A stretch of 64,000 nt of DNA from the IMG/VR virus record IMGVR_UViG_3300011423_000006, positions 32,001 to 96,000 of that record; one strand, given 5' to 3'. How positions within the stretch are numbered: position 1 is the stretch's first letter; each line of letters begins with the position of its first letter. This DNA is from a virus (taxonomy: Duplodnaviria; Caudoviricetes). This document shows, in pieces, positions 1 to 64,000 of the stretch. The notes beneath the pieces are model-generated. The model was not told the origin of the DNA, ran no database searches, and worked only from the letters and a program-made list of their open reading frames with translations. A program made the position numbers and the translations under genes.

Positions 1-274
1 AATTAAAACAAGTTTCTACAATAGTAATTGTACTGGGATTTATATGTTCTCTTTTATCCGTAAACAAAATACATTCCTGATCATTACAATAAGTAATATA
101 TTTATCTGTAACCGCTTTTCTCCACCAAGTATTATTATTTTCAACCAACCATTGGTCGAATTTTTCACTTACATCTTGGTAATGATCCGAAATAAAAGCA
201 ACATCTCCGTCTCCACCTTCAGCTAAACAAGCCGTTTCTAAAAAATTAAATAAACTTTCATCATAAGTTCTCAT
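1..274 (-). CDS. hypothetical protein, partial (runs off window start)
   Basis: ATG at 274; frame MRTYDESLFNFLETACLAEGG... stays open to position 2; not in the ORF track. Confidence 0.7.
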   Translation of the reverse strand, partial: MRTYDESLFNFLETACLAEGGDGDVAFISDHYQDVSEKFDQWLVENNNTWWRKAVTDKYITYCNDQECILFTDKREHINPSTITIVETCFN

Positions 275-275
275 A

Positions 276-746
276 TTAATCCTTCTTGCAAATTAAAACT
301 TTAATATCATTATTAAAAACACTTCTGATCATTGTTTCGCAAATATTCCAATCTCCGCCCGCTAAATTACATCCCATTTTATAAGGAATTCCAACCGTCA
401 TTTTCTCCTTACCAGAACGCATGATATAATCTTTAATATATTCTAAACCATTATAATATGCTTCATAATCAGTATATCGTCTGTCCCGCCCGTAATAATA
501 CTGACCATACATATTATAAACAACTTTAATTCTGGTATCCGGTCTACGAATACAACAAAAACTGGCGGTACCTAATTTGTTTCTATCTCCTTTGATTGTT
601 TTGCAATCAGCTTCATAAACTTCAGGAAACCGCGCCCGAATATCCTTGGCAATACCCGAGCCCATTGTATTCTGGCAATTTGCCTGATGGATCAAAATGT
701 CAATCGGGGCCTCGAAAATATCTCCATTATAATATTCAACACTCAT
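276..746 (-). CDS. Macro domain (ADP-ribose / Appr-1''-p processing) protein
   Basis: GDIF...HQANC..MGSGIAK, N.YGQY and IPY.MGC.LAGGDW motifs; start moved to MSVEYY (746) because a terminator lies upstream. Confidence 0.9.
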   Translation of the reverse strand: MSVEYYNGDIFEAPIDILIHQANCQNTMGSGIAKDIRARFPEVYEADCKTIKGDRNKLGTASFCCIRRPDTRIKVVYNMYGQYYYGRDRRYTDYEAYYNGLEYIKDYIMRSGKEKMTVGIPYKMGCNLAGGDWNICETMIRSVFNNDIKVLICKKD

Positions 747-752
747 AAATTT

Positions 753-785
753 AAAAAGAGGACGGCTTACTAGCACGTAAGCCGC
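753..785 (-). terminator. intrinsic terminator
   Basis: CGGCTTAC-loop-GTAAGCCG hairpin (763-784) followed on the minus strand by TCCTCTTTTT. Confidence 0.7.
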
Positions 786-849
786 CCCGGTAATATATTT
801 AATTATATTCGAATTGTGGCATTTTATACTATAAATTAAAAAATACAAT

Positions 850-1078
850 TAGAAACTAAAATTAACCTCAAGGTCTTACTGTTAAACGACCCGTTCATTT
901 AAATTTAATGGCGAACAGGAAGGGAATTGCACCCTCATCACAGAGCATAATTCTAATTATTTTTTAACTTTCACAACTCTAGTTTTAAGCCTTCGGGTAA
1001 TAACCTGAACTTGAATGAGTTAACTTAACCCTTAGCTTGAGCTTGGATCGTTAGGGCATCGCCCCAAACATACCCGAA
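850..1078 (-). ncRNA. circularly permuted tRNA-like RNA with an upstream hexamer-repeat domain
   Basis: Minus strand order: T-arm GAGGG-TGCAATT-CCCTT (936-920), acceptor 3' strand CCTGTTC+G+CCA (919-909), 12-nt linker, acceptor 5' strand GAACGGG (896-890), D-arm GTTT-AACAGTA-AGAC; 11-bp closing stem; upstream 8-bp stem TTCGGGTA/TACCCGAA encloses AAGCTC/AAGTT-like repeats. Confidence 0.75.
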
Positions 1079-1079
1079 A

Positions 1080-1823
1080 TTATTCCTTAAATACAAAATC
1101 CAATAACTTTTTACCAATTTGAGCGGTTGAGTCCACTACAACTTCATTGGCGCGAGAACGGGCCGAACGAATTGCCCGCACTAAAATATCAATACGAGAC
1201 AAAATATTGGCCTTCTCCAAAGGCGTAATCATTCCAGACCATTCTTGCTCGGTAATCTTACCTACCGGCACATCCTCAGAAACAATCTCCGTTTGGGCCG
1301 GATGTTCTTTAGTCGCCTCATACTTAACTAAAACTCTATTAGTTTTCTTGGTCCGAATCTTGTTAATATCGCGAGCAACATACACCCCCTGATTTGCGTC
1401 CATCGTAAACCCTTTAGTTGGGTCCAAAGTTGGAATATGATGGGCTAATTGCTGAACTTCATTTACCCTCTTTTCCAATTCAAGCAAAGAAGTAGCCGGA
1501 ACATCCTTCGCTAAAATATCTCCACCTTCCAAAATAATATCAGCTTTAGCAACAGTGTTTGCTTTAGCTACTTGAAAACCCGCGTCAATAGCTTTGGCAA
1601 TATGGTCCGAAATCCATTTTAATTCCTTGACAACAGTAGTTTGAATGTCTAATTGTTGTTCGATAACCGGCGCAATTTTTTCGTCAGTAGGAAAAAAGGT
1701 AGTAATCTTCTTTTCCATTAAATGGCGCTTTTTCTCGAAAGTGTTTTGTAACTCGGCGCGGCATTTATTTGCCTGAGTCTCCAAATTTCCTTCGACCGCT
1801 AATAGTTCATGTAGTTTTCCCAT
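1080..1823 (-). CDS. conserved uncharacterised helical protein (MGKLHELLAVE...ATKEHPAQ), immediately upstream of the tRNA-like RNA
   Basis: 247-aa ORF from ATG 1823; sigma70-like promoter just upstream; from memory resembles an uncharacterised bacterial/phage family (not verified). Confidence 0.85.
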   Translation of the reverse strand: MGKLHELLAVEGNLETQANKCRAELQNTFEKKRHLMEKKITTFFPTDEKIAPVIEQQLDIQTTVVKELKWISDHIAKAIDAGFQVAKANTVAKADIILEGGDILAKDVPATSLLELEKRVNEVQQLAHHIPTLDPTKGFTMDANQGVYVARDINKIRTKKTNRVLVKYEATKEHPAQTEIVSEDVPVGKITEQEWSGMITPLEKANILSRIDILVRAIRSARSRANEVVVDSTAQIGKKLLDFVFKE

Positions 1824-1831
1824 ATATTTTA

Positions 1832-1859
1832 ATATTAAACCGAATCTCAATTAAATCAA
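1832..1859 (-). promoter_or_regulatory. sigma70-like promoter
   Basis: TTGATT-16nt-TAATAT, 8 nt before ATG 1823. Confidence 0.55.
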
Positions 1860-1874
1860 GAGTTATTTTCGTCT

Positions 1875-2396
1875 TTATTTCTTAATCATCGCCTCAATCA
1901 ATGGCTTCAATTTAGGAATTAACTTTAATTGTATAGCCTGATCGAAAGGATAAAGTATCCAATCTGTATGCTTGTGCGGCTCGGTATTTCTAGGCACTTC
2001 TCCCGGTCTCAACCAAACTTTGTAAATATATTCAATTTTTGCCGTAGGCTCTTTGTCGCTTACTTCCGCTAATTCATAACGATTATCTTGAAAAATATCA
2101 AGCCCCGTTTCCTCTAAAAGTTCACGCTTTGCGCCCTCCAATGGATTTTTCAATTCATCGCCCTCTAATTTACCACCGGGAACGCAATAATAATCCTTAT
2201 ACGTGCGGCACGTTTCCAACCGCTTGGATAAAAATACCTTATTTAAATCTTTAATTGCTATAATACAAACCGTCGCCTCATAAAGCTTAACATTATCTTC
2301 GTTAACTACGGCGGGCTCTACTTTAAATGGATTGGCCGTTTTAAAATTTAACAAATCAATTAATTCTTGGGCCGCGCCCTCAAAAAATAATTTCAT
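1875..2396 (-). CDS. Nudix hydrolase
   Basis: Nudix box PGGKLE.....EGAKRELLEETGL. Confidence 0.92.
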   Translation of the reverse strand: MKLFFEGAAQELIDLLNFKTANPFKVEPAVVNEDNVKLYEATVCIIAIKDLNKVFLSKRLETCRTYKDYYCVPGGKLEGDELKNPLEGAKRELLEETGLDIFQDNRYELAEVSDKEPTAKIEYIYKVWLRPGEVPRNTEPHKHTDWILYPFDQAIQLKLIPKLKPLIEAMIKK

Positions 2397-2644
2397 ATTT
2401 TACTATTTTCTTGAATATAATTCGCTAATTTTAAAGCATCTTCCTTGGTCAACATAATATCGTCCCCCCAAGGATTACCGGTTTTAATAATTTCCCATAT
2501 CCAACGAATACGATTCTGCCAACTTAAAACCCCGTTACGTCCCCTTTGCCAAATAGTGATATTACAATCCTTAAATTCTTCATCATATTGACACTCCAAC
2601 ATTGACCCATAACATTGGCATTTTAAATAAATAGGCTCTTTCAT
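2393..2644 (-). CDS. hypothetical protein
   Basis: ORF with ATGA-type overlaps to its neighbours. Confidence 0.75.
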   Translation of the reverse strand: MKEPIYLKCQCYGSMLECQYDEEFKDCNITIWQRGRNGVLSWQNRIRWIWEIIKTGNPWGDDIMLTKEDALKLANYIQENSKI

Positions 2645-2829
2645 TTCGGATTCCTAATATCGAATATATCTACTCTAACCAACATCGTTCCTTTACGCAA
2701 TAAAAAAGTATCGGGGTCAATTACTTCTAAAACTTCTCCAAACCATTCCTCATCGTTTTTAACCACCATTACGGTTTTACCAAGCAAACGCGCATTTACT
2801 TCCATTCTTTCTTGCTCTTTTTCTGTCAT
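2641..2829 (-). CDS. small hypothetical protein (SH3/Sm-like beta fold possible)
   Basis: 62-aa ORF with coupled overlaps; LLGKTVMV...GEVLEV pattern. Confidence 0.7.
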   Translation of the reverse strand: MTEKEQERMEVNARLLGKTVMVVKNDEEWFGEVLEVIDPDTFLLRKGTMLVRVDIFDIRNPK

Positions 2830-3125
2830 ACTGGCACTACATCATTAATTTTAAGATTTTTAATTAATTCCAACTCTTTTGTAAAATATTTTGTTTTTTC
2901 TTCTATTACTAATTTAAAAATTTTTTCCGCGTCTTTCTCGGAAATAGATTCATGTCCACCTACAGAATTGCAAGTCATACACCAATTTTGTTCTGCTTCA
3001 TCAAAACAAATCATCGGATCGTAAGGATCAATGCCCCCGCAATGTTCGCACCAAGAATCTTTACAAATTTTAATATAAATTTTAGGTAATATTTTGGGCA
3101 ACGTTTTCTCAGTGAATATTTTCAT
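2826..3125 (-). CDS. hypothetical protein with two CxxC pairs
   Basis: CEHC and CMTC. Confidence 0.7.
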   Translation of the reverse strand: MKIFTEKTLPKILPKIYIKICKDSWCEHCGGIDPYDPMICFDEAEQNWCMTCNSVGGHESISEKDAEKIFKLVIEEKTKYFTKELELIKNLKINDVVPV

Positions 3126-3127
3126 AA

Positions 3128-3586
3128 TTAGAAGTATCGATTAACAGTGTTTTCTAAAATTGCTACTAAATCTTCGCTCATATTAAACCGAGTTTTATTA
3201 TGCTCAATGGATTTATGAATATTACCATTCTTGTTCCGCTTTGTCGCCGCGCTCCAATCGGCTAACATTTCAACAACATCTAAAATATCCATTCCCCGGA
3301 TTCCTGAACTGAAATGTTCAGGATGGTGACGGTTCTTGGAATAATGATGATCAATCGCGGGCTTTACTTTTTCTAATAATTTCTTATATTCCTCGGACCC
3401 ATATTCTACTTTCCCTAATTCGCCCCCATATTCGCCAAATATTTCCTGTTCGGGACTTTGTAATTTACTCGCATCATGGTCTTTGGCTCGTTGAATCAAA
3501 TCCGTAATAAAAATATAAAGATTCGCCCGAACATCATCTATATGTTTTATTGTCTCTAGATTGTTATTTAAGATTTTCTCGTTCAT
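3128..3586 (-). CDS. HD-like phage protein (DUF5662-like)
   Basis: HDASK, HHY..NRHHPEH and EMLADW motifs. Confidence 0.8.
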   Translation of the reverse strand: MNEKILNNNLETIKHIDDVRANLYIFITDLIQRAKDHDASKLQSPEQEIFGEYGGELGKVEYGSEEYKKLLEKVKPAIDHHYSKNRHHPEHFSSGIRGMDILDVVEMLADWSAATKRNKNGNIHKSIEHNKTRFNMSEDLVAILENTVNRYF

Positions 3587-3600
3587 ATTTAAAGTATAAT

Positions 3601-4164
3601 CTATTTCTCCGCCAAACTCAAGTCATTATTTAAAACCAATTCTACGTTCTTTTCCTCGATAAACACTCCGCATCCCTCTATTTTTAAACAGTTGTCATCA
3701 GGATAAACTTCTAATAAAACATGAGATTTGACGTTTTCTAAATAGGCAGGGCAATAATCATATTCACCCCAATAATCATAACCGCCGCTTCCTGATTGAT
3801 AAACACCGGTACGAACCACCTTTTTAGTAAAAACCCTAAAAATTTGATTTAAACATTCCTCTTTCCTCTCGACAAAAATTTTCCGTTCCGACCCTCCAAA
3901 ACCACGCTTCTTTACCGTCCGATATGCTAATCTATAAATAATATCATCATACCAATCCGCCTCATTCGTATTTAATAAAAATTCACTAGGTCCAGCCCCC
4001 AAACCAAAAGTATTTAAAAAATCTCTAATTAATTTAATTTGGTCTGGATTATTTCTAATTTCATCTACAACTATTTGCGGCGTAAGTGAATAACCCACCC
4101 TCGTCATAAACTCAGGATTAATAATTCTTACTTTATCTCCCGCTTTAAATACATGTTTTTTCAT
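3601..4164 (-). CDS. hypothetical protein
   Basis: 187-aa ORF; FKAGDKVRI N-terminus typical of phage proteins. Confidence 0.75.
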   Translation of the reverse strand: MKKHVFKAGDKVRIINPEFMTRVGYSLTPQIVVDEIRNNPDQIKLIRDFLNTFGLGAGPSEFLLNTNEADWYDDIIYRLAYRTVKKRGFGGSERKIFVERKEECLNQIFRVFTKKVVRTGVYQSGSGGYDYWGEYDYCPAYLENVKSHVLLEVYPDDNCLKIEGCGVFIEEKNVELVLNNDLSLAEK

Positions 4165-4760
4165 AACACTCTCGCGGGACTATAAATTTCCATTGTATTT
4201 AAATCAATATGAAAACTATTTTTATCACCTTTTTGTTTAATAAATTTTCTCATTGTATCCATTGTGCCGCCGTCTTTTAACAGGTCTTTTTCTCCAAAAG
4301 TCAAAGCAATTAAATAATCAGAATCCCGCGCCACCAAACTATTTCGCTCAAAAAATCCATTGCTCACTGTAATTTCCGCCCCTTTTCTAATCACTTCTCC
4401 AATTTGTCTCAACGACTTCCATTCATAAGCAGAAACCTTTTCACTAAATTTTAAATGATAATAATTGGCTGTTTTCGCTGTTTGGTCGCCTTCAAAATAT
4501 CCCAATTCTAAACTAAACTTACATGGTAAATGTAAAAGCAAATTATTAGCATATTGTCTGTAATATAAAGAAACTGCAATATGATCTGCCCAACCCGCGC
4601 CCCCCGAAACCAACGTTAAATTACCATCAAAACCCGAAATATTAAAAATCAAAGAATCAATGACTGATTGTGTCGCCGCCCTCATTTGCTCCCATTTTTC
4701 TTGATCCAGTTTGGCCGAGTCCGAGCCTCGACCAGCGCTCCCTATGATTCCTATATTCAT
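4161..4760 (-). CDS. SLOG superfamily protein
   Basis: IGIIGSAGR, VSGGAGWAD, FERNSLVA and GGT.DT motifs. Confidence 0.75.
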   Translation of the reverse strand: MNIGIIGSAGRGSDSAKLDQEKWEQMRAATQSVIDSLIFNISGFDGNLTLVSGGAGWADHIAVSLYYRQYANNLLLHLPCKFSLELGYFEGDQTAKTANYYHLKFSEKVSAYEWKSLRQIGEVIRKGAEITVSNGFFERNSLVARDSDYLIALTFGEKDLLKDGGTMDTMRKFIKQKGDKNSFHIDLNTMEIYSPARVL

Positions 4761-5335
4761 TAATATTTAAAACGAAAAATATTCTTATAAATCCAAACTG
4801 CTTTACTATGTCCCAAAAACCAAAAAAGTAAACACAAAACCCCTCGTTTGATTAAAAATATACCCTCTTGCTTATAATTTAAAGCTAACTGATTAGCCAG
4901 AACATGACACCGCCGCACAAATTGATTTTCAAGCCCCTTTCCCTTCTGAATATGATCTTTATATTTATGAAAAAGCAAAGCTATATTCGTGGACTTAGAA
5001 TAAGTTTTGTAACCAAATTCCCGTTCTTGCTCAGAATTACAATACCAATCGCAAATTGCCCCATTATCAGGAGTAGAAAATTTAAAAGTTTCAATATTTT
5101 TAGCTTGAAGTAGTCGAATAATTTCAGGGCGAATAAAATCAAATAATCCACCATCATCTATCCAAGTAATTTCTACATAAGGCTCAAAAAAATACCATTT
5201 TTCCTCTACCGCATATTTCTTTAAAATACCAAAAACATCTTGAATCAACTCAATATATTGCGTGCAACTCTTAAAATTATCATGATAATCAATCCCCTCA
5301 CCCCCAAAAGTAACTCTATAATTATTGATTCTCAT
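4760..5335 (-). CDS. hypothetical protein
   Basis: long ORF; ATG 5335 overlaps the upstream TGA. Confidence 0.7.
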   Translation of the reverse strand: MRINNYRVTFGGEGIDYHDNFKSCTQYIELIQDVFGILKKYAVEEKWYFFEPYVEITWIDDGGLFDFIRPEIIRLLQAKNIETFKFSTPDNGAICDWYCNSEQEREFGYKTYSKSTNIALLFHKYKDHIQKGKGLENQFVRRCHVLANQLALNYKQEGIFLIKRGVLCLLFWFLGHSKAVWIYKNIFRFKY

Positions 5336-5784
5336 AAAAGACATTTCCAAACTTTTTTCGCCACCGGATTAATCCAAATAAATCCTCGCTTCTTTTCAAC
5401 TAATTGTTGCAAAACATTATGCGTGCCGCCTTTATTCCCGTCCCAAACAATAATAGCCATATCCGCCCGCTCGACCATCCAACTATTTTTAACATCTTTA
5501 TGTTCAGCCGCCGCCTCAATCATTTGCTGCCGATTCCACTTATCAGCGTCCAACATGTATTCATCTTGCCCCTCGAAAGGCACGCACGCAATATAAGGAA
5601 TATCTAAAAAATTACAAGCTTCGCAAAACCATAAATCTACCCCATCGGCCATCCCTGAATAACACAATAATTGACCAACAGAATCATTAATATTTTTTAA
5701 AGCAATTTCGATTTGCTCTTTAATCCAACGATAATCGTAATTCTCTAATTTAGACCGGCGATGCCCCGAAATCATTAATCTCAT
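5332..5784 (-). CDS. SLOG family protein (YspA/DUF1273-like)
   Basis: ISGHR, SGMADGVD, VPFEGQ, N.WMV and VWDG..GGT motifs. Confidence 0.85.
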   Translation of the reverse strand: MRLMISGHRRSKLENYDYRWIKEQIEIALKNINDSVGQLLCYSGMADGVDLWFCEACNFLDIPYIACVPFEGQDEYMLDADKWNRQQMIEAAAEHKDVKNSWMVERADMAIIVWDGNKGGTHNVLQQLVEKKRGFIWINPVAKKVWKCLL

Positions 5785-6203
5785 TTTATATACCCTGTAA
5801 TTTCGCCTGCGTTCCGTAATTGACCATTCTCGTCATAAAAATATCCAATAGTTCCCAAAGACCCCGGAAATTTCTTATGCTGAATAATCGCATCTTCTAA
5901 ATTCGGCGGAATGCCGGTCGTATAAAAATATTGATAATTAAGAGACGGCTTAACAATTCCATTAGTGCGATTACCTTGAAATGATCCAACAAACGGATTT
6001 TGAAAAGATACAGACTCAAATTTTAAATCATAATTTATTTCTTTTTCTTTGGTATAATAATAACGATATTCATTCTCAACTAAAGTTTTAAACTTCGCGT
6101 CTCTTTCCTCGGCGGTTGTGTAAATAAATAATTCTCCAATACAATTCTCGGGGTGCCCGGTTTCGTTCAACAATTCTTGAATTAAATATAGTTTAATTTT
6201 CAT
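5781..6203 (-). CDS. hypothetical protein
   Basis: ORF from ATG 6203, coupled to the upstream stop. Confidence 0.7.
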   Translation of the reverse strand: MKIKLYLIQELLNETGHPENCIGELFIYTTAEERDAKFKTLVENEYRYYYTKEKEINYDLKFESVSFQNPFVGSFQGNRTNGIVKPSLNYQYFYTTGIPPNLEDAIIQHKKFPGSLGTIGYFYDENGQLRNAGEITGYIK

Positions 6204-6406
6204 TCTTTTACCAGCCCAACATGCAAACCCAACCCCCAACTTTCCGATCCGGTAAATCTTGCATCGTAAGTATGATGCTTTAATTTAAGTTTTTTAGTTT
6301 GCTCCAACAAAGCTTTGTATTGATACATTTCCGCTTCCGTTTCTGGAGTAATCGTGATAACTCCAAAATCTTTTGACATAGTTGTGTCACTTAATGAAAT
6401 TTTCAT
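6200..6406 (-). CDS. hypothetical protein
   Basis: coupled ORF. Confidence 0.65.
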   Translation of the reverse strand: MKISLSDTTMSKDFGVITITPETEAEMYQYKALLEQTKKLKLKHHTYDARFTGSESWGLGLHVGLVKE

Positions 6407-6600
6407 TGGTCTACCCCCGCGTCCACTTCACTTATCCATAACTTCATATATTCCTCGGCCTCCATCCTCATTCTTTGACCATAGGAATTAATTAAATCTT
6501 CTTTTTTCACATTTATAAGTAACATTTTATTCTCAGTCGTGCAAAAAAGATTATAAAAATTTTTCCCCTTATCTGAGCTTTGTGATATTTTCCAAGGCAT
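6403..6600 (-). CDS. hypothetical protein
   Basis: coupled ORF. Confidence 0.65.
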   Translation of the reverse strand: MPWKISQSSDKGKNFYNLFCTTENKMLLINVKKEDLINSYGQRMRMEAEEYMKLWISEVDAGVDQ

Positions 6601-6629
6601 ATTTTTCCGTATGTGTTTAACTGATTTTA

Positions 6630-7925
6630 CTACTTATTTTTCCAAAGTTTCTTTAAAGCAACCTGTGAACACCGCTCGGTAAACTGAGCATTCGATAAAT
6701 TTACTGCTCCGTCCATAACTTCTTCAATATTTTCAGGAAATTCTTCTAAAATTTTCTCGGCTAACTCTCGTTTCTTAACTAAAGATAAATTCACAACTTC
6801 AACAATTCTATCTATCCGCCCCGGTCTAGATGCACCCACATCTTCAATATTAGCTAATGCACTATCCAAAGTTTCAATCTTGTTCGTGGTAACAAACAAC
6901 AAAACTCCCTCTACTGGCATCGCCCCCGAAATCACATTCAACAAACAATCGAAACTCAATCCATTTTTCAATTTAGATACATTTTCCCTTTTATTAAAAA
7001 CAGCATCAATATCTTCTAATAAAGCAATACAAGGCGACTCCGCAACAATCTTATTCCAACTCTCAATTAAATCATTATTAGTCATACTTGATAAGTCAAA
7101 TCGAAAAATTGGTAAATTAAATTTCGTCCCAATAACACGCACACAACTAGTTTTACCGGTCCCCGCTTTTCCATACAACAAATAACCACGTCGCCAAATT
7201 AAACCCTTGCTCTGATACCAATCTTTTAATCGAATCCAAGCTTCCACTTCATTATAAACGCTTTCTAGGTTTTCGTCTAGCACATAAGATTTCAAAAATG
7301 ATTGATAATCTTTACCTAAATCATCATAAGTATATTTCAGCATTCGCCCCGTCAACCAATGTAATGTATCAAGACTGAGAACATTTCCTCCCCCACCCAC
7401 TGATACCGGCGCGGCATTATCAGATTTATTAATTTGTAAAGATAAATTACGATCCCGTCCGGTAAAAGTCTCGACTCGGAAACGATTTTTATTATTTGAA
7501 ACTAAATAATTCCAATTTTCAATAGCTTGTAAAAACAATTTATCAAAATCAAGAGTTTTTCTTACAAAAAGAACTGTAACAAATCTTTCTTCATTATCAT
7601 GGTATTTTGCCAACAAAGGAACCCAACCATAAAAAAATAACTGATATTTATCACTTAATCGTTTGCTGCCAATTAAAATAGAATTGGGATGATACTTGGT
7701 TAGCCAAGCGTTTGCATGATAATTATACGTGCCTGTGTCAATCCCCTTACAATTCTGCCAAATAAAAGTAGATACCGCGCCAGCCGCAAAATCTTTTAAT
7801 TTAATCGTATTAATTATAAAACTAAAAATTCTACTAAGAGCGCCTTTAATTTGATTCCAAGCCAAACCAATCGCGCCCAATCCCGCTAAAAAGGGAAAAG
7901 CCGTTTTAAGATAAGAAAAATCCAT
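6630..7925 (-). CDS. membrane-anchored AAA+ ATPase (BCS1-like)
   Basis: N-terminal hydrophobic helix; WRRGYLLYGKAGTGKTS Walker A; LLEDID Walker B; TTN; RPGRID. Confidence 0.9.
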   Translation of the reverse strand: MDFSYLKTAFPFLAGLGAIGLAWNQIKGALSRIFSFIINTIKLKDFAAGAVSTFIWQNCKGIDTGTYNYHANAWLTKYHPNSILIGSKRLSDKYQLFFYGWVPLLAKYHDNEERFVTVLFVRKTLDFDKLFLQAIENWNYLVSNNKNRFRVETFTGRDRNLSLQINKSDNAAPVSVGGGGNVLSLDTLHWLTGRMLKYTYDDLGKDYQSFLKSYVLDENLESVYNEVEAWIRLKDWYQSKGLIWRRGYLLYGKAGTGKTSCVRVIGTKFNLPIFRFDLSSMTNNDLIESWNKIVAESPCIALLEDIDAVFNKRENVSKLKNGLSFDCLLNVISGAMPVEGVLLFVTTNKIETLDSALANIEDVGASRPGRIDRIVEVVNLSLVKKRELAEKILEEFPENIEEVMDGAVNLSNAQFTERCSQVALKKLWKNK

Positions 7926-8110
7926 TTTAAGACTTTAAATCAGTTCGTATATACCATTCCCCCCAAATAATCGCATTAAACATTGTAATCGGGGGGCCGC
8001 AACACCAAAGAAGCTTCGGCCCGAAAACTAAATAATCTAAATATCCAGCCACAATAGCCGAACCGCCGCCGAAAACCCAAAATAATAATTTAAGATAATT
8101 ATTCATAAAA

Positions 8111-8356
8111 TTAAGGAAACAAAACTATTGCTGGTTTTGCTTTTTTATAATCTTTCTCGTATGCCTCAACATCCTCGTCTACGTCATCTTGAGACAATAA
8201 ACTGATTTCATAGTCTTGTTTAAGATAACGCAACTTATTCCCAACACAAACTGTTTGAAGTTGACTATAATTATTTCCCTCGCTATCAGAGGCAACAATT
8301 ACTTCTGCATTCGGGTCGCACTCCGCTAATTCTTTTATTAAAGCTTTAACTTTCAT
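8111..8356 (-). CDS. hypothetical phage protein
   Basis: MKVKALIKEL...DSEGN pattern. Confidence 0.75.
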   Translation of the reverse strand: MKVKALIKELAECDPNAEVIVASDSEGNNYSQLQTVCVGNKLRYLKQDYEISLLSQDDVDEDVEAYEKDYKKAKPAIVLFP

Positions 8357-8520
8357 GAATTTGTTAATACCCTAAGCATTTCTTTTTGAAGTTGATCTAA
8401 ATTGCGTCTCAAATTAGAAGCTAAAATAGACAATTCGGTTTGCTGATGCGAAGACGGAAACTTTTCTATTTCATAACAAACTTCCGCCGCATCATTTACT
8501 AATTCTTCTAGAGTTTTCAT
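8353..8520 (-). CDS. small hypothetical protein (55 aa)
   Basis: MKTLEELVND...; TGA overlaps the next ATG; below the ORF-track cutoff. Confidence 0.6.
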   Translation of the reverse strand: MKTLEELVNDAAEVCYEIEKFPSSHQQTELSILASNLRRNLDQLQKEMLRVLTNS

Positions 8521-8522
8521 AT

Positions 8523-8696
8523 TTATTTACAAAGTTCCTTGTATTTCCATTCGATTTCTTCTAATTCTTTAATTCGTTTTTTATAAAACTTCTCGGCGGC
8601 TTCCCACCCCGCGAACCAAGATGATTCATAATCAGGTTCTTCCTCACCGCAAGATTTAATAAATTGACTAAATTTAACTTGGGCCTTGTTCCTCAT
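8523..8696 (-). CDS. small hypothetical protein (57 aa)
   Basis: MRNKAQVKF...WFAGWEAA...; fills the gap after thyA. Confidence 0.6.
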   Translation of the reverse strand: MRNKAQVKFSQFIKSCGEEEPDYESSWFAGWEAAEKFYKKRIKELEEIEWKYKELCK

Positions 8697-8698
8697 AA

Positions 8699-9829
8699 TT
8701 ATCCTACCGAAACTTCTCCCTTAATCGCTGGATGGCTCTCATAACCGTCAATTCGAATATCTTCAAATCTAAAATCAAAAATATTATTCACCTTGGGATT
8801 TAACCAAAGCTTCGGGAGTTGCATCGGCTCGCGAGTTAATTGTTCTTTTACTTGATCTAAATGATTCTGATAAATATGCAAATCGCCATAGGTATGAACA
8901 AATTCGCCCGGAATCATCCCTACCGCATGGGCAACCATGCTTGTGAGTAGACCGTAACTAGCGATATTAAATGGCACGCCTAAAAAAGTATCGCATGATC
9001 TTTGATATAACAAGCAATTAAGACGCCGTTTAGGAATACCAAGCTTATCACATTCTATTTCCCAAATTTCTGAATCAACTCCATTTAAAAGACCAATCTT
9101 AATATATTCATGTTTATTAGCCGCGATAATAATTCTTTCTTCTGCGGTTAATTCCTCCGTATTAAAATGAAATAAACAATGACACGGCGGCAAGGCGCAA
9201 TGATCTACCCAATAGGGATGCCACGCACTAACAATCATGCGACGATCATCTGGATTGGTTTTAAGCTTGTCGATAACTTTTTGAAGTTGGTCAACAGTTT
9301 TGACAAATTCAATCTTACCCCGTTGAATATTGTCTCCTATATAATTATTATCAATAATAGGGTTTGGGTTTCCATAAGGAAACGCCCTCCACATTTGACC
9401 ATAAGTGCCTTGTCCTAAGTTACCATGTTCTTTTACAAAATCTTGGTCGCTAGAAAGAGTTTTAAGGTAATGGATGAATTTATCTTTTGATAATGGCACT
9501 CCACTAATATCAGTCCAATCATCACGAACCAATCCCTGTTTAACTTTTTCGGTATATCGCCTATAGCAATCCCCATTCCAAATATTACACCCGTTATCGA
9601 CCAAATATTTAATATTAGTGTCGCCCTTAATAAACCACAATAATTCATGAATAATAGCTTTAACTGCCATTTTCTTGGTTGTTAATAAAGGAAAGCCCTC
9701 CTGCAAATTAAATCGCGCTTGTGCCCCGAATACTCCTATAGTATTCATCCCGGTCCTATTTTTCTTGACGCGCCCCTTTTCTAAAATAAGACGCAACAAT
9801 CTTTGATATTCTAGGTCTGTGTTATTCAT
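8699..9829 (-). CDS. thyA: thymidylate synthase
   Basis: FPLLTTKK, ELLWFIKG, ALPPCH, YQRSCD.FLGVPFNIASY and GDLHIY.NH motifs. Confidence 0.97.
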   Translation of the reverse strand: MNNTDLEYQRLLRLILEKGRVKKNRTGMNTIGVFGAQARFNLQEGFPLLTTKKMAVKAIIHELLWFIKGDTNIKYLVDNGCNIWNGDCYRRYTEKVKQGLVRDDWTDISGVPLSKDKFIHYLKTLSSDQDFVKEHGNLGQGTYGQMWRAFPYGNPNPIIDNNYIGDNIQRGKIEFVKTVDQLQKVIDKLKTNPDDRRMIVSAWHPYWVDHCALPPCHCLFHFNTEELTAEERIIIAANKHEYIKIGLLNGVDSEIWEIECDKLGIPKRRLNCLLYQRSCDTFLGVPFNIASYGLLTSMVAHAVGMIPGEFVHTYGDLHIYQNHLDQVKEQLTREPMQLPKLWLNPKVNNIFDFRFEDIRIDGYESHPAIKGEVSVG

Positions 9830-10128
9830 TTTACTTCGACCCTATTATATAAATGCTTTAAACGTTCACTATAATCTACTTCGGGCGGCGTAGTCGCTTT
9901 AGCATAAACCGCAAGCGCGTTTTTAATAACTTTTAGTAGCATTTCCTTTTCAATTATATCATCTAATTGGTCTTCAAATCCGTCTTTTACCTTCGCCGCC
10001 GCGCTTAATGTAAAAAAAGAAACATTTGGAAAAAAATCTTGATAATCTTTTTTCGCACATTCAAATCCATATCCCGTAGAAGTTCCTACGATAATTGCCA
10101 TATCGACACTAACATATTTTTCTTTCAT
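9826..10128 (-). CDS. hypothetical protein
   Basis: coupled ORF. Confidence 0.7.
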   Translation of the reverse strand: MKEKYVSVDMAIIVGTSTGYGFECAKKDYQDFFPNVSFFTLSAAAKVKDGFEDQLDDIIEKEMLLKVIKNALAVYAKATTPPEVDYSERLKHLYNRVEVK

Positions 10129-10132
10129 AATT

Positions 10133-10372
10133 TTAAGGCTCTACCCTCACAAAAATTTTATCTCCATTATAAAGCGTTCGCTTCATATAAACGTATTTAT
10201 TTGTCGGCACTCCATCTTTGCTCCATAATTCAATATCTATTACGCCGCTGGCATCTTTTGATTCGCGGCGGATTAAACGATAAACACCCGTTTCATCTTT
10301 AACTACTTTTTTCGATGCAGAACAACTAAAACCCAAAAACAACCAACAAGTAAAAAATATAAAAAATCTCAT
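10133..10372 (-). CDS. putative lipoprotein
   Basis: hydrophobic N-terminus ending LGFSC. Confidence 0.55.
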   Translation of the reverse strand: MRFFIFFTCWLFLGFSCSASKKVVKDETGVYRLIRRESKDASGVIDIELWSKDGVPTNKYVYMKRTLYNGDKIFVRVEP

Positions 10373-10584
10373 TCTATTTTATATCCAAGTTGATATAACC
10401 CCGCCAAAATTACTTCATCCTTTAAATCCGCGCTAAATCCAAAAAAATCCCAAACCCAATCTTCGGCTTCCGCGTTAATCTTGTATTTTTTCTGGAATTT
10501 CTCATAAACCTTGTTGCGTTTTTTTTCTAATTGTTGAAATTCCTTGACGGCTTTTTTCAAAGCTTTTTTCGAAATAATTTTCAT
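10369..10584 (-). CDS. hypothetical protein
   Basis: coupled ORF. Confidence 0.7.
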   Translation of the reverse strand: MKIISKKALKKAVKEFQQLEKKRNKVYEKFQKKYKINAEAEDWVWDFFGFSADLKDEVILAGLYQLGYKIE

Positions 10585-11105
10585 ACTTCAATTAGCTTCC
10601 CATTCATTAAAGTTTTAATGCCCAAAGCTTTTTCTATTGGGCGCACATTTACTTCGGCCTCGGCAAACATACTTAGTGAACGCTGTAAGCTTTCCGTCCA
10701 TCTACCCAAATATTCTTCGTGTTGTTTTGCTTGCCAGTCTGAATGAAAAGCTATTTCTTTAACCCCGGATTGAATAATAGCGCGAGCACAATCCGAACAA
10801 GCAATACCGTTTGTAAATAAATATGCGTCTTTAGTTGAAATTCCTTCTTTTGCACAAGAATAAATAGCGTTACGTTCAGCGTGTTCGTAATAATTATATT
10901 TTTCTGGTCTTTCGTTCCTAGCAGACGGCCAATAATTTACTCCCTGTGGCAAGCCATTATAACCCGACGAAATAATACGATTGTTTTTAACAATGACCGC
11001 GCCAATTTTAGTAGATTTATCTCGCGACTTTGACCCAATCAAATATACATGCCTAAGAAACAATTCGTCCCAAGACATTGTATTATCATCATAATTTAGC
11101 TCCAT
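10581..11105 (-). CDS. dCMP deaminase
   Basis: KIGAVIV, GYNG.P, HAERNAI and C..C zinc motifs. Confidence 0.93.
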   Translation of the reverse strand: MELNYDDNTMSWDELFLRHVYLIGSKSRDKSTKIGAVIVKNNRIISSGYNGLPQGVNYWPSARNERPEKYNYYEHAERNAIYSCAKEGISTKDAYLFTNGIACSDCARAIIQSGVKEIAFHSDWQAKQHEEYLGRWTESLQRSLSMFAEAEVNVRPIEKALGIKTLMNGKLIEV

Positions 11106-11106
11106 A

Positions 11107-11289
11107 TTAATTTAACCACCTAATTAAAAATGTTACCGGCATGGTAATTGGCCAAAATAAACAATTTGCAACAAAAACCAAAGCCATCATCCACCATTTC
11201 ATAGCGCCGGTAATTGTTGCGTAAATAAAAGAACTAAACCCCCAAACCGCACCAATTACCAAATAAACTCCTAGTAATAAATAAATCAT
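11107..11289 (-). CDS. small membrane protein
   Basis: two hydrophobic segments, LFWP motif. Confidence 0.6.
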   Translation of the reverse strand: MIYLLLGVYLVIGAVWGFSSFIYATITGAMKWWMMALVFVANCLFWPITMPVTFLIRWLN

Positions 11290-11293
11290 AAAA

Positions 11294-11824
11294 TTATTTC
11301 TTTGAACTGCCAAAACCCCCGTCCGCTCGCTTTGTCTCCCCTAACTCGTTAACAAATTCAAACTCCAAACTAACATTGTCCCGGCCCTTCATTTGAGCAA
11401 TCGCATCTCCATTTTTATAAATTTTTTCAATATTAATCCATCCCATAATTCCTTGAAACGGAACAACACGTAAATCTTCTGGTTGCCAGATATAACGGAA
11501 ACGACACAAAATCTCTCCTGTATAACCCGTATCAATCGTTCCCACACTATTACAAAGTAATAAATTATATTTAGAAAGCGAGGACCGAGGGAAAATCTCA
11601 ATATGCTTTTCTGCTTCAGGGGTCCAAAACAAATTAGTTCTATATTCAATAAAATCTACTCGTCTCCAAAGCCCTTTTGCTTCCCCGTTTTTTATTAATT
11701 TTCCTTCTTCATTTACTCCTGTTACCAACGGGTCTAAAACAGTAAAAATATCATACCCCGCATCATCATCATGCGCCCGCTCGGGAATTCTGATTCCATC
11801 AATATTCTTTAATAATAATTTCAT
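11294..11824 (-). CDS. dut: dUTPase (trimeric)
   Basis: AGYDI, PRSS, GTID.GY.GEI, IAQ and R..GGFGS motifs. Confidence 0.95.
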   Translation of the reverse strand: MKLLLKNIDGIRIPERAHDDDAGYDIFTVLDPLVTGVNEEGKLIKNGEAKGLWRRVDFIEYRTNLFWTPEAEKHIEIFPRSSLSKYNLLLCNSVGTIDTGYTGEILCRFRYIWQPEDLRVVPFQGIMGWINIEKIYKNGDAIAQMKGRDNVSLEFEFVNELGETKRADGGFGSSKK

Positions 11825-12171
11825 TTGTTATGTAAAAATACTCTTGCTATTAATTCGCCTCTACGAATTTCACATTTATCTCTCGGTCCAAAAAACCCAT
11901 TAAACGCGTTCGCCGGTTCAAGCGGACTATTGTTTTGCAATAAAATCCATTTACTATCTTCATCCTCATTAAAATTATGATTTAAAAGAAAAATGTTCTT
12001 TTTTAAGGATAAATCATAATCCGGTAATATGCAAACAATTTTTTCGGGTTTAAAAACAGACTTTAAAAAAATCTGAATTGTCTTGCCCGGATAAATTAAA
12101 AATGAATTTAAAGACGTAATATATCCTTTGCTTTTGTCAGGAGTCAGAGCAAACACGCCAAATTCATTCAC
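11821..12171 (-). CDS. degenerate dUTPase-like protein
   Basis: I.PG and L.N.S...IRRGELIA resemble the dUTPase scaffold, but the catalytic motifs are missing. Confidence 0.5.
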   Translation of the reverse strand: MNEFGVFALTPDKSKGYITSLNSFLIYPGKTIQIFLKSVFKPEKIVCILPDYDLSLKKNIFLLNHNFNEDEDSKWILLQNNSPLEPANAFNGFFGPRDKCEIRRGELIARVFLHNK

Positions 12172-12222
12172 TACACCAACTTTAAATCAATTTACAAAAA
12201 AACACAAGAAAAAACTTTTAAC

Positions 12223-12251
12223 TTGATTTTTAAAGAAAAACTAAATAAGAT
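12223..12251 (+). promoter_or_regulatory. sigma70-like promoter driving the non-coding region
   Basis: TTGATT-17nt-TAAGAT. Confidence 0.65.
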
Positions 12252-12257
12252 GTTTAA

Positions 12258-12810
12258 TGAATGCGAAAGGTCCGACCCCTTAGCATCAAATTGATCTTTG
12301 ATACAGAAAGTAGCTGAAACGCAATCTGCAAATAAATTCTGGGCTGGTTTAAAACCTTTTAAAGTTTTAAGTTACAGGGAATGAGTAGAGGAAACGGCAA
12401 AAAGTGAAAGCATTTATGCAAGTAGCGAGCCTTGATTATCTTGGTTTAAAACCCAATTTAATGAACGTTAAGACACTAAAGCCCGTAAAAAGAACTCCAA
12501 CAATGCGAAAGCAAGGTTACTTCGGGAGCATGGCGACCTCTGAGTTGGATGCCGTTGAATAACTAATCAAACGGTTTTTACCCCGTAAGGGGCCTGTACT
12601 CGAAAAAACTCTTAAAAATCCCACTTTCTAAAGACAAAGATTAATACATAACTTATTGACACTCAAGCGAGCGTAACCCTTAAAACGGTGAAGCGAATGG
12701 GAGAAGCGGGTTCAATAAGCCGTGAGATATTTAGTCTTAAAGAGGCTTCTTAATAGGATTTTTCTATTCCTCCCTCGAAATAGTATTCACTATGGAGTTA
12801 AGAGTTTAAT
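12258..12810 (+). ncRNA. large structured ncRNA candidate (~550 nt), class unknown
   Basis: no ORF of 60 aa or more; nested helices TACAGG/CCTGTA, GTAAAAA/TTTTTAC, TCCAAC/GTTGGA, AAACTCTTAA/TTAAGAGTTT, CTTATTGA/TCAATAAG; GAAA, GTAA and cTTCGg tetraloops; own promoter. Confidence 0.7.
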
Positions 12811-12900
12811 CATTTTTAATTCCAAACCATTGTACTTGAATATTTTAATAATTTGAATTTAATAATGAGCCAAATTGTGTGTACTAATTCAAAATAAGTG

Positions 12901-12929
12901 TTGATTTAAAATTATAAATCGTTTAATAT
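12901..12929 (+). promoter_or_regulatory. sigma70-like promoter for the rnhA operon
   Basis: TTGATT-17nt-TAATAT, 9 nt before the ATG. Confidence 0.6.
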
Positions 12930-12938
12930 TATTCAATA

Positions 12939-13361
12939 ATGAAAGTCGTAGATATCTATACCGATGGGTCTAGAAATTATAACGCTACAATTACATCTTG
13001 GGGGTTTGTTGTATTGGACTCAGGGGCAATTATTGAAGAAAGAAATGGAATTCTAACTGGTCCAATTACTATTATGTATCAAATCGGAGGCGAATGCCAA
13101 GCTGTAATAGAAGCTTTAAAATATTGTAAACAAAATAATTTTAAATGCGATATTTATTTTGATTATATTGGCCTTAAATGTTGGGTAAACGATTTGTTCG
13201 GAGAGAAGCCTTGGCAAACCAAAAACCAATGGACCAAAGCATATCGCGAGGAACTTTTATCTCTAAAAGAATTTTTGAATAATATGATAAAAGTGAAGGG
13301 ACATAGTAATAACGAATTTAATGAGTATGCTGATTTATTAGCGAAAAAAGCTCTTGAATGA
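12939..13361 (+). CDS. rnhA: ribonuclease HI
   Basis: IYTDGS, GE..A, IYFDY and KVKGHS....NE.AD.LAK motifs. Confidence 0.93.
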   Translation: MKVVDIYTDGSRNYNATITSWGFVVLDSGAIIEERNGILTGPITIMYQIGGECQAVIEALKYCKQNNFKCDIYFDYIGLKCWVNDLFGEKPWQTKNQWTKAYREELLSLKEFLNNMIKVKGHSNNEFNEYADLLAKKALE

Positions 13362-13759
13362 ATAGAAAATATAGATTACGAAAGCTTGATTATAGTTATT
13401 TGGATACTTGGATAACTAGAAGCAAAGAATTGAAAAAATTAAAAATAACAACTTACACCGAGTATTTAAAATCTAGTATTTGGAAGGAAATTAAAGACAA
13501 GGCACAAACTAGGCCCCATTATCAAAAATGCTTTCTCTGCGGTTCTTTTGAAAATATTGAATTGCACCATAGAAGATATAAATTTTTACATTTATCAATT
13601 TTAAGAAATATTATTCCGTTATGTGAGAACCATCATGAACAAGTCCATAGTTTGGCTAAAACCAAACAAATGAGCGTTGGAAGGGCAACCGGAAAAATTA
13701 TCAAACGATGGAAAAAAGAAGGAAACAAACTTTCTTGGACTAATAAGGAGAATTTATGA
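13358..13759 (+). CDS. HNH endonuclease
   Basis: CxxC...LHH..Y...LC..HH..VH. Confidence 0.85.
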   Translation: MNRKYRLRKLDYSYLDTWITRSKELKKLKITTYTEYLKSSIWKEIKDKAQTRPHYQKCFLCGSFENIELHHRRYKFLHLSILRNIIPLCENHHEQVHSLAKTKQMSVGRATGKIIKRWKKEGNKLSWTNKENL

Positions 13760-14352
13760 TTATAGGAATAGCCGGGGTCGCGACATGTGGAAAAAACTTG
13801 TTCGCCACAAAATTAAAAGAAAAACTAACTAAAAAAGGACTAATTTGTAACGAATATTCTTTTGCACGACAACTAAGGGTGGAATTAGCTCCTGTTTTAA
13901 AGACAAATTTTGATTTAGATGTTTGGTCCCAAGATATTAAAGAAAAACAAAAATTCCGGGCGCTTATGACGGTTTGGGCGGATATTCATCGGAAGGAAAC
14001 TAGGGGCGCGTATTTTTGGAAGAAAACTCAAGAATTAATTAAATCCGAAGGTAATGAAAAAAATATAAATATCATTACAGATTTGCGTTTTGCTGAATAT
14101 GAAGGAACTGATGAAATAGATTTTGTTCGAAAAAATGGAGTGGCGATTCATCTTCGTAAATATGAAATTGTGCGTGGGAAAAAGATTTTTGTAAAACCCG
14201 CTAATGATTTTGAAAAATTTAACGATCCTTTAGTTAAGAAGGGCGCGAATATTAGAATAGATTGGCCAGATGCGCGAAAAGTTCCTTATTCCGTTGATTT
14301 GGATAGTTATGTAGACCAATTCATTCACAAATATGAACGAAGCTTTAAATGA
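13756..14352 (+). CDS. deoxynucleoside monophosphate kinase
   Basis: IIGIAG....GK, SFA..L and IITDLRF.E motifs. Confidence 0.85.
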   Translation: MIIGIAGVATCGKNLFATKLKEKLTKKGLICNEYSFARQLRVELAPVLKTNFDLDVWSQDIKEKQKFRALMTVWADIHRKETRGAYFWKKTQELIKSEGNEKNINIITDLRFAEYEGTDEIDFVRKNGVAIHLRKYEIVRGKKIFVKPANDFEKFNDPLVKKGANIRIDWPDARKVPYSVDLDSYVDQFIHKYERSFK

Positions 14353-14728
14353 TGTAAAATTTACTCCTTTGTACGCAGTTACAACTTTGATTCCGGTCAC
14401 AATTAAAAAAAGTTTTTTAACTGCTCATACGTTCGATCCTAGTTTGGGCGAAGGATTTGAATATATGTTTTGTTCTATTTTTAGTAAAATGGATGGGAAA
14501 TATGGAGTAAGTCATGCGTGGGAAAATGTGACCGTTGAGAACGCGCCTCCAATTCTGATAGAAGAATTTTACGAACCAAAAGATGTTCGACAAGCGGTTT
14601 ATGCTTTTAGTGCGCCCGGAAGAATTTTTGATATTATCGATTTTCAAGTCTTGGAATTTGAAAGAAAAGAAGTCAATTTTGATGGGTTAAATAATTTGTT
14701 ATATGAGTGGTCTAAAATTATCCGATGA
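14333..14728 (+). CDS. hypothetical protein
   Basis: 131-aa ORF within the operon. Confidence 0.65.
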   Translation: MNEALNDVKFTPLYAVTTLIPVTIKKSFLTAHTFDPSLGEGFEYMFCSIFSKMDGKYGVSHAWENVTVENAPPILIEEFYEPKDVRQAVYAFSAPGRIFDIIDFQVLEFERKEVNFDGLNNLLYEWSKIIR

Positions 14729-15290
14729 AAAATTAGTTGAATTAATTCAAACAGAAAAATCCGACGAAGCGTTGCAAATTTTAATACAACGACATGGAGC
14801 GTTGTGCATTAACATTTTACAAAGATATTCTCTAGCTTTAACCGAGCGGGGACTTAATATGCAAGATGTTTATAGTGATAAAAACTATCTTATTTATAAA
14901 GCCGCTTTAGGTTTTAAAAGTGGAAAGAAAAATAGAATTTCGACTTGGATTGGTAGTTATACTCGTTATTACTGTCTAACTTTGTTAAGTAAGAAGGAGC
15001 CGTTTTTAGAAAAGGGTTTGTATTCTGTTTATTTTGAGACGTTTAAAGCATCTTCACCGGATGATGAATCTATAGATCGTATTTTTAATATTTTATCATT
15101 AATAAAAGACGAACGGATTAATAAGATTTTTCGCTTGCGCTATTCCAGCCCCGGAAAAAGAAAGGTTTCATGGAAGGAAATTGGGAAAACTCTCGGATTA
15201 TCTTCACAAACTATTATTAATTTACATAAACGAGGGGTTAAGTTATTACAAAAGAGATTAAAAAACGAAGAAATATTTGACAAGATTTAA
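14703..15290 (+). CDS. phage sigma70-family RNA polymerase sigma factor
   Basis: region 2 (LI.RH...AA..F......STWI) and region 4 HTH (LRY...SWKEIG..LGLS). Confidence 0.85.
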   Translation: MSGLKLSDEKLVELIQTEKSDEALQILIQRHGALCINILQRYSLALTERGLNMQDVYSDKNYLIYKAALGFKSGKKNRISTWIGSYTRYYCLTLLSKKEPFLEKGLYSVYFETFKASSPDDESIDRIFNILSLIKDERINKIFRLRYSSPGKRKVSWKEIGKTLGLSSQTIINLHKRGVKLLQKRLKNEEIFDKI

Positions 15291-15324
15291 AAAAGGAATT
15301 AATATAATAACATAGGTAAATTTT

Positions 15325-15618
15325 ATGGCAGAAAAAAAGCAAAGCATTGGGGCTCTATGGAGCCGAAACGGACAAAACGGTGAATTTCTCTCAGGGGACG
15401 TTACTATTAATGGACAAAAGACGGAAATCGTTGTTTTTCAAAATACATACAAGCAAGAGGGCGAAAAGACCCCAGATTGGCGTATTTATGTTTCGGAACC
15501 GCGAGCGAATAGTAATCCCGCTCCGAAGACTGTTGCAAAAGGCAAGGCCCCGGCAAAGAAGCCTTCTCGTCCGGTTGCTGAAGAACCCGATTTGAGCAAC
15601 GAAAATGTTGATGTTTAA
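15325..15618 (+). CDS. DUF736-like small protein, possible ssDNA-binding protein
   Basis: IGALW...FLSG...N..K....PDWRI plus basic linker and acidic tail; promoter TTGACA-17-TAATAT at 15277-15305. Confidence 0.6.
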   Translation: MAEKKQSIGALWSRNGQNGEFLSGDVTINGQKTEIVVFQNTYKQEGEKTPDWRIYVSEPRANSNPAPKTVAKGKAPAKKPSRPVAEEPDLSNENVDV

Positions 15619-15620
15619 TT

Positions 15621-15854
15621 GTGAAAAGACACAATAACCCTAATTATTTAGCGTCGATTGACCCAAGGCATCCGAAACTTTCTATTGGTCAATTTAGTGC
15701 CCGTTCTAAACGAAAAAACGCCCGCAATAGACTGCCTATTGAAACAGCTAAAAATATATTTAAGTTTAGTGACGGACAAGAATATATGCGAATGCCTGAC
15801 GGTCAATTAGTTAGGGTGACTCAAGTAGAAAATCCAGAAAAAAATGCAATTTAA
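15621..15854 (+). CDS. hypothetical basic protein
   Basis: ORF fills the gap between neighbours. Confidence 0.55.
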   Translation: MKRHNNPNYLASIDPRHPKLSIGQFSARSKRKNARNRLPIETAKNIFKFSDGQEYMRMPDGQLVRVTQVENPEKNAI

Positions 15855-16926
15855 CTTAGAACTACCCATAAATAGTACTTCGTTCGGACAAGTTTCTACT
15901 TGTATCCTACGGGAAATTTATGCAAGAGGGCTTCAGCCAAATTTGTTCCCCATCGGTCAAGTTGATCTTCAATCTCAACAAGTTCCAGAAGATTTTGGAC
16001 GATGGCTACAAAGCTGTATTAATAAGGGGGCGCGTTTATACAAACGTTCCCAACCTACTTTTCGGCTTTGGCATTTAAATGGCTCGCATTCAAGGCTAAG
16101 TGACAAAACGGTTTTATTAACTTTTTACGAAACTGATAATCCCACCGAAACAGAATTAAACATTATTAAAAATACTGATAAAGTATTATTCACTTCTAAT
16201 TATACAGCGGAAGTTTTTCGCGATTACGGGGCTGATAATGTTGGTTTTTTGCCGTTAGCTTTTGATAAATGGAATTTTGGAAGAAAGGCAACGCCTTATC
16301 TAAAAGATAAAATTGTTTTTAATATTGTTGGGAAATTTGAGCATCGCAAACGGCATGAGAAGGTGGTTAAAACTATTGTTAAAAAATGGGGAAATGATGG
16401 TAATTATCATTTTCAATTAGCAATTTATAATCCTTTTTTCAAGCCCGAAGATAATCAAAAATTATTTGCTCAACTAGTGGAAGGAAAAAATTATTGGAAC
16501 GTTCAGTTTCTTGGTTTTATGCCTCAAAATCAACTTTATAATGATTATTTAAACTCAGCTAATGTAATTCTTGGCATGTCTGGAGGCGAAAATTGGGGAT
16601 TGCCTGAGTTCCATTCGGTCGCAATGGGAAAACACGCGGTTATTCATAATTGTGGCGGATACAAAGAATGGGCTAATAATGAAAACAGTGTTTTAGTTAA
16701 TTCGAATTCTAAAATTCCTGCTTATGATGGAGCTTTTTTTCAGCAAGGGGCTCCTTTTAATCAAGGAAACTTTTTCGAATTTGACGAAGATGCTTTTATT
16801 GCAGGGGTGGAAAAAGCTATCGAGCGAGTTAAAATCAATCCTGTTAATACTGAAGGACTCAAGCTCCAAGATAAATTTACATGGGAAAAAATTGTTGATC
16901 AAATTATAATTTATTTACATGAATAA
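15844..16926 (+). CDS. GT-B (GT4-like) glycosyltransferase
   Basis: GKFEHRK and S.GENWGLPEF motifs. Confidence 0.85.
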   Translation: MQFNLELPINSTSFGQVSTCILREIYARGLQPNLFPIGQVDLQSQQVPEDFGRWLQSCINKGARLYKRSQPTFRLWHLNGSHSRLSDKTVLLTFYETDNPTETELNIIKNTDKVLFTSNYTAEVFRDYGADNVGFLPLAFDKWNFGRKATPYLKDKIVFNIVGKFEHRKRHEKVVKTIVKKWGNDGNYHFQLAIYNPFFKPEDNQKLFAQLVEGKNYWNVQFLGFMPQNQLYNDYLNSANVILGMSGGENWGLPEFHSVAMGKHAVIHNCGGYKEWANNENSVLVNSNSKIPAYDGAFFQQGAPFNQGNFFEFDEDAFIAGVEKAIERVKINPVNTEGLKLQDKFTWEKIVDQIIIYLHE

Positions 16927-17137
16927 TATTGAATTTATTGATCAATCTCAGGGAACTTCACCGGCTGTAGTTATCCAGTATAAAAATGGACAGATAAATA
17001 TCTCTCCTATTACTCCTGAAGCTGTAAATTGGAATGATAAACAATTTCAGGATTTTATAATTGATTTGTTTAAACAACAAAACTACTTTCCTGAAAAGGT
17101 AGCATTTAGTTTTGCAATTCTAGCGAAAGAATTATAA
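16919..17137 (+). CDS. hypothetical protein
   Basis: ORF within the operon. Confidence 0.6.
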   Translation: MNNIEFIDQSQGTSPAVVIQYKNGQINISPITPEAVNWNDKQFQDFIIDLFKQQNYFPEKVAFSFAILAKEL

Positions 17138-17530
17138 ATGCCTCTTTACGAATTTATTAACGATAAAACAGGCGAGCGAAAACAAATCATCATGGGAATG
17201 AATGATGAACACGTTTATAAAGATGACTCAGGTTATCAATGGACGCGTGTTTTCTTTGCCCCGAACGCGGCGGTTGATACTAAAATTGATCCTTTTAGCG
17301 CCCGAGATTTTTCCGAAAAGACGGGCCGGAAGAAAGGAAGCATCGGAAATATTTGGGACGAAGCTCAAGAAGCCAGCCACAAAAGAGAGAAAATCATTGG
17401 GATTGATCCAGTTAAAGAAAATTATTATAAAAACTATAGTAAAAAGCGCAAAAATAAAGAGCACCAAGACGTAAGAAAGAAAAAAGTCAAAGACGATTTA
17501 TCCAAATCCGGTGTTCAAATCGAATGGTAA
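17138..17530 (+). CDS. FmdB-like protein lacking the zinc cysteines
   Basis: MPLYEF N-terminus, W.RVF.AP. Confidence 0.6.
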   Translation: MPLYEFINDKTGERKQIIMGMNDEHVYKDDSGYQWTRVFFAPNAAVDTKIDPFSARDFSEKTGRKKGSIGNIWDEAQEASHKREKIIGIDPVKENYYKNYSKKRKNKEHQDVRKKKVKDDLSKSGVQIEW

Positions 17531-17627
17531 GCTACACATTCGGTTCTTCTAAAATCCAAAAAATATAAAAATTGGTTTTATCATTTACTTAAAGCCAAAA
17601 AGAATGTAATATTAGTATATTGAAATT

Positions 17628-19768
17628 ATGATTAGTCAAGAAGCGGAGAGGGAAGTAACAACAGACTATTTAACAGAAATCTCAAACTACATTTTCACCA
17701 ACAAATACGCACGATACAACGAAGACGCAGAACGACGAGAAACATGGACTGAGACGGTTGCTAGATTAGAAGCGATGCATTTAAAAAGGTTCAGGCAACT
17801 TCCTAAGGAAGATTTGAGAAAAATTGCTTGGGCCTTTGATATGGTGCGGGAAAAGAATGTTGTTCCGTCCATGCGCTCTTTGCAATTCGGTGGGAAAGCC
17901 ATTGAGTCTCATAATGCTAGGATTTTTAATTGCGCGGTGCGTCATATTGATTCTCTTAGATCGTTTGCAGAAGTTTTCTATTTACTGTTGTGCGGTTGCG
18001 GAGTGGGTTTTGGGCTTTCGCGTTTTTTCTTAAATCGTTTGCCGAATTTAGTTACCGCCGAAGATAAAACCGGCACAATTATTACTTATGTTGTTGAAGA
18101 TACAATCGAAGGATGGGCGGATTCAGTAGAGGCCCTTCTTAATTGTTACTTTAAAAATACCCCTTATACTGGACGGAAAATTGTTTTTGATTATTCTCGT
18201 ATTCGCAAAAAAGGGGCTCCGTTAAAAACAGGCGGCGGCAAAGCTCCCGGCTACAAAGGGTTAAAAGCTTGTCATTCCAAGATTAAGAATCACTTGGATC
18301 ATATCATTGAATATCATAATTTAAATAGGTTACGTTCGGTAGATGCTTATGATATTTTAATGCATACGGCGGACGCTGTTCTTTCAGGCGGCATTCGACG
18401 TTCAGCGACTTCCGTAATTTTTGATAAAGACGACGAAGACATGTTGAATGCAAAAACTGTTTTCAAAGTAGATCGTACGTTTGCCTTCCATCCAGCCGGT
18501 GAAAAAACTATCGGAGGGAAATTGAAAAAATATTTTGAAGGCAAGGTTCTTTTTGAAGGAATTAAATATGAAATTACCATTGAAGATTGGGAATTAGAGA
18601 ACTTAAAAAAGGATGGAACCGTAGGTTGGAATCCCCTGTTTCCTCATCGCGCCCGATCAAATAATAGCGTGCTATTGCTTAGAAATGAAACTTCTGCGGA
18701 GGAATTTGCTAGGGTTGTAGAACGTACGAAAATGTGGGGGGAACCGGGTTTTGTTTTTGGCAATCATCCTTGGCAATTATTTAACCCTTGCTTTGAAATT
18801 GGCTTTATTCCGGTAACGAAAGACGGCGTATGCGGAGTACAATTTTGTAATTTAACATCGCAAAATGGGCGTAAGATAACCAGCCGGGAAAAGTTCAAAG
18901 AATCTGTGGAAGCCGCAACAATTATCGGAACTTGCCAAGCCGCTTATACTCACTTCCCTTATTTATCACTGACCGCCGAAACCCTCACGAAAGAAGAATC
19001 GCTATTAGGGGTATCAATTACGGGTATTATGGACAATCCCGATATTCTTTTAGACCCTGTTCTTCAAGCAGAAATGGCGGAATTTGCGAAACAAATTAAT
19101 CTAGATTGGGCAATTAAATTAGGCATTAATCCGGCGTCTCGTATTACTTGTGTGAAGCCCGAAGGGACAAGCTCATTATTTTTGGGAACGGCTTCGGGAA
19201 TTCACCCCCATCATTCACGCCGGTATTTTCGCAGAGTCCAAAATAATACAATGGATAATGTATATAAGTTCTTTAAGAAGCATAATCCTCATATGTGCGA
19301 ACCTTCTGTTTGGAGCGCTAATCAAACAGACGATATTATTGCCTTTCCTATTGTCGCCCGGAAAACGCATTAATAAAATCTGATTTAACAGCCTTAGAGC
19401 ATTTGGAATATATTAAATCAACTCAACAAAATTGGGTATTAAAAGGGGCGCGGGAAAATACTAAACCAGTTGATCATAATGTAAGTTGCACAGTTATAGT
19501 GCAATTAGATGAATGGGAAAAAGTTATTGAATTTCTTTACTTGAATCGAGATTTTTTCGCGGCGGTATCGTTGTTACCGGCAAGTGGCGATAAAGATTAT
19601 CCGCAAGCCCCGATGGAAAATGTTGTAACTGAAGAAGACGAACAACATTGGACGGATACCATTCAAAACTTCCAGCATGTTGATTATAAAAAACTTAAAG
19701 AAGATGATGACAATACATCGGCAACTCAAGAAGTGGCGTGCGGCGGGGGTGCGTGTAATATCTTTTAA
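17628..19768 (+). CDS. nrdJ: class II (B12-dependent) ribonucleotide reductase, split by a single frameshift at ~19357
   Basis: PSMR.LQ, FNC, LLLCGCGVG, GGIRRSA, NPCFEI, FCNL and TCVKPEGT.S in the first ORF; HNVSCT, SLLP, YPQAP and C-terminal CGGGAC in the -1 frame. Confidence 0.92.
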
Positions 19769-19771
19769 TTT

Positions 19772-20155
19772 TTGGTAAATAAATATAAACAATCCAGACA
19801 TAAACACCCACATTGGAAAGGTTACGGAAAAATAAGCGGTAGTTTTTTCTCTAATATCAAGAGAAAGGCTAAAAGCCGGGGCATTAAGTTTAATATTTCA
19901 ATTAAATATATTTGGGGGTTGTATGAAAGACAGGAGGGGAAATGCGCCCTTTCTGGTCTTTCCTTGTCTTTGCCCAAAAATTCAAGAAGCGATAGAAATC
20001 ATACGGCAAGTTTAGACCGTATTAATAGCAAAAAAGGTTATATCAAAGGAAATGTTCAATGGCTTTTTAAAGATATCAACCTAATTAAGTGGCATTTCCC
20101 TCAAAAACATTTTCTTTTTCTGTGTAATAAGATAACGAAGAACATGCGAAAATAA
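19772..20155 (+). CDS. HNH-like homing endonuclease
   Basis: CALSG...ASLDRINS.KGY..GNVQW....IN..K. Confidence 0.8.
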   Translation: MVNKYKQSRHKHPHWKGYGKISGSFFSNIKRKAKSRGIKFNISIKYIWGLYERQEGKCALSGLSLSLPKNSRSDRNHTASLDRINSKKGYIKGNVQWLFKDINLIKWHFPQKHFLFLCNKITKNMRK

Positions 20156-20244
20156 TACATGGTATTTCGAGGAAAAACGCATTTTTTCAAAGTTTATAAA
20201 TAATTCGGGTAAAACGGGTTAACTAAATGTGTAAAATATTATAT

Positions 20245-20661
20245 ATGTCATTAACAACGGATTCTAACAAGTCTTTTTGGGATAAGCTCAACCCCAACGT
20301 AATTGTAACTCTTTGCGTCACTTTGATTACATGGATGGCTTTAGGATTTTTCTATGTAGGGACTTACAAAGCAGAAATGATGGAGTTTAAATCTGCCATT
20401 ATTAAAATGGAGTCTCAAAACATTAAAATTAACGAACAGCTTAATAGTATTAATTTAGTAGAACAACGAGGCTCTAATACGGATAAAGCCGTGAACGGGC
20501 TAGATGTTCGGGTGACGCGACTAGAAGAATTTGTTCCTACTATTAAAGTTTTAAGTGAACAAGTTGAATCCATGAAGGAAACACAAAAAGAAATGAGGAC
20601 TGACACTCGCGACCAACTGAAGGAACTAAAAGACTTAATACAAAAAGCTTTACAGAAATAA
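20245..20661 (+). CDS. single-TM coiled-coil protein (holin/XhlA-like candidate)
   Basis: one hydrophobic segment followed by a heptad-rich region; GTGTAA motif 16 nt upstream of ATG 20245. Confidence 0.55.
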   Translation: MSLTTDSNKSFWDKLNPNVIVTLCVTLITWMALGFFYVGTYKAEMMEFKSAIIKMESQNIKINEQLNSINLVEQRGSNTDKAVNGLDVRVTRLEEFVPTIKVLSEQVESMKETQKEMRTDTRDQLKELKDLIQKALQK

Positions 20662-20694
20662 ATTTAAATGTTATGATATTTTTTGTGGTGTGTT

Positions 20695-21192
20695 ATGTTA
20701 ACAAAAGCAGATTTAACATTTTTAGGTAAATATACAAAGTTATCTCAGAAAAAAATTAAACTATTGACCGAAGAACCGCAGGATTTGGCTTTAATTCTAG
20801 ATGTTCTAACTACGGCCAAAATTACCAAAGAAGAACTTCTCTCTCTCTCTTTCGAAGTTATTATCAAATATATAGTTTTTCGATTAAGCCATAATTTAAA
20901 TTATCCTATTACAGAGAAAATTTATGTCTGCGATATGATTAGCAGACATTTTCCCTATATCTCCCGAAGTAAAAAACTCAAACCCCTTCCCAAAGATTAT
21001 AATAAAGATTTCGCTGAATATACGTTTGTTTTACTTGGGTTATTCGATCATCGTTTAGACCAGAAGGAAAAATTTAAATATAGTCATCATTTGAAATATT
21101 TTAGAGATTGCACCGAGTCGGGGGTTTATACTCATTTGAAAGAATGGTTTCAAATTTGCACTCAAATTAAAACTCAAGAAATTTTTGTTTAA
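20695..21192 (+). CDS. hypothetical protein
   Basis: ORF from ATG 20695. Confidence 0.65.
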   Translation: MLTKADLTFLGKYTKLSQKKIKLLTEEPQDLALILDVLTTAKITKEELLSLSFEVIIKYIVFRLSHNLNYPITEKIYVCDMISRHFPYISRSKKLKPLPKDYNKDFAEYTFVLLGLFDHRLDQKEKFKYSHHLKYFRDCTESGVYTHLKEWFQICTQIKTQEIFV

Positions 21193-21204
21193 TTCATAAA
21201 AAAA

Positions 21205-21219
21205 AGTGTAATATATAGT
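21205..21219 (+). promoter_or_regulatory. putative phage late promoter AGTGTAATATATAGT
   Basis: identical 15-mer lies upstream of the fibre gene (minus strand, 62318-62304). Confidence 0.6.
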
Positions 21220-21352
21220 AACTAGAATTAGTTTGCGGTCGGAAGTATCAAAATTGATACCTAACAACAAAGTAGGTTTTAAATAACCGAAAATAACTCC
21301 TGCCAATCGATAGCGAACTTCCAATGACCTAAATATCCTGAATGGCAGGATT
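21220..21352 (+). ncRNA. small structured ncRNA candidate
   Basis: GGTC-GGAAGT...ACTTCC-AAT-GACC, GTATCAA/TTGATAC, ACCTA/TAGGT and CCTGCCA/TGGCAGG pairings; lies between a late-type promoter and the next sigma70 promoter (21359-21387). Confidence 0.5.
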
Positions 21353-21394
21353 TTCTTCTTGATTCTTTCTTTAAAATCAATTATTATATTAATA

Positions 21395-22294
21395 ATGGAT
21401 ATTCTTTTTCTTGTTTCCGGGGGTATTGGCGACCAAATTCTTGGCCTCCAATGCGCTATCGCAGTCAAAGAAAAGCATCCTGATTTAAATGTAGATGTTA
21501 TTTCTATTTCCCGAGACGATGTTTTCAAACCGTTGCATCATTTGTTCAGAGACGGTGGGATTTTATTATATCAACATCCCGAGCGAGAAAAATGGGGCGA
21601 AAATCATTGGATTTTACAGAACCAAAAAGAATTAAATGTTTTTCCTCATAAATTGAAATATTACATTGTGCCGGATTTGTTGCATCGTAATCCGCTGGCC
21701 TTCGATTTTCAGAAATTCGGGCAGCATATGAGTGTCATTCGGGAGAAACGCTGTTTGACTAAAAAATGGAAGCCGGGTAAAAAACGGATTTATATGGCGT
21801 TAAATACTTCTACGCCTGAATATAAGTATCCTGATATCAAGGGTTTAATTAGTAAAACCGCCGAATTACTTCCTGATTACGAAGTTTATTTTAATGATTT
21901 AACCGCATGGGCGGGGCATTCATTAGATAATAACGCCCAAGGTGATTACCCGCCGAATGTGGCTTACGTTCGGAATGAACCATTTATTAGTAGCCTAAAC
22001 AAGCTAATGGAGAGTGATTATGTAGTGTGTTTAGACAATGGGATTTCTCATATCGCCTATCAATTAGGAATTCCGAGAAGCTTAATCAGTCATCGGTTGG
22101 ATCATAAAGGGGTAATGTGGGTTGCTCGTTGGTATCCTCAGTTAGCCGATTGTATTACTTATGATTATGCGCCGAGATTACCAACAGTAATAAAACAAAA
22201 TTTAGAATGTCCGCAAACATTATTAATTCCTCGGTTGTATCACGCGATGTATCCGGGGTTTGATTGTGCGCGAACATTAGGTTTTAAATATTAA
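21395..22294 (+). CDS. GT9-like (heptosyltransferase-type) glycosyltransferase
   Basis: GGIGDQI N-terminal motif; C.DNGISHIAY.LGIP. Confidence 0.75.
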   Translation: MDILFLVSGGIGDQILGLQCAIAVKEKHPDLNVDVISISRDDVFKPLHHLFRDGGILLYQHPEREKWGENHWILQNQKELNVFPHKLKYYIVPDLLHRNPLAFDFQKFGQHMSVIREKRCLTKKWKPGKKRIYMALNTSTPEYKYPDIKGLISKTAELLPDYEVYFNDLTAWAGHSLDNNAQGDYPPNVAYVRNEPFISSLNKLMESDYVVCLDNGISHIAYQLGIPRSLISHRLDHKGVMWVARWYPQLADCITYDYAPRLPTVIKQNLECPQTLLIPRLYHAMYPGFDCARTLGFKY

Positions 22295-22297
22295 TTT

Positions 22298-22645
22298 ATG
22301 TTAATTAAAATTTCAGTAGAGCCGGGGGCGGCATTTGATATTTTGTCTATTTTAGAAATTAAAATAACAAATTGTGAGAATTTTCGGCAGCGAGACGCTT
22401 TACACGAACAGAAAGAAAGACTGCAAGCAGAAATAAATCAAACCATTGGATATGATTTCGCTCGTAAAATTTATTTTTCTGATTTTTATACTAATTTGTA
22501 TAATGCTAATTTGGCTGTTTTTGATCAGATTGATAAAGAAAAATCAAACGCCGATTTATTAAATTATGAAAGATTCGTCGCGAAAAAGAACTTACAGGAA
22601 GAATTCTTTCACGAAGAAATTGCGGAAGTAAAATTAGGATTTTAA
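22298..22645 (+). CDS. conserved hypothetical protein of glycosylation loci (DUF6165-like)
   Basis: I.V..G..FD.LSILEIK...N..RF..K. Confidence 0.6.
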   Translation: MLIKISVEPGAAFDILSILEIKITNCENFRQRDALHEQKERLQAEINQTIGYDFARKIYFSDFYTNLYNANLAVFDQIDKEKSNADLLNYERFVAKKNLQEEFFHEEIAEVKLGF

Positions 22646-22646
22646 A

Positions 22647-23909
22647 ATGCATTTAAAATATATTCAAAAATGCCGGGGGTGTGATAATACCCATTTAGCC
22701 CAAGTAATTAATCTGGGGCTCATGCACAATCAAGGTTCTTTTATTAAAAAAGGCGTTCCAGCCCCGCCCAAGCGGAAAACTCCTAATTTGATTATTCGAT
22801 GCGATGTTTCTAAAGACGAAAATGCTTGTGGGTTGGTTCAAACGGCTCATTCGGTGCCGCCTGCAATTCTTTATCGTAATTACTGGTATCAAAGTGGTAT
22901 TTCCGCTACGATGAAAAATCATTTAGCAAGTATTACAGAGTTGGGATTAAAAATTAAAACTCCCGGTGCCACCGAACCTTTGACAGTTTTAGATATTGCT
23001 TCAAATGATAATACCTTGTTAAACACCTATCCAAAATGTTTTGAGAAATTTGGAATTGATCCCTCTGATATTGCCGCTAAAGCCCCAAAGGATGAAAACA
23101 CTACAATTATTAATGATTTATTTCCTCAGGGGGCGATATCATTACCACATTTTAGCTTTGATATTATTACATCGATTGCATGTTATTATGATGTTGATGA
23201 TCCAGTAGAGTTTGCTCATAAGGTTAGCGATTTATTAACAGAAAATGGGATTTGGATTTTTGAAGTGGCTTATTGGAAAACGATGGTTGAAAAATTATCT
23301 TATGATTCTATTGTTAATGAACATGTTATTCATTATCATTTGGCTCCGCTGGAAACAATTTTAAAACGAGCAGATTTAAAAATAGGTTATGCTAAAAAAA
23401 CAAATACTAATGGTGGAAGTATTTTAGTTGTTGCTCATTGTGGTGATGCTAAAATTGATTTATCCATGATCGAAGGCAATGAATTAAATGATTTACGATT
23501 AGAAGAATTTGACGCTGAACTTGATGTTTTTAAGACATATATAAATTTTTCAGAGAGAGTCTTTAATCATAAAAATAATTTAAGAAAACTCATTACCGAA
23601 CTTCGTAATGATGGCAAGACGGTTCATTTATACGGGGCCTCGACCAAACTAAATACATTACTGGAATTTGCAGAAATTGGCCCTGATTTGATTCCTTTTG
23701 CGGCGGAACGAAGCCCGGAAAAATGGGGGGCGTCAACCTTATCAGGAATTTCAATTATTTCCGAGCAAGAATCACGCAAAATGAACCCTGATTATTACTT
23801 AGTGGGGCCATATCATTTTAAAGAAGAAATCTTGACTCGGGAAACCGAAACGATCAAGATGGGCACGAAGTTTATCTTTCCTTTGCCTGAGATTGAAATT
23901 ATTGGGTAA
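22647..23909 (+). CDS. NDP-sugar C-methyltransferase (zinc-binding, class I SAM)
   Basis: CRGC, Y.Y.SG....M..H, LDIASND, EH..HY, NGGSI and YGASTK motifs. Confidence 0.9.
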   Translation: MHLKYIQKCRGCDNTHLAQVINLGLMHNQGSFIKKGVPAPPKRKTPNLIIRCDVSKDENACGLVQTAHSVPPAILYRNYWYQSGISATMKNHLASITELGLKIKTPGATEPLTVLDIASNDNTLLNTYPKCFEKFGIDPSDIAAKAPKDENTTIINDLFPQGAISLPHFSFDIITSIACYYDVDDPVEFAHKVSDLLTENGIWIFEVAYWKTMVEKLSYDSIVNEHVIHYHLAPLETILKRADLKIGYAKKTNTNGGSILVVAHCGDAKIDLSMIEGNELNDLRLEEFDAELDVFKTYINFSERVFNHKNNLRKLITELRNDGKTVHLYGASTKLNTLLEFAEIGPDLIPFAAERSPEKWGASTLSGISIISEQESRKMNPDYYLVGPYHFKEEILTRETETIKMGTKFIFPLPEIEIIG

Positions 23910-24874
23910 TGAGAATTTTGTATATAGATTTTAGCGAGGGGTCAGAAGACCTATCTATTTATCCGAACCGTTATGGCGGGGCGCAAATTGTTCCGTCTTG
24001 GTGCCGAGAGCTAATGGGCGATTTTTGTTGCGTCGGCACTCAAGAATCTTTCGGAAGTCTCAGAAGCGAAGAAAAACAAAATCAATGCATAGTTATTGAT
24101 AAACAATTTTTAAGATGTATTAGAGAAGGACAGCCATTAGAATATCATCTTAGAGATAGAAATTTATATTATGATTTAGTTTTTCATAATGCGCCCGATG
24201 TTTTTGTTAATACCCATGCCAAACAAACTGTGTGGGCTCCGGGTTATGCTGAAAGAGTCCATCCTAATCATAAATGGGTTTTGTTACATAGTCCCGGCTA
24301 CCAAAGAACTCAATATCAGAACGCGACAATGATCCCGGTGCAAATCGGGAAACCGGTGCCCGATTTTCAAATTTATAAAAAAGAAGATTTTGTTTTTCAA
24401 TGCACTAATCATGCACCATGTTTTCAGTCTATAGAATTAGTTACAATTTGTAACAAAAATAGAATTAGGTGTTATTTGGGCGGACCTATCTCAGAAGGCT
24501 ACCCGCTTCTTGACTTTATCGATAATGAAAATTCATTTTACCTTGGCGTAATGTCCTACAAGGATAAAATCGAAATGTCAAAACGAGCTAGAATACATAC
24601 TTTGCTACATAATATTCCAATTAATTTTACTTTATCCGGGTTGGAGGCTTTAGCTTATGGGTGTGGATTAATTACAACCCCTCTAGGTTTTTGGCCCTCT
24701 TTTATTAATGATAAAATTGGCCGAATGGTTAGGTCTGAGGGTGAATTTTTAAAAGCTTTTCACGATACAAAATATATTGACCAAAAAGATTGTTGGAATA
24801 AAGCCAAAGAATACGATAATATTAAAATGGTTGAATCATTTAAAAAGGCGTTCGAAATAATATTACAAAGCTAA
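23909..24874 (+). CDS. GT-B glycosyltransferase
   Basis: YGG; F.LSGLEALAYG. Confidence 0.75.
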   Translation: MRILYIDFSEGSEDLSIYPNRYGGAQIVPSWCRELMGDFCCVGTQESFGSLRSEEKQNQCIVIDKQFLRCIREGQPLEYHLRDRNLYYDLVFHNAPDVFVNTHAKQTVWAPGYAERVHPNHKWVLLHSPGYQRTQYQNATMIPVQIGKPVPDFQIYKKEDFVFQCTNHAPCFQSIELVTICNKNRIRCYLGGPISEGYPLLDFIDNENSFYLGVMSYKDKIEMSKRARIHTLLHNIPINFTLSGLEALAYGCGLITTPLGFWPSFINDKIGRMVRSEGEFLKAFHDTKYIDQKDCWNKAKEYDNIKMVESFKKAFEIILQS

Positions 24875-25587
24875 TGAAAAAATATCTTGCTATTTATCGA
24901 GCGTGCGGGTCAGAAACGGAAAGTATCAAACCGTTTCGTCCGGGGTGGTTTAATAAATTAAGTTGTTGGAATAATTTTTTCGCTATTTTTAAAGAATGGT
25001 TTGATATTGCTGTCATTTGGGATGGGGACAAAGATAATCAACTTTACAGCGAAATAGCTAAAGCTAGTTTACGGGGTGAAATTTCTTTAAGAAGAATCAA
25101 CTATAAAAACAACCAACAATCTTTGCTAGAGTGTTATAAATTAGCTGACGAACTAAGTAATGAATATAAGGGATTCTACTTTATCGAGGACGACTATTTA
25201 CATAAATTTAATGCGGCTAAAGTTTTAATCGAGGGTTTGGCAAGGTTTAATTTTGTGACTCTTTATGATCATATGGATCGTTATCTTTATCCTCAAAATG
25301 ATACTACGTTCGGGCAAGAATATCTTTCTTTAACGAATAGCAGCCATTGGCGCACCGTAGAATCTACAACGTGTTCGGTAGCAATGATTTCTCCAATATT
25401 TAAAATTGTTAAATCTTTATTAATTGAATATTGCAATAAAGGTATAGGCGCACCTGAAGATAGATCGTTTTATCGATTTTTAGTTACAAATGGTCTTCGT
25501 TTATTTTCTCCAATACCGGGGTATTCTACTCATTGTGTTCAAGGATTATTATCTCCCTTGGTAGATTGGGAAAGCCTTGCTAATTAA
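24874..25587 (+). CDS. GT-A (GT2-like) glycosyltransferase
   Basis: YFIEDDYLH, LYDH.DRY, HWRT..STT and SPIPGYSTH motifs. Confidence 0.8.
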   Translation: MKKYLAIYRACGSETESIKPFRPGWFNKLSCWNNFFAIFKEWFDIAVIWDGDKDNQLYSEIAKASLRGEISLRRINYKNNQQSLLECYKLADELSNEYKGFYFIEDDYLHKFNAAKVLIEGLARFNFVTLYDHMDRYLYPQNDTTFGQEYLSLTNSSHWRTVESTTCSVAMISPIFKIVKSLLIEYCNKGIGAPEDRSFYRFLVTNGLRLFSPIPGYSTHCVQGLLSPLVDWESLAN

Positions 25588-25610
25588 AGTGTAAAGTATC
25601 ATATAATTTT

Positions 25611-26210
25611 ATGAATTTTGATAAAGTTTTAAAAGCCCTTCTTGAAGGAACTCCTGTTATTATTACCGATAATCATGATCGAGAAAATGAGGGTGATGTA
25701 GTTATTGCCGCCGAAAAAGCATCTAATAAAAATATTAATTTTTTTATTCAAGAGGCTCATGGGTTAATGTGTGTTCCCGCGCATGGTCAAATCTTAGATA
25801 ATTTGAAAATTCCTATGATGGTTCAGGATTCTACTGATAAATTTAGAACTCCTTTTACTGTTTCGGTGGATGCGGCTCATGGAATTGCTTCCGGTATGTC
25901 TGTATCCGACCGATTGAAAACTTTGGCGGTTATGACAAATTTCGGTAGTGACCCCGAAGATTTATCTCGTCCCGGCCATTTATTTCCGTTACGTGCCAAC
26001 GATAAACTTTTGTTAGGAAGACAGGGACATACCGAAAGCTCTATTGAATTAATGAGGCTCGCAGATTTAAAGGAAATTGCTGTGATTGCGGAAATTTTAA
26101 CCGTTGATGGAACAATGGCACGCGGGCAGGAATTAACTGATTTTGCTATGTCGCATAATTTACCAACAATTACTGTTGATGAAATTTATAAATTGGTTTA
26201 TCTTAAATAA
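25611..26210 (+). CDS. ribB: 3,4-dihydroxy-2-butanone-4-phosphate synthase
   Basis: D..DRENEGD, FTVSVD, RPGHLFPL and R.GHTE motifs. Confidence 0.95.
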   Translation: MNFDKVLKALLEGTPVIITDNHDRENEGDVVIAAEKASNKNINFFIQEAHGLMCVPAHGQILDNLKIPMMVQDSTDKFRTPFTVSVDAAHGIASGMSVSDRLKTLAVMTNFGSDPEDLSRPGHLFPLRANDKLLLGRQGHTESSIELMRLADLKEIAVIAEILTVDGTMARGQELTDFAMSHNLPTITVDEIYKLVYLK

Positions 26211-26212
26211 GA

Positions 26213-27121
26213 GTGAATACAAGAGCTTATAATAGAATTGAAGTTGATTATAATAAAGGCATTGTAACCAAAACCAGTTCGACTTCTCGTTTAAAAGACG
26301 AAATAAACTATTATATAGTATTACCCGATAAATTAAAAATCTATTTTCCTAGATTAGTTGGATATCAAGATAATATTGCCCCTTATCAATTACAAATAGA
26401 ATATCTGGATGTTTTAGACCTTGGAAAAAATAATGCCTTGTTTCCCGCGCTTTTTGAAAAAATTCTTTTTATTCTTCGCGATTTTCAGAAATATGAATGT
26501 CCTTTATTGACATACCCCGCAAATGAATATCGCGAGGATATGTTCGTAAAAAAAACCGAAACAGAATATACTAATTTACTTCAAAATAAATTTTTTGCCG
26601 ATATCTCTAAAATAGAAGATTTAAAAATTAATGGCAAGCATTATAAAAATTTTTTACAAATCTGGGATAATGTTAAAACTTTAATTCGACAAAGATTGAT
26701 TAATAACAATCCATTCACAGTGATACATGGGGATTTTTGTTTTTCAAATTTGCTATGGTCAAATCACGGAATTTTACGATTGATTGACCCCCGAGGAAGC
26801 TTTGGAATGAGGGGTGCGTGGGGCGACTCTGTTTATGATATTGCAAAACTCCGTCATTCTTTAATTGGGGGGTATGAATTATTAATTAATGATCGGTTTT
26901 GGGTCGCGAGAGGCGATTCTTTAGATTACGCTCAACAATTTGAATATAAAGATGATGTATTAGGAATATTTACTGATTGTTTCGGAGCGGATTTAAATTA
27001 TAAATTAGTGGAGGGATTAATTTTCATGGGCATGATTGCGCGGCATTATGATAGTTTTGACCGGCAAAAAGCGATGTATGCCATTGGAATTAAATATTTA
27101 AATGAAGTTTTATGCGAATAG
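26213..27121 (+). CDS. APH/choline-kinase-like sugar phosphotransferase (capsule-locus type)
   Basis: HGDFCFSN, LIDPRG.FG and YDIAKL.HS motifs. Confidence 0.8.
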   Translation: MNTRAYNRIEVDYNKGIVTKTSSTSRLKDEINYYIVLPDKLKIYFPRLVGYQDNIAPYQLQIEYLDVLDLGKNNALFPALFEKILFILRDFQKYECPLLTYPANEYREDMFVKKTETEYTNLLQNKFFADISKIEDLKINGKHYKNFLQIWDNVKTLIRQRLINNNPFTVIHGDFCFSNLLWSNHGILRLIDPRGSFGMRGAWGDSVYDIAKLRHSLIGGYELLINDRFWVARGDSLDYAQQFEYKDDVLGIFTDCFGADLNYKLVEGLIFMGMIARHYDSFDRQKAMYAIGIKYLNEVLCE

Positions 27122-27813
27122 CTCTTTGTTTTTCCGCGCATTTAAGACAATACGAACGTTATTTTCCTAATATTAAGGAAAAATTTCTTCAGCTTTCAAC
27201 GGGCGGGCAGATTGATGTTTTTATTCATACGTGGCGTAAAAGAGGCCCAACTCATTCTTGGCATGTAAGTCATAACGGAACCGAGGGAATGGATTTAATG
27301 GATATAGATATAGAGCATGTCAAACAATTATATAATCCGACTATAATAGCTGTAGAAAATTACGAAGATATCAAACCCATTCTTTTATTGAAAAATTTTA
27401 CTGACAAAACCCCCGGCAACGAGCATATTTATAAAGAAGGGATTTGCACCACTACCCCCGCATTTTATAAAATTTGGCGATGTAATGAACTAAAAAAGGA
27501 ATACGAGCAAACTCACAATTTTGTTTACGATATGGTGATTCGTTTGCGCCCCGATATGAATTATTCATATCGAACAATGACTTTAGACATACGTAATCAT
27601 GTACATGTTCCTCATATCATGGAAGACCAATGTTATGATCATTTAGCTATTTCTAATTCAAAATTCATGGATCAATATTCCTCTTGCTTTTTGAATTTAC
27701 ATAAAATTTACCAGCAAGATTTTGATTTGGGCGGCGAGAAAACATTATATCGTCATTTACAATTACAAGGTTTGTCTTTTACGTCTATTCCTCATTGTTC
27801 AATCACTAAATAA
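27112..27813 (+). CDS. putative glycosyltransferase
   Basis: RIALCFS..LR, DVFIHTW and YD.VIRLRPD motifs. Confidence 0.7.
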   Translation: MRIALCFSAHLRQYERYFPNIKEKFLQLSTGGQIDVFIHTWRKRGPTHSWHVSHNGTEGMDLMDIDIEHVKQLYNPTIIAVENYEDIKPILLLKNFTDKTPGNEHIYKEGICTTTPAFYKIWRCNELKKEYEQTHNFVYDMVIRLRPDMNYSYRTMTLDIRNHVHVPHIMEDQCYDHLAISNSKFMDQYSSCFLNLHKIYQQDFDLGGEKTLYRHLQLQGLSFTSIPHCSITK

Positions 27814-27814
27814 A

Positions 27815-28552
27815 ATGGAAATCATTATACCAATGGCGGGGCAGGGCAAACGGTTTACTGAAAAATACGGTAATGTTTTTAAGCCGCTGATTAAAGTGCG
27901 AGGGCGCACCATTATAGAACACACTCTATCCTCTTTGAATGAAGAAGACTTATCTAAACATAATATTCATTTTGTGATTTTAGAAAAGCACGAAACAGAT
28001 TTTAAAGTAACCAGTCAGTTAGAATCTATTTTCAATTTTACATTTACGATGCATTATTTAGAATATGCTACTCGGGGTAATTTGGAGACAGCTTATCTAG
28101 TCAATAAAAAAATTAAACCGGCAAAAGATGTTTTGTTTTTAGACTCGGATAATTATTATGAGGGGGCGGGGTTGTTTAATTTAATTTCTTCCAAGCAAGA
28201 ACTTGAATTTGCGGTAACGTGTTGTTTTGAGCCTTTAGATGATAGCTGCAAATGGTGTTTCACTACATTAAACGGCGACCGAGTAACCGGAATTTACGAA
28301 AAAGATAAAAAAGCCTTAGAGTTGGGCGGGAAACCAATGATGGGCGTTTTCTACTTTTCGCAAGCAGAAATGTTTAATGAGTTAGCTGATAAAGTATTCG
28401 AACGACAAATAACAACAAACAATGAATATTATCTATCTAGCGCCCTATCTCAAATGTTAATCGAAAACAAGCCGGTTTTTGCATTTAAAGCTAATAAAAT
28501 TATTCCTTTGGGGACTCCCGAGGATATAATAAAGTATGCGGGTTTGTCTTGA
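27815..28552 (+). CDS. sugar-phosphate nucleotidyltransferase
   Basis: IIPMAGQGKRF, KPLI, LDSD, EK, E.Y and LGTPED motifs. Confidence 0.88.
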   Translation: MEIIIPMAGQGKRFTEKYGNVFKPLIKVRGRTIIEHTLSSLNEEDLSKHNIHFVILEKHETDFKVTSQLESIFNFTFTMHYLEYATRGNLETAYLVNKKIKPAKDVLFLDSDNYYEGAGLFNLISSKQELEFAVTCCFEPLDDSCKWCFTTLNGDRVTGIYEKDKKALELGGKPMMGVFYFSQAEMFNELADKVFERQITTNNEYYLSSALSQMLIENKPVFAFKANKIIPLGTPEDIIKYAGLS

Positions 28553-28865
28553 TTTAGATGGAACAATTTGTTATAATAAACAAATAAATCAAAAATATGA
28601 AGATGTTTTGCCCATTGAAGGCGCGGTAGAGAAAATTAGACAATGGAAAAAGGACGGGCATGAGATAATTATTTATACGGCTCGTAACATGGCGACATGT
28701 AATAATAGTTTAGGCAAAATTATTAAGAATCAATCTTCGATAATTACCGATTGGTTGAATTATTACGGGATTCCATTTGATGAGTTATGGTTCGGGAAGC
28801 CGTTAGCAGATATTTATATTGACGATAAAGCTTTAAAATTTGAAAATTGGAATATTAATTTATGA
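28536..28865 (+). CDS. HAD phosphatase (capsule biosynthesis EcbF/BcbF type)
   Basis: DLDGT, TAR and GKP.AD.YIDDK motifs. Confidence 0.9.
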   Translation: MRVCLDLDGTICYNKQINQKYEDVLPIEGAVEKIRQWKKDGHEIIIYTARNMATCNNSLGKIIKNQSSIITDWLNYYGIPFDELWFGKPLADIYIDDKALKFENWNINL

Positions 28866-29626
28866 ATACGTTTTTTATTGATTCAGCAAATGTTAATTTT
28901 ATTAATCGAATTTGTGATAATGTTAAAACCCACCTTCCTTTAAACAAGGTTTTGGCTGGATTTACCACTAATCCTAAAATTTTGGATCGAGAGGGTGTGA
29001 CGGGTATATTTTTAAAAGACAAAATACGTGAGCTTTTAGATTTGTTAGAAAGCTTGCGCGGCGACAAAGAAGGCAAGGTTTATGTCCAAATTCCTTATAG
29101 TTATATGCCTTTAGATGAAATGACAAATTGGATATTAGATTTATTCGGGTCTATGGGAGCTAATCCCCAACTAGGAATTAAATTGCCGCCAGATACAGAT
29201 ATTATTAATGCGGCAGGGTCATTACACGGTAAAATATCTTTGAACATTACTGGAGTTACTTCTTGGGAACAAGTTGAATTAGTAGAAAACAATTATATTT
29301 TAGTTGATTATATTAGTTTTCTTTTCGGTCGAATGGAAGCTTTGGGAATTAACGCGGAAAAACAAATTTTAAAAAGTCAAAAATATCTTGCTGCGGCTAA
29401 ATTATTAGCAGGAAGTTTGCGTGATTTAAATGGGCTGGAACGTTCTTTTGATTTAAATATGGTTCCGACAATAGGAACAACAGCTTGGGATTCGGTAGAA
29501 AAAGAGGGATTAGATAAATTTATTAGTTTGTTAGACGATGTACCACAAATTGCCAAGGATTTGTCAAATTCGTTTTTCGAAGAAATGGATGGGCTTGCTG
29601 GAAAAAACGGGTTAGCGAAAATATGA
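28862..29626 (+). CDS. transaldolase / fructose-6-phosphate aldolase family protein
   Basis: FIDSA, GFTTNP, Schiff-base Lys in GIKLP, NIT, YIS..FGR and LAGSLR motifs. Confidence 0.8.
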   Translation: MNTFFIDSANVNFINRICDNVKTHLPLNKVLAGFTTNPKILDREGVTGIFLKDKIRELLDLLESLRGDKEGKVYVQIPYSYMPLDEMTNWILDLFGSMGANPQLGIKLPPDTDIINAAGSLHGKISLNITGVTSWEQVELVENNYILVDYISFLFGRMEALGINAEKQILKSQKYLAAAKLLAGSLRDLNGLERSFDLNMVPTIGTTAWDSVEKEGLDKFISLLDDVPQIAKDLSNSFFEEMDGLAGKNGLAKI

Positions 29627-30480
29627 AATTTAAGATAATTGGTAGCCATGATCATGCTATGTCCGGGGTGCCTCAAATCATTGAGGCCCTAAAAAAATTA
29701 GGGCATGAAATTGTGGATTCGGACGCTGACGTTCTTTATCATCCTACAGGATTTTTCGAGGATTTGTTTGAAGCAGTCCCGGCAAATCCCAGAGCTTTAA
29801 AAGTTGGATGTTTATTAGATGCCAATCCTCTGAACCCCGATTGGCCCGAAGAAAAAGTTGCATTACAATTATCAAACTTGGATATAGCTTTAACTATTTC
29901 GGAAACGGCTCGTCAACAAATTTTAAAAAGAACGGGACAAGATACTAAAGTTGTTTATTATCCTATTAAACCGATTGTTTCAAAAAATTATATGCGCGGG
30001 GTAGATTTTCTAACAGTAGGTAGAATTTATTCTGAAAACAAGAGATTTAATTTAGTCGATGCATTTTTAAAAGCAGTTTCCTTTAATAGAGATTTACTTA
30101 TTGTGGCTGGCCCAGAAAAACCTCCTTTTGGGTATTATACAGGATTATTACCAACTGAAACTTTAAATGAACTATATAATAGCGCAAAATATTTGTTATT
30201 TTTTAGTTCCCATGAGGGGTTAGGTTTAAGCGCGATTGAAGCTATTGTTGCCGGATGTACACCAATTTTATGCTCTGATAATGAATGCGTCAAAGAATTA
30301 GGACTAGAAGATTTTTCTGCCGATCCTAATCCAATTAGTTTAGCCAGCAAATTAAAAGAAATGGAAGAAAATCGTTCTGTATTTTTAGAAAAAATAAATA
30401 TATTACGGGGGAAATTTTTAGCTCAATTTAGCGCGGAAGCTGTTGCTAAAAACATTTTAGATGCTATTTTAAATAAATGA
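29623..30480 (+). CDS. GT4 glycosyltransferase
   Basis: VGR...K; S.HEGLGL.AIEAI.AG. Confidence 0.85.
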   Translation: MKFKIIGSHDHAMSGVPQIIEALKKLGHEIVDSDADVLYHPTGFFEDLFEAVPANPRALKVGCLLDANPLNPDWPEEKVALQLSNLDIALTISETARQQILKRTGQDTKVVYYPIKPIVSKNYMRGVDFLTVGRIYSENKRFNLVDAFLKAVSFNRDLLIVAGPEKPPFGYYTGLLPTETLNELYNSAKYLLFFSSHEGLGLSAIEAIVAGCTPILCSDNECVKELGLEDFSADPNPISLASKLKEMEENRSVFLEKINILRGKFLAQFSAEAVAKNILDAILNK

Positions 30481-31433
30481 ACCATGTTGCATTAATTGGT
30501 TTCGGGTATTTTGGGCCTAATATTTTTCGAGTCTTGACTCAATTCGAAGAAATTAAAACCATTACTGTTTGCGATATATCGGCGGACAATTTAAAGAAAA
30601 TCCCCAAGGTTCATGATAATATTACATTAGTTATCACTCAAGATTATAATATTGTTCTTGGCGACTCAGAAATTAAAACTGTTTTTATTGCAACTCCGGG
30701 GAACACTCATTTTGATTTAACAAAAAAAGCTCTAGAGAAAGGAAAAAATGTTTTTGTAGAAAAGCCCATTGCTTTTACGGTAAATGAAGTAGAAGAATTG
30801 ATTCAAATAGCTGGCCAGCAGGGGTTATTATTACATGTAGATCATACTTTTGTTTATTCTTCAGAAATAAATTTTTTAAAACAATGTTTACAATTTGATG
30901 TATTGGGCGAACCGATATCATATCGTTCGATAAGGGCGAATTTAGGGCCTTTTTTAAATAATATTGATGTTATTTATGATTTAGCGGTTCATGATTTAGC
31001 GGTAATTCGATACTTATTTCCCACTAAAACTATCCAAAAAGTATCAGCGGTCGCCCATCGTAATATATGTTCTAAATATGATGACGCGGATATTAATTTG
31101 TTTGGGGTAAATTTTAGTGCCCATATCCATGTTAGCTGGTTTTACCCCAAAAAAGTCCGTGAAATTATAACGGGAGGAACAAAGGCGATGTTTCATCATG
31201 ATAGTGCGACAGTTTTACCGCCGCGCATTGTGGATTTAAAAGGCAAAATTTTAACTTACGAACATATAACAAATTTAGGCGAACCTTTGTATGTAGAGAT
31301 TAATCATTTTTTTGAATGTCTAAAAAACGATAAAAAAACTTTATCTACGGGCACAGATGCTTCTTATGTTGTAGAAATTTTAGAAGCTATACATAAAAGT
31401 ATTGAAAAATCAGGAGAAACCGTTTATATTTAA
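30477..31433 (+). CDS. Gfo/Idh/MocA oxidoreductase (NDP-sugar dehydrogenase-like)
   Basis: IGFGYFG, IATP..H, VEKP and DLAVHD motifs. Confidence 0.9.
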   Translation: MNHVALIGFGYFGPNIFRVLTQFEEIKTITVCDISADNLKKIPKVHDNITLVITQDYNIVLGDSEIKTVFIATPGNTHFDLTKKALEKGKNVFVEKPIAFTVNEVEELIQIAGQQGLLLHVDHTFVYSSEINFLKQCLQFDVLGEPISYRSIRANLGPFLNNIDVIYDLAVHDLAVIRYLFPTKTIQKVSAVAHRNICSKYDDADINLFGVNFSAHIHVSWFYPKKVREIITGGTKAMFHHDSATVLPPRIVDLKGKILTYEHITNLGEPLYVEINHFFECLKNDKKTLSTGTDASYVVEILEAIHKSIEKSGETVYI

Positions 31434-31436
31434 ATT

Positions 31437-32216
31437 ATGAAAATTGGTTTAGTGCTTGCCGTTTATAACGCGATGGATTATTTGCAAGAATGTCTTGATC
31501 CTTGGATTGAATTTCCATGTGTCGAAATTGCATGTGTTCATTGTTGTTTTAAAGAAAATCATGAAAACCAAGAACCGATTGAGTCTGCGGATAAAACTCA
31601 CGAATTTCTTCAAATTTACCAAAAGAAAAATTTTATTCAATATTTTGAATTTTTAGAAAAATCGGCTTTTGAACACGAAGCTCGTAATTATGCCGTTAAA
31701 CATCTTTTAGAACAAAGCGTGGATTTTATTTGGACTATTGGAGCAGATGAAATTTATACTATCGAGCAAATTCATTCTATTATAAAATATCTTGAAAAAG
31801 ATGAATTTACTTCTTGGTTTTCAATTTATCATAAAAATTTTACTTTCGATAATAAAATATGGATAGATGGATTTTGCCCTCCCAGAATTTTTCGAGTAAA
31901 TACCCCTAGTTTTAAATTAAAAGAGTTTTTTTGGGACGATGATATTCATTATACATGTAAAACTACTAATGCTTTATCTAGTTACCGGCATTTCCCGACA
32001 AAAAACATTCCTAAAAATATTGCATTAATTAATCATTATACTTGGCTTTCTAATGAAAGAAGCCGTAAAAAAGTAGAATATCAGGCAAAACATTTTGCCC
32101 CGCCCCGAGGGGCAGGTTGTTCATTTCGATGGAATTATGAACAAAATAAGTTAGAATTTAATTTAGATTATTATAATAAAGTAGGGCAAAGTTTGCCAGA
32201 ACTAAACTATGAATAA
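31437..32216 (+). CDS. GT2-like glycosyltransferase
   Basis: AVYN, E..ARN and GADEIY motifs. Confidence 0.75.
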   Translation: MKIGLVLAVYNAMDYLQECLDPWIEFPCVEIACVHCCFKENHENQEPIESADKTHEFLQIYQKKNFIQYFEFLEKSAFEHEARNYAVKHLLEQSVDFIWTIGADEIYTIEQIHSIIKYLEKDEFTSWFSIYHKNFTFDNKIWIDGFCPPRIFRVNTPSFKLKEFFWDDDIHYTCKTTNALSSYRHFPTKNIPKNIALINHYTWLSNERSRKKVEYQAKHFAPPRGAGCSFRWNYEQNKLEFNLDYYNKVGQSLPELNYE

Positions 32217-33216
32217 GAAAAAAGTTTTGATTACAGGAATCGCGGGGATGATAGGGGCTAATTTTGCCATTTATCTAATTAAAAAAGGATATGAAGTTAT
32301 TGGCATAGATGATTTATCGGGCGGATATCAAGAAAATATTCCATTTGGAGTTAAACAGTTTTATCGAGCAAATTGTAGTGATTCTATTATTTACAATATC
32401 ATTTCAACTCATCGTCCTGATTATGTTTATCATTTTGCCGCTTATGCCGCTGAAGGATTAAGCCCTTATATTCGCAAATATAATTATGAAAATAACGTTG
32501 TGGCATCTGCTAATGTTATTAGCGCGTGTATCGAAAACGATGTTAAGAAAATTATTTTTACAAGTTCGATGGCTGTATATGGTCATACAGAGCCTCCTTT
32601 TAAGGAAATAGACCCTCCAAATCCAGCCGATCCTTATGGAATTGCTAAATACACGATTGAATTGGATTTAGCGTTAGCCAAGGAGCAATTTGGGCTTGAT
32701 TATTCTATTGTGCGACCCCACAATGTTATTGGAATTTATCAGAACATTTGGGATAGATATCGAAATGTTATTGGAATTTGGATTCGTCAGATTTTGAATA
32801 ATGAGCCTCTTACAATTTATGGAGATGGGACACAGACACGAGCTTTTTCTGACGTAGATTATATTATGTCGCCCTTGGAAAAATTAATGGCTTCCACTTC
32901 TGAAATTAATAATCATCATGTTTTCAATATTGGGGCTGATTTTGAATGCGAGATAAATTACGCCGCAACAACTTTATTAAAAATAGCCGAACAAAATGGT
33001 TATACTGGAAGTATTAAACATTTGGAAGCGAGAAATGAAGTAAAACATGCGTTTTGCGACCATAGTTTAGCAAAAGATATATTAGGATTCGAAGATAAAA
33101 CTCAACTAGATTTATTAATTCAAAAAATGTTTATTTGGGCTAAAGACCAGCCAAATCGTGAAATTAAAAAAATGAATTATGAAATTACGAAGAACATGTA
33201 TTCGTTTTGGAGATAA
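32209..33216 (+). CDS. NAD-dependent sugar epimerase/dehydratase
   Basis: ITGIAGMIG, TSS.AVYG, YGIAK and GDG.QTRAF motifs. Confidence 0.92.
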   Translation: MNKKKVLITGIAGMIGANFAIYLIKKGYEVIGIDDLSGGYQENIPFGVKQFYRANCSDSIIYNIISTHRPDYVYHFAAYAAEGLSPYIRKYNYENNVVASANVISACIENDVKKIIFTSSMAVYGHTEPPFKEIDPPNPADPYGIAKYTIELDLALAKEQFGLDYSIVRPHNVIGIYQNIWDRYRNVIGIWIRQILNNEPLTIYGDGTQTRAFSDVDYIMSPLEKLMASTSEINNHHVFNIGADFECEINYAATTLLKIAEQNGYTGSIKHLEARNEVKHAFCDHSLAKDILGFEDKTQLDLLIQKMFIWAKDQPNREIKKMNYEITKNMYSFWR

Positions 33217-33998
33217 TGAACTTAGAATTATTAGCTAAAATTAAGCAAGACGTATTAAGCATTCCCTACGAGAAAAAACTTTTCTCTGAGGAATACGCCG
33301 GGGTCTATCTTCATTCTAATAGTCCTTTTAAACTAGAAGATCATGAGGCGTCTTTTCATTCTTTCCGGGTGTTTAGTCATTATGATTATCCAATTTATTT
33401 ATTTATTGATTCGGAGTCTTATACTTTGGATGTAGTTAAATTAAAGGAAAAATATGATCATATTCACGTTCTGTTTATTAATAAGCTTAATAGCGTTGTG
33501 GAATTTAATTATTTCAGTATATATAATTTGCCGCATCTTATTCCTGCGGAACAACTCATCTACTTCCAATATGATGGATTTCTTATCAAAGGAGGATGGG
33601 AAGAACGAACCATAGGGCTTGATTGGTTGGGGGCCAAATGGAAGTCTCCGGTCAAAGTAATAGAAAATACTTTAAATTATTCCGCCATCCGAATAGGTAA
33701 TGGGGGCTGCAATTTTAGACGCAAATCTAAAATGCTAGAAGTTCTAAAATTTGTCGATAAACATGGGGGACAAGGCAATATTGTAAAAGGAATAGAGATT
33801 GATGGGCGAGTAGCTAATCAAGGGTCTTTTTTAGCAGAGGATTTGTTTTTTTGTTATTTTGGTTTTGGTTCAAAAATATTTAATACCGTCCCCGAATATG
33901 AAAAATATGTTGATCATTTTGCGCTTGAACCGATTACTTGGGAACAATATAATTTAAATCCTAAGCCCTGCCATTTATTTCATAGAATAGATGAATAA
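33216..33998 (+). CDS. DUF5672-like glycosyltransferase
   Basis: FQYDG, GA.W, GNGG...R and EDLFF motifs. Confidence 0.75.
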   Translation: MNLELLAKIKQDVLSIPYEKKLFSEEYAGVYLHSNSPFKLEDHEASFHSFRVFSHYDYPIYLFIDSESYTLDVVKLKEKYDHIHVLFINKLNSVVEFNYFSIYNLPHLIPAEQLIYFQYDGFLIKGGWEERTIGLDWLGAKWKSPVKVIENTLNYSAIRIGNGGCNFRRKSKMLEVLKFVDKHGGQGNIVKGIEIDGRVANQGSFLAEDLFFCYFGFGSKIFNTVPEYEKYVDHFALEPITWEQYNLNPKPCHLFHRIDE

Positions 33999-34875
33999 TT
34001 TAAAAATAGCTAACTGCTTGCGCCCAAGTATGTTGGGAGATATTATAGGTTCATTACCGTTTTTAACTTATTTGGAAAAAATACGTCCCGGTAGTTATAA
34101 AATGGTTTATATTGATAAAAAATGCGCTCATATCGCTCCTTTTCTTTTAAATCATCCTTTAATTGATAAGATTTATATTTCCGAAGATTCCGATAAGGTG
34201 AGTGAGAAAGATGCGGAGTATTGCAAAAAATTCGATATGGTGTTTGAGCCATTCGTCTCGGTCTATTTCCAAGATTGGTTTAATACAATTCATATTACCG
34301 AATCTTTGTTTCGCTTAAACTTTTTATGTGGTTCGGGATATATTGATCCGAAAGAATGGGATAGATTAACGGAAGAAGAAAAATGTCCTAAATTATATCA
34401 GTGGTTTGAACCCATCGAATATTGGAGGAAAACTATAGCTATTTGGCCATTCTCGGGATATGCCAATTCGGACGCAAGCATTCAATTACGTTCGCCAAGT
34501 TTAGAATGGTGGGAGAAAATGGTTGAATTATTATATGAAGCTGGTTTTGATGTTAATCAATACGGTCATCCTGAAAGTCCTTTAATTGGAGACGGAAAAA
34601 CTGTAGATGATTTTCGTGATATGTCTTTATTTGACGCGATTAAAGATTCGCTCGCCTGTGATTTATCAATTACTACAGACTCGGGAAGTTCTTGGTTGCT
34701 AAATGCTTATGGGCATGAAAATATTTGTCTTTATACTAATTATAAAGAGGGACATGTTACTAACGTAGACGCTTATGTTCCAAAAAATTGGAAAAATAAC
34801 TTGATTTCTATCTACGGGAAGGATAATATTAATAATATCAAACAAGAGGAAGTCTTGGAAAGTATTAAAAGATAA
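33991..34875 (+). CDS. GT9-like glycosyltransferase
   Basis: LGDII..LP, L.NHPLID and TTDSG motifs. Confidence 0.8.
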   Translation: MNNLKIANCLRPSMLGDIIGSLPFLTYLEKIRPGSYKMVYIDKKCAHIAPFLLNHPLIDKIYISEDSDKVSEKDAEYCKKFDMVFEPFVSVYFQDWFNTIHITESLFRLNFLCGSGYIDPKEWDRLTEEEKCPKLYQWFEPIEYWRKTIAIWPFSGYANSDASIQLRSPSLEWWEKMVELLYEAGFDVNQYGHPESPLIGDGKTVDDFRDMSLFDAIKDSLACDLSITTDSGSSWLLNAYGHENICLYTNYKEGHVTNVDAYVPKNWKNNLISIYGKDNINNIKQEEVLESIKR

Positions 34876-35432
34876 TGATTTATTTAAACGGTTATAAAAT
34901 TTTTAAAGAAGGAAAGGGAAATCGCGACCCCATTTTCCTAGAAGCTTTATCTTTACTGGAGGGAAAGCCAGCGAATATCCTTGAAATAGGAGCGATGCGA
35001 GATGTAAACGGACGGGCGGGCGATGGGTTTTCTACTTTCTTCTTTGCTGAATACATTAAACAATATGGGGGCCATATTACTGTTTGTGATATTTCTAAAA
35101 ATGGATTGGATAATTGTAGACAAATTTTAGGCGAGTATTTAGATAATACTCAAATTACTTATCATCTTGGCCCCGGCTTGAATCATTTAACTAATACTTC
35201 GGAAATTTATAATTTAACTTTACTTGACGGTTCTGATGATCCAAATGAAATGTTAGCAGAATACGAAGCTTGCAAGTCTCGTTTTATTCTTTGTGACGAC
35301 TTTTCAACTAAAGGATTTTTACTCAGACAAAAATATCCTGATTTTAAACTTTACAAGTGGCATCATGCGGGGCATGAATGCGCGTTATATGGAGTCCCCA
35401 AAGAAACAGTTTTTTTACCAAATTTATTATAA
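34875..35432 (+). CDS. class I SAM methyltransferase
   Basis: ILEIG, G.ST, LDG and ILCDD motifs. Confidence 0.75.
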   Translation: MIYLNGYKIFKEGKGNRDPIFLEALSLLEGKPANILEIGAMRDVNGRAGDGFSTFFFAEYIKQYGGHITVCDISKNGLDNCRQILGEYLDNTQITYHLGPGLNHLTNTSEIYNLTLLDGSDDPNEMLAEYEACKSRFILCDDFSTKGFLLRQKYPDFKLYKWHHAGHECALYGVPKETVFLPNLL

Positions 35433-35438
35433 ATAATT

Positions 35439-36065
35439 ATGTCAGCATTACGAGATATACAAACGTTACCTTGGATTCATAAACATGGAACTAAGATTTT
35501 CTTTGAAACCGGGACTGGATTAGGAAGCGGCTTAATGAGGATGTTACAACCCGAATATGGGTTTAACATGCTTTTGTCCGTAGAAATAGACAAGGAATTG
35601 GCCGCGCATAGCCACAAAACTTTTTCTTTTGATAATCGTATTCAAATTTTTAATACCACTGGCATTCAGGCGTTAGAACAAATTCTTCCGCAATTACCTG
35701 TGCATGTGCCTATTTTCTTTTGGATCGATAGTCATTTTTCTAATTCAGATTATAATTTGGGCGACAAACCTTTGGTGCCTCATGATACCGATGCGCCCGA
35801 AATCAGGCTTCCGGCATTCAAAGAAATGGAATTAATTAAAAACATTAGGACGAATCGCGGGGCCAAGGATTTTATTTTGTTAGATGATGCGATGTTATAC
35901 GATGAATTAGATCGATACGAAGATAGAGTAGAACGTTTGGGGCTTAATGCCGTTCCGCCCGAATATAGGAAGTTGTTGCCGAAAATTATCAATTTATTTC
36001 AAGATAGCCATAAAGCTCAAGTTATTACTATGTCTCAAGGGTTTTTAGCTTTACATCCAAAATGA
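35439..36065 (+). CDS. class I SAM methyltransferase-like protein
   Basis: FFETGT..G, SVEID, FWIDSH and ILLDD motifs. Confidence 0.75.
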   Translation: MSALRDIQTLPWIHKHGTKIFFETGTGLGSGLMRMLQPEYGFNMLLSVEIDKELAAHSHKTFSFDNRIQIFNTTGIQALEQILPQLPVHVPIFFWIDSHFSNSDYNLGDKPLVPHDTDAPEIRLPAFKEMELIKNIRTNRGAKDFILLDDAMLYDELDRYEDRVERLGLNAVPPEYRKLLPKIINLFQDSHKAQVITMSQGFLALHPK

Positions 36066-36673
36066 ATTCAAAGTTTAAATTAGGAAGTATTGAACTTCCG
36101 TATTGTTACCACGAACATAATTCAAGTTTTCGAAACGAAAGGAAAGTTGAAGTTCCTTTAGGGGCGTATTTTCTTGATAAATTTAATAATGATGTTTTCG
36201 AAGTGGGTTGCGTTATGCCTCATTACGGGCGCGGCGAACATACAATTATTGATTTAACTGATAATCATCCTAGAAATATTAAAGCTAACGCTCTCCATTG
36301 GGATTATACCGGGAAAAATGTTTTGTCTATTTCAACAATAGAACATTTCATGACGCGGGAATATGGCAATGGTTCAAACGAAGATAGTATTACTTGTTTA
36401 AGTAAAATTGTTACAGAAGCGAAAAATTATTTAATTACTTTTCCCACTTGTTATAATGAGTTTTTGCATCAACATATGAAAAGCAATGCCTTTATTCCAA
36501 GGGTTATGCTAAAACGTATTAATCAAAACGAAAATGAATGGGAACAGTATTTTGATTTTGATAATGTAGATATTGAATTCGGACATTGGGACGGGAGAAA
36601 CCCCGATGGAAAGTTTAATAATGCAAACGCGGAATTTATCGTGACAAATTTACCGGAGTTGTTGATAAGGTAA
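36062..36673 (+). CDS. methyltransferase-like protein
   Basis: NER.VE.P, EVG and SISTIEH motifs. Confidence 0.65.
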   Translation: MNSKFKLGSIELPYCYHEHNSSFRNERKVEVPLGAYFLDKFNNDVFEVGCVMPHYGRGEHTIIDLTDNHPRNIKANALHWDYTGKNVLSISTIEHFMTREYGNGSNEDSITCLSKIVTEAKNYLITFPTCYNEFLHQHMKSNAFIPRVMLKRINQNENEWEQYFDFDNVDIEFGHWDGRNPDGKFNNANAEFIVTNLPELLIR

Positions 36674-36682
36674 AGGATTTTA

Positions 36683-37642
36683 ATGAATAAACTGTGGCTA
36701 ACTTTAATTACACAAAATCGAGAACAAGACATTGATGAATTAACGAAAGAAACTTTTGATTTTTTTGATGGGATTGTAGGAGTTGTGAATCAGCCTTCCG
36801 ATGATAAAACATACGATATTCTTAATGAACGGAAAAAGGCGGGGCAAATTATTAAACGCCCCTTTGTTAAGCATCACGGATTTTTAATGAACGAGTTTCT
36901 TTTCTCGGGTGTGATTAAAAATTTAGATTGGTTTTTAATATTAGACAGTTCTGATCGTATTAATTTAGGTTGGTTAAAAGATTTAAGGCGTAGTATTAAT
37001 TATTATGAACAAAATAATATAGGAGCGGTTTTTTTAGATAGAGTATATTTAGCTCGTTATATTGATTCAATGGAGTTTCATGGTGGTGTTCATTGGGGTT
37101 TAAGTCCATTCTTGGGCCAAGTTATAAATTTTTCCGCACAACCCGGTTACAATAAAGAAAACTATATTATTAATACAAGAGGAAAAGATAAGGATAGTAT
37201 TGAGCGTTCTGGAATTCGTCATCCAATTAAATACTATTTAGAATATGGGGCGAATAGCCATACTCAACTTTTATACCAACAATTTGGTAATGATGTTTGG
37301 CAAAAACATGAAAATTCACGAATGCAATTTCGGATTTATTGCGAGAGCGTGTTAGGATTTGAATGTACGGTAAATAATTTAATTGATTATATCAAAACTG
37401 GAATTTTAAACAAAACCCTTCCAAATGAAGTCACTGAATTTATTGAAACAGAAGTATCGATGCAGGATTTAGTAAGATATTATATATTAAAACATAATTT
37501 TTTAGGAGAAATAGCAGTTAATCGTTTTAATTGGTCTTTTAAGAAATTTTATTATCAAGGGGCCGAACATCAAAATAAAAATGATGGGTTTGTTGGATTA
37601 TTTAATCAATATAGACTTGCTCAAGGAAAGGAAATGGAATGA
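36683..37642 (+). CDS. GT2-like protein
   Basis: S.D.T, W..ILDSSDR and F.GGVH motifs. Confidence 0.6.
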   Translation: MNKLWLTLITQNREQDIDELTKETFDFFDGIVGVVNQPSDDKTYDILNERKKAGQIIKRPFVKHHGFLMNEFLFSGVIKNLDWFLILDSSDRINLGWLKDLRRSINYYEQNNIGAVFLDRVYLARYIDSMEFHGGVHWGLSPFLGQVINFSAQPGYNKENYIINTRGKDKDSIERSGIRHPIKYYLEYGANSHTQLLYQQFGNDVWQKHENSRMQFRIYCESVLGFECTVNNLIDYIKTGILNKTLPNEVTEFIETEVSMQDLVRYYILKHNFLGEIAVNRFNWSFKKFYYQGAEHQNKNDGFVGLFNQYRLAQGKEME

Positions 37643-38172
37643 ACGGACATAAAATACGAAGCGAAGGATATTATGCTTTTGAATTTGGAAAAAGTTTTGC
37701 CGAGGCGAATCCTTATAAAACAGTAGAAATGAGGGGCGATGCAAATGTTTTATCTTTACAAGTAGAGGCGATTCAATTTTTTAATGGATGGGAATCTAGA
37801 CGAAAAGAAGTTTCGGGGCTCAGTGGATATTCTTTGTTTTTAGATGATTTTCGATTTCCAGATTGGGTTAGTTGGGTGCCGTTGGATTTAGAACAAAATT
37901 GGGTAATTGCGACTCATTTTTACGAGTTTATTGAAATCATTGTAAAATGTGGATTGCCTAGATTAATTAGTTTTGATTACGATTTAGATCGTCATAATTT
38001 ACCGGTGACTCATTTACCTTATGGTAATGGATTAGATTGCGCGAAATGGTTGATTGATTATTGTGAAAGAAACGAGAAAAAATTTCCTGATTATGTCATT
38101 CATTCTTCTAATCCAGAAGGAAAAAAGGCAATTCAAGAATTAATTTGGAATTTTAAAAATAAACAACAATGA
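37639..38172 (+). CDS. cyclic-phosphate-processing receiver domain protein with an RMF-like N-terminus
   Basis: LFLDD.R, ISFDYDL, G.DCAKWL and HSSNP.G motifs; N-terminal GY.A...G.....NPY...GW. Confidence 0.8.
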   Translation: MNGHKIRSEGYYAFEFGKSFAEANPYKTVEMRGDANVLSLQVEAIQFFNGWESRRKEVSGLSGYSLFLDDFRFPDWVSWVPLDLEQNWVIATHFYEFIEIIVKCGLPRLISFDYDLDRHNLPVTHLPYGNGLDCAKWLIDYCERNEKKFPDYVIHSSNPEGKKAIQELIWNFKNKQQ

Positions 38173-39311
38173 GCAAAAAAGTAATAATTAGTGGATGTAC
38201 GGGACAAATGGGAAGTTTTTTTGTGGATTATTTATTAAAAAACACAAATCATGAACTCTTTGGATTGGTTAGACGATTATCTGTTAAAAATCATAAAAAC
38301 ATAGAACATATTAAAGACCCGCGTTTTAAATTAATTAGCGCGGATTTGACTGATGGTGAGTCATTATATCAAGCAATAGATCAAGTTAGACCGGATTATT
38401 TTATTAATTGTGCGGCCCAATCTTTTGTTTCCGAGTCTTGGATTAGTCCTGTCAATACGTTTCGCACAGATGCCGAAGCAATCATTCATATTTTAGAAGC
38501 GATTCGTAAAGTTAATCCAGCATGTCGTTTTTATAATTTCGGATCAAGCGAGGAATTCGGAGACGTTTTATATTCCCCTCAGGATATTAAACATCCTTAT
38601 CGGGCTCGTTCTCCTTATGGTGCTGCTAAAATTGCAGCACACTCCATAGTAAAAGTGTACCGAGAAAGTTATAATTTGTATGCTATTCAAGGTATTTGTT
38701 TTAATTACGAAGGAACGAGAAGGGGCGAGGAATTTGTTACTCGTAAAATTACTAAGGGAGTGGCTAGAATTAAAAATTTTTGGAATAAAGCTCACGGTTT
38801 TGAGCCAATTACACTTGGTAATTTAGATGCTCGTCGTGACTGGTCCGATTGCGAAGATTTTGTAGATGGAGTTTGGAGGATGTTAAATCAGGACGCGTTT
38901 AATCCCGAAATTAAAAATATACCTTCGGTTACAGCTAGAAAGGCGGGGATTTTATTACCCCGTCCTGTAGAATATGATTTATCTAGTAAAGTAAGAGAAT
39001 ATGTTTTAGCGAGTGGTGAAACTCATTCAATTAGAGAGTTTATAGAATTAGCATTTCAAGAAGTGGGTATTGTAGGTCAATGGGCAGGAAAGGGAATAAA
39101 TGAGCAATATTTAATGACGGGACAAGGGTTAAAAGGTTTGCCTGTTTTGGTTCGTATTGATTCTAAATTTAATCGTCCCGCTGATGTAGAATTATTATTA
39201 GGAGACTCAACTCCTATTCGTCAGGAATTAGGTTGGTCCCCAAAAACTACTTTCCCCGAACTAGTTAAGAAAATGGTAATTGCAGATTTAAAAGAAGTAG
39301 GATATAATTAA
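38169..39311 (+). CDS. gmd: GDP-mannose 4,6-dehydratase
   Basis: ISG.TGQ.GS, AAQSFV..S, SSE.FG, SPYG.AK, FVTRKI, LGNLDARRDW and RPADV..LLGD motifs. Confidence 0.95.
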   Translation: MSKKVIISGCTGQMGSFFVDYLLKNTNHELFGLVRRLSVKNHKNIEHIKDPRFKLISADLTDGESLYQAIDQVRPDYFINCAAQSFVSESWISPVNTFRTDAEAIIHILEAIRKVNPACRFYNFGSSEEFGDVLYSPQDIKHPYRARSPYGAAKIAAHSIVKVYRESYNLYAIQGICFNYEGTRRGEEFVTRKITKGVARIKNFWNKAHGFEPITLGNLDARRDWSDCEDFVDGVWRMLNQDAFNPEIKNIPSVTARKAGILLPRPVEYDLSSKVREYVLASGETHSIREFIELAFQEVGIVGQWAGKGINEQYLMTGQGLKGLPVLVRIDSKFNRPADVELLLGDSTPIRQELGWSPKTTFPELVKKMVIADLKEVGYN

Positions 39312-39315
39312 AGTC

Positions 39316-39657
39316 ATGGCTAAAAACATAGAGCACGAAAAATGTAAATTTTTGGTGTCGTTTTTCTGCGGTAAAATTGATACCAACTTTTGGGCGCGGG
39401 AAATTAAAATTGCCAAAAAGTTAATTAAAGAACATCCCGAGACGGATTTGTGGGAGAAAATGGTATTTAAATGTAAACTTCCTTCTTTAGCATTCTTTCT
39501 CACCGAAGACGGGCAAAACATGATGAAAAAACATTTTGCTATTAAAAAACTTGTTTTACCAGAAAAACCAGAGTATAATTTAGACAAGGAAACAAAAATT
39601 CAAGAAATAGCAGAAGTTTCCAAGCCAAAAACAATTTTTAATTTTTTAAATTCATAA
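39316..39657 (+). CDS. hypothetical protein
   Basis: ORF preceding recA. Confidence 0.7.
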   Translation: MAKNIEHEKCKFLVSFFCGKIDTNFWAREIKIAKKLIKEHPETDLWEKMVFKCKLPSLAFFLTEDGQNMMKKHFAIKKLVLPEKPEYNLDKETKIQEIAEVSKPKTIFNFLNS

Positions 39658-39659
39658 TT

Positions 39660-40799
39660 ATGGGACGTAAAGCAAAAGAAGAAGAAGTAGAACAAGAAAC
39701 TAAAAAATCTGGAAATAATTCAGCAAAATACGCAGCCGCTTATTTAGCCGAACATCCTGATCATCTCTGTACAGAGGAAGATATTGTTTACACTGTTTCT
39801 AGCGGGAGTCTTGGTTTGGATGTGGAAATGGGGGGAGGAATTAGGCCGGGTATTGTTAGAATGACGGGAATTTCGGAGGGCGGGAAAACATCTTGTTCTT
39901 TCTCTTATATGAAAAATTTCTTACAAGAAAAAAATCGCAAAGGTGTTTATATTAGAGCCGAAAGAAAAGAATCTGAGCAACTTAAAAAACGTATCGGCGT
40001 TCCATTAACTTATGACATTGAAAATTGGCCGGACCAAACTTGTTTTGTTTATCGTGGAAATATTTATGAAAACGTAATCGGTTTCATGAGAACTTTAGTT
40101 ATGAAGAATCCTGATAAAACTCAATATATGTTTATTCTTGATTCTATGGATGGATTGATACCTAAAGCAGATTACGATAAAGACTTCCAAGATGCTGTTC
40201 AAGTTGCGGGCGGGGCTCTTATTACAGCGGTATTTTTAAAAAAACTTGCGTTAGCAATGGGTGTTAGAGGCCATATATGTATTTTAATTAGTCAGGTTCG
40301 TGCAACCATTAGAATTAATCAACAACAAAAAATTGACCCAAAATTGACCAATGCAACAGGCGGAAATGCCGCCCAACATTGGGCGGATTGGATTTTAGAA
40401 TTCCAAAATCACGAAACAAAAGAATGCAAAATACGAGAAAATGACGCGGAAAAGGGAAAAGTTTTGGGTCATTGGTGTAAAATTATTTTCAAAAAGACTC
40501 CTAACGAAAAAACCAACGAAGTAATTCAATATCCTATTAAATACAATCAATCTGCTGGCGATAGAGTTTGGGTGGAACGAGAAGTTGCGGATCAATTAAT
40601 TTTTTGGGAATTTATTAAAGTAAGTGGCAAATGGATTTCGCCAACTTTTGTTTTTACAAATGTTTTAAAAGAACATAATTTTACTTTTCCAGAAAAGTTC
40701 GACGGCATGAAAAACCTTAATGAATATCTAGAAGAAAATCCTGATTTAGTTAAATTTTTGTATAATTACTTTAGAGAAGTTAAAATGAAGGAAATTTAA
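39660..40799 (+). CDS. RecA/UvsX-like recombinase
   Basis: SGS..LD...GGG, G.SEGGKT, ILDS, SQVR and TGGNA motifs. Confidence 0.9.
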   Translation: MGRKAKEEEVEQETKKSGNNSAKYAAAYLAEHPDHLCTEEDIVYTVSSGSLGLDVEMGGGIRPGIVRMTGISEGGKTSCSFSYMKNFLQEKNRKGVYIRAERKESEQLKKRIGVPLTYDIENWPDQTCFVYRGNIYENVIGFMRTLVMKNPDKTQYMFILDSMDGLIPKADYDKDFQDAVQVAGGALITAVFLKKLALAMGVRGHICILISQVRATIRINQQQKIDPKLTNATGGNAAQHWADWILEFQNHETKECKIRENDAEKGKVLGHWCKIIFKKTPNEKTNEVIQYPIKYNQSAGDRVWVEREVADQLIFWEFIKVSGKWISPTFVFTNVLKEHNFTFPEKFDGMKNLNEYLEENPDLVKFLYNYFREVKMKEI

Positions 40800-41209
40800 T
40801 GCGTTGGATTAATAAACGGGAGAAATTAGTTTGGCATCCTGATAATAAATATAGAATAAAATGGGGTAAAAAAGCCCCATCAAAAGGGGCTCAAGAAGTT
40901 AAAGATTTTTTGCATCGATATTGCAGCGATTATATTTGGTATGAAGAATACCGATTGCCGGGATGCTTGTTGAGAGTTGATTTTTTATCTCCCAATAAAA
41001 AACTTGCTATTGAATTTAACGGGCCTCAACATGAGGGATTTAACAAATTTTTTCATGGAACAAGAACCGGTTATAAAAACATGTTTAAAAGAGACATGGA
41101 TAAAGAAAAATTTCTAGTTAAAAATGGTTACACTTTCATAGAGATTTATAAAGAAGATTTGCCTTTGACCCATAGTTTCTTTTCAAGTAATTATAATATA
41201 ATAATTTAG
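40799..41209 (+). CDS. PD-(D/E)XK endonuclease (DUF559/Vsr-like)
   Basis: RVDF....LAIEFNGPQH...RD..K. Confidence 0.8.
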   Translation: MRWINKREKLVWHPDNKYRIKWGKKAPSKGAQEVKDFLHRYCSDYIWYEEYRLPGCLLRVDFLSPNKKLAIEFNGPQHEGFNKFFHGTRTGYKNMFKRDMDKEKFLVKNGYTFIEIYKEDLPLTHSFFSSNYNIII

Positions 41210-41223
41210 GTGTAATAGATAGT

Positions 41224-41478
41224 GTGGATAAACCCTTTGAATTGCCAGCGGCGTTTTTAAAACAGCTTAATGAATTTTCACGCGGCGGGTATATACTAAT
41301 CAGAGCTAATACCAATGGCGCTCCTGAAGTTTACGTGCAATTTGATGATATGCTTACTGCTATTGGGATGATTCGTTACACTAAAATGTGGAGCACCGCT
41401 TTAGACGAACTAAACGAAGAAAACGTTATCGAGAATATTAAAAACGAAAACGACCCCGAAGATTCAGACGAAGAATAA
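41224..41478 (+). CDS. hypothetical protein with acidic tail
   Basis: GTG start preceded by GTGTAA at 41210. Confidence 0.7.
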   Translation: MDKPFELPAAFLKQLNEFSRGGYILIRANTNGAPEVYVQFDDMLTAIGMIRYTKMWSTALDELNEENVIENIKNENDPEDSDEE

Positions 41479-41526
41479 GTTTCATTTTATCTTGAGTTTC
41501 TGTAAAGTTTAACATATAATTTAACT

Positions 41527-43008
41527 ATGGCGCAACTGTTTTCATTACAAGTCGAGAGACACACTTTGTCGGCGTTTTTTAAACATCCTCAGGTTTTTCC
41601 TGAAGTCGATGGGTTCATGACGGAATATGATTATTACAATGACACAAATCGAACTATATTTACGGTTATTCGTTCTATTTTAACGCGTGGGGAAAAGTTA
41701 GATAAGGTTTTAGTTGCTCAAAAAATTGATAATTTGGGTTTTAAACCTAAGGACGACCTTAATATTTTTCAATATTTAGACGCGGTAGCCGGTTCTCAAA
41801 TTACCGCCAAAGCTGGCGTTGATGCTTGCAAAGAACTAGTGAAATTTCGGGTTCGGAGAGAGCTTTGCGAAACGTCAGAAAAAATTAAAGATTTTGTTCT
41901 TAAAAATGGTGAACTGAATATTGATAACTTGATTGCGGAAACCGATAAAATCTATAACGATAAAATATTTTCATATCAAATAGAACATGAGCCCAAAGAC
42001 CTTTATGATGGTTTAGAGGAAATGGTTTTAAAACGCGGGGCCAATCCTTTGGAAGAAACCGGATTACTTACACCTTACGGAGAATTTAACAGGTTGTTTG
42101 GTGGGATTCGTGGCGGTAACGGATTATACGCCGTCGCTTCTCGTCCTAAACATGGTAAATCAACTTGGCTTTTAAATATGGCCGAAGGGATTACAATGTT
42201 AAATAAAGACACTATTGCTCTTTATCTAGATACTGAAATGGAAACTGAAATCAGTCAGTTTCGAGCCGCTTCCGCTATTACTGACGCTCCTATGTGGTAT
42301 CTCGAAACCGGGAACTGGAGTAAAAATGCCGAATTGACCAAAAAAGTAAAAGCGACTTTAAGTAATGTTCAAAAATTAAAAAATCGAGTTTTTCATCTTA
42401 ATGTAGCTAACCGTCCAGTAGAACAAATTTGTAGTTTGATTCGTCGTTTTTATTATAAACATATCGGGCGGACTTCGGGAAAAAGATTAGTGGTTTTTTA
42501 TGATTACATTAAATTAACCGGGGAAAAACTAACAAATAATTGGGCGGAACATCAAGCCATTGGCGAAAAAATCAATCTTCTTAATGAAACCGGGAATGAG
42601 TTGAAAGTTCCCCTTTGGGCGGCGATTCAATTAAACCGTTCCGCCGAAGACGGAAGGGATGATAGCGCGGCTATTGCTATCTCGGATCGTTTACAATGGT
42701 TTGCGGCATTTGTGGCAATTTTTAGACGCAAACGGATGGATGAATTAGCCGAAGATGGGATAGATTTTGGAACTCATAAAATGATTCCTACTGCGACTCG
42801 TTTCCAAGGTAAGGATTCGGCGGGGCATTTAGATATGGTGAAAGTTTCGGTAGGGAAGCAAAAACCAAAATATGAGCAAAATTTTATTAATTATAATATT
42901 GAAAATTTCCGTATTTGTGAGAAAGGAACTTTGATTGACGTTGTGAGACGGCGGCAAGCTTTAATTAAATTGCAAGATGACGATCAATCAGATGACGCCC
43001 ATGTATGA
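41527..43008 (+). CDS. dnaB: replicative DNA helicase
   Basis: SRPKHGKS Walker A, LDTEM, DYIK, QLNR and SDR motifs; promoter TTGAGT-17-TATAAT at 41492-41520. Confidence 0.92.
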   Translation: MAQLFSLQVERHTLSAFFKHPQVFPEVDGFMTEYDYYNDTNRTIFTVIRSILTRGEKLDKVLVAQKIDNLGFKPKDDLNIFQYLDAVAGSQITAKAGVDACKELVKFRVRRELCETSEKIKDFVLKNGELNIDNLIAETDKIYNDKIFSYQIEHEPKDLYDGLEEMVLKRGANPLEETGLLTPYGEFNRLFGGIRGGNGLYAVASRPKHGKSTWLLNMAEGITMLNKDTIALYLDTEMETEISQFRAASAITDAPMWYLETGNWSKNAELTKKVKATLSNVQKLKNRVFHLNVANRPVEQICSLIRRFYYKHIGRTSGKRLVVFYDYIKLTGEKLTNNWAEHQAIGEKINLLNETGNELKVPLWAAIQLNRSAEDGRDDSAAIAISDRLQWFAAFVAIFRRKRMDELAEDGIDFGTHKMIPTATRFQGKDSAGHLDMVKVSVGKQKPKYEQNFINYNIENFRICEKGTLIDVVRRRQALIKLQDDDQSDDAHV

Positions 43009-43946
43009 ATTCTGTAGAAAGTATTTTAACAGAATTGGGTTATAATCTAACAAGGTCTGCAAACTATTTACAAGCGGCGGCGGTATATCGCGGGGGAGAC
43101 GATCATACTTCTTTGACAATATATCCCGAAGATAATTTATGCATTGATTGGGTTTTAGGGGAACGGTTTTCAATTGAAGTATTGATTGCTCGGACTTTAA
43201 AAATAGAAAACCCGGACCTTGTTCAAGAATGGTTAAAAACAAAAAACGTTGTTATCAAAACCGAGATAACAAAACCAAAAATAAAAATGCCTAAAATCCA
43301 TCCTCCTGAAACATTATTTAGTTTAAGCCCTGATCATAGTTATTGGATTAATCGTGGAATTGATTTAGATACCTTGAAATTATTTAAAGGGGGACTAGCT
43401 GGTAAAATTGGAAGTTTGAAAAACAGATATGTTTTTCCGATATTTAACGCTAAAAATGAAATTGTGGGTTTTACGGGGCGCGACACTCTTAAATTTGAAG
43501 GTGAATATGAGGGGCGCAAACGTCCAAAGTGGAAACATTTGGGCAATAAAGCAGCCTTTAAATGGCCCCTTATATTAAATAATAAAATAATCCAAAATAA
43601 GAAACAGGTTATTTTGGTCGAATCTCCCGGTGATGTTTTGTCTTTTTGGACATGCGGAATTAAAAATGTTATTTGTGTTTTTGGGACTGAACTAAGTTTT
43701 GATATTATTAATTATCTTATCAAATATGATATAGATGATATTATTATTAGCACTAATAGCGATATAGTAAATGAACAAGGTCGAGCACCGGGGCAGGAAG
43801 CGGCTGAGAAAATGGAACGAAAATTGCAAAAATATTTTGATTATCGACAAATTCGCGTTTGTTTGCCAGAGTTAAAAGATTGGAACGAAGTTTTACGTGT
43901 CGAAAATGGCCCCGCCCAAATTAAGAAATGGTATGATAATTTATGA
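43005..43946 (+). CDS. DNA primase (TOPRIM)
   Basis: RGI, R.VFPI, GFTGR, KWKH, VESPGD and KDWNE motifs; N-terminal zinc finger degenerate. Confidence 0.9.
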   Translation: MNSVESILTELGYNLTRSANYLQAAAVYRGGDDHTSLTIYPEDNLCIDWVLGERFSIEVLIARTLKIENPDLVQEWLKTKNVVIKTEITKPKIKMPKIHPPETLFSLSPDHSYWINRGIDLDTLKLFKGGLAGKIGSLKNRYVFPIFNAKNEIVGFTGRDTLKFEGEYEGRKRPKWKHLGNKAAFKWPLILNNKIIQNKKQVILVESPGDVLSFWTCGIKNVICVFGTELSFDIINYLIKYDIDDIIISTNSDIVNEQGRAPGQEAAEKMERKLQKYFDYRQIRVCLPELKDWNEVLRVENGPAQIKKWYDNL

Positions 43947-44677
43947 AGTTTTTAGAGGGCGTAGAGCCAATTATATTTAAAGAAAAAGAGCATCAATATT
44001 TTACGCCGCAAGGTCAAGAATTAATATCGGCTTCGACTCTTGTTCATGAATATTCCCCGCCTTTTGATCCTACCGGGTCGATTTTAATTAATAAGGCGGA
44101 AAAATTGGGAATTTCCCCGGAAGAATTGCGGAAACAATGGGATTATGAACGTGATTCGGCGTGTGAGCGCGGAACACAATTTCATAAAGAGGCTGAATAT
44201 TGGGTCGAGAATCGTAAAGTTGCCCCCGCAAACAAGTATAAGGGTCAATATCGAGACGTTATTAAACAATTAAAGCAAATCACTTTTAAAGGAACACCAA
44301 TTACGGAAACAGTAGTTTATTCGGTTCGCTTAGGACTCGCTGGAACCATCGATTTGCTTGATATGTATGATACTAATAAAGCCGATATTAAAGATTGGAA
44401 GACCAATAAGGCCCTAAAATTCAAATCGTTTTTTAAACGCGGCTTAGGATATCAAAAAATGTTGCCGCCCGTAGGACATTTATTGGATTGTAATTTCGTG
44501 CATTATTCATTACAACTAGCTATCTACGAGATACTTATGGAGGAAAACGGTTACTGGATAAACGATAAAACTCTATATTATATTAATCCCAAAACGAGAA
44601 TTGTGGAACATCATAAGGTTCTTCCTCTCCGTAAAGAGGCTATGAAAATTATTAACCATTTTAATATTAATAAATAG
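43943..44677 (+). CDS. PD-(D/E)XK exonuclease
   Basis: H.Y, RGT.FH, LAGTIDL, DWKT and Y.LQL.IY motifs. Confidence 0.88.
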   Translation: MKFLEGVEPIIFKEKEHQYFTPQGQELISASTLVHEYSPPFDPTGSILINKAEKLGISPEELRKQWDYERDSACERGTQFHKEAEYWVENRKVAPANKYKGQYRDVIKQLKQITFKGTPITETVVYSVRLGLAGTIDLLDMYDTNKADIKDWKTNKALKFKSFFKRGLGYQKMLPPVGHLLDCNFVHYSLQLAIYEILMEENGYWINDKTLYYINPKTRIVEHHKVLPLRKEAMKIINHFNINK

Positions 44678-44715
44678 CCTTTGACAAAAAGTAATGAATT
44701 TGGTAGTTTAATATT

Positions 44716-44937
44716 ATGTCATTTGATTTTGCAAGAGACTTGATGGATGCTTTGGAAAAGCAAGGGATGGATTATGCCCTCTTTACCATTCATAAAGATT
44801 GTTCTAATAAAAAAACCCCTGAATATGTTATCAGTCGTTTCGAGTCTTTAAATGACGAAACTAAAAAAGCTCTTTTAATTGGGCTTCAGAATTTTCAAAT
44901 AGAATTAGAGAAGGCGTTAGCCAAAAAAACTAAATGA
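44716..44937 (+). CDS. hypothetical protein
   Basis: promoter TTGACA-17-TAGTTT at 44681-44709. Confidence 0.7.
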   Translation: MSFDFARDLMDALEKQGMDYALFTIHKDCSNKKTPEYVISRFESLNDETKKALLIGLQNFQIELEKALAKKTK

Positions 44938-45710
44938 GTCAAATCATTCCTTTATTTACAACAGATTATTCTGTAGGGAAGTCAATTCTTACACTAGAAG
45001 AAGCGAGCGAAATCAAGGAAGACGAACCAATTTCTATTACTTCCATTGCTAAAAAGTATAAAATTAATCCTGCTTTCGTGGTAGAATCAAGCATGACAGG
45101 TTTTGTTAAAGCTTATAAGCATTTTAAGGAACTTGATATACAATTTATTTTTGGGCTCATGTTGGTCATGGTAGACGATATCAAACAAAAAAACGAAGAA
45201 TCGTTCGAAACCGAAAATAAGGTTATCGTTTTGTTAAATAACCAAGACGGTTATTCTGATTTGATTAAAATATTTTCTGTGGCTGCAACCGAGGGTAAAT
45301 ATTACGTGCCGCGCCTAGATTGGAAAAACTTAAAAAAGTTTTGGACAAAAAATCTATCTTTAGCTATTCCAATGTATGATAGTTTTCTAGCAAATAATAT
45401 GCTCCGAGTCGCTTCTTGCATTCCAGATTTTCCCGAAGAACCTGTATTTTTTATGGAAAATCATGATTTGCCGGTTGATGGATTAATTAATGCGGCAATA
45501 ATAAAATATTGTTCAACTAATAAAAACGAAATTGTTCCCACTCATTCTATTTATTATTTTAAAAACGCAGATGTTTTGCCTTATCAGATTTATCGTTGTA
45601 TTGATCGGCGGTCTAAAAAATCAGTTTTTAGCAAACCTAATATGTCGGGGTTCGGATCGGATCGATTTTCCTTTGAAAGTTATTTAGAATTAGCTAATAG
45701 AAAGATTTAA
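44934..45710 (+). CDS. stand-alone PHP domain of DNA polymerase III alpha
   Basis: T.YS...S, M.GFV, G, N..GY..L.K..S.A and YY.PR.D pattern of the DnaE N-terminus; metal His residues degenerate. Confidence 0.8.
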   Translation: MSQIIPLFTTDYSVGKSILTLEEASEIKEDEPISITSIAKKYKINPAFVVESSMTGFVKAYKHFKELDIQFIFGLMLVMVDDIKQKNEESFETENKVIVLLNNQDGYSDLIKIFSVAATEGKYYVPRLDWKNLKKFWTKNLSLAIPMYDSFLANNMLRVASCIPDFPEEPVFFMENHDLPVDGLINAAIIKYCSTNKNEIVPTHSIYYFKNADVLPYQIYRCIDRRSKKSVFSKPNMSGFGSDRFSFESYLELANRKI

Positions 45711-46361
45711 ATGGACGAGCATTTACTGAGAAATCAAAATTATAAGCATTTTTATTGGGATTTTGAAACATGTTCCGTTAATTTGGTTAGTCCTACTAAT
45801 TTAATTTGGGAATTGGGTTTGCTGGTTTGTGACGGGACTCAAATTACCAAAGAAATTAAGCGATATATTCGTTGGGAGCCGTTGCCTATAACCGAGGGCG
45901 CGGCTAGAGTAACAAAGTTTCATTTAAAAGAACAGGAATATTGGGATACTGCAATTAGCCCGAAAGAAGCTTTAGACGAATTTGAAAGTTATCTTTATGA
46001 TAAGGGCAATTGGGCGAAAGGCCATAATGTTTTGGGATTTGATATTTATCTTCATAATATTTGGAGAAAGAAATTAGGGAAGAAGCCTGATTGGTCATAT
46101 TTAAATCGAGTAATTGATACCGATGCGGTTGCGCGAGCAAGTAAAGCGGGGTATAAATATCAACACAAAGAAGATTTGTTGGCGTTTCAATTTCGAGCGG
46201 GGTCTATTATTAAAAAGGGAAATAAAACTAATTTGACTGATTTAGCCAAAGAGTATAAAATAGAAGGAGTTGATTTTGAAAATCTCCATCAGGCCCTTGA
46301 AGATGTACGTCTTAATCGGTTAGTTTGGGAAACTGGTTTAAAATGGACGATTGATATTTAA
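45711..46361 (+). CDS. DEDDh 3'-5' exonuclease (DnaQ/epsilon-like)
   Basis: DFET, GHN..GFD and H.ALEDV motifs. Confidence 0.9.
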   Translation: MDEHLLRNQNYKHFYWDFETCSVNLVSPTNLIWELGLLVCDGTQITKEIKRYIRWEPLPITEGAARVTKFHLKEQEYWDTAISPKEALDEFESYLYDKGNWAKGHNVLGFDIYLHNIWRKKLGKKPDWSYLNRVIDTDAVARASKAGYKYQHKEDLLAFQFRAGSIIKKGNKTNLTDLAKEYKIEGVDFENLHQALEDVRLNRLVWETGLKWTIDI

Positions 46362-46362
46362 T

Positions 46363-49002
46363 ATGTTTTTAAATCGTTTTAAAAAATATGATTTTCCTTT
46401 GCTTGGGTATATTAAAATGCCCAAGATTGTCATTGATGAAAAGCAACGTAATCAATTAAATTTATCCCAAAACGCTACTCCCGATGACTATTTAAAAGCT
46501 CTTGTTCATAATGGTTTAAAAGAAAAAATTAGTAGTGGGAAAATTGCCGTCGCAGATTATCAAGAGTATAAAGACCGCGCAGACCATGAATTAAAAATTA
46601 TTTGTGACTTGGGATTTGCAAGTTATATTTTGTTAGTTTACGAGATTTTGCGTTATTGTCGGGAAAACAATATTCTCAATTCTCCCTCGCGTGGGTCTGT
46701 GGGCGGGTCTTTATGTTGTTATTTAACACAAATTACTAAAATCGATCCGATTAAACATGGATTGTTGTTTTCTCGTTTTTTGAGTAGCGACCGCGCCGAA
46801 AAGAAAGAAATTAATGGCGAGATTTATATTAAATCAGATAGTTTGCCGGATATTGATTTGGATAGTGAGCACCGGGGCAAGCCTTTAGTTAAGGCTAAAA
46901 TTGAGGCCATGTATCCCAAGCGAACAGTCGCTATTTCCAATGTTTCCACGTTAAGTTCCAAAGTTTTAATTAAAGAAGTTCTAAAAATTTATTGGGAATA
47001 TTCAGAAACACAAGCCAAAGAAGTTTCTGACATGATCGATAAAACTTTCGGGAAGGTTTCTACTATCAAGAAATCTCTAGAAAATAATAAAATATTTCAA
47101 AAATGGGCGGCGGATAAAAAAGAGATTATTGATATTTGTTGCAAGCTTCAAGATATGACGCGTCATAAAAGCGTTCATGCGGCGGGGGTCTTGTTGTGTG
47201 AACGGCCTATTGAAGAAATGATTCCCGTCGAATTAGATAAAGACGGTAATCAAGTATGCGCCTATGATATGGATAGCGCCCAAATGTTGGGGATTAAAGT
47301 AGATAATTTGGCGGTTATTACTTTGGATATTTGTCACGACTGTTTAACATTAATTGGAAAACCCATTGATTTTATAGATCAAATTGATGTTGAAGACCAA
47401 AGTATTTATGACTATTTATGTTCTAACGAGCATTATTACGGATTATTCCAAGTATCTGAGGGGGTGGGTAAACAAACACTTATTAAAATTCAACCTAAAA
47501 ATATTGACAACATTATTGACTCGATTGCAATTGGCCGTCCGGGTTCATTAGCCTTCATTGATACGTATGTCAAGAAAAGCGCTGATTTATCAAAAATCGA
47601 TCCTAGAGTAAGAGATTTATTAGAGGAAACTCGGGGTATCATTATTTATCAGGAAACGGTTATGAAATTAGCTATTAAAATGGCTGATTTTACCCCACAA
47701 GAAGCCGATAAATTGCGGAAAGGCATCGGGAAGAAGAAAAAAGAAATCATTCTTTCCATGAAGGAAAAATTTATTAATGGAGCCGTTAAAAATAAATATG
47801 ACGCCGAGTTTATTACTTGGTGTTGGTCTACGTTCGAAGCGAGCGCCGATTATTCATTTAATAAATCTCATTCAACGGGTTACGCGTACCTTACCGCGCT
47901 TTCTACTTATTTAAAAGCTAATCATACCAAAGAATACTTTCTTTCTTGTTTAAAGCATATCAAGGAGAACTCTAAGAAAAATACAGTAGAAGCGATTGCT
48001 TTAATTCAGTCAGAATTAGCGTTTTTTGGAATTGAGTTACTTCCGCCTCATATTCTTGATTCTGAACTTGATTTTACTATCGAAGGAAATAATATTCGAT
48101 TTGGGTTGGGACAAATTAAAGGGATTGCCGAAAAATCCATAGAAAAACTAGATAAATTTCGAACCAAGTTTTTAAATAAACTTCAGGTTTTTGAAGCCGC
48201 ACAAGAAGCCGGGATTCCAATTTCTATTTTGAATAGTTTAATTTTAGTTGGAGCCCTAGAGAATAAATTTAGTAGTCGGAGTCGGGTTGTGCTAGAGGCT
48301 CAATTATGGAACGTTCTTTCCGAGAAAGAAAAAAGATATGTGTTTGATAAGGATTTAGGAAAACAATTCGAATATGATGTTATTAGAATAGTAAAACATG
48401 TTCATGCTAACGGGCGCAACGAAAAAGACAAACCTATTATCAGGGATTCACGCATGGAAACGATTCGAACTAAATTTGCACCTTATAAGGCGATGTATGA
48501 ATTTAACAGAAAAAACGAAAAACTGGCTCGTTACTTTTTTGAATATTTATTACTTGGATATTCTTATTCAACAACTTTAAAAGATATTTATAGTAAATAT
48601 GCCTCGGATTTAATTAATATTAGCGAAGTCAAGAATTGCTTTGAAAATGAGTATGTGCATTTTGCCGGGAGAGCTTTAGAAGTCAAAGAGGGAACTAGTA
48701 AAAACGAAAAGAAAACCAAATATCTCGCGTGCGATGTTCAAGATGAAACGGGCGTAACAACTGTTATGTTATTTAATGATAAAATAATAGAACACAAAGA
48801 ACAAAATGAACGCGCTGTAGAAAAAGACGATATTATTGTTGTGCGCGGAAAATGGATGGGAGATAAGGTATTTGCTGATAAAATTGGAATTCAGGACGTA
48901 GAAGTTTTCTTTAGAACCGCCGAAGTCACTAAACATTTAAAAGATCAAAAGAAATCAGTTGTTGCGGAAGCATTAAAGGCTGAAAATGCAGGAACTATAT
49001 AA
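46363..49002 (+). CDS. dnaE: DNA polymerase III alpha catalytic subunit (lacking its N-terminal PHP)
   Basis: RGS.GGSL, F.RFL, PDIDLD, HAAGV, K.D.L, IYQE, FNKSH and IRFGL..IKG motifs, C-terminal OB fold. Confidence 0.95.
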   Translation: MFLNRFKKYDFPLLGYIKMPKIVIDEKQRNQLNLSQNATPDDYLKALVHNGLKEKISSGKIAVADYQEYKDRADHELKIICDLGFASYILLVYEILRYCRENNILNSPSRGSVGGSLCCYLTQITKIDPIKHGLLFSRFLSSDRAEKKEINGEIYIKSDSLPDIDLDSEHRGKPLVKAKIEAMYPKRTVAISNVSTLSSKVLIKEVLKIYWEYSETQAKEVSDMIDKTFGKVSTIKKSLENNKIFQKWAADKKEIIDICCKLQDMTRHKSVHAAGVLLCERPIEEMIPVELDKDGNQVCAYDMDSAQMLGIKVDNLAVITLDICHDCLTLIGKPIDFIDQIDVEDQSIYDYLCSNEHYYGLFQVSEGVGKQTLIKIQPKNIDNIIDSIAIGRPGSLAFIDTYVKKSADLSKIDPRVRDLLEETRGIIIYQETVMKLAIKMADFTPQEADKLRKGIGKKKKEIILSMKEKFINGAVKNKYDAEFITWCWSTFEASADYSFNKSHSTGYAYLTALSTYLKANHTKEYFLSCLKHIKENSKKNTVEAIALIQSELAFFGIELLPPHILDSELDFTIEGNNIRFGLGQIKGIAEKSIEKLDKFRTKFLNKLQVFEAAQEAGIPISILNSLILVGALENKFSSRSRVVLEAQLWNVLSEKEKRYVFDKDLGKQFEYDVIRIVKHVHANGRNEKDKPIIRDSRMETIRTKFAPYKAMYEFNRKNEKLARYFFEYLLLGYSYSTTLKDIYSKYASDLINISEVKNCFENEYVHFAGRALEVKEGTSKNEKKTKYLACDVQDETGVTTVMLFNDKIIEHKEQNERAVEKDDIIVVRGKWMGDKVFADKIGIQDVEVFFRTAEVTKHLKDQKKSVVAEALKAENAGTI

Positions 49003-49705
49003 ACTATATAATCAGGATTTTTTAATTGGAGCGGAGTTGTTGGATGATGAGTCTATTAACTTAATTGTAACAAGTCCCCCCTATAAAGACTCGGATGGAT
49101 TTTCTTATCCTTGGATGCGAAAGATATGGGTAGAAATGAGACGGCTTTTATCAAAGGACGGTTTAATATTTTTGAATTTTGGTCATTTAGCTGAAGATAA
49201 ATTTCGGCCTTTTAAAGTGTGTGAACAAGCTTTGGAATTGGGATTTCAACTTAACGAAACAATTACATGGAAGAAAAATCATTATCGACCGATTCAGGGC
49301 AAGAAAAGACTGAATAATTTAACTGAGTTTATTTTTGTTTTACATAAGGGAAAAATGAGGGATTTGGACCGATTAGCCATTGGAGTTCCTTATAAAGATA
49401 AAAGTAATGTTAAAAGATTCGCTAATGGACGAGATTTAAAATGTCGTGGCAATCATTGGGAAATTAATTATGAAACTATTCAAAATAAAAAGGACAAACT
49501 TCATAATGATCGATTTCCTTTAGAATTGCCTTTAAATTGTATTAAATTAGCGAATTTAAAAGAAGACGATACAATTTGTGATCCGTTTTTAGGAAGTGGC
49601 ACAACTGCTTGCGCCGCAAAGATTTGCAATAAAAAATTTATAGGGTTTGAAATCAATAACAAGAATTTTGAGATTGCTTTAAAAAGAATTCTTGACTTAC
49701 CTTGA
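48986..49705 (+). CDS. N4-C/N6-A DNA methyltransferase (beta class)
   Basis: TSPPY followed by DPFLGSGTT. Confidence 0.92.
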   Translation: MQELYKLYNQDFLIGAELLDDESINLIVTSPPYKDSDGFSYPWMRKIWVEMRRLLSKDGLIFLNFGHLAEDKFRPFKVCEQALELGFQLNETITWKKNHYRPIQGKKRLNNLTEFIFVLHKGKMRDLDRLAIGVPYKDKSNVKRFANGRDLKCRGNHWEINYETIQNKKDKLHNDRFPLELPLNCIKLANLKEDDTICDPFLGSGTTACAAKICNKKFIGFEINNKNFEIALKRILDLP

Positions 49706-49731
49706 GAATGTAGTTATTATTAAAACAGAAT

Positions 49732-49905
49732 ATGAAACAAAAGCGAAATTATACCTTAAACCTGACCGAAGAAACAACTGGAGTTTTCCGTATTGTTTCG
49801 GCGGAAGTATTGCAGCCAATTAATCAACATCGTCAAGTTATGCGGCGTGTTGATGCGAGAGATTTAGCTCGCAAGATTAAACGCGGGAATGTAACAGCCA
49901 AGTAA
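49732..49905 (+). CDS. small basic protein (57 aa)
   Basis: MKQKRNYTLNLTEETTG...; promoter TTGACT-17-TATTAT at 49692-49720; below the ORF-track cutoff. Confidence 0.65.
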   Translation: MKQKRNYTLNLTEETTGVFRIVSAEVLQPINQHRQVMRRVDARDLARKIKRGNVTAK

Positions 49906-49913
49906 TTTTAAAT

Positions 49914-50525
49914 ATGCCATTGTCATTTTTTAGTCCAAAATCTACCGGAAAAGGCGCGGCCCTTTATGTTTCCTTTAATTCCAAGGATGCGGCCCTTTAT
50001 TTTAAATTGATTTCCCAAACAGGATGGGACAACAACACGAAGCAAGGTTCTTTCAAAAACGGAACAATTATTAATGTAAAGTTTTCCTTGGATGAAATTG
50101 GAAGCTTTATTCATGCAATTCGTACCAAGAAAAAGGCAAATTTCTATCATTCCTTTGGAGAGGAAAATTGTAGCGGTAGTTTGAGTTATTATTTGATTAA
50201 GGCTCAAAAAGAAGGGGATACAGATAAAGACGGTTTTGGGATTCAAATTAAAAAGGGCGAATTGACTTATCAAGTTGGTTTAACGACCGGTTCGGCAGAA
50301 AAGTTAATGGAATATCTCAGGTTTGCTTTGGATCATATCTTTTCAGCTATTTACGCTGCTGATAAGAAGCAAGCCGAGGAATTTGCAAGGGCAAAAGAAG
50401 AAACGGCGGCGGCTCCCAAGAAGCTCGCTGCTAAAAAGCTTACGAAAGCGGCTCCAGAACCAGAGCCCGAAGCAGAAGAAACGGAACAAGAGCCAGAGCA
50501 GGAAGAAGCGTCGGTTGATTTTTAA
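49914..50525 (+). CDS. putative ssDNA-binding protein (PC4/Whirly-like duplicated beta-beta-alpha units)
   Basis: two beta-rich repeats ending in helices; acidic tail ending SVDF, like an SSB C-terminus; next to the replication genes. Confidence 0.55.
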   Translation: MPLSFFSPKSTGKGAALYVSFNSKDAALYFKLISQTGWDNNTKQGSFKNGTIINVKFSLDEIGSFIHAIRTKKKANFYHSFGEENCSGSLSYYLIKAQKEGDTDKDGFGIQIKKGELTYQVGLTTGSAEKLMEYLRFALDHIFSAIYAADKKQAEEFARAKEETAAAPKKLAAKKLTKAAPEPEPEAEETEQEPEQEEASVDF

Positions 50526-50571
50526 AATTTCTTTCTAAAGGAGAGTTCAGTCGATTCGTTGTTGCGTGAGT

Positions 50572-50605
50572 AAAGGCCGGTCTTAATTGACCGGCTTTTA
50601 TTTTT
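50572..50605 (+). terminator. intrinsic terminator
   Basis: AAAGGCCGGTC-TTAATT-GACCGGCTTTT followed by a T-tract. Confidence 0.85.
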
Positions 50606-50648
50606 GTTTTTTTAGATTATTTATTAAAATAATCATATTATATAAAGG

Positions 50649-52559
50649 ATGCGAAAGAAAACAGTTGTCATAAATACAGACTTTCCTTTATTAAAGACGG
50701 GTTTAGGACGTAATGGGCGCGAATTGGCTAATTATCTATATAAAACCGGGAAATATAATATAGTCTATTACGCTTGCGGAACAACTTGGGACTCTCCCGA
50801 TTACGCTCGATTTCCGTATAAAATTGTTGGGGCATTGCCAAATACCCAACAGGAAATTGACCAGTTAGCTCGCGACCCCGGACAAGCAAGAGCAGCGTCT
50901 TACGGCCTTTATTATATTGATCGGGTTATTCAAGATTTTAAACCTGATGTTTTAATTACTTCTAATGATAGTTGGGCAAGTCAGTCCTTTTTAGATAAAA
51001 TGTGGTGGAATAAAATTCATGTTTTGCCTCATATTACTTTGGATTCTTTGCCGTTTTTGACAGACCAAGTAAAGTATATTCAAAATTCTAAACAATTCTT
51101 TGTATGGGCGGATTTTGCCGAAAAAGAAGCAAAACGACTTGGATTAAATCAAGTAAAAACTTTAAGTGGGATTGTTGATTCCAAACATTTTTGCAAACTA
51201 GATAATTATAAAAAAAGAAGTTTACGCACTAAATTTAAACTTCCCGAAGATGCTTTGATTTGTGGCTTTGTATTTCGAAATCAATTGCGTAAAGAAGTTA
51301 AACCCTTGATGGAAGGATTTAAACTACATCTAGATCAAGGACACAAAAAATCCTATTTACTTTTACATACTCATTTTACCGAGCCAATGGGGTGGGATAT
51401 TCCAAGATTTTGTCAGGAATTAAAAATCGATCCACAATATGTATTAACTACTTATGTTTGCAAGCGTTGCCATAATTACGAAGTCAAACCATTTGTTGGC
51501 CAAGATATTAAATGTAATTGCTGTGGCGAGGAAAAAGGGCAAACAACTTGTAATGTAAGTAATGGAGTTACCGAGCCGGAACTTAACGAAGTTTATGGGT
51601 TGATGGATTGTTACTGTCATTTATTGAATGCCGGGGGGCTTGAAATGCCATTGGTTGAATCGCTTTACGCCGAATTGCCTTTAGCTACCGTGGGCTATTC
51701 ATCGGGAGAAATGTTTACAGACCAAGCGTTTGTCTATCCGATTAAATTTACAACTACCGTCCAACATGGGACGCAATTCATTCGCGCCGTTCCTCAACCC
51801 GAGTCTGTTTGTAAATTTCTAAATAAAATTTTCGAAATGGACGAGCAAAAACGAGCCGAACTAGGACGACAAGGACGAGCATGGGCAACTAGTAAATTTT
51901 CTGTTGAAGTGATCGGGAAGCAATGGGAAGCTGTTATTGACGCCTTACCCGAGCATAATTGGGATTTTAATTTTACGATTCAGGCCAAAAACCCAAATGC
52001 GGTTATCCCTGAAATTTCCGATGATAGTTTATGGTTAATTACGTTATACAAGGAAATCTTGAATATGACCGTAGACGGGAATGATGACGGGCATAAATAT
52101 TGGACGCAAAGACTAAAAAACGGCGAATCAAGACAAACCATTGACAATTATTTTAGACAAGTCGCGGCCCAAGAAAATGGTAAAAACCAACCAGTAGATT
52201 TTGGCGAAACATTAGATAAAAATGATAAAAAACGAGTTTTATGCGTTTTGCCCGAATCAATTGGAGATATTGTGTTAGCAACATCTTTATTTAAATCTAT
52301 CCGAGAAAGATATCCGCGCCCGGAATGGACGTTTTATTTTGCTACCAAACCAGAATATTTTGAATTATTGGACGGTAATCCGTATCTTGATAAAGTAATT
52401 CCATATCTCCCTCAAATGGATAATTTAGTGGCAATGGAGGGGCAAGGAGGCCACAAAGGATATTTTGACGTAGTTTATCCTATTCATGCGGGAACTCAGC
52501 GATTTTTGAACTATTTACATAATGGGACAGATAAACACGATTTACAATTAACTTATTAA
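50649..52559 (+). CDS. multidomain glycosyltransferase (GT4 with Cys-rich insert, plus GT9 N-terminal domain)
   Basis: TG.GR, RNQLRK, CxxC/CxxC insert, GGLEMPLVE; C-terminal ESIGDIV...NPYLD. Confidence 0.85.
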   Translation: MRKKTVVINTDFPLLKTGLGRNGRELANYLYKTGKYNIVYYACGTTWDSPDYARFPYKIVGALPNTQQEIDQLARDPGQARAASYGLYYIDRVIQDFKPDVLITSNDSWASQSFLDKMWWNKIHVLPHITLDSLPFLTDQVKYIQNSKQFFVWADFAEKEAKRLGLNQVKTLSGIVDSKHFCKLDNYKKRSLRTKFKLPEDALICGFVFRNQLRKEVKPLMEGFKLHLDQGHKKSYLLLHTHFTEPMGWDIPRFCQELKIDPQYVLTTYVCKRCHNYEVKPFVGQDIKCNCCGEEKGQTTCNVSNGVTEPELNEVYGLMDCYCHLLNAGGLEMPLVESLYAELPLATVGYSSGEMFTDQAFVYPIKFTTTVQHGTQFIRAVPQPESVCKFLNKIFEMDEQKRAELGRQGRAWATSKFSVEVIGKQWEAVIDALPEHNWDFNFTIQAKNPNAVIPEISDDSLWLITLYKEILNMTVDGNDDGHKYWTQRLKNGESRQTIDNYFRQVAAQENGKNQPVDFGETLDKNDKKRVLCVLPESIGDIVLATSLFKSIRERYPRPEWTFYFATKPEYFELLDGNPYLDKVIPYLPQMDNLVAMEGQGGHKGYFDVVYPIHAGTQRFLNYLHNGTDKHDLQLTY

Positions 52560-52565
52560 AATATT

Positions 52566-53750
52566 ATGCATTTGGTAGAACGCTATTCGTTAGATTCTTC
52601 TTCTAAAATTGATAAACCATTTATTTATCAAAAATTTTATCCTTTGGTTGTAGATAAATTCATTACTTTTCAGCCGGTTTCTAAATATGGGTCTAAAAAT
52701 TACGATTATTGGGCCGATGTATTATTTATTTTAGAGCCAATTTTAAAGAAAAGCGGCATTCAGATCGTCCAAATTGGAGGCCCTAACGAAAAAGGATTCG
52801 ATGGGATTTATCAAACCCAAGGACAAACCAATTTAGGTCAAGTTAGCTATATAATAGACAAGGGGCTGTTGCATTTGGGGGCCGATTCGTTCGGAACTCA
52901 TATGGCAAGTTATTTAGATAAAAAAATTGTTACTATTTATTCTAATAACTTTGTTGAATGTGTTAAGCCTTATTGGGGCGATGCAAATAATCATATTTTG
53001 CTAGAGCCCGAACGTAATGGCCAAAAGCCAAGTTTTTCCGCCGAAGAAAATCCTAAAACAATTAATACAATCAAACCCGAAAAAATAGCCGAAGCAGTTT
53101 GTAAATTGCTTAACTTGGATTATGATTACCCCTTTGAAACGGTATATCACGGAGCCTTTTTTACTCAACCCAAGATGTTAGAAATGGTTCCTGATTTTGC
53201 CGTCAATGTATCTAATTTAGGGGTCGATACAATTATTGCTAGAATGGATTTTAATTTTGACGAAACTATTTTGGCTAATCAATTAAGAGCTTCTAATTGC
53301 GTCGTGGTTACAGACCGGCCTATTTCTGAGTCCTTGATTTTACAATTTCGCGATAGAATTAAGCAAGTTGTTTACGATATCAAAGAAAATAATGATCCAA
53401 AATTTGCAATGTTTTTGAATAAAATGGGTATTAATTTCGGATTAATCAGCACGTTACCCGAAGAAACATTGAATAAATTTAAATTAGATTATTTGGATAT
53501 TGGTTTGATTCATAGAAAAGATGTTCCTCAAAAAATTGAGCATACTACTTTTAGTCATTTGAATATCAAGGACTTATATTATCGAACTAATAAAGTTACA
53601 TTGGGGCGTCAAAAAATTTATAATTCAAAAGCTGCATGGTTAACTAATGTGCCGAGCCCGAATTTTGTTCCCGCTTTTATGCCCGCCATTGATTCCCCGG
53701 CGTTTTTTGAAGAAATCGATTATTTATATATTGTTAAAATAAAGAATTGA
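52566..53750 (+). CDS. GT9-like glycosyltransferase
   Basis: K.YDYW, VQIG, HLGADSF..H.A and I..IKPE motifs. Confidence 0.8.
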   Translation: MHLVERYSLDSSSKIDKPFIYQKFYPLVVDKFITFQPVSKYGSKNYDYWADVLFILEPILKKSGIQIVQIGGPNEKGFDGIYQTQGQTNLGQVSYIIDKGLLHLGADSFGTHMASYLDKKIVTIYSNNFVECVKPYWGDANNHILLEPERNGQKPSFSAEENPKTINTIKPEKIAEAVCKLLNLDYDYPFETVYHGAFFTQPKMLEMVPDFAVNVSNLGVDTIIARMDFNFDETILANQLRASNCVVVTDRPISESLILQFRDRIKQVVYDIKENNDPKFAMFLNKMGINFGLISTLPEETLNKFKLDYLDIGLIHRKDVPQKIEHTTFSHLNIKDLYYRTNKVTLGRQKIYNSKAAWLTNVPSPNFVPAFMPAIDSPAFFEEIDYLYIVKIKN

Positions 53751-53788
53751 CTTGGGTTTTAAAATAAGCTATTATTAAAATAGATTTT

Positions 53789-54538
53789 ATGGACAAACCT
53801 TTTGTGACGACATTGAATGAATTCGGGTTGGTTGCCGGTCAAACTTATATTTTTAAAGACGAGGGGCGGCGGGTTGATTGGCGAGCTATGATTCCTGCTG
53901 AATATTTAGTTCCTAATAAACAAAATTTCGAAAAACGTGGCGAAAAAATCCCTCAAGATATCAAGGGAATTGCAGACAAGGATTTGCTGATTCTTTTAGA
54001 TGGGATTAAATACGTTGCGGATTTACGCGGATTCGAATCTGTAACCTATAATTTCAATTCTAGCCCCGAGCATTGTACCGCAAGTTGCACTATTGTTTGG
54101 TCCCCTAATTTTGAAACGCGTAACCAAGCCAAGACCTTTACCGGCATGGGAGACGCTAATTTTAGTAATACTAATGGTTTTGGTTCTAAATTTTTAGGCC
54201 CCATTGCGGAAAACAGAGCATTCGTGCGGGCGGTTAGAAATTTCTTGCGTATTCCAATTTTGGGTAAAGATGAAGTGGACGGAGTAACCGCTCAAGAACC
54301 AACAGAAGATAGGTCTATTAATCAAGAAATTGCGAAAATGCAAAAAGAATTATCAAATTTAATGGCAACAAATTCCATTAATTTTGAAACAATTAAAAAT
54401 AAATTAGTAGAAGAAGGGGTTCCTCAAGCCGAAAGTTTTACTTCTGTAGAAGATTTTCCTAAAGCTATTTTGATTAGTCTCGTTCAACGTCTTCAAAAGG
54501 TGAAAAAGGTAAAAGCCAAAACTAAAGTTAGCGCTTAA
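53789..54538 (+). CDS. Rad52/Sak-like ssDNA annealing protein candidate
   Basis: G.GDA...N......IAENRAFVRAVRNFL; promoter TTGACT-17-TATTAT at 53747-53775. Confidence 0.55.
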   Translation: MDKPFVTTLNEFGLVAGQTYIFKDEGRRVDWRAMIPAEYLVPNKQNFEKRGEKIPQDIKGIADKDLLILLDGIKYVADLRGFESVTYNFNSSPEHCTASCTIVWSPNFETRNQAKTFTGMGDANFSNTNGFGSKFLGPIAENRAFVRAVRNFLRIPILGKDEVDGVTAQEPTEDRSINQEIAKMQKELSNLMATNSINFETIKNKLVEEGVPQAESFTSVEDFPKAILISLVQRLQKVKKVKAKTKVSA

Positions 54539-54573
54539 TTTTCCGTGAGTCAGTAAATCAAAAACATATATAG

Positions 54574-54606
54574 TAGGCCGGGGCCATATCCCCGGCTTAT
54601 TTTTTA
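54574..54606. terminator. terminator between convergent genes
   Basis: GCCGGGG-CCATAT-CCCCGGC hairpin with a T-tract on the plus strand. Confidence 0.8.
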
Positions 54607-57600
54607 TGCTAGTTTAATATAAGAGATGTGACTTTCTTTAGAAATAATTAATGGCTCTCCCCCGCCCGAATCATCGGCCCCGCTATGTAAAGCATATGGT
54701 TGCACGTTGATAGGACCAGTTAAAGAAGCAATTGTTCGTAATATATATTGGTCGTTAGCTTGTCGGAAAGGAGTAATTGTATTCGCAACATCGGCGGCGG
54801 AAGTAGTATCTCTAAATTTTACAAAGATATGGCTACAAGTTGAACCGTGAGTTGTGCCAAATATAAAATCAAGTAAATAAGTAGCCGTTCCTGCCGGAAT
54901 ACTTAAAATTGGGCTATTAGAACCAAATGCTACTGCGGTCCATGTTGGTGCGCTTGTTCCGTCCCCGCCAAAAGGAATAGTAAAATTACTTCCCCCGCCA
55001 TAAGTGATAGCAGAAGTATTATCAACTCCCGCCCCCGAAACTCCCGAAGTCCCCGCTGTTCCACTTGTGCCCGAACTTCCTGAAGTGCCATTTGTTCCAT
55101 TCGCCCCGCCCGCGCCGGTTGCCCCCGTCGCGCCGGTTGCGCCAGTTGCCCCCAAATCTCCTGTTCTTGAAAAAGAAATTATAATATTTTCATTATTAGC
55201 AAAAAATCCATCGCTACTTGATACATAAGTTACGTTTAATTTAATATATCCAGTTGCGCTTGTATTGGCGGCAGTTATATTAAAAATAACAAAAACAGTA
55301 GGATCAAATTCACGATATAAACGAATGCTACCTTTGATTGTCGAGGTACTATCGTCTAAAGCCGCTATCCAAGAGCTTCTAATATCGGTGCCGTCTTCGT
55401 TTTCATCGTCAATATAAATTTGAGTTACGTCAGTAGAAAAATCTACGTCATTAAATCTTAAAAATCCACTTCCGGGGTCGCTATCAGTGATTGAATCACT
55501 AAATTGATATTTTTGACTATTGCCACCAAAGACTCCATTTTGTCCTGACGTTCCAGATGTACCAGATGCTCCAGAAATTCCAGATGTTCCCGAAGTCCCG
55601 CTTGTGCCCGAACTACCCGAACTACCCGAACTACCTGACGTTCCTGATGTTCCCGATGCCCCCGAAACACCCGAACTACCAGAGCTTCCAGATGAACCGT
55701 TAAATGGAGCGATTGTAGGTGTGCTAGAAATTGTTGCGGTAACATCGGTAGATAAAAATTCAAGTTTCCAATTTCCACTCAATAAATTTTGGTTTAACCA
55801 ACCAACAGAAACTTCCGTTAAAGCAATTTTAGGATAATGCCATACTGTGCCAGTCGTTCCTAATAAAATATGATAATTTGGAATTACCATATTAGTCCCA
55901 CTATAAGCAAATTGCACGCCACTAAAAGGAGCACTACCACGAATAGAAGCAGAAGTGTTAAACCATCCTGTACTTCCTACGTCAGCATAATTATATCCCC
56001 CCAACATAATATCCCATGCGCCTTGGCCCGCCGCATAAGTATATCCTTGCAAACGTATATTCGACATGTTGAACCGCGTACCACTTGGAAAGGTAAGCAT
56101 ACAATATCCCGTTATAGGATTTGTTGTCCCAAAAGTGTCACTGGATATTCCTGTTAAATTTTCGTAACGCCAAAAACCATCGGCTCCACCTAGTTGAGTT
56201 ACTTGCTTTTTATGGAAAAGAATATCGCCCGCTTCTTCTGTTATTGGGGCGTCTCCGATGGCGTCTCCCGAAGTAAATTTAACTAAACGATTAACAGTAC
56301 CACTAATAACAGGATTTAAATCCCTTGACGCTCTAATATTAGATAAACTAGGAGACAAACTATTAACTTCTCGTCCGATATTTTCGTTACTACGATAATA
56401 AAGGCATCCAGTAACATTTTGAATTACATATAAACTATTTTGGGTAGGAACAGTTTGATTATCTCCTAATTCATTATTTAATAGCCAAATTCTATCGGCG
56501 TTTACCATCACAACAGAACTTGAAGCGGTACTTTGTCCATTATTAACAATTCGATTGTTTTTAATTGTCGTTTCCCCGGACATGGTAGTATTGATTAATC
56601 TTATACCGTCTAATTTGGCTTTTTCAATTATACTATTTTCAATACTTACTTTATGAGTAGGATAAATTGGATTAGAAACGGCAAGAGAAAGAATTCCATA
56701 ATTTAAAGCATTTTTAATATTTAAATTTCTAAATTCTGTGTTTTCAATGCTACGATAAAATAAAATTCCAGCAGTATCAGACACCAACCCATCAACGATA
56801 AAATTCTTAACTCCAGTGGTATTAGAACTATGATAATAAGCGTATATTGCGCCCACGCCTGTTAAACTGCTTTTAACAACTTCGTTCTTAAAAATAAAAC
56901 TTACATTACTATTTGCAGGAGCGCCAATTATTCCAAATTGAACCGCCGATGTAATTGACGTACCAGTAAAAGTATTTAAATTATAAGTGTTATTGCTGAA
57001 AACGGCTTGGCCCGGACGAATATTAGTTGATCTTGCAAATGCACTTACTAATCCATTATCGAAATTACGGCTCGCGTAAAAATTATTATTAGAAATTTTA
57101 AAATTAGGACCGCAATTTTCAGTGAAAGTAAAACAATAACTACTATCATTAAAATTCCCAACATCTGAATTTGAAAGCGTTCCGTTGTCGCCGCCAAATC
57201 CTACGCCACCGGGAATAATACATTGATCGACTTTATAATGTTCGCTATTTCCGTGAAAATCTAATGCATATCCAATCCCAACGTTGCTAAGATGACATTT
57301 ATCAATTAAAATATCACGATTTACAACACAACCATATCCGGTTGCCCCACCAAATGAAATTACATGACGAGTTGTTTCTCCGTGACAGTCTGTAATAAAT
57401 ACTTTTTGAGCATTACCAATAGCAAGACCATAGTTGTTTCCAACACTAGGCTGAGAATCTAAAAATCGGCATTTTGAAAAATGCAAATTATAGCCTCGAT
57501 CAACATAAATATTAGCATATTGACTATCCGCGCAATGGACATTATCAAAAACTACGTCTTCAACACAAGATAATTGCATTCCCGCTATTGAGGCACCCAA

Positions 57601-60600
57601 ACCCGCTTTGAAGTTTAAAGCAATATCGCGCACTTCTAAAGACGCAGAGTTTAATTTGAAAAGTTGAAATGACGCCCCGGTTCCATAACTGTCATAAAGC
57701 GGTTGAGTTAATGCGACCGCCGCACTACCTGAAATTTTTCCAACTTTGCAATATTCACCCGCGTAATAAAAAAATCTCGCAGGATTAAAACCACTTTGTT
57801 GCGTATTATGAATTATAAATACATCGCCAGTACTTAAACTATGAGGGGAACTAAAAGTAATAACATTTGCGCCCGACACCACATTACCACTTAAAGACGG
57901 AAGCGTAGTTAAAAATCCCGATCTATGCATTCCAACATTAGTTCCTAAATCAAAATTTAGAAAAGTTTTATTTGGGCCGTCTCCGAAGAAACTTGTGACA
58001 CCGGTAATACCACTTAATATGTAGGTTCCAGCGGGGAAGAAAACAGTTTTGCTTCCTGTTAAAGCGGTATTAAAAGCTGTTTGCACAGCCGCATTATCGT
58101 TATTAAATCCATCTCCAATAGCTCCATGAGCCTTGACATTAATAAAATAATCTAAAACCGATGTTCCCGATGAACCACCAGTGCCCGAACTTCCTGAGCT
58201 TCCAGAACTTCCCGATGAACCACTTGACCCCGAGCTTCCTGATGTTCCCGATGTTCCCGAGGCCCCGGAACTACCGGAACTACCAGAGCTACCATTAAAA
58301 GGCGAAATACTAGGAGTCGATGAAATCGTTAATCCATTTTCTGAATCTAAGAAATCAATTGCAAAATCGCCCGATAAAGCCGCTTGGTTGAGATATCCCA
58401 CATAAACATCTTCGACGGCAATTTTAGGATAACTCCAAACGGTACCGGTGTTTCCCAATAAAATATGAAAATTCGCAATAGGTAAATGTGTGCCACTGGA
58501 AGCAAATCTGACTCCAGTAAATGGAGCATTACCCCGAATTGAAGCAGAAGGGTTAAACCAGCCCGTAACTTGACCAACACCCGACTGAGAATAAAGATAA
58601 CCACCAATCATGACTTCCCAAGCTCCCTGACTGCTATTATATGTATAACCCCTGATGATTGAATTGATTATATTAAAACGAGTGCCACTTGGGAAACGTA
58701 TTGATAATACACCAGTTAAATTTAAATTAATATCATCACTATAAGCTAAACAATTTTCATGTTTCCAGAATCCATCGGCCCCCCCTAATTTACTAATAGT
58801 TTTTCCAGTAGTAATAAAATGGCCGTTTTCTTCAGAAACGTTAGAACTAGTTGGTAATAAATTATTAAATTTAACTAATTGATTATTATTGCCGGAAAAA
58901 GCGGGCATTACGCTATACCATCCCGTCGAAACTGGAATTGCTCCGTTTCCTCCCGCTTTAAAATAAAACATTGAAGTTGGAGTACAATCCGTTCTACGAT
59001 AAGTTGCTCTGCCAGCGATACCCGAAACTACACCTTCCGGGCTTCCCGCTCCTTCCAAATCCCCTTCAGCATTACCTATATTTGCCCAAGTAAAACTACG
59101 TCCTCCACTAATAGCCGTATTCCCATTCCATTCTAACGATCTTGCTCCGACGATATTCCATGCTGTTCCGTTAAGAGCGGGAGCATTAAATAAACAATTT
59201 TTAACAATAAATCTCTCATTAACAACTACAGCTATTGCACTATTTCCGGGTCCAATGGTAGTAACGCTTGTATTGTATAAAGCAATTGCTCCATTAATTA
59301 AACTCGTAGCATAAAACCCATTATTTCTAATACTATGAATTGTATCCGAAGTAAAAGAAGCAAATCCACCCGAAGAAAAATTTTGCATTTCTACGGCCCC
59401 CGCGCTTGTACTAGGAGCACTACCAAAGTAATAATTATTAGAACTTTTAATATTTCCCGCCGCATTTGTTATTTGTAACGCGCGTCCTGATGGATTATAA
59501 CAAAAATTAGAATCTAAAATTACATCTTTATAACTATCTGCTAATCCGGTGCCCCGTCCTGCAATTCGTATAGCTGGCACATTTCCTACGTGAAAAATTC
59601 TATTATTACTTATAATAGCACGACCATAATCTAATTCGGCATTACCTAAAACACGATTTACATCAACTAAAATACCGCCAATTCCTTCTGTGAGCCCAAT
59701 ACCAGTATAAATTCCAGAAACAAAATTTCCTTCGATTACAGGAGAGAGACTGTTTTGACATTTGATTGTTGCATATTGACTATCAATAAATTGATTATTA
59801 CGAATTATTCCTTTTGCTGTTCCTTCATAAAAATCAATAGCTCCAATATGATTTGAATTACCGGAACGAGGATAACTTTGACCAATTTTTTCAAAATAAC
59901 AATTTTCAATAATAGGCGTAATGATTGTATTAGTTGAAAGTTGGCCTCCAAAAATAAAACCACCGGGAGCTTTAGCCGTATCACTTGGGTAACTTGTTTG
60001 AACAACTCGACAATTTGAAATATAAAAATGAGGATTTATATTACTTGTTACGATAGATACTGCAATAGCCGCCGATAATTCTGATGGACTTGCAAGATAA
60101 TTACCGCCGTGTTCAGCCCCATCAATAAAATTTACATGATCGATATATACGCTGGTCTTTGTAGCAAGGTCCATAATACCAGCGTAAGTATAATTTGTAA
60201 TATTTACATTACGAATATGCATTCCGCTGGAGTTAATTGATAAACAAGCGTATCTACTATTACTAACTCCAGTTAAAACTTGTTGTGATTTATTACCATC
60301 TAAAGTTCCGCCCTCAAAAACCGCACTACAAGGGACGGTATAACTAATCATGTTACTAACTCCGGTCCCTTTATGTTTTAGTCTTGCTCCTTGGGCTAAT
60401 AAAAATCCCACATCTTTACTAACAATTAAATTATCTAGAATATAAATTCCAGAAGAAACATAAATTATACTTTTAGGAGGGGCGGCGGTGATTGTTGCGG
60501 CAAACGAAGTTGTATCATTTGTAAAATCATCTCCCAAAGCCCCATAATCTCTTACATGATAATAAATATCAGTTCCAGAACTTCCGCTACTTCCCCCGGT

Positions 60601-62283
60601 TCCAGACGTACCGCTTGATCCAGCACTACCCGCTGTTCCAGAGCTACCATTAAAAGGAGCGGGAGTTATTGTATCCGTAACCGTAATTCCATTTTCACTA
60701 TTAAGTAGATTTATATCATATAATCCGCTCCAATATTCTTGGTTTGCTTCGCCAGCATATAAATCACTAATACAAATTTGCGGATTTGTCCAAACCGTTC
60801 CAGTATTACCTAATAAAATACAAAAACCGGTGTTATCATATCCGAGGCGAACGTTAGAAAAAGGCGGCGTTCCTTTAATGTGACCAGTATGATTTACCCA
60901 GACATTGGCGGCTCCACCCCAATTAGGATTGCCTCCTAAATCTAAATCCCATACTGAAGTATCAGAGGTATAATTAAACCCGATAATCTTCATTCGCATG
61001 AAAGATTGAATTGCTGTGGTTCCAGTGGCGGGAGTTCTAATTCTTATAGTTCCTGTAGACGAAGACGTAAAAGCAGCATAAGAAGCAACGTTTTCATATC
61101 TCCAAAATTGAAAATCTTGATTTCCAAATTTGTTGATCATTTTTCCACTCTCAACTACCAAACTTCCTTTTGATTCTGATAAAATAGAATTAGTAATTAA
61201 ATTACGGTCGGTAAATTTAGGGAAATAACCCGCCATACCAGTATTACTTACTTCAACAACTCGCGCCCCCGTCCAATATAAATCTCCGCTAAGATTATAA
61301 ATGCGACTCGTAGTAGTTGATGGAGTTACAGTTTGAGGATGCAAAACATTCGGGCTTTGAAAAGTTTGCTCGCCGGTAAATGTATTTGGTAAAAATTTAT
61401 TTGGAAAAATTACTGTATTTGGAATATAGTTACGTTGCCATACTCCAAATTCATTAGCGTAAGTTGTGTAAGTCCCAGAAGGGAAATTAGCGGTAAATCT
61501 TACTCCAAGCACAGTTGCTTGCCAAGTATTACGAGTCCCAATCCAAGTAGTGGTTCCAATCCAATTGGCACTATTAGGAGCTTCGTTATTAATAACTCCC
61601 CAAATACCACCAGTAAATATTTCTACCACCATCCCGGTAGGCCGATTAGTACCAAAACGATGAATATAAAAAGGATACCAATTGGCACTATTCGCGTGAG
61701 CTAAATTTAAGCCCGAAAATTCTATTGTAAAAAATGGAGTATTGGTTGTACCGTTAGTATTAATAATTGCAATAGAGGTTGAATATCCTGAAATATTGGC
61801 TATATTTTCATTTTTATAAAGTGCTTGCGGCGATTCTAAATGCAAGTCGCCGGTTGTAACAGTAACCCGCCCCCCTCTTTCGGTATAATGAGCTAGGACG
61901 TTATGAGTTTTTCCGCCCATAATTCCATTAGAAGCGTCAGTTTCGTTGTTGCCTTTAGTTAAACCGGGTAAATAAAGAAAATCTGCTCCGGTAACAGGAG
62001 AAATAATTCCTGATACTCTTTGAAACATGTCGCCGCCGTCGCGACCAGATGAACCGGCGCTTCCCGATGTTCCCGAAGTGCCAGAAGACCCCGCCGTTCC
62101 AGAAGAACCCGAAGTAGTTGCCGAATTGTCTCCAACAGTTTGAACAACCCACAACCCACTAATTCTGATATAACGGTCTTTAGTGTCCCACTCGTCAAAA
62201 ACCCCACCGTCCATGACGTTGTTTGGTTTTACGTCAAGACTAGTTCCAAAAAACCGATCCCCGGCATAGCGCACGATTGGCAT
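54604..62283 (-). CDS. giant tail fibre/spike-like virion protein with two pectate-lyase-like beta-helix modules and Ser/Thr-Gly repeats
   Basis: V.DYGA.GD..TND and VKAHGA.GDG..ND beta-helix starts; three FW[RK][YH]EN...PFNGSSG modules; SGT/SGS and GAT collagen-like tracts. Confidence 0.85.
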   Translation of the reverse strand: MPIVRYAGDRFFGTSLDVKPNNVMDGGVFDEWDTKDRYIRISGLWVVQTVGDNSATTSGSSGTAGSSGTSGTSGSAGSSGRDGGDMFQRVSGIISPVTGADFLYLPGLTKGNNETDASNGIMGGKTHNVLAHYTERGGRVTVTTGDLHLESPQALYKNENIANISGYSTSIAIINTNGTTNTPFFTIEFSGLNLAHANSANWYPFYIHRFGTNRPTGMVVEIFTGGIWGVINNEAPNSANWIGTTTWIGTRNTWQATVLGVRFTANFPSGTYTTYANEFGVWQRNYIPNTVIFPNKFLPNTFTGEQTFQSPNVLHPQTVTPSTTTSRIYNLSGDLYWTGARVVEVSNTGMAGYFPKFTDRNLITNSILSESKGSLVVESGKMINKFGNQDFQFWRYENVASYAAFTSSSTGTIRIRTPATGTTAIQSFMRMKIIGFNYTSDTSVWDLDLGGNPNWGGAANVWVNHTGHIKGTPPFSNVRLGYDNTGFCILLGNTGTVWTNPQICISDLYAGEANQEYWSGLYDINLLNSENGITVTDTITPAPFNGSSGTAGSAGSSGTSGTGGSSGSSGTDIYYHVRDYGALGDDFTNDTTSFAATITAAPPKSIIYVSSGIYILDNLIVSKDVGFLLAQGARLKHKGTGVSNMISYTVPCSAVFEGGTLDGNKSQQVLTGVSNSRYACLSINSSGMHIRNVNITNYTYAGIMDLATKTSVYIDHVNFIDGAEHGGNYLASPSELSAAIAVSIVTSNINPHFYISNCRVVQTSYPSDTAKAPGGFIFGGQLSTNTIITPIIENCYFEKIGQSYPRSGNSNHIGAIDFYEGTAKGIIRNNQFIDSQYATIKCQNSLSPVIEGNFVSGIYTGIGLTEGIGGILVDVNRVLGNAELDYGRAIISNNRIFHVGNVPAIRIAGRGTGLADSYKDVILDSNFCYNPSGRALQITNAAGNIKSSNNYYFGSAPSTSAGAVEMQNFSSGGFASFTSDTIHSIRNNGFYATSLINGAIALYNTSVTTIGPGNSAIAVVVNERFIVKNCLFNAPALNGTAWNIVGARSLEWNGNTAISGGRSFTWANIGNAEGDLEGAGSPEGVVSGIAGRATYRRTDCTPTSMFYFKAGGNGAIPVSTGWYSVMPAFSGNNNQLVKFNNLLPTSSNVSEENGHFITTGKTISKLGGADGFWKHENCLAYSDDINLNLTGVLSIRFPSGTRFNIINSIIRGYTYNSSQGAWEVMIGGYLYSQSGVGQVTGWFNPSASIRGNAPFTGVRFASSGTHLPIANFHILLGNTGTVWSYPKIAVEDVYVGYLNQAALSGDFAIDFLDSENGLTISSTPSISPFNGSSGSSGSSGASGTSGTSGSSGSSGSSGSSGSSGSSGTGGSSGTSVLDYFINVKAHGAIGDGFNNDNAAVQTAFNTALTGSKTVFFPAGTYILSGITGVTSFFGDGPNKTFLNFDLGTNVGMHRSGFLTTLPSLSGNVVSGANVITFSSPHSLSTGDVFIIHNTQQSGFNPARFFYYAGEYCKVGKISGSAAVALTQPLYDSYGTGASFQLFKLNSASLEVRDIALNFKAGLGASIAGMQLSCVEDVVFDNVHCADSQYANIYVDRGYNLHFSKCRFLDSQPSVGNNYGLAIGNAQKVFITDCHGETTRHVISFGGATGYGCVVNRDILIDKCHLSNVGIGYALDFHGNSEHYKVDQCIIPGGVGFGGDNGTLSNSDVGNFNDSSYCFTFTENCGPNFKISNNNFYASRNFDNGLVSAFARSTNIRPGQAVFSNNTYNLNTFTGTSITSAVQFGIIGAPANSNVSFIFKNEVVKSSLTGVGAIYAYYHSSNTTGVKNFIVDGLVSDTAGILFYRSIENTEFRNLNIKNALNYGILSLAVSNPIYPTHKVSIENSIIEKAKLDGIRLINTTMSGETTIKNNRIVNNGQSTASSSVVMVNADRIWLLNNELGDNQTVPTQNSLYVIQNVTGCLYYRSNENIGREVNSLSPSLSNIRASRDLNPVISGTVNRLVKFTSGDAIGDAPITEEAGDILFHKKQVTQLGGADGFWRYENLTGISSDTFGTTNPITGYCMLTFPSGTRFNMSNIRLQGYTYAAGQGAWDIMLGGYNYADVGSTGWFNTSASIRGSAPFSGVQFAYSGTNMVIPNYHILLGTTGTVWHYPKIALTEVSVGWLNQNLLSGNWKLEFLSTDVTATISSTPTIAPFNGSSGSSGSSGVSGASGTSGTSGSSGSSGSSGTSGTSGTSGISGASGTSGTSGQNGVFGGNSQKYQFSDSITDSDPGSGFLRFNDVDFSTDVTQIYIDDENEDGTDIRSSWIAALDDSTSTIKGSIRLYREFDPTVFVIFNITAANTSATGYIKLNVTYVSSSDGFFANNENIIISFSRTGDLGATGATGATGATGAGGANGTNGTSGSSGTSGTAGTSGVSGAGVDNTSAITYGGGSNFTIPFGGDGTSAPTWTAVAFGSNSPILSIPAGTATYLLDFIFGTTHGSTCSHIFVKFRDTTSAADVANTITPFRQANDQYILRTIASLTGPINVQPYALHSGADDSGGGEPLIISKESHISYIKLA
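55028..55155 (-). repeat. Gly-X-Y collagen-like / SGT repeat (coding)
   Basis: GATGATGATGATGAGGANGTNGTSGSSGTSGTAGTSGVSG. Confidence 0.85.
55545..55700 (-). repeat. SG[ST] tripeptide repeat (coding)
   Basis: GSSGSSGSSGVSGASGTSGTSG... Confidence 0.9.
58160..58293 (-). repeat. SG[ST] tripeptide repeat (coding)
   Basis: GSSGSSGSSGASGTSGTSGSSG... Confidence 0.9.
60575..60650 (-). repeat. SG[ST] tripeptide repeat (coding)
   Basis: GSSGTAGSAGSSGTSGTGGSSGSSGT. Confidence 0.85.
62045..62120 (-). repeat. SG[ST] tripeptide repeat (coding)
   Basis: TTSGSSGTAGSSGTSGTSGSAGSSG. Confidence 0.85.
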
Positions 62284-62303
62284 TTTTAATTCCTTTTACC
62301 TTA

Positions 62304-62318
62304 ACTATATATTACACT
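62304..62318 (-). promoter_or_regulatory. putative late promoter followed by an AAGG-rich leader
   Basis: AGTGTAATATATAGT then TAAGGTAAAAGGAATTAAAAATG. Confidence 0.6.
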
Positions 62319-64000
62319 AAATTATTTGATTTTAGTGTTTTTATAACTGTTTCTGGAGTAATAGACTTAGAACAAACAAAATCTTGATTTCGGGGGCACC
62401 ATTTCCAGTTTCCGGGGTCAAACCTATGGTTTTGATCATTCCAGCAACTATTACATAAATAATTGTTATGAATACGAATACAATCGAACTCATTCCAAGG
62501 GGCCGTAAACCCAGAAATCATTACAACCTTCTTACCTAAGGCCCAAGCTAACCAAGGAACGCCCGAACTAACTCCAATAACAAATTCAGCATGTCTTAAA
62601 TAATTAATAGCAGCTTCAATATTTTCATGAGAAAAATAATCTATATTTTTTAAATCTGTTTGTTCTTTTTGAACTAAAGCTATTTTAAATCCTTCCTTTT
62701 TGAGATAGTTGATTAAGGTTTGCCAGCCTTCAGGATGATTCCAAAATTTAGCTTGTGCGGTTGAATTTACGCTAATTGCGACGTATTTTTGAGGAATAAT
62801 TCGTTTAGTAACCGGAAAATGAATTTTGGGGGCGATTTCTTTATAATCCAATCCTAAAATATCAGAGGCAATTCTTTGAAGCGGTATTGTGCGTGGGTCA
62901 GTTTTATGTCTAAATCGATCAGAAGGAACGAAAAACCCAATGTTATACATTGCATACATATCATTAACGGTCGTTCCCGGCGCGACGAACTCGATTTGTG
63001 GATATGTGTCAACAAACAAATGATTCCAAAAAGTAGAACAAACAATCTGACAATTATGTTTTTTACGGAATTCTTCTACATAAGGAAACCATGCAATCGT
63101 GTCTCCCAAAGCTTTGCTATCTAAATGTATGTAAATTTTTTTATTGGTCGCCTCATAATAATGTTTGTGTAATATTTTTCCCTGAAGGTTTTTTACTCGT
63201 ATTTCATAATTTATAAAATATTTGAAATTAGTTTTAGACCAAGTGTTGGATTTTAATGTAGTAGAATAAAGAGTTTTTTGTTCATTTCTGTCTATGAATT
63301 CTACATTGTAAGTATTATTAGAATATCCTTTGATTTCAAAGAAAGCTCCATCAATAAAATTAATATTAAATTCATCTTTGACGGGCTTGCTGCCAGCTTG
63401 AGGATTAAAAGAAGACGTATCGTAAATAGTTTTTAAACTTGTTTGAAACTTATTATAATTAAAAGATTCTTTAATATCTAAAACAGATTGGTAGATGTTT
63501 TCTAATTTTTTAGTAATAATTGAGTAATCATGGGCGCGGGCGGTATTTAAAGCGGCTTGATAATAACTGCTATAATCTTTTTGTATTTTTAAAATTGCTT
63601 CTTTAATTTCTTGCAAATTATGACGCGAGACTTTAACCAGTCCCGGCAATTCTGGCCCCGAATAAGTTGCAATTACCGGATTTCCGCACGCCATAGCTTC
63701 TAAAAGTGTAAGGTTGGGGTGCCCCGCTTCTAATTCACTTAAATGTAAAAAAATACTATGATTAGAATATAGATCGCGCAGTTTTTCGTCATTAAAATCA
63801 TAGAGAACGCTTAATTTATTGTATGTTGGACGTAGTTTTTCAAAATAGGCTTGATTGTTTTGAGTCGGCCCCGCAATAGTTATCTCCATGTTTAATGATT
63901 GAGCAACTTTAATAGCCATTTCAAAGCCTTTTCGGTCTGCGGTTAAATCATCTGCATAACCATTGTTTGCCACACATAATAATTGTTTACCAGTAGAAGT
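62312..64000 (-). CDS. GT4 domain fused to an Aah/TibC-type autotransporter O-heptosyltransferase (5' partial)
   Basis: EAGHPNLTLLEAMACG; then NFIDG, ALGDTIAWFPY..EF..KH.C, STAQAKFWN.P.GW, FVIG.SSG..WLAWA and CNSCW...WCPR...F.CSK iron-binding Cys; frame open to the window end. Confidence 0.88.
   Translation of the reverse strand, partial: TSTGKQLLCVANNGYADDLTADRKGFEMAIKVAQSLNMEITIAGPTQNNQAYFEKLRPTYNKLSVLYDFNDEKLRDLYSNHSIFLHLSELEAGHPNLTLLEAMACGNPVIATYSGPELPGLVKVSRHNLQEIKEAILKIQKDYSSYYQAALNTARAHDYSIITKKLENIYQSVLDIKESFNYNKFQTSLKTIYDTSSFNPQAGSKPVKDEFNINFIDGAFFEIKGYSNNTYNVEFIDRNEQKTLYSTTLKSNTWSKTNFKYFINYEIRVKNLQGKILHKHYYEATNKKIYIHLDSKALGDTIAWFPYVEEFRKKHNCQIVCSTFWNHLFVDTYPQIEFVAPGTTVNDMYAMYNIGFFVPSDRFRHKTDPRTIPLQRIASDILGLDYKEIAPKIHFPVTKRIIPQKYVAISVNSTAQAKFWNHPEGWQTLINYLKKEGFKIALVQKEQTDLKNIDYFSHENIEAAINYLRHAEFVIGVSSGVPWLAWALGKKVVMISGFTAPWNEFDCIRIHNNYLCNSCWNDQNHRFDPGNWKWCPRNQDFVCSKSITPETVIKTLKSNNLV

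Follow-up and report, generated by a model that had tools for sequence, protein, structure and literature searches.

The largest ORF-free gap of this phage probably encodes a rightward-transcribed non-coding RNA that represents a new and fast-evolving family and has its functional core at about 12431-12625; on sequence comparison, we have moderate confidence in this reading. The conserved extent is about 90-200 nt and lies in the same gene slot of distant relatives. A weak candidate from a single genome is now tied to a conserved slot in hundreds of related uncultured phages, and this slot holds several unrelated-looking RNA families, one of them clearly structured with strong covariation. The window, i.e., the whole stretch of 64,000 nucleotides that was analysed, corresponds to bases 32001-96000 of a 124-kb IMG/VR record that is 64% complete. 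A 213-kb contig of the same phage is found in the protein database, and DNA of the phage is present in freshwater-sediment metagenomes. The region of the gap contains the following features.

12172-12938, no strand: divergent ORF-free intergenic region, with the dut, dcd and thyA block leading leftward from it and the rnhA, kinase-like, sigma and GT block rightward
11821-12171, minus strand: 116-aa ORF, lineage-specific left neighbour
12939-13361, plus strand: rnhA (Pfam RNase_H), lineage-specific neighbour

The 767-bp ORF-free gap claimed in the earlier note is real and is the largest of the 124-kb record. Its six frames are non-coding and stop-dense, the longest stop-to-stop frame inside it being 59 aa; a 60-aa frame starting at 12112 overlaps its left edge. 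When the six-frame ORFs of the gap were searched for coding remnants, there were no Pfam matches and the PHROGs matches were at chance level. The strand switch claimed for the same place was confirmed, with 69 minus-strand genes giving way to 53 plus-strand genes at the gap. The cumulative GC-skew of the whole 124-kb record has its minimum on the gap and not elsewhere, and skew here tracks gene orientation. An excess of A and G on the plus strand starts at the left edge of the gap, and the G excess within the gap is weak. The G+C content is 0.42 at 12400-12700 vs. 0.29-0.33 alongside, and falls to 23% in the AT-rich stretch 12800-12999. No dispersed repeat of the gap was found elsewhere in the genome, and no iteron array was found in the gap, which has just two 12-mer copies 97 nt apart. 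The sequence reported to occur twice does so (GGTTTAAAACC, at 12346 and 12443). Three short direct repeats were also observed: AATGCGAAAG (12260-12269/12502-12511), TTTAATGAA (12253-12261/12457-12465) and TGGTTTAAAACC (12345-12356/12442-12453). These connect the lineage-specific 5' extension with the conserved core, and might be left over from an old partial duplication.

The earlier note had described the gap as an ornate structured RNA of about 550 nt. On the single sequence alone this is unsupported, because the folding energies are at shuffle level and neither Rfam nor ARAGORN gave a match. Against dinucleotide shuffles, the minimum free energy of 12250-12815 had z-scores of +0.27 on the plus strand and -0.45 on the minus strand, and that of 12373-12598 had a z-score of -0.53. 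Values of -0.47 for 12485-12598, +0.12 to +0.76 for the remaining sub-domains, and +1.4 for 12259-12600 were obtained against shuffles, so the claimed fold is nowhere more stable than shuffled sequence (z +1.4 to -0.53). The complementary segments that had been listed all exist, CCGTT being one base off (at 12552-56). Two stable tetraloop hairpins survived a strict count (p ~0.02), and a perfect 10-bp inverted repeat within 767 AT-rich bases is, by our estimate, roughly what chance would give. Rfam 15, which includes ROOL, GOLLD, HEARO, 6S and the group I/II introns, gave no match at gathering score in the whole window and chance matches only at E up to 10 in 12100-12960, and ARAGORN found nothing. 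The reported lack of a match to RNase P, tmRNA or introns was thus borne out. A search for an intrinsic terminator in the gap found none.

The case for an RNA comes from comparison with relatives, which were detected only via collinear common words. The parts of the proposed transcript are as follows.

12259-12430, plus strand: lineage-specific 5' extension with small hairpins AAGG/CCUU (~12268-12281) and AUCAAA/UUUGAU and a stem at 12345-12374; no counterpart in relatives
12431-12625, plus strand: candidate conserved RNA core, common to L237, L229/L233/L234 and L244, with anchors AAGCCCGTAAAAAG (12479-12492), GTTACTTCGGGAGC (12516-12529) and AAATCCCAC (12616-12624)
12482-85 / 12523-26, plus strand: invariant CCCG / CGGG (RNAalifold, 4/4 unchanged)
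12496-12501/12544-12549, plus strand: helix UCCAAC/GUUGGA, enclosing the hairpin U-GC-GAAA-GC-A at 12504-12513
12626-12815, plus strand: 3' stretch lacking conservation, which includes the 10-bp inverted repeat (12606-15/12798-807) and, near 12773-12815, a weak hairpin and a U-run

Relatives of the core occur in the same slot in L237, in L229/L233/L234, and in L244. L237, whose RNA occupies a 547-bp divergent gap, has AAGCCCGTAAAAAG and GTTACTTCGGGAGC as two exact collinear 14-mers, 45 nt apart vs. 37 nt in the window; this 8-nt difference in spacing means that no reading frame is kept. L229/L233/L234 have the 13-mer GCCCGTAAAAAGA and the 9-mer AAATCCCAC, collinear with the window. A scan of prokaryote genomes with the two anchors gave 15 matches, about the chance number, among which the only true homologue was L244, a 2.2-kb contig binned with a Marinimicrobia MAG; against the family profile it reaches 27 bits. 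Positions 12474-12598 of the window correspond to L237:3887-4013, L244:1624-1747 and L229:~3985-4110. When the window was left out of the profile, the best match in the 64 kb was 12476-12562 on the plus strand (E 0.0018). The covariance model R3, made from a single sequence, that of the window with the structure in the earlier note, ranked L244 first among the non-self matches in 45 kb (17.4 bits, E 0.0037), followed by L237 (14.9 bits, E 0.02), and in 1.09 Mb L237 was still the top non-self match (E 0.48). The family is small, with just four lineages and one covarying helix, and its anchors GCCCGUAAAAAG and AYUUCGGGA are 36-45 nt apart. It is the plus strand that carries the L229 and L237 promoters and the GAAA loops. 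In the L229 gap, AAGCTGGCAGTTCC was seen twice about 200 nt apart, at ~4110-4125 in the conserved core and at ~4330-4345 just before the next gene.

The structure of the core is conserved in part. The UCCAAC/GUUGGA helix has the equivalents CUAAUC/GAUUAG in L237 (8 bp in all, p 0.005 vs. shuffles) and CGCAAC/GUUGCG in L244, with its offsets from both anchors unchanged across the three sequences, while L229 keeps just AGUC/GACU (4 bp, p 0.72). It starts 1-5 nt after the first anchor and ends 15-24 nt after the second, with compensatory changes, and is weak in L229. The small hairpin UGC-GAAA-GCA becomes GUC-GAAA-GAC in L244, AGGGU-UAAUA-ACCCU in L237 and GGAU-CUAAUAA-AUCC in L229, its position staying constant while its stem letters change. 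Thus, among the helices proposed in the earlier note, TCCAAC/GTTGGA and the GAAA hairpin are found in the relatives and GTAAAAA/TTTTTAC is partly retained, but CCGTT/AACGG and CCCC-GTAA-GGGG are disrupted. Opposite CCTGTA, the alignment has other letters in L237 and L229, and the 5' 170 nt and 3' 190 nt of the proposed transcript have no alignable counterpart in relatives. The invariant CCCG and CGGG could pair, which would give a pseudoknot with the UCCAAC/GUUGGA helix; they never vary and so show no covariation. The conserved glycosyltransferase of the core-bearing lineages is about 53% identical, a distance at which neutral DNA would be expected to be saturated. Retention of the core at this distance argues for function, and the compensatory changes in the helix argue for an RNA over a DNA site.

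The slot itself was defined by gene order. The IMG/VR genomes G001, G003 and G005 have DnaE identities of 37-39% and long synteny with this phage, and a glycosyltransferase alignment of these three and the window was used as the query for further loci, of which the best 80 of 315 were kept. In most of these 80 loci, the order is dcd and dut leftward, the gap, and then k198 kinase-like, sigma, o97, GT and o130 rightward. Homologues of rnhA, o116, o133 and o131 occur in none of them (0 in the best 80 of 315). Because these genes are missing where the surrounding order is kept, the immediate neighbours in the window are, judged by gene order, insertions specific to this lineage at a junction that is otherwise conserved. 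Among 5.8 billion proteins, none is homologous to the 116-aa ORF, whose 90% cluster consists of start-codon variants only. The nearest RNase H homologues (39-46% identity) stand directly behind another gene, with no gap, in four different contexts. In G005, the closest relative by synteny, the junction is just 150 bp, suggesting that the RNA is dispensable.

Other searches added no relatives. No close isolate was found when the glycosyltransferase and DnaE were compared with GenBank phages, and scans with one protein each (rnhA, the dUTPase-like and the kinase-like ORF) gave no close relatives. No relative of the gap was found in the DNA of GenBank phages, in 80 ThyA-anchored IMG/VR loci or in five whole related records. 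Pattern scans of IMG/VR with three motifs, taken from the gap or from G003, returned chance matches or already known records only, and an 18-mer from the 5' hairpin gave 17 chance matches in JGI metagenomes, among them L117, which lies inside a bacterial gene. Local alignment of the whole gap with the gaps of 16 relatives was not above shuffles (best z 2.3).

The slot is often occupied by a predicted RNA in this large family of uncultured phages, with at least three other families there, here called F, D and E, all absent from Rfam. At the same place, G003 has a divergent gap of 810 bp; its core folds at z -3.26 and is homologous to sequence upstream of the sigma gene in G001 (E 2.5e-16). Iterated profile searches found this element in eight more of the 80 loci (best 80 of 315). 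The elements of the three families are listed below.

L154:14839-15309, plus strand: family F RNA
L135:4127-4524, minus strand: family F RNA
L220:4570-4965: family F RNA
L223:942-1315, minus strand: family F RNA
L239:4024-4394: family F RNA
L213:2121-2504, minus strand: family F RNA
L210:4027-4397: family F RNA
L226:3554-3929: family F RNA
L167:3552-4006 and L236:3583-4054: family D, conserved non-coding element of ~330 nt, located exactly in the divergent gap between dut and the kinase-like gene and preceded by a conserved TTGACA promoter
L197:4648-4998, and also L198, L202, L204 and L215: family E, promoter-driven, with GNRA-capped hairpins (five loci)

Family F, for which the membership set was G003, G001, L210, L213, L220, L223, L226 and L239, has weaker members in L196 and L199. 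Its RNA measures about 370 nt, with a terminator at the end that consists of a CCCCC-loop-GGGGG hairpin and a U run. Compensatory changes were found in 15 of the 29 predicted pairs, and the four members tested against shuffles had z-scores of -2.4 to -4.4. The RNA can be on either strand, at a distance of 0-2 kb from the strand switch; a co-oriented gene always comes next, within 50-100 nt and directly preceded by the terminator, and this downstream gene varies between relatives. Family D comprises 13 loci, the further 11 being L163, L172, L189, L195, L206, L209, L219, L224, L232, L235 and L238. The 3' block of family E matches the 3' part of the L229 gap (L229:4174-4227; E 2e-5 in a small database), hinting that the slot RNAs may be modular and partly related.

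Membership of the window in these families was also examined. The test for family F consisted of a 5' model (R2, the P2 helices), a central model (R1, the CCCGGCGUGUUGUGG...ACUGUAA.GAG core) and the terminal CCCCC/GGGGG terminator. With these two models, the gap scored at best 6.6 and 6.7 bits, at E 0.2-0.35 over 851 nt, the family F terminator is missing from the gap, and the window was rejected as a member. Profiles of D, E and F gave no matches on the window, which was likewise rejected as a member of any of the three. Similar to the putative RNA of the window, those of families F, D and E lie in the same slot with a similar sigma-70-like promoter in front and have small GNRA-capped hairpins, and the 3' block of family E is common to L229, a member of the window's family. 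They differ in fold, five of the six members tested having z-scores of -2.4 to -4.4 whereas the window is not below shuffles, and the F models reach at best 6.7 bits on it. A tentative idea, which we consider less probable than its opposite, is that a widespread family of uncultured phages from water and sediment, with genomes of 130-210 kb, a DnaE-type replisome and a sigma factor of their own, reserves this slot for modular, very fast-evolving structured RNAs of 200-450 nt. In this view, F, D, E and the window's family, with patchy common blocks, would be variants of one new class of early phage RNA, whose rapid change would come from serving as a decoy or protein-binding RNA in an arms race with the host.

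Transcription of the gap was assessed from promoter-like sites, which are listed below.

12223-12251, plus strand: promoter-like site TTGATT-17-TAAGAT, a weak member of the TTGAyw-N17-TAWTAT class; predicted start at ~12257-12259
12901-12929, plus strand: promoter-like site TTGATT-17-TAATAT of rnhA, ending 9 nt before the ATG
12901-12929, 15277-15305, 21359-21387, 41492-41520, 49692-49720 and 53747-53775, plus strand, and 1832-1859, minus strand: TTGAyw-N17-TAWTAT sites

Copies of the recurrent motif TTGAyw-N17-TAWTAT stop 6-20 nt short of start codons, and few Shine-Dalgarno motifs are found in this phage; together, these features suggest very short or absent leaders. The separate rnhA promoter claimed at 12901 is present as a promoter-like site. 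The letters of the promoter claimed at 12223 are also there, but the site is weak, with TAAGAT as a poorer second hexamer and a consensus score of 8/12, and was unlisted by a generic sigma-70 scan. The L229 and L237 promoters, read from the alignment as TTGACA-18-TAGGAT and TTGACC-17-TATACA, lie about 85 nt 5' of the first anchor. The stretch of the window aligned to them (~12394-12416) is a poor promoter match, and the 12223 site is 170 nt further upstream. The transcript of the window probably starts further upstream than those of its relatives, at 12223. In G003 and G001, a conserved promoter-like TATATTTG box was seen after the RNA, which we take to be of the Bacteroidota -7 type.

A second strain was recovered in contigs of sequencing run X2, which are short and leave 12388-13900 without cover. 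It is 98% identical at 12127-12290 and then diverges with indels, while its flanking genes have 89-100% identity. Two 1-nt deletions, at 12348 and 12369, fall one in each arm of the 12345-12374 hairpin, and the stem stays paired. Past 12290, the X2 contig has letters resembling a second, diverged copy of the first hairpin (AAGGGTCCAAACCCCTTTT).

In the reading that we favour, the core would consist of two invariant strands (GCCCGUAAAAAG and AYUUCGGGA), one covarying helix of 6-8 bp, and a small GNRA-type hairpin. It would occupy the RNA slot of a divergent early control region, between a dUTPase/dCMP-deaminase side and a kinase-like/sigma-factor/glycosyltransferase side, and may be transcribed early from the 12223 site or from a weaker site nearer the core. 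The product would be a stand-alone RNA, presumably neither leader nor primer, that might bind a protein partner via its invariant strands; the 5' 170 nt and the 3' 190 nt would be lineage-specific additions or spacer. We prefer action in trans, given that relatives differ in the downstream gene and in the strand. The claim of a new phage non-coding RNA is supported in kind: the core is conserved with compensatory changes, and related phages have structured, terminator-ended RNAs in the slot. A large RNA of about 550 nt in the ROOL/GOLLD class is not supported, given a conserved length of about 90-150 nt, a shuffle-level fold, and the loss of most of the proposed helices.

This variation in downstream gene, and the occurrence of the RNA on either side of the strand switch, also speak against a cis-acting 5' leader of the rightward early operon, which would act by attenuation or by processive antitermination into rnhA, the kinase-like gene and sigma, as HK022 put RNA does. 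A leader would fit the position just downstream of an early-type promoter, the co-oriented operon, and the lack of a terminator between the RNA and rnhA, and in relatives all family F RNAs have a co-oriented gene within 50-100 nt with the terminator right before it. However, a promoter-like site of its own precedes rnhA and stops 9 nt short of the ATG, and the TATATTTG box follows the RNA in G003 and G001; we consider a leader unlikely. It is equally unlikely that the gap is mostly spacer, either a divergent promoter and regulator region with DNA sites for a phage or host regulator, or a decaying, functionless remnant of a slot RNA. The single sequence has no thermodynamic signal, no terminator and a poor internal promoter, the second strain is 98% identical in the promoter part (12127-12290) and diverges with indels in the part that follows, and the slot is empty in G005. 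Against this, two exact 14-mers and compensatory helix changes at ~53% protein identity argue for ongoing selection on RNA pairing, and the paired deletions keep a stem in the second strain.

The earlier note had also proposed a replication origin, at which the transcript would prime DNA synthesis on the ColE1-RNAII model and the adjacent RNase H would process the primer. The T4 oriF/oriG R-loop origins are a close analogue. We regard this as the least probable of the alternatives. The gap coincides with the GC-skew minimum and with the main divergence in gene orientation, so an origin near the strand switch is conceivable. The gap is also the largest non-coding stretch, the AT-rich 12800-12999 lies 3' of a promoter, and DnaB-, DnaG- and DnaE-like proteins are encoded with no recognised initiator. 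However, skew follows the coding strand and so cannot separate replication from transcription, the G excess on the plus strand of the gap is weak, and the two 12-mer copies do not make an iteron array. Since rnhA has no homologue in the 80 syntenic loci (best 80 of 315), the primer model loses its main argument, that of linkage; RNase H homologues elsewhere have no upstream gap. Homologous or analogous RNAs lie up to ~2 kb from the switch, on either strand, and are terminator-ended. The primer proposal was thus mostly set aside.

Comparison with known systems gave partial likenesses to the favoured RNA. ROOL and GOLLD are also phage-borne non-coding RNAs of unknown function in large intergenic regions. 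They are 580-800 nt long, in contrast to the ~90-200 nt conserved here with a shuffle-level fold, and the window has no sequence or structure match to them at E up to 10 and no tRNA neighbourhood. The ColE1 RNA II primer and T4 oriF/oriG are promoter-plus-R-loop origins. The window resembles them in a promoter reading into a non-coding stretch at a switch of strand composition, with RNase H adjoining in this one genome. It differs from them in that the RNase H linkage is not conserved and the RNAs of relatives are terminator-ended and on either strand, and neither an antisense RNA I-like unit nor a G/C anchor was seen. HK022 put RNAs, of ~70 nt with two stem-loops, are cis-acting antitermination leaders. 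They share with the window a structured RNA immediately 3' of divergent early phage promoters, and differ in that the downstream gene of the window has its own promoter-like site, a comparison made by description only.

To our knowledge, few structured RNAs without an assigned function are described from phages, and new biology has come out of each class that was characterised. The families described here provide a comparative set for finding the role of an early, promoter-proximal phage RNA. The comparison also corrects two over-readings, in which hand-picked helices were at chance level and a functional link was drawn from a gene neighbour that is not conserved.

Two further observations concern neighbouring sequences. 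The related phage contig L162 carries a group I intron at 12191-12422 (RF00028, 57.5 bits, above the gathering score). In the window, the thymidylate synthase at 8699-9829 on the minus strand is 376 aa long and matches a 266-position Pfam model end to end, and so carries an insertion of ~100 aa; its homologues in 262 IMG/VR contigs have the same length.
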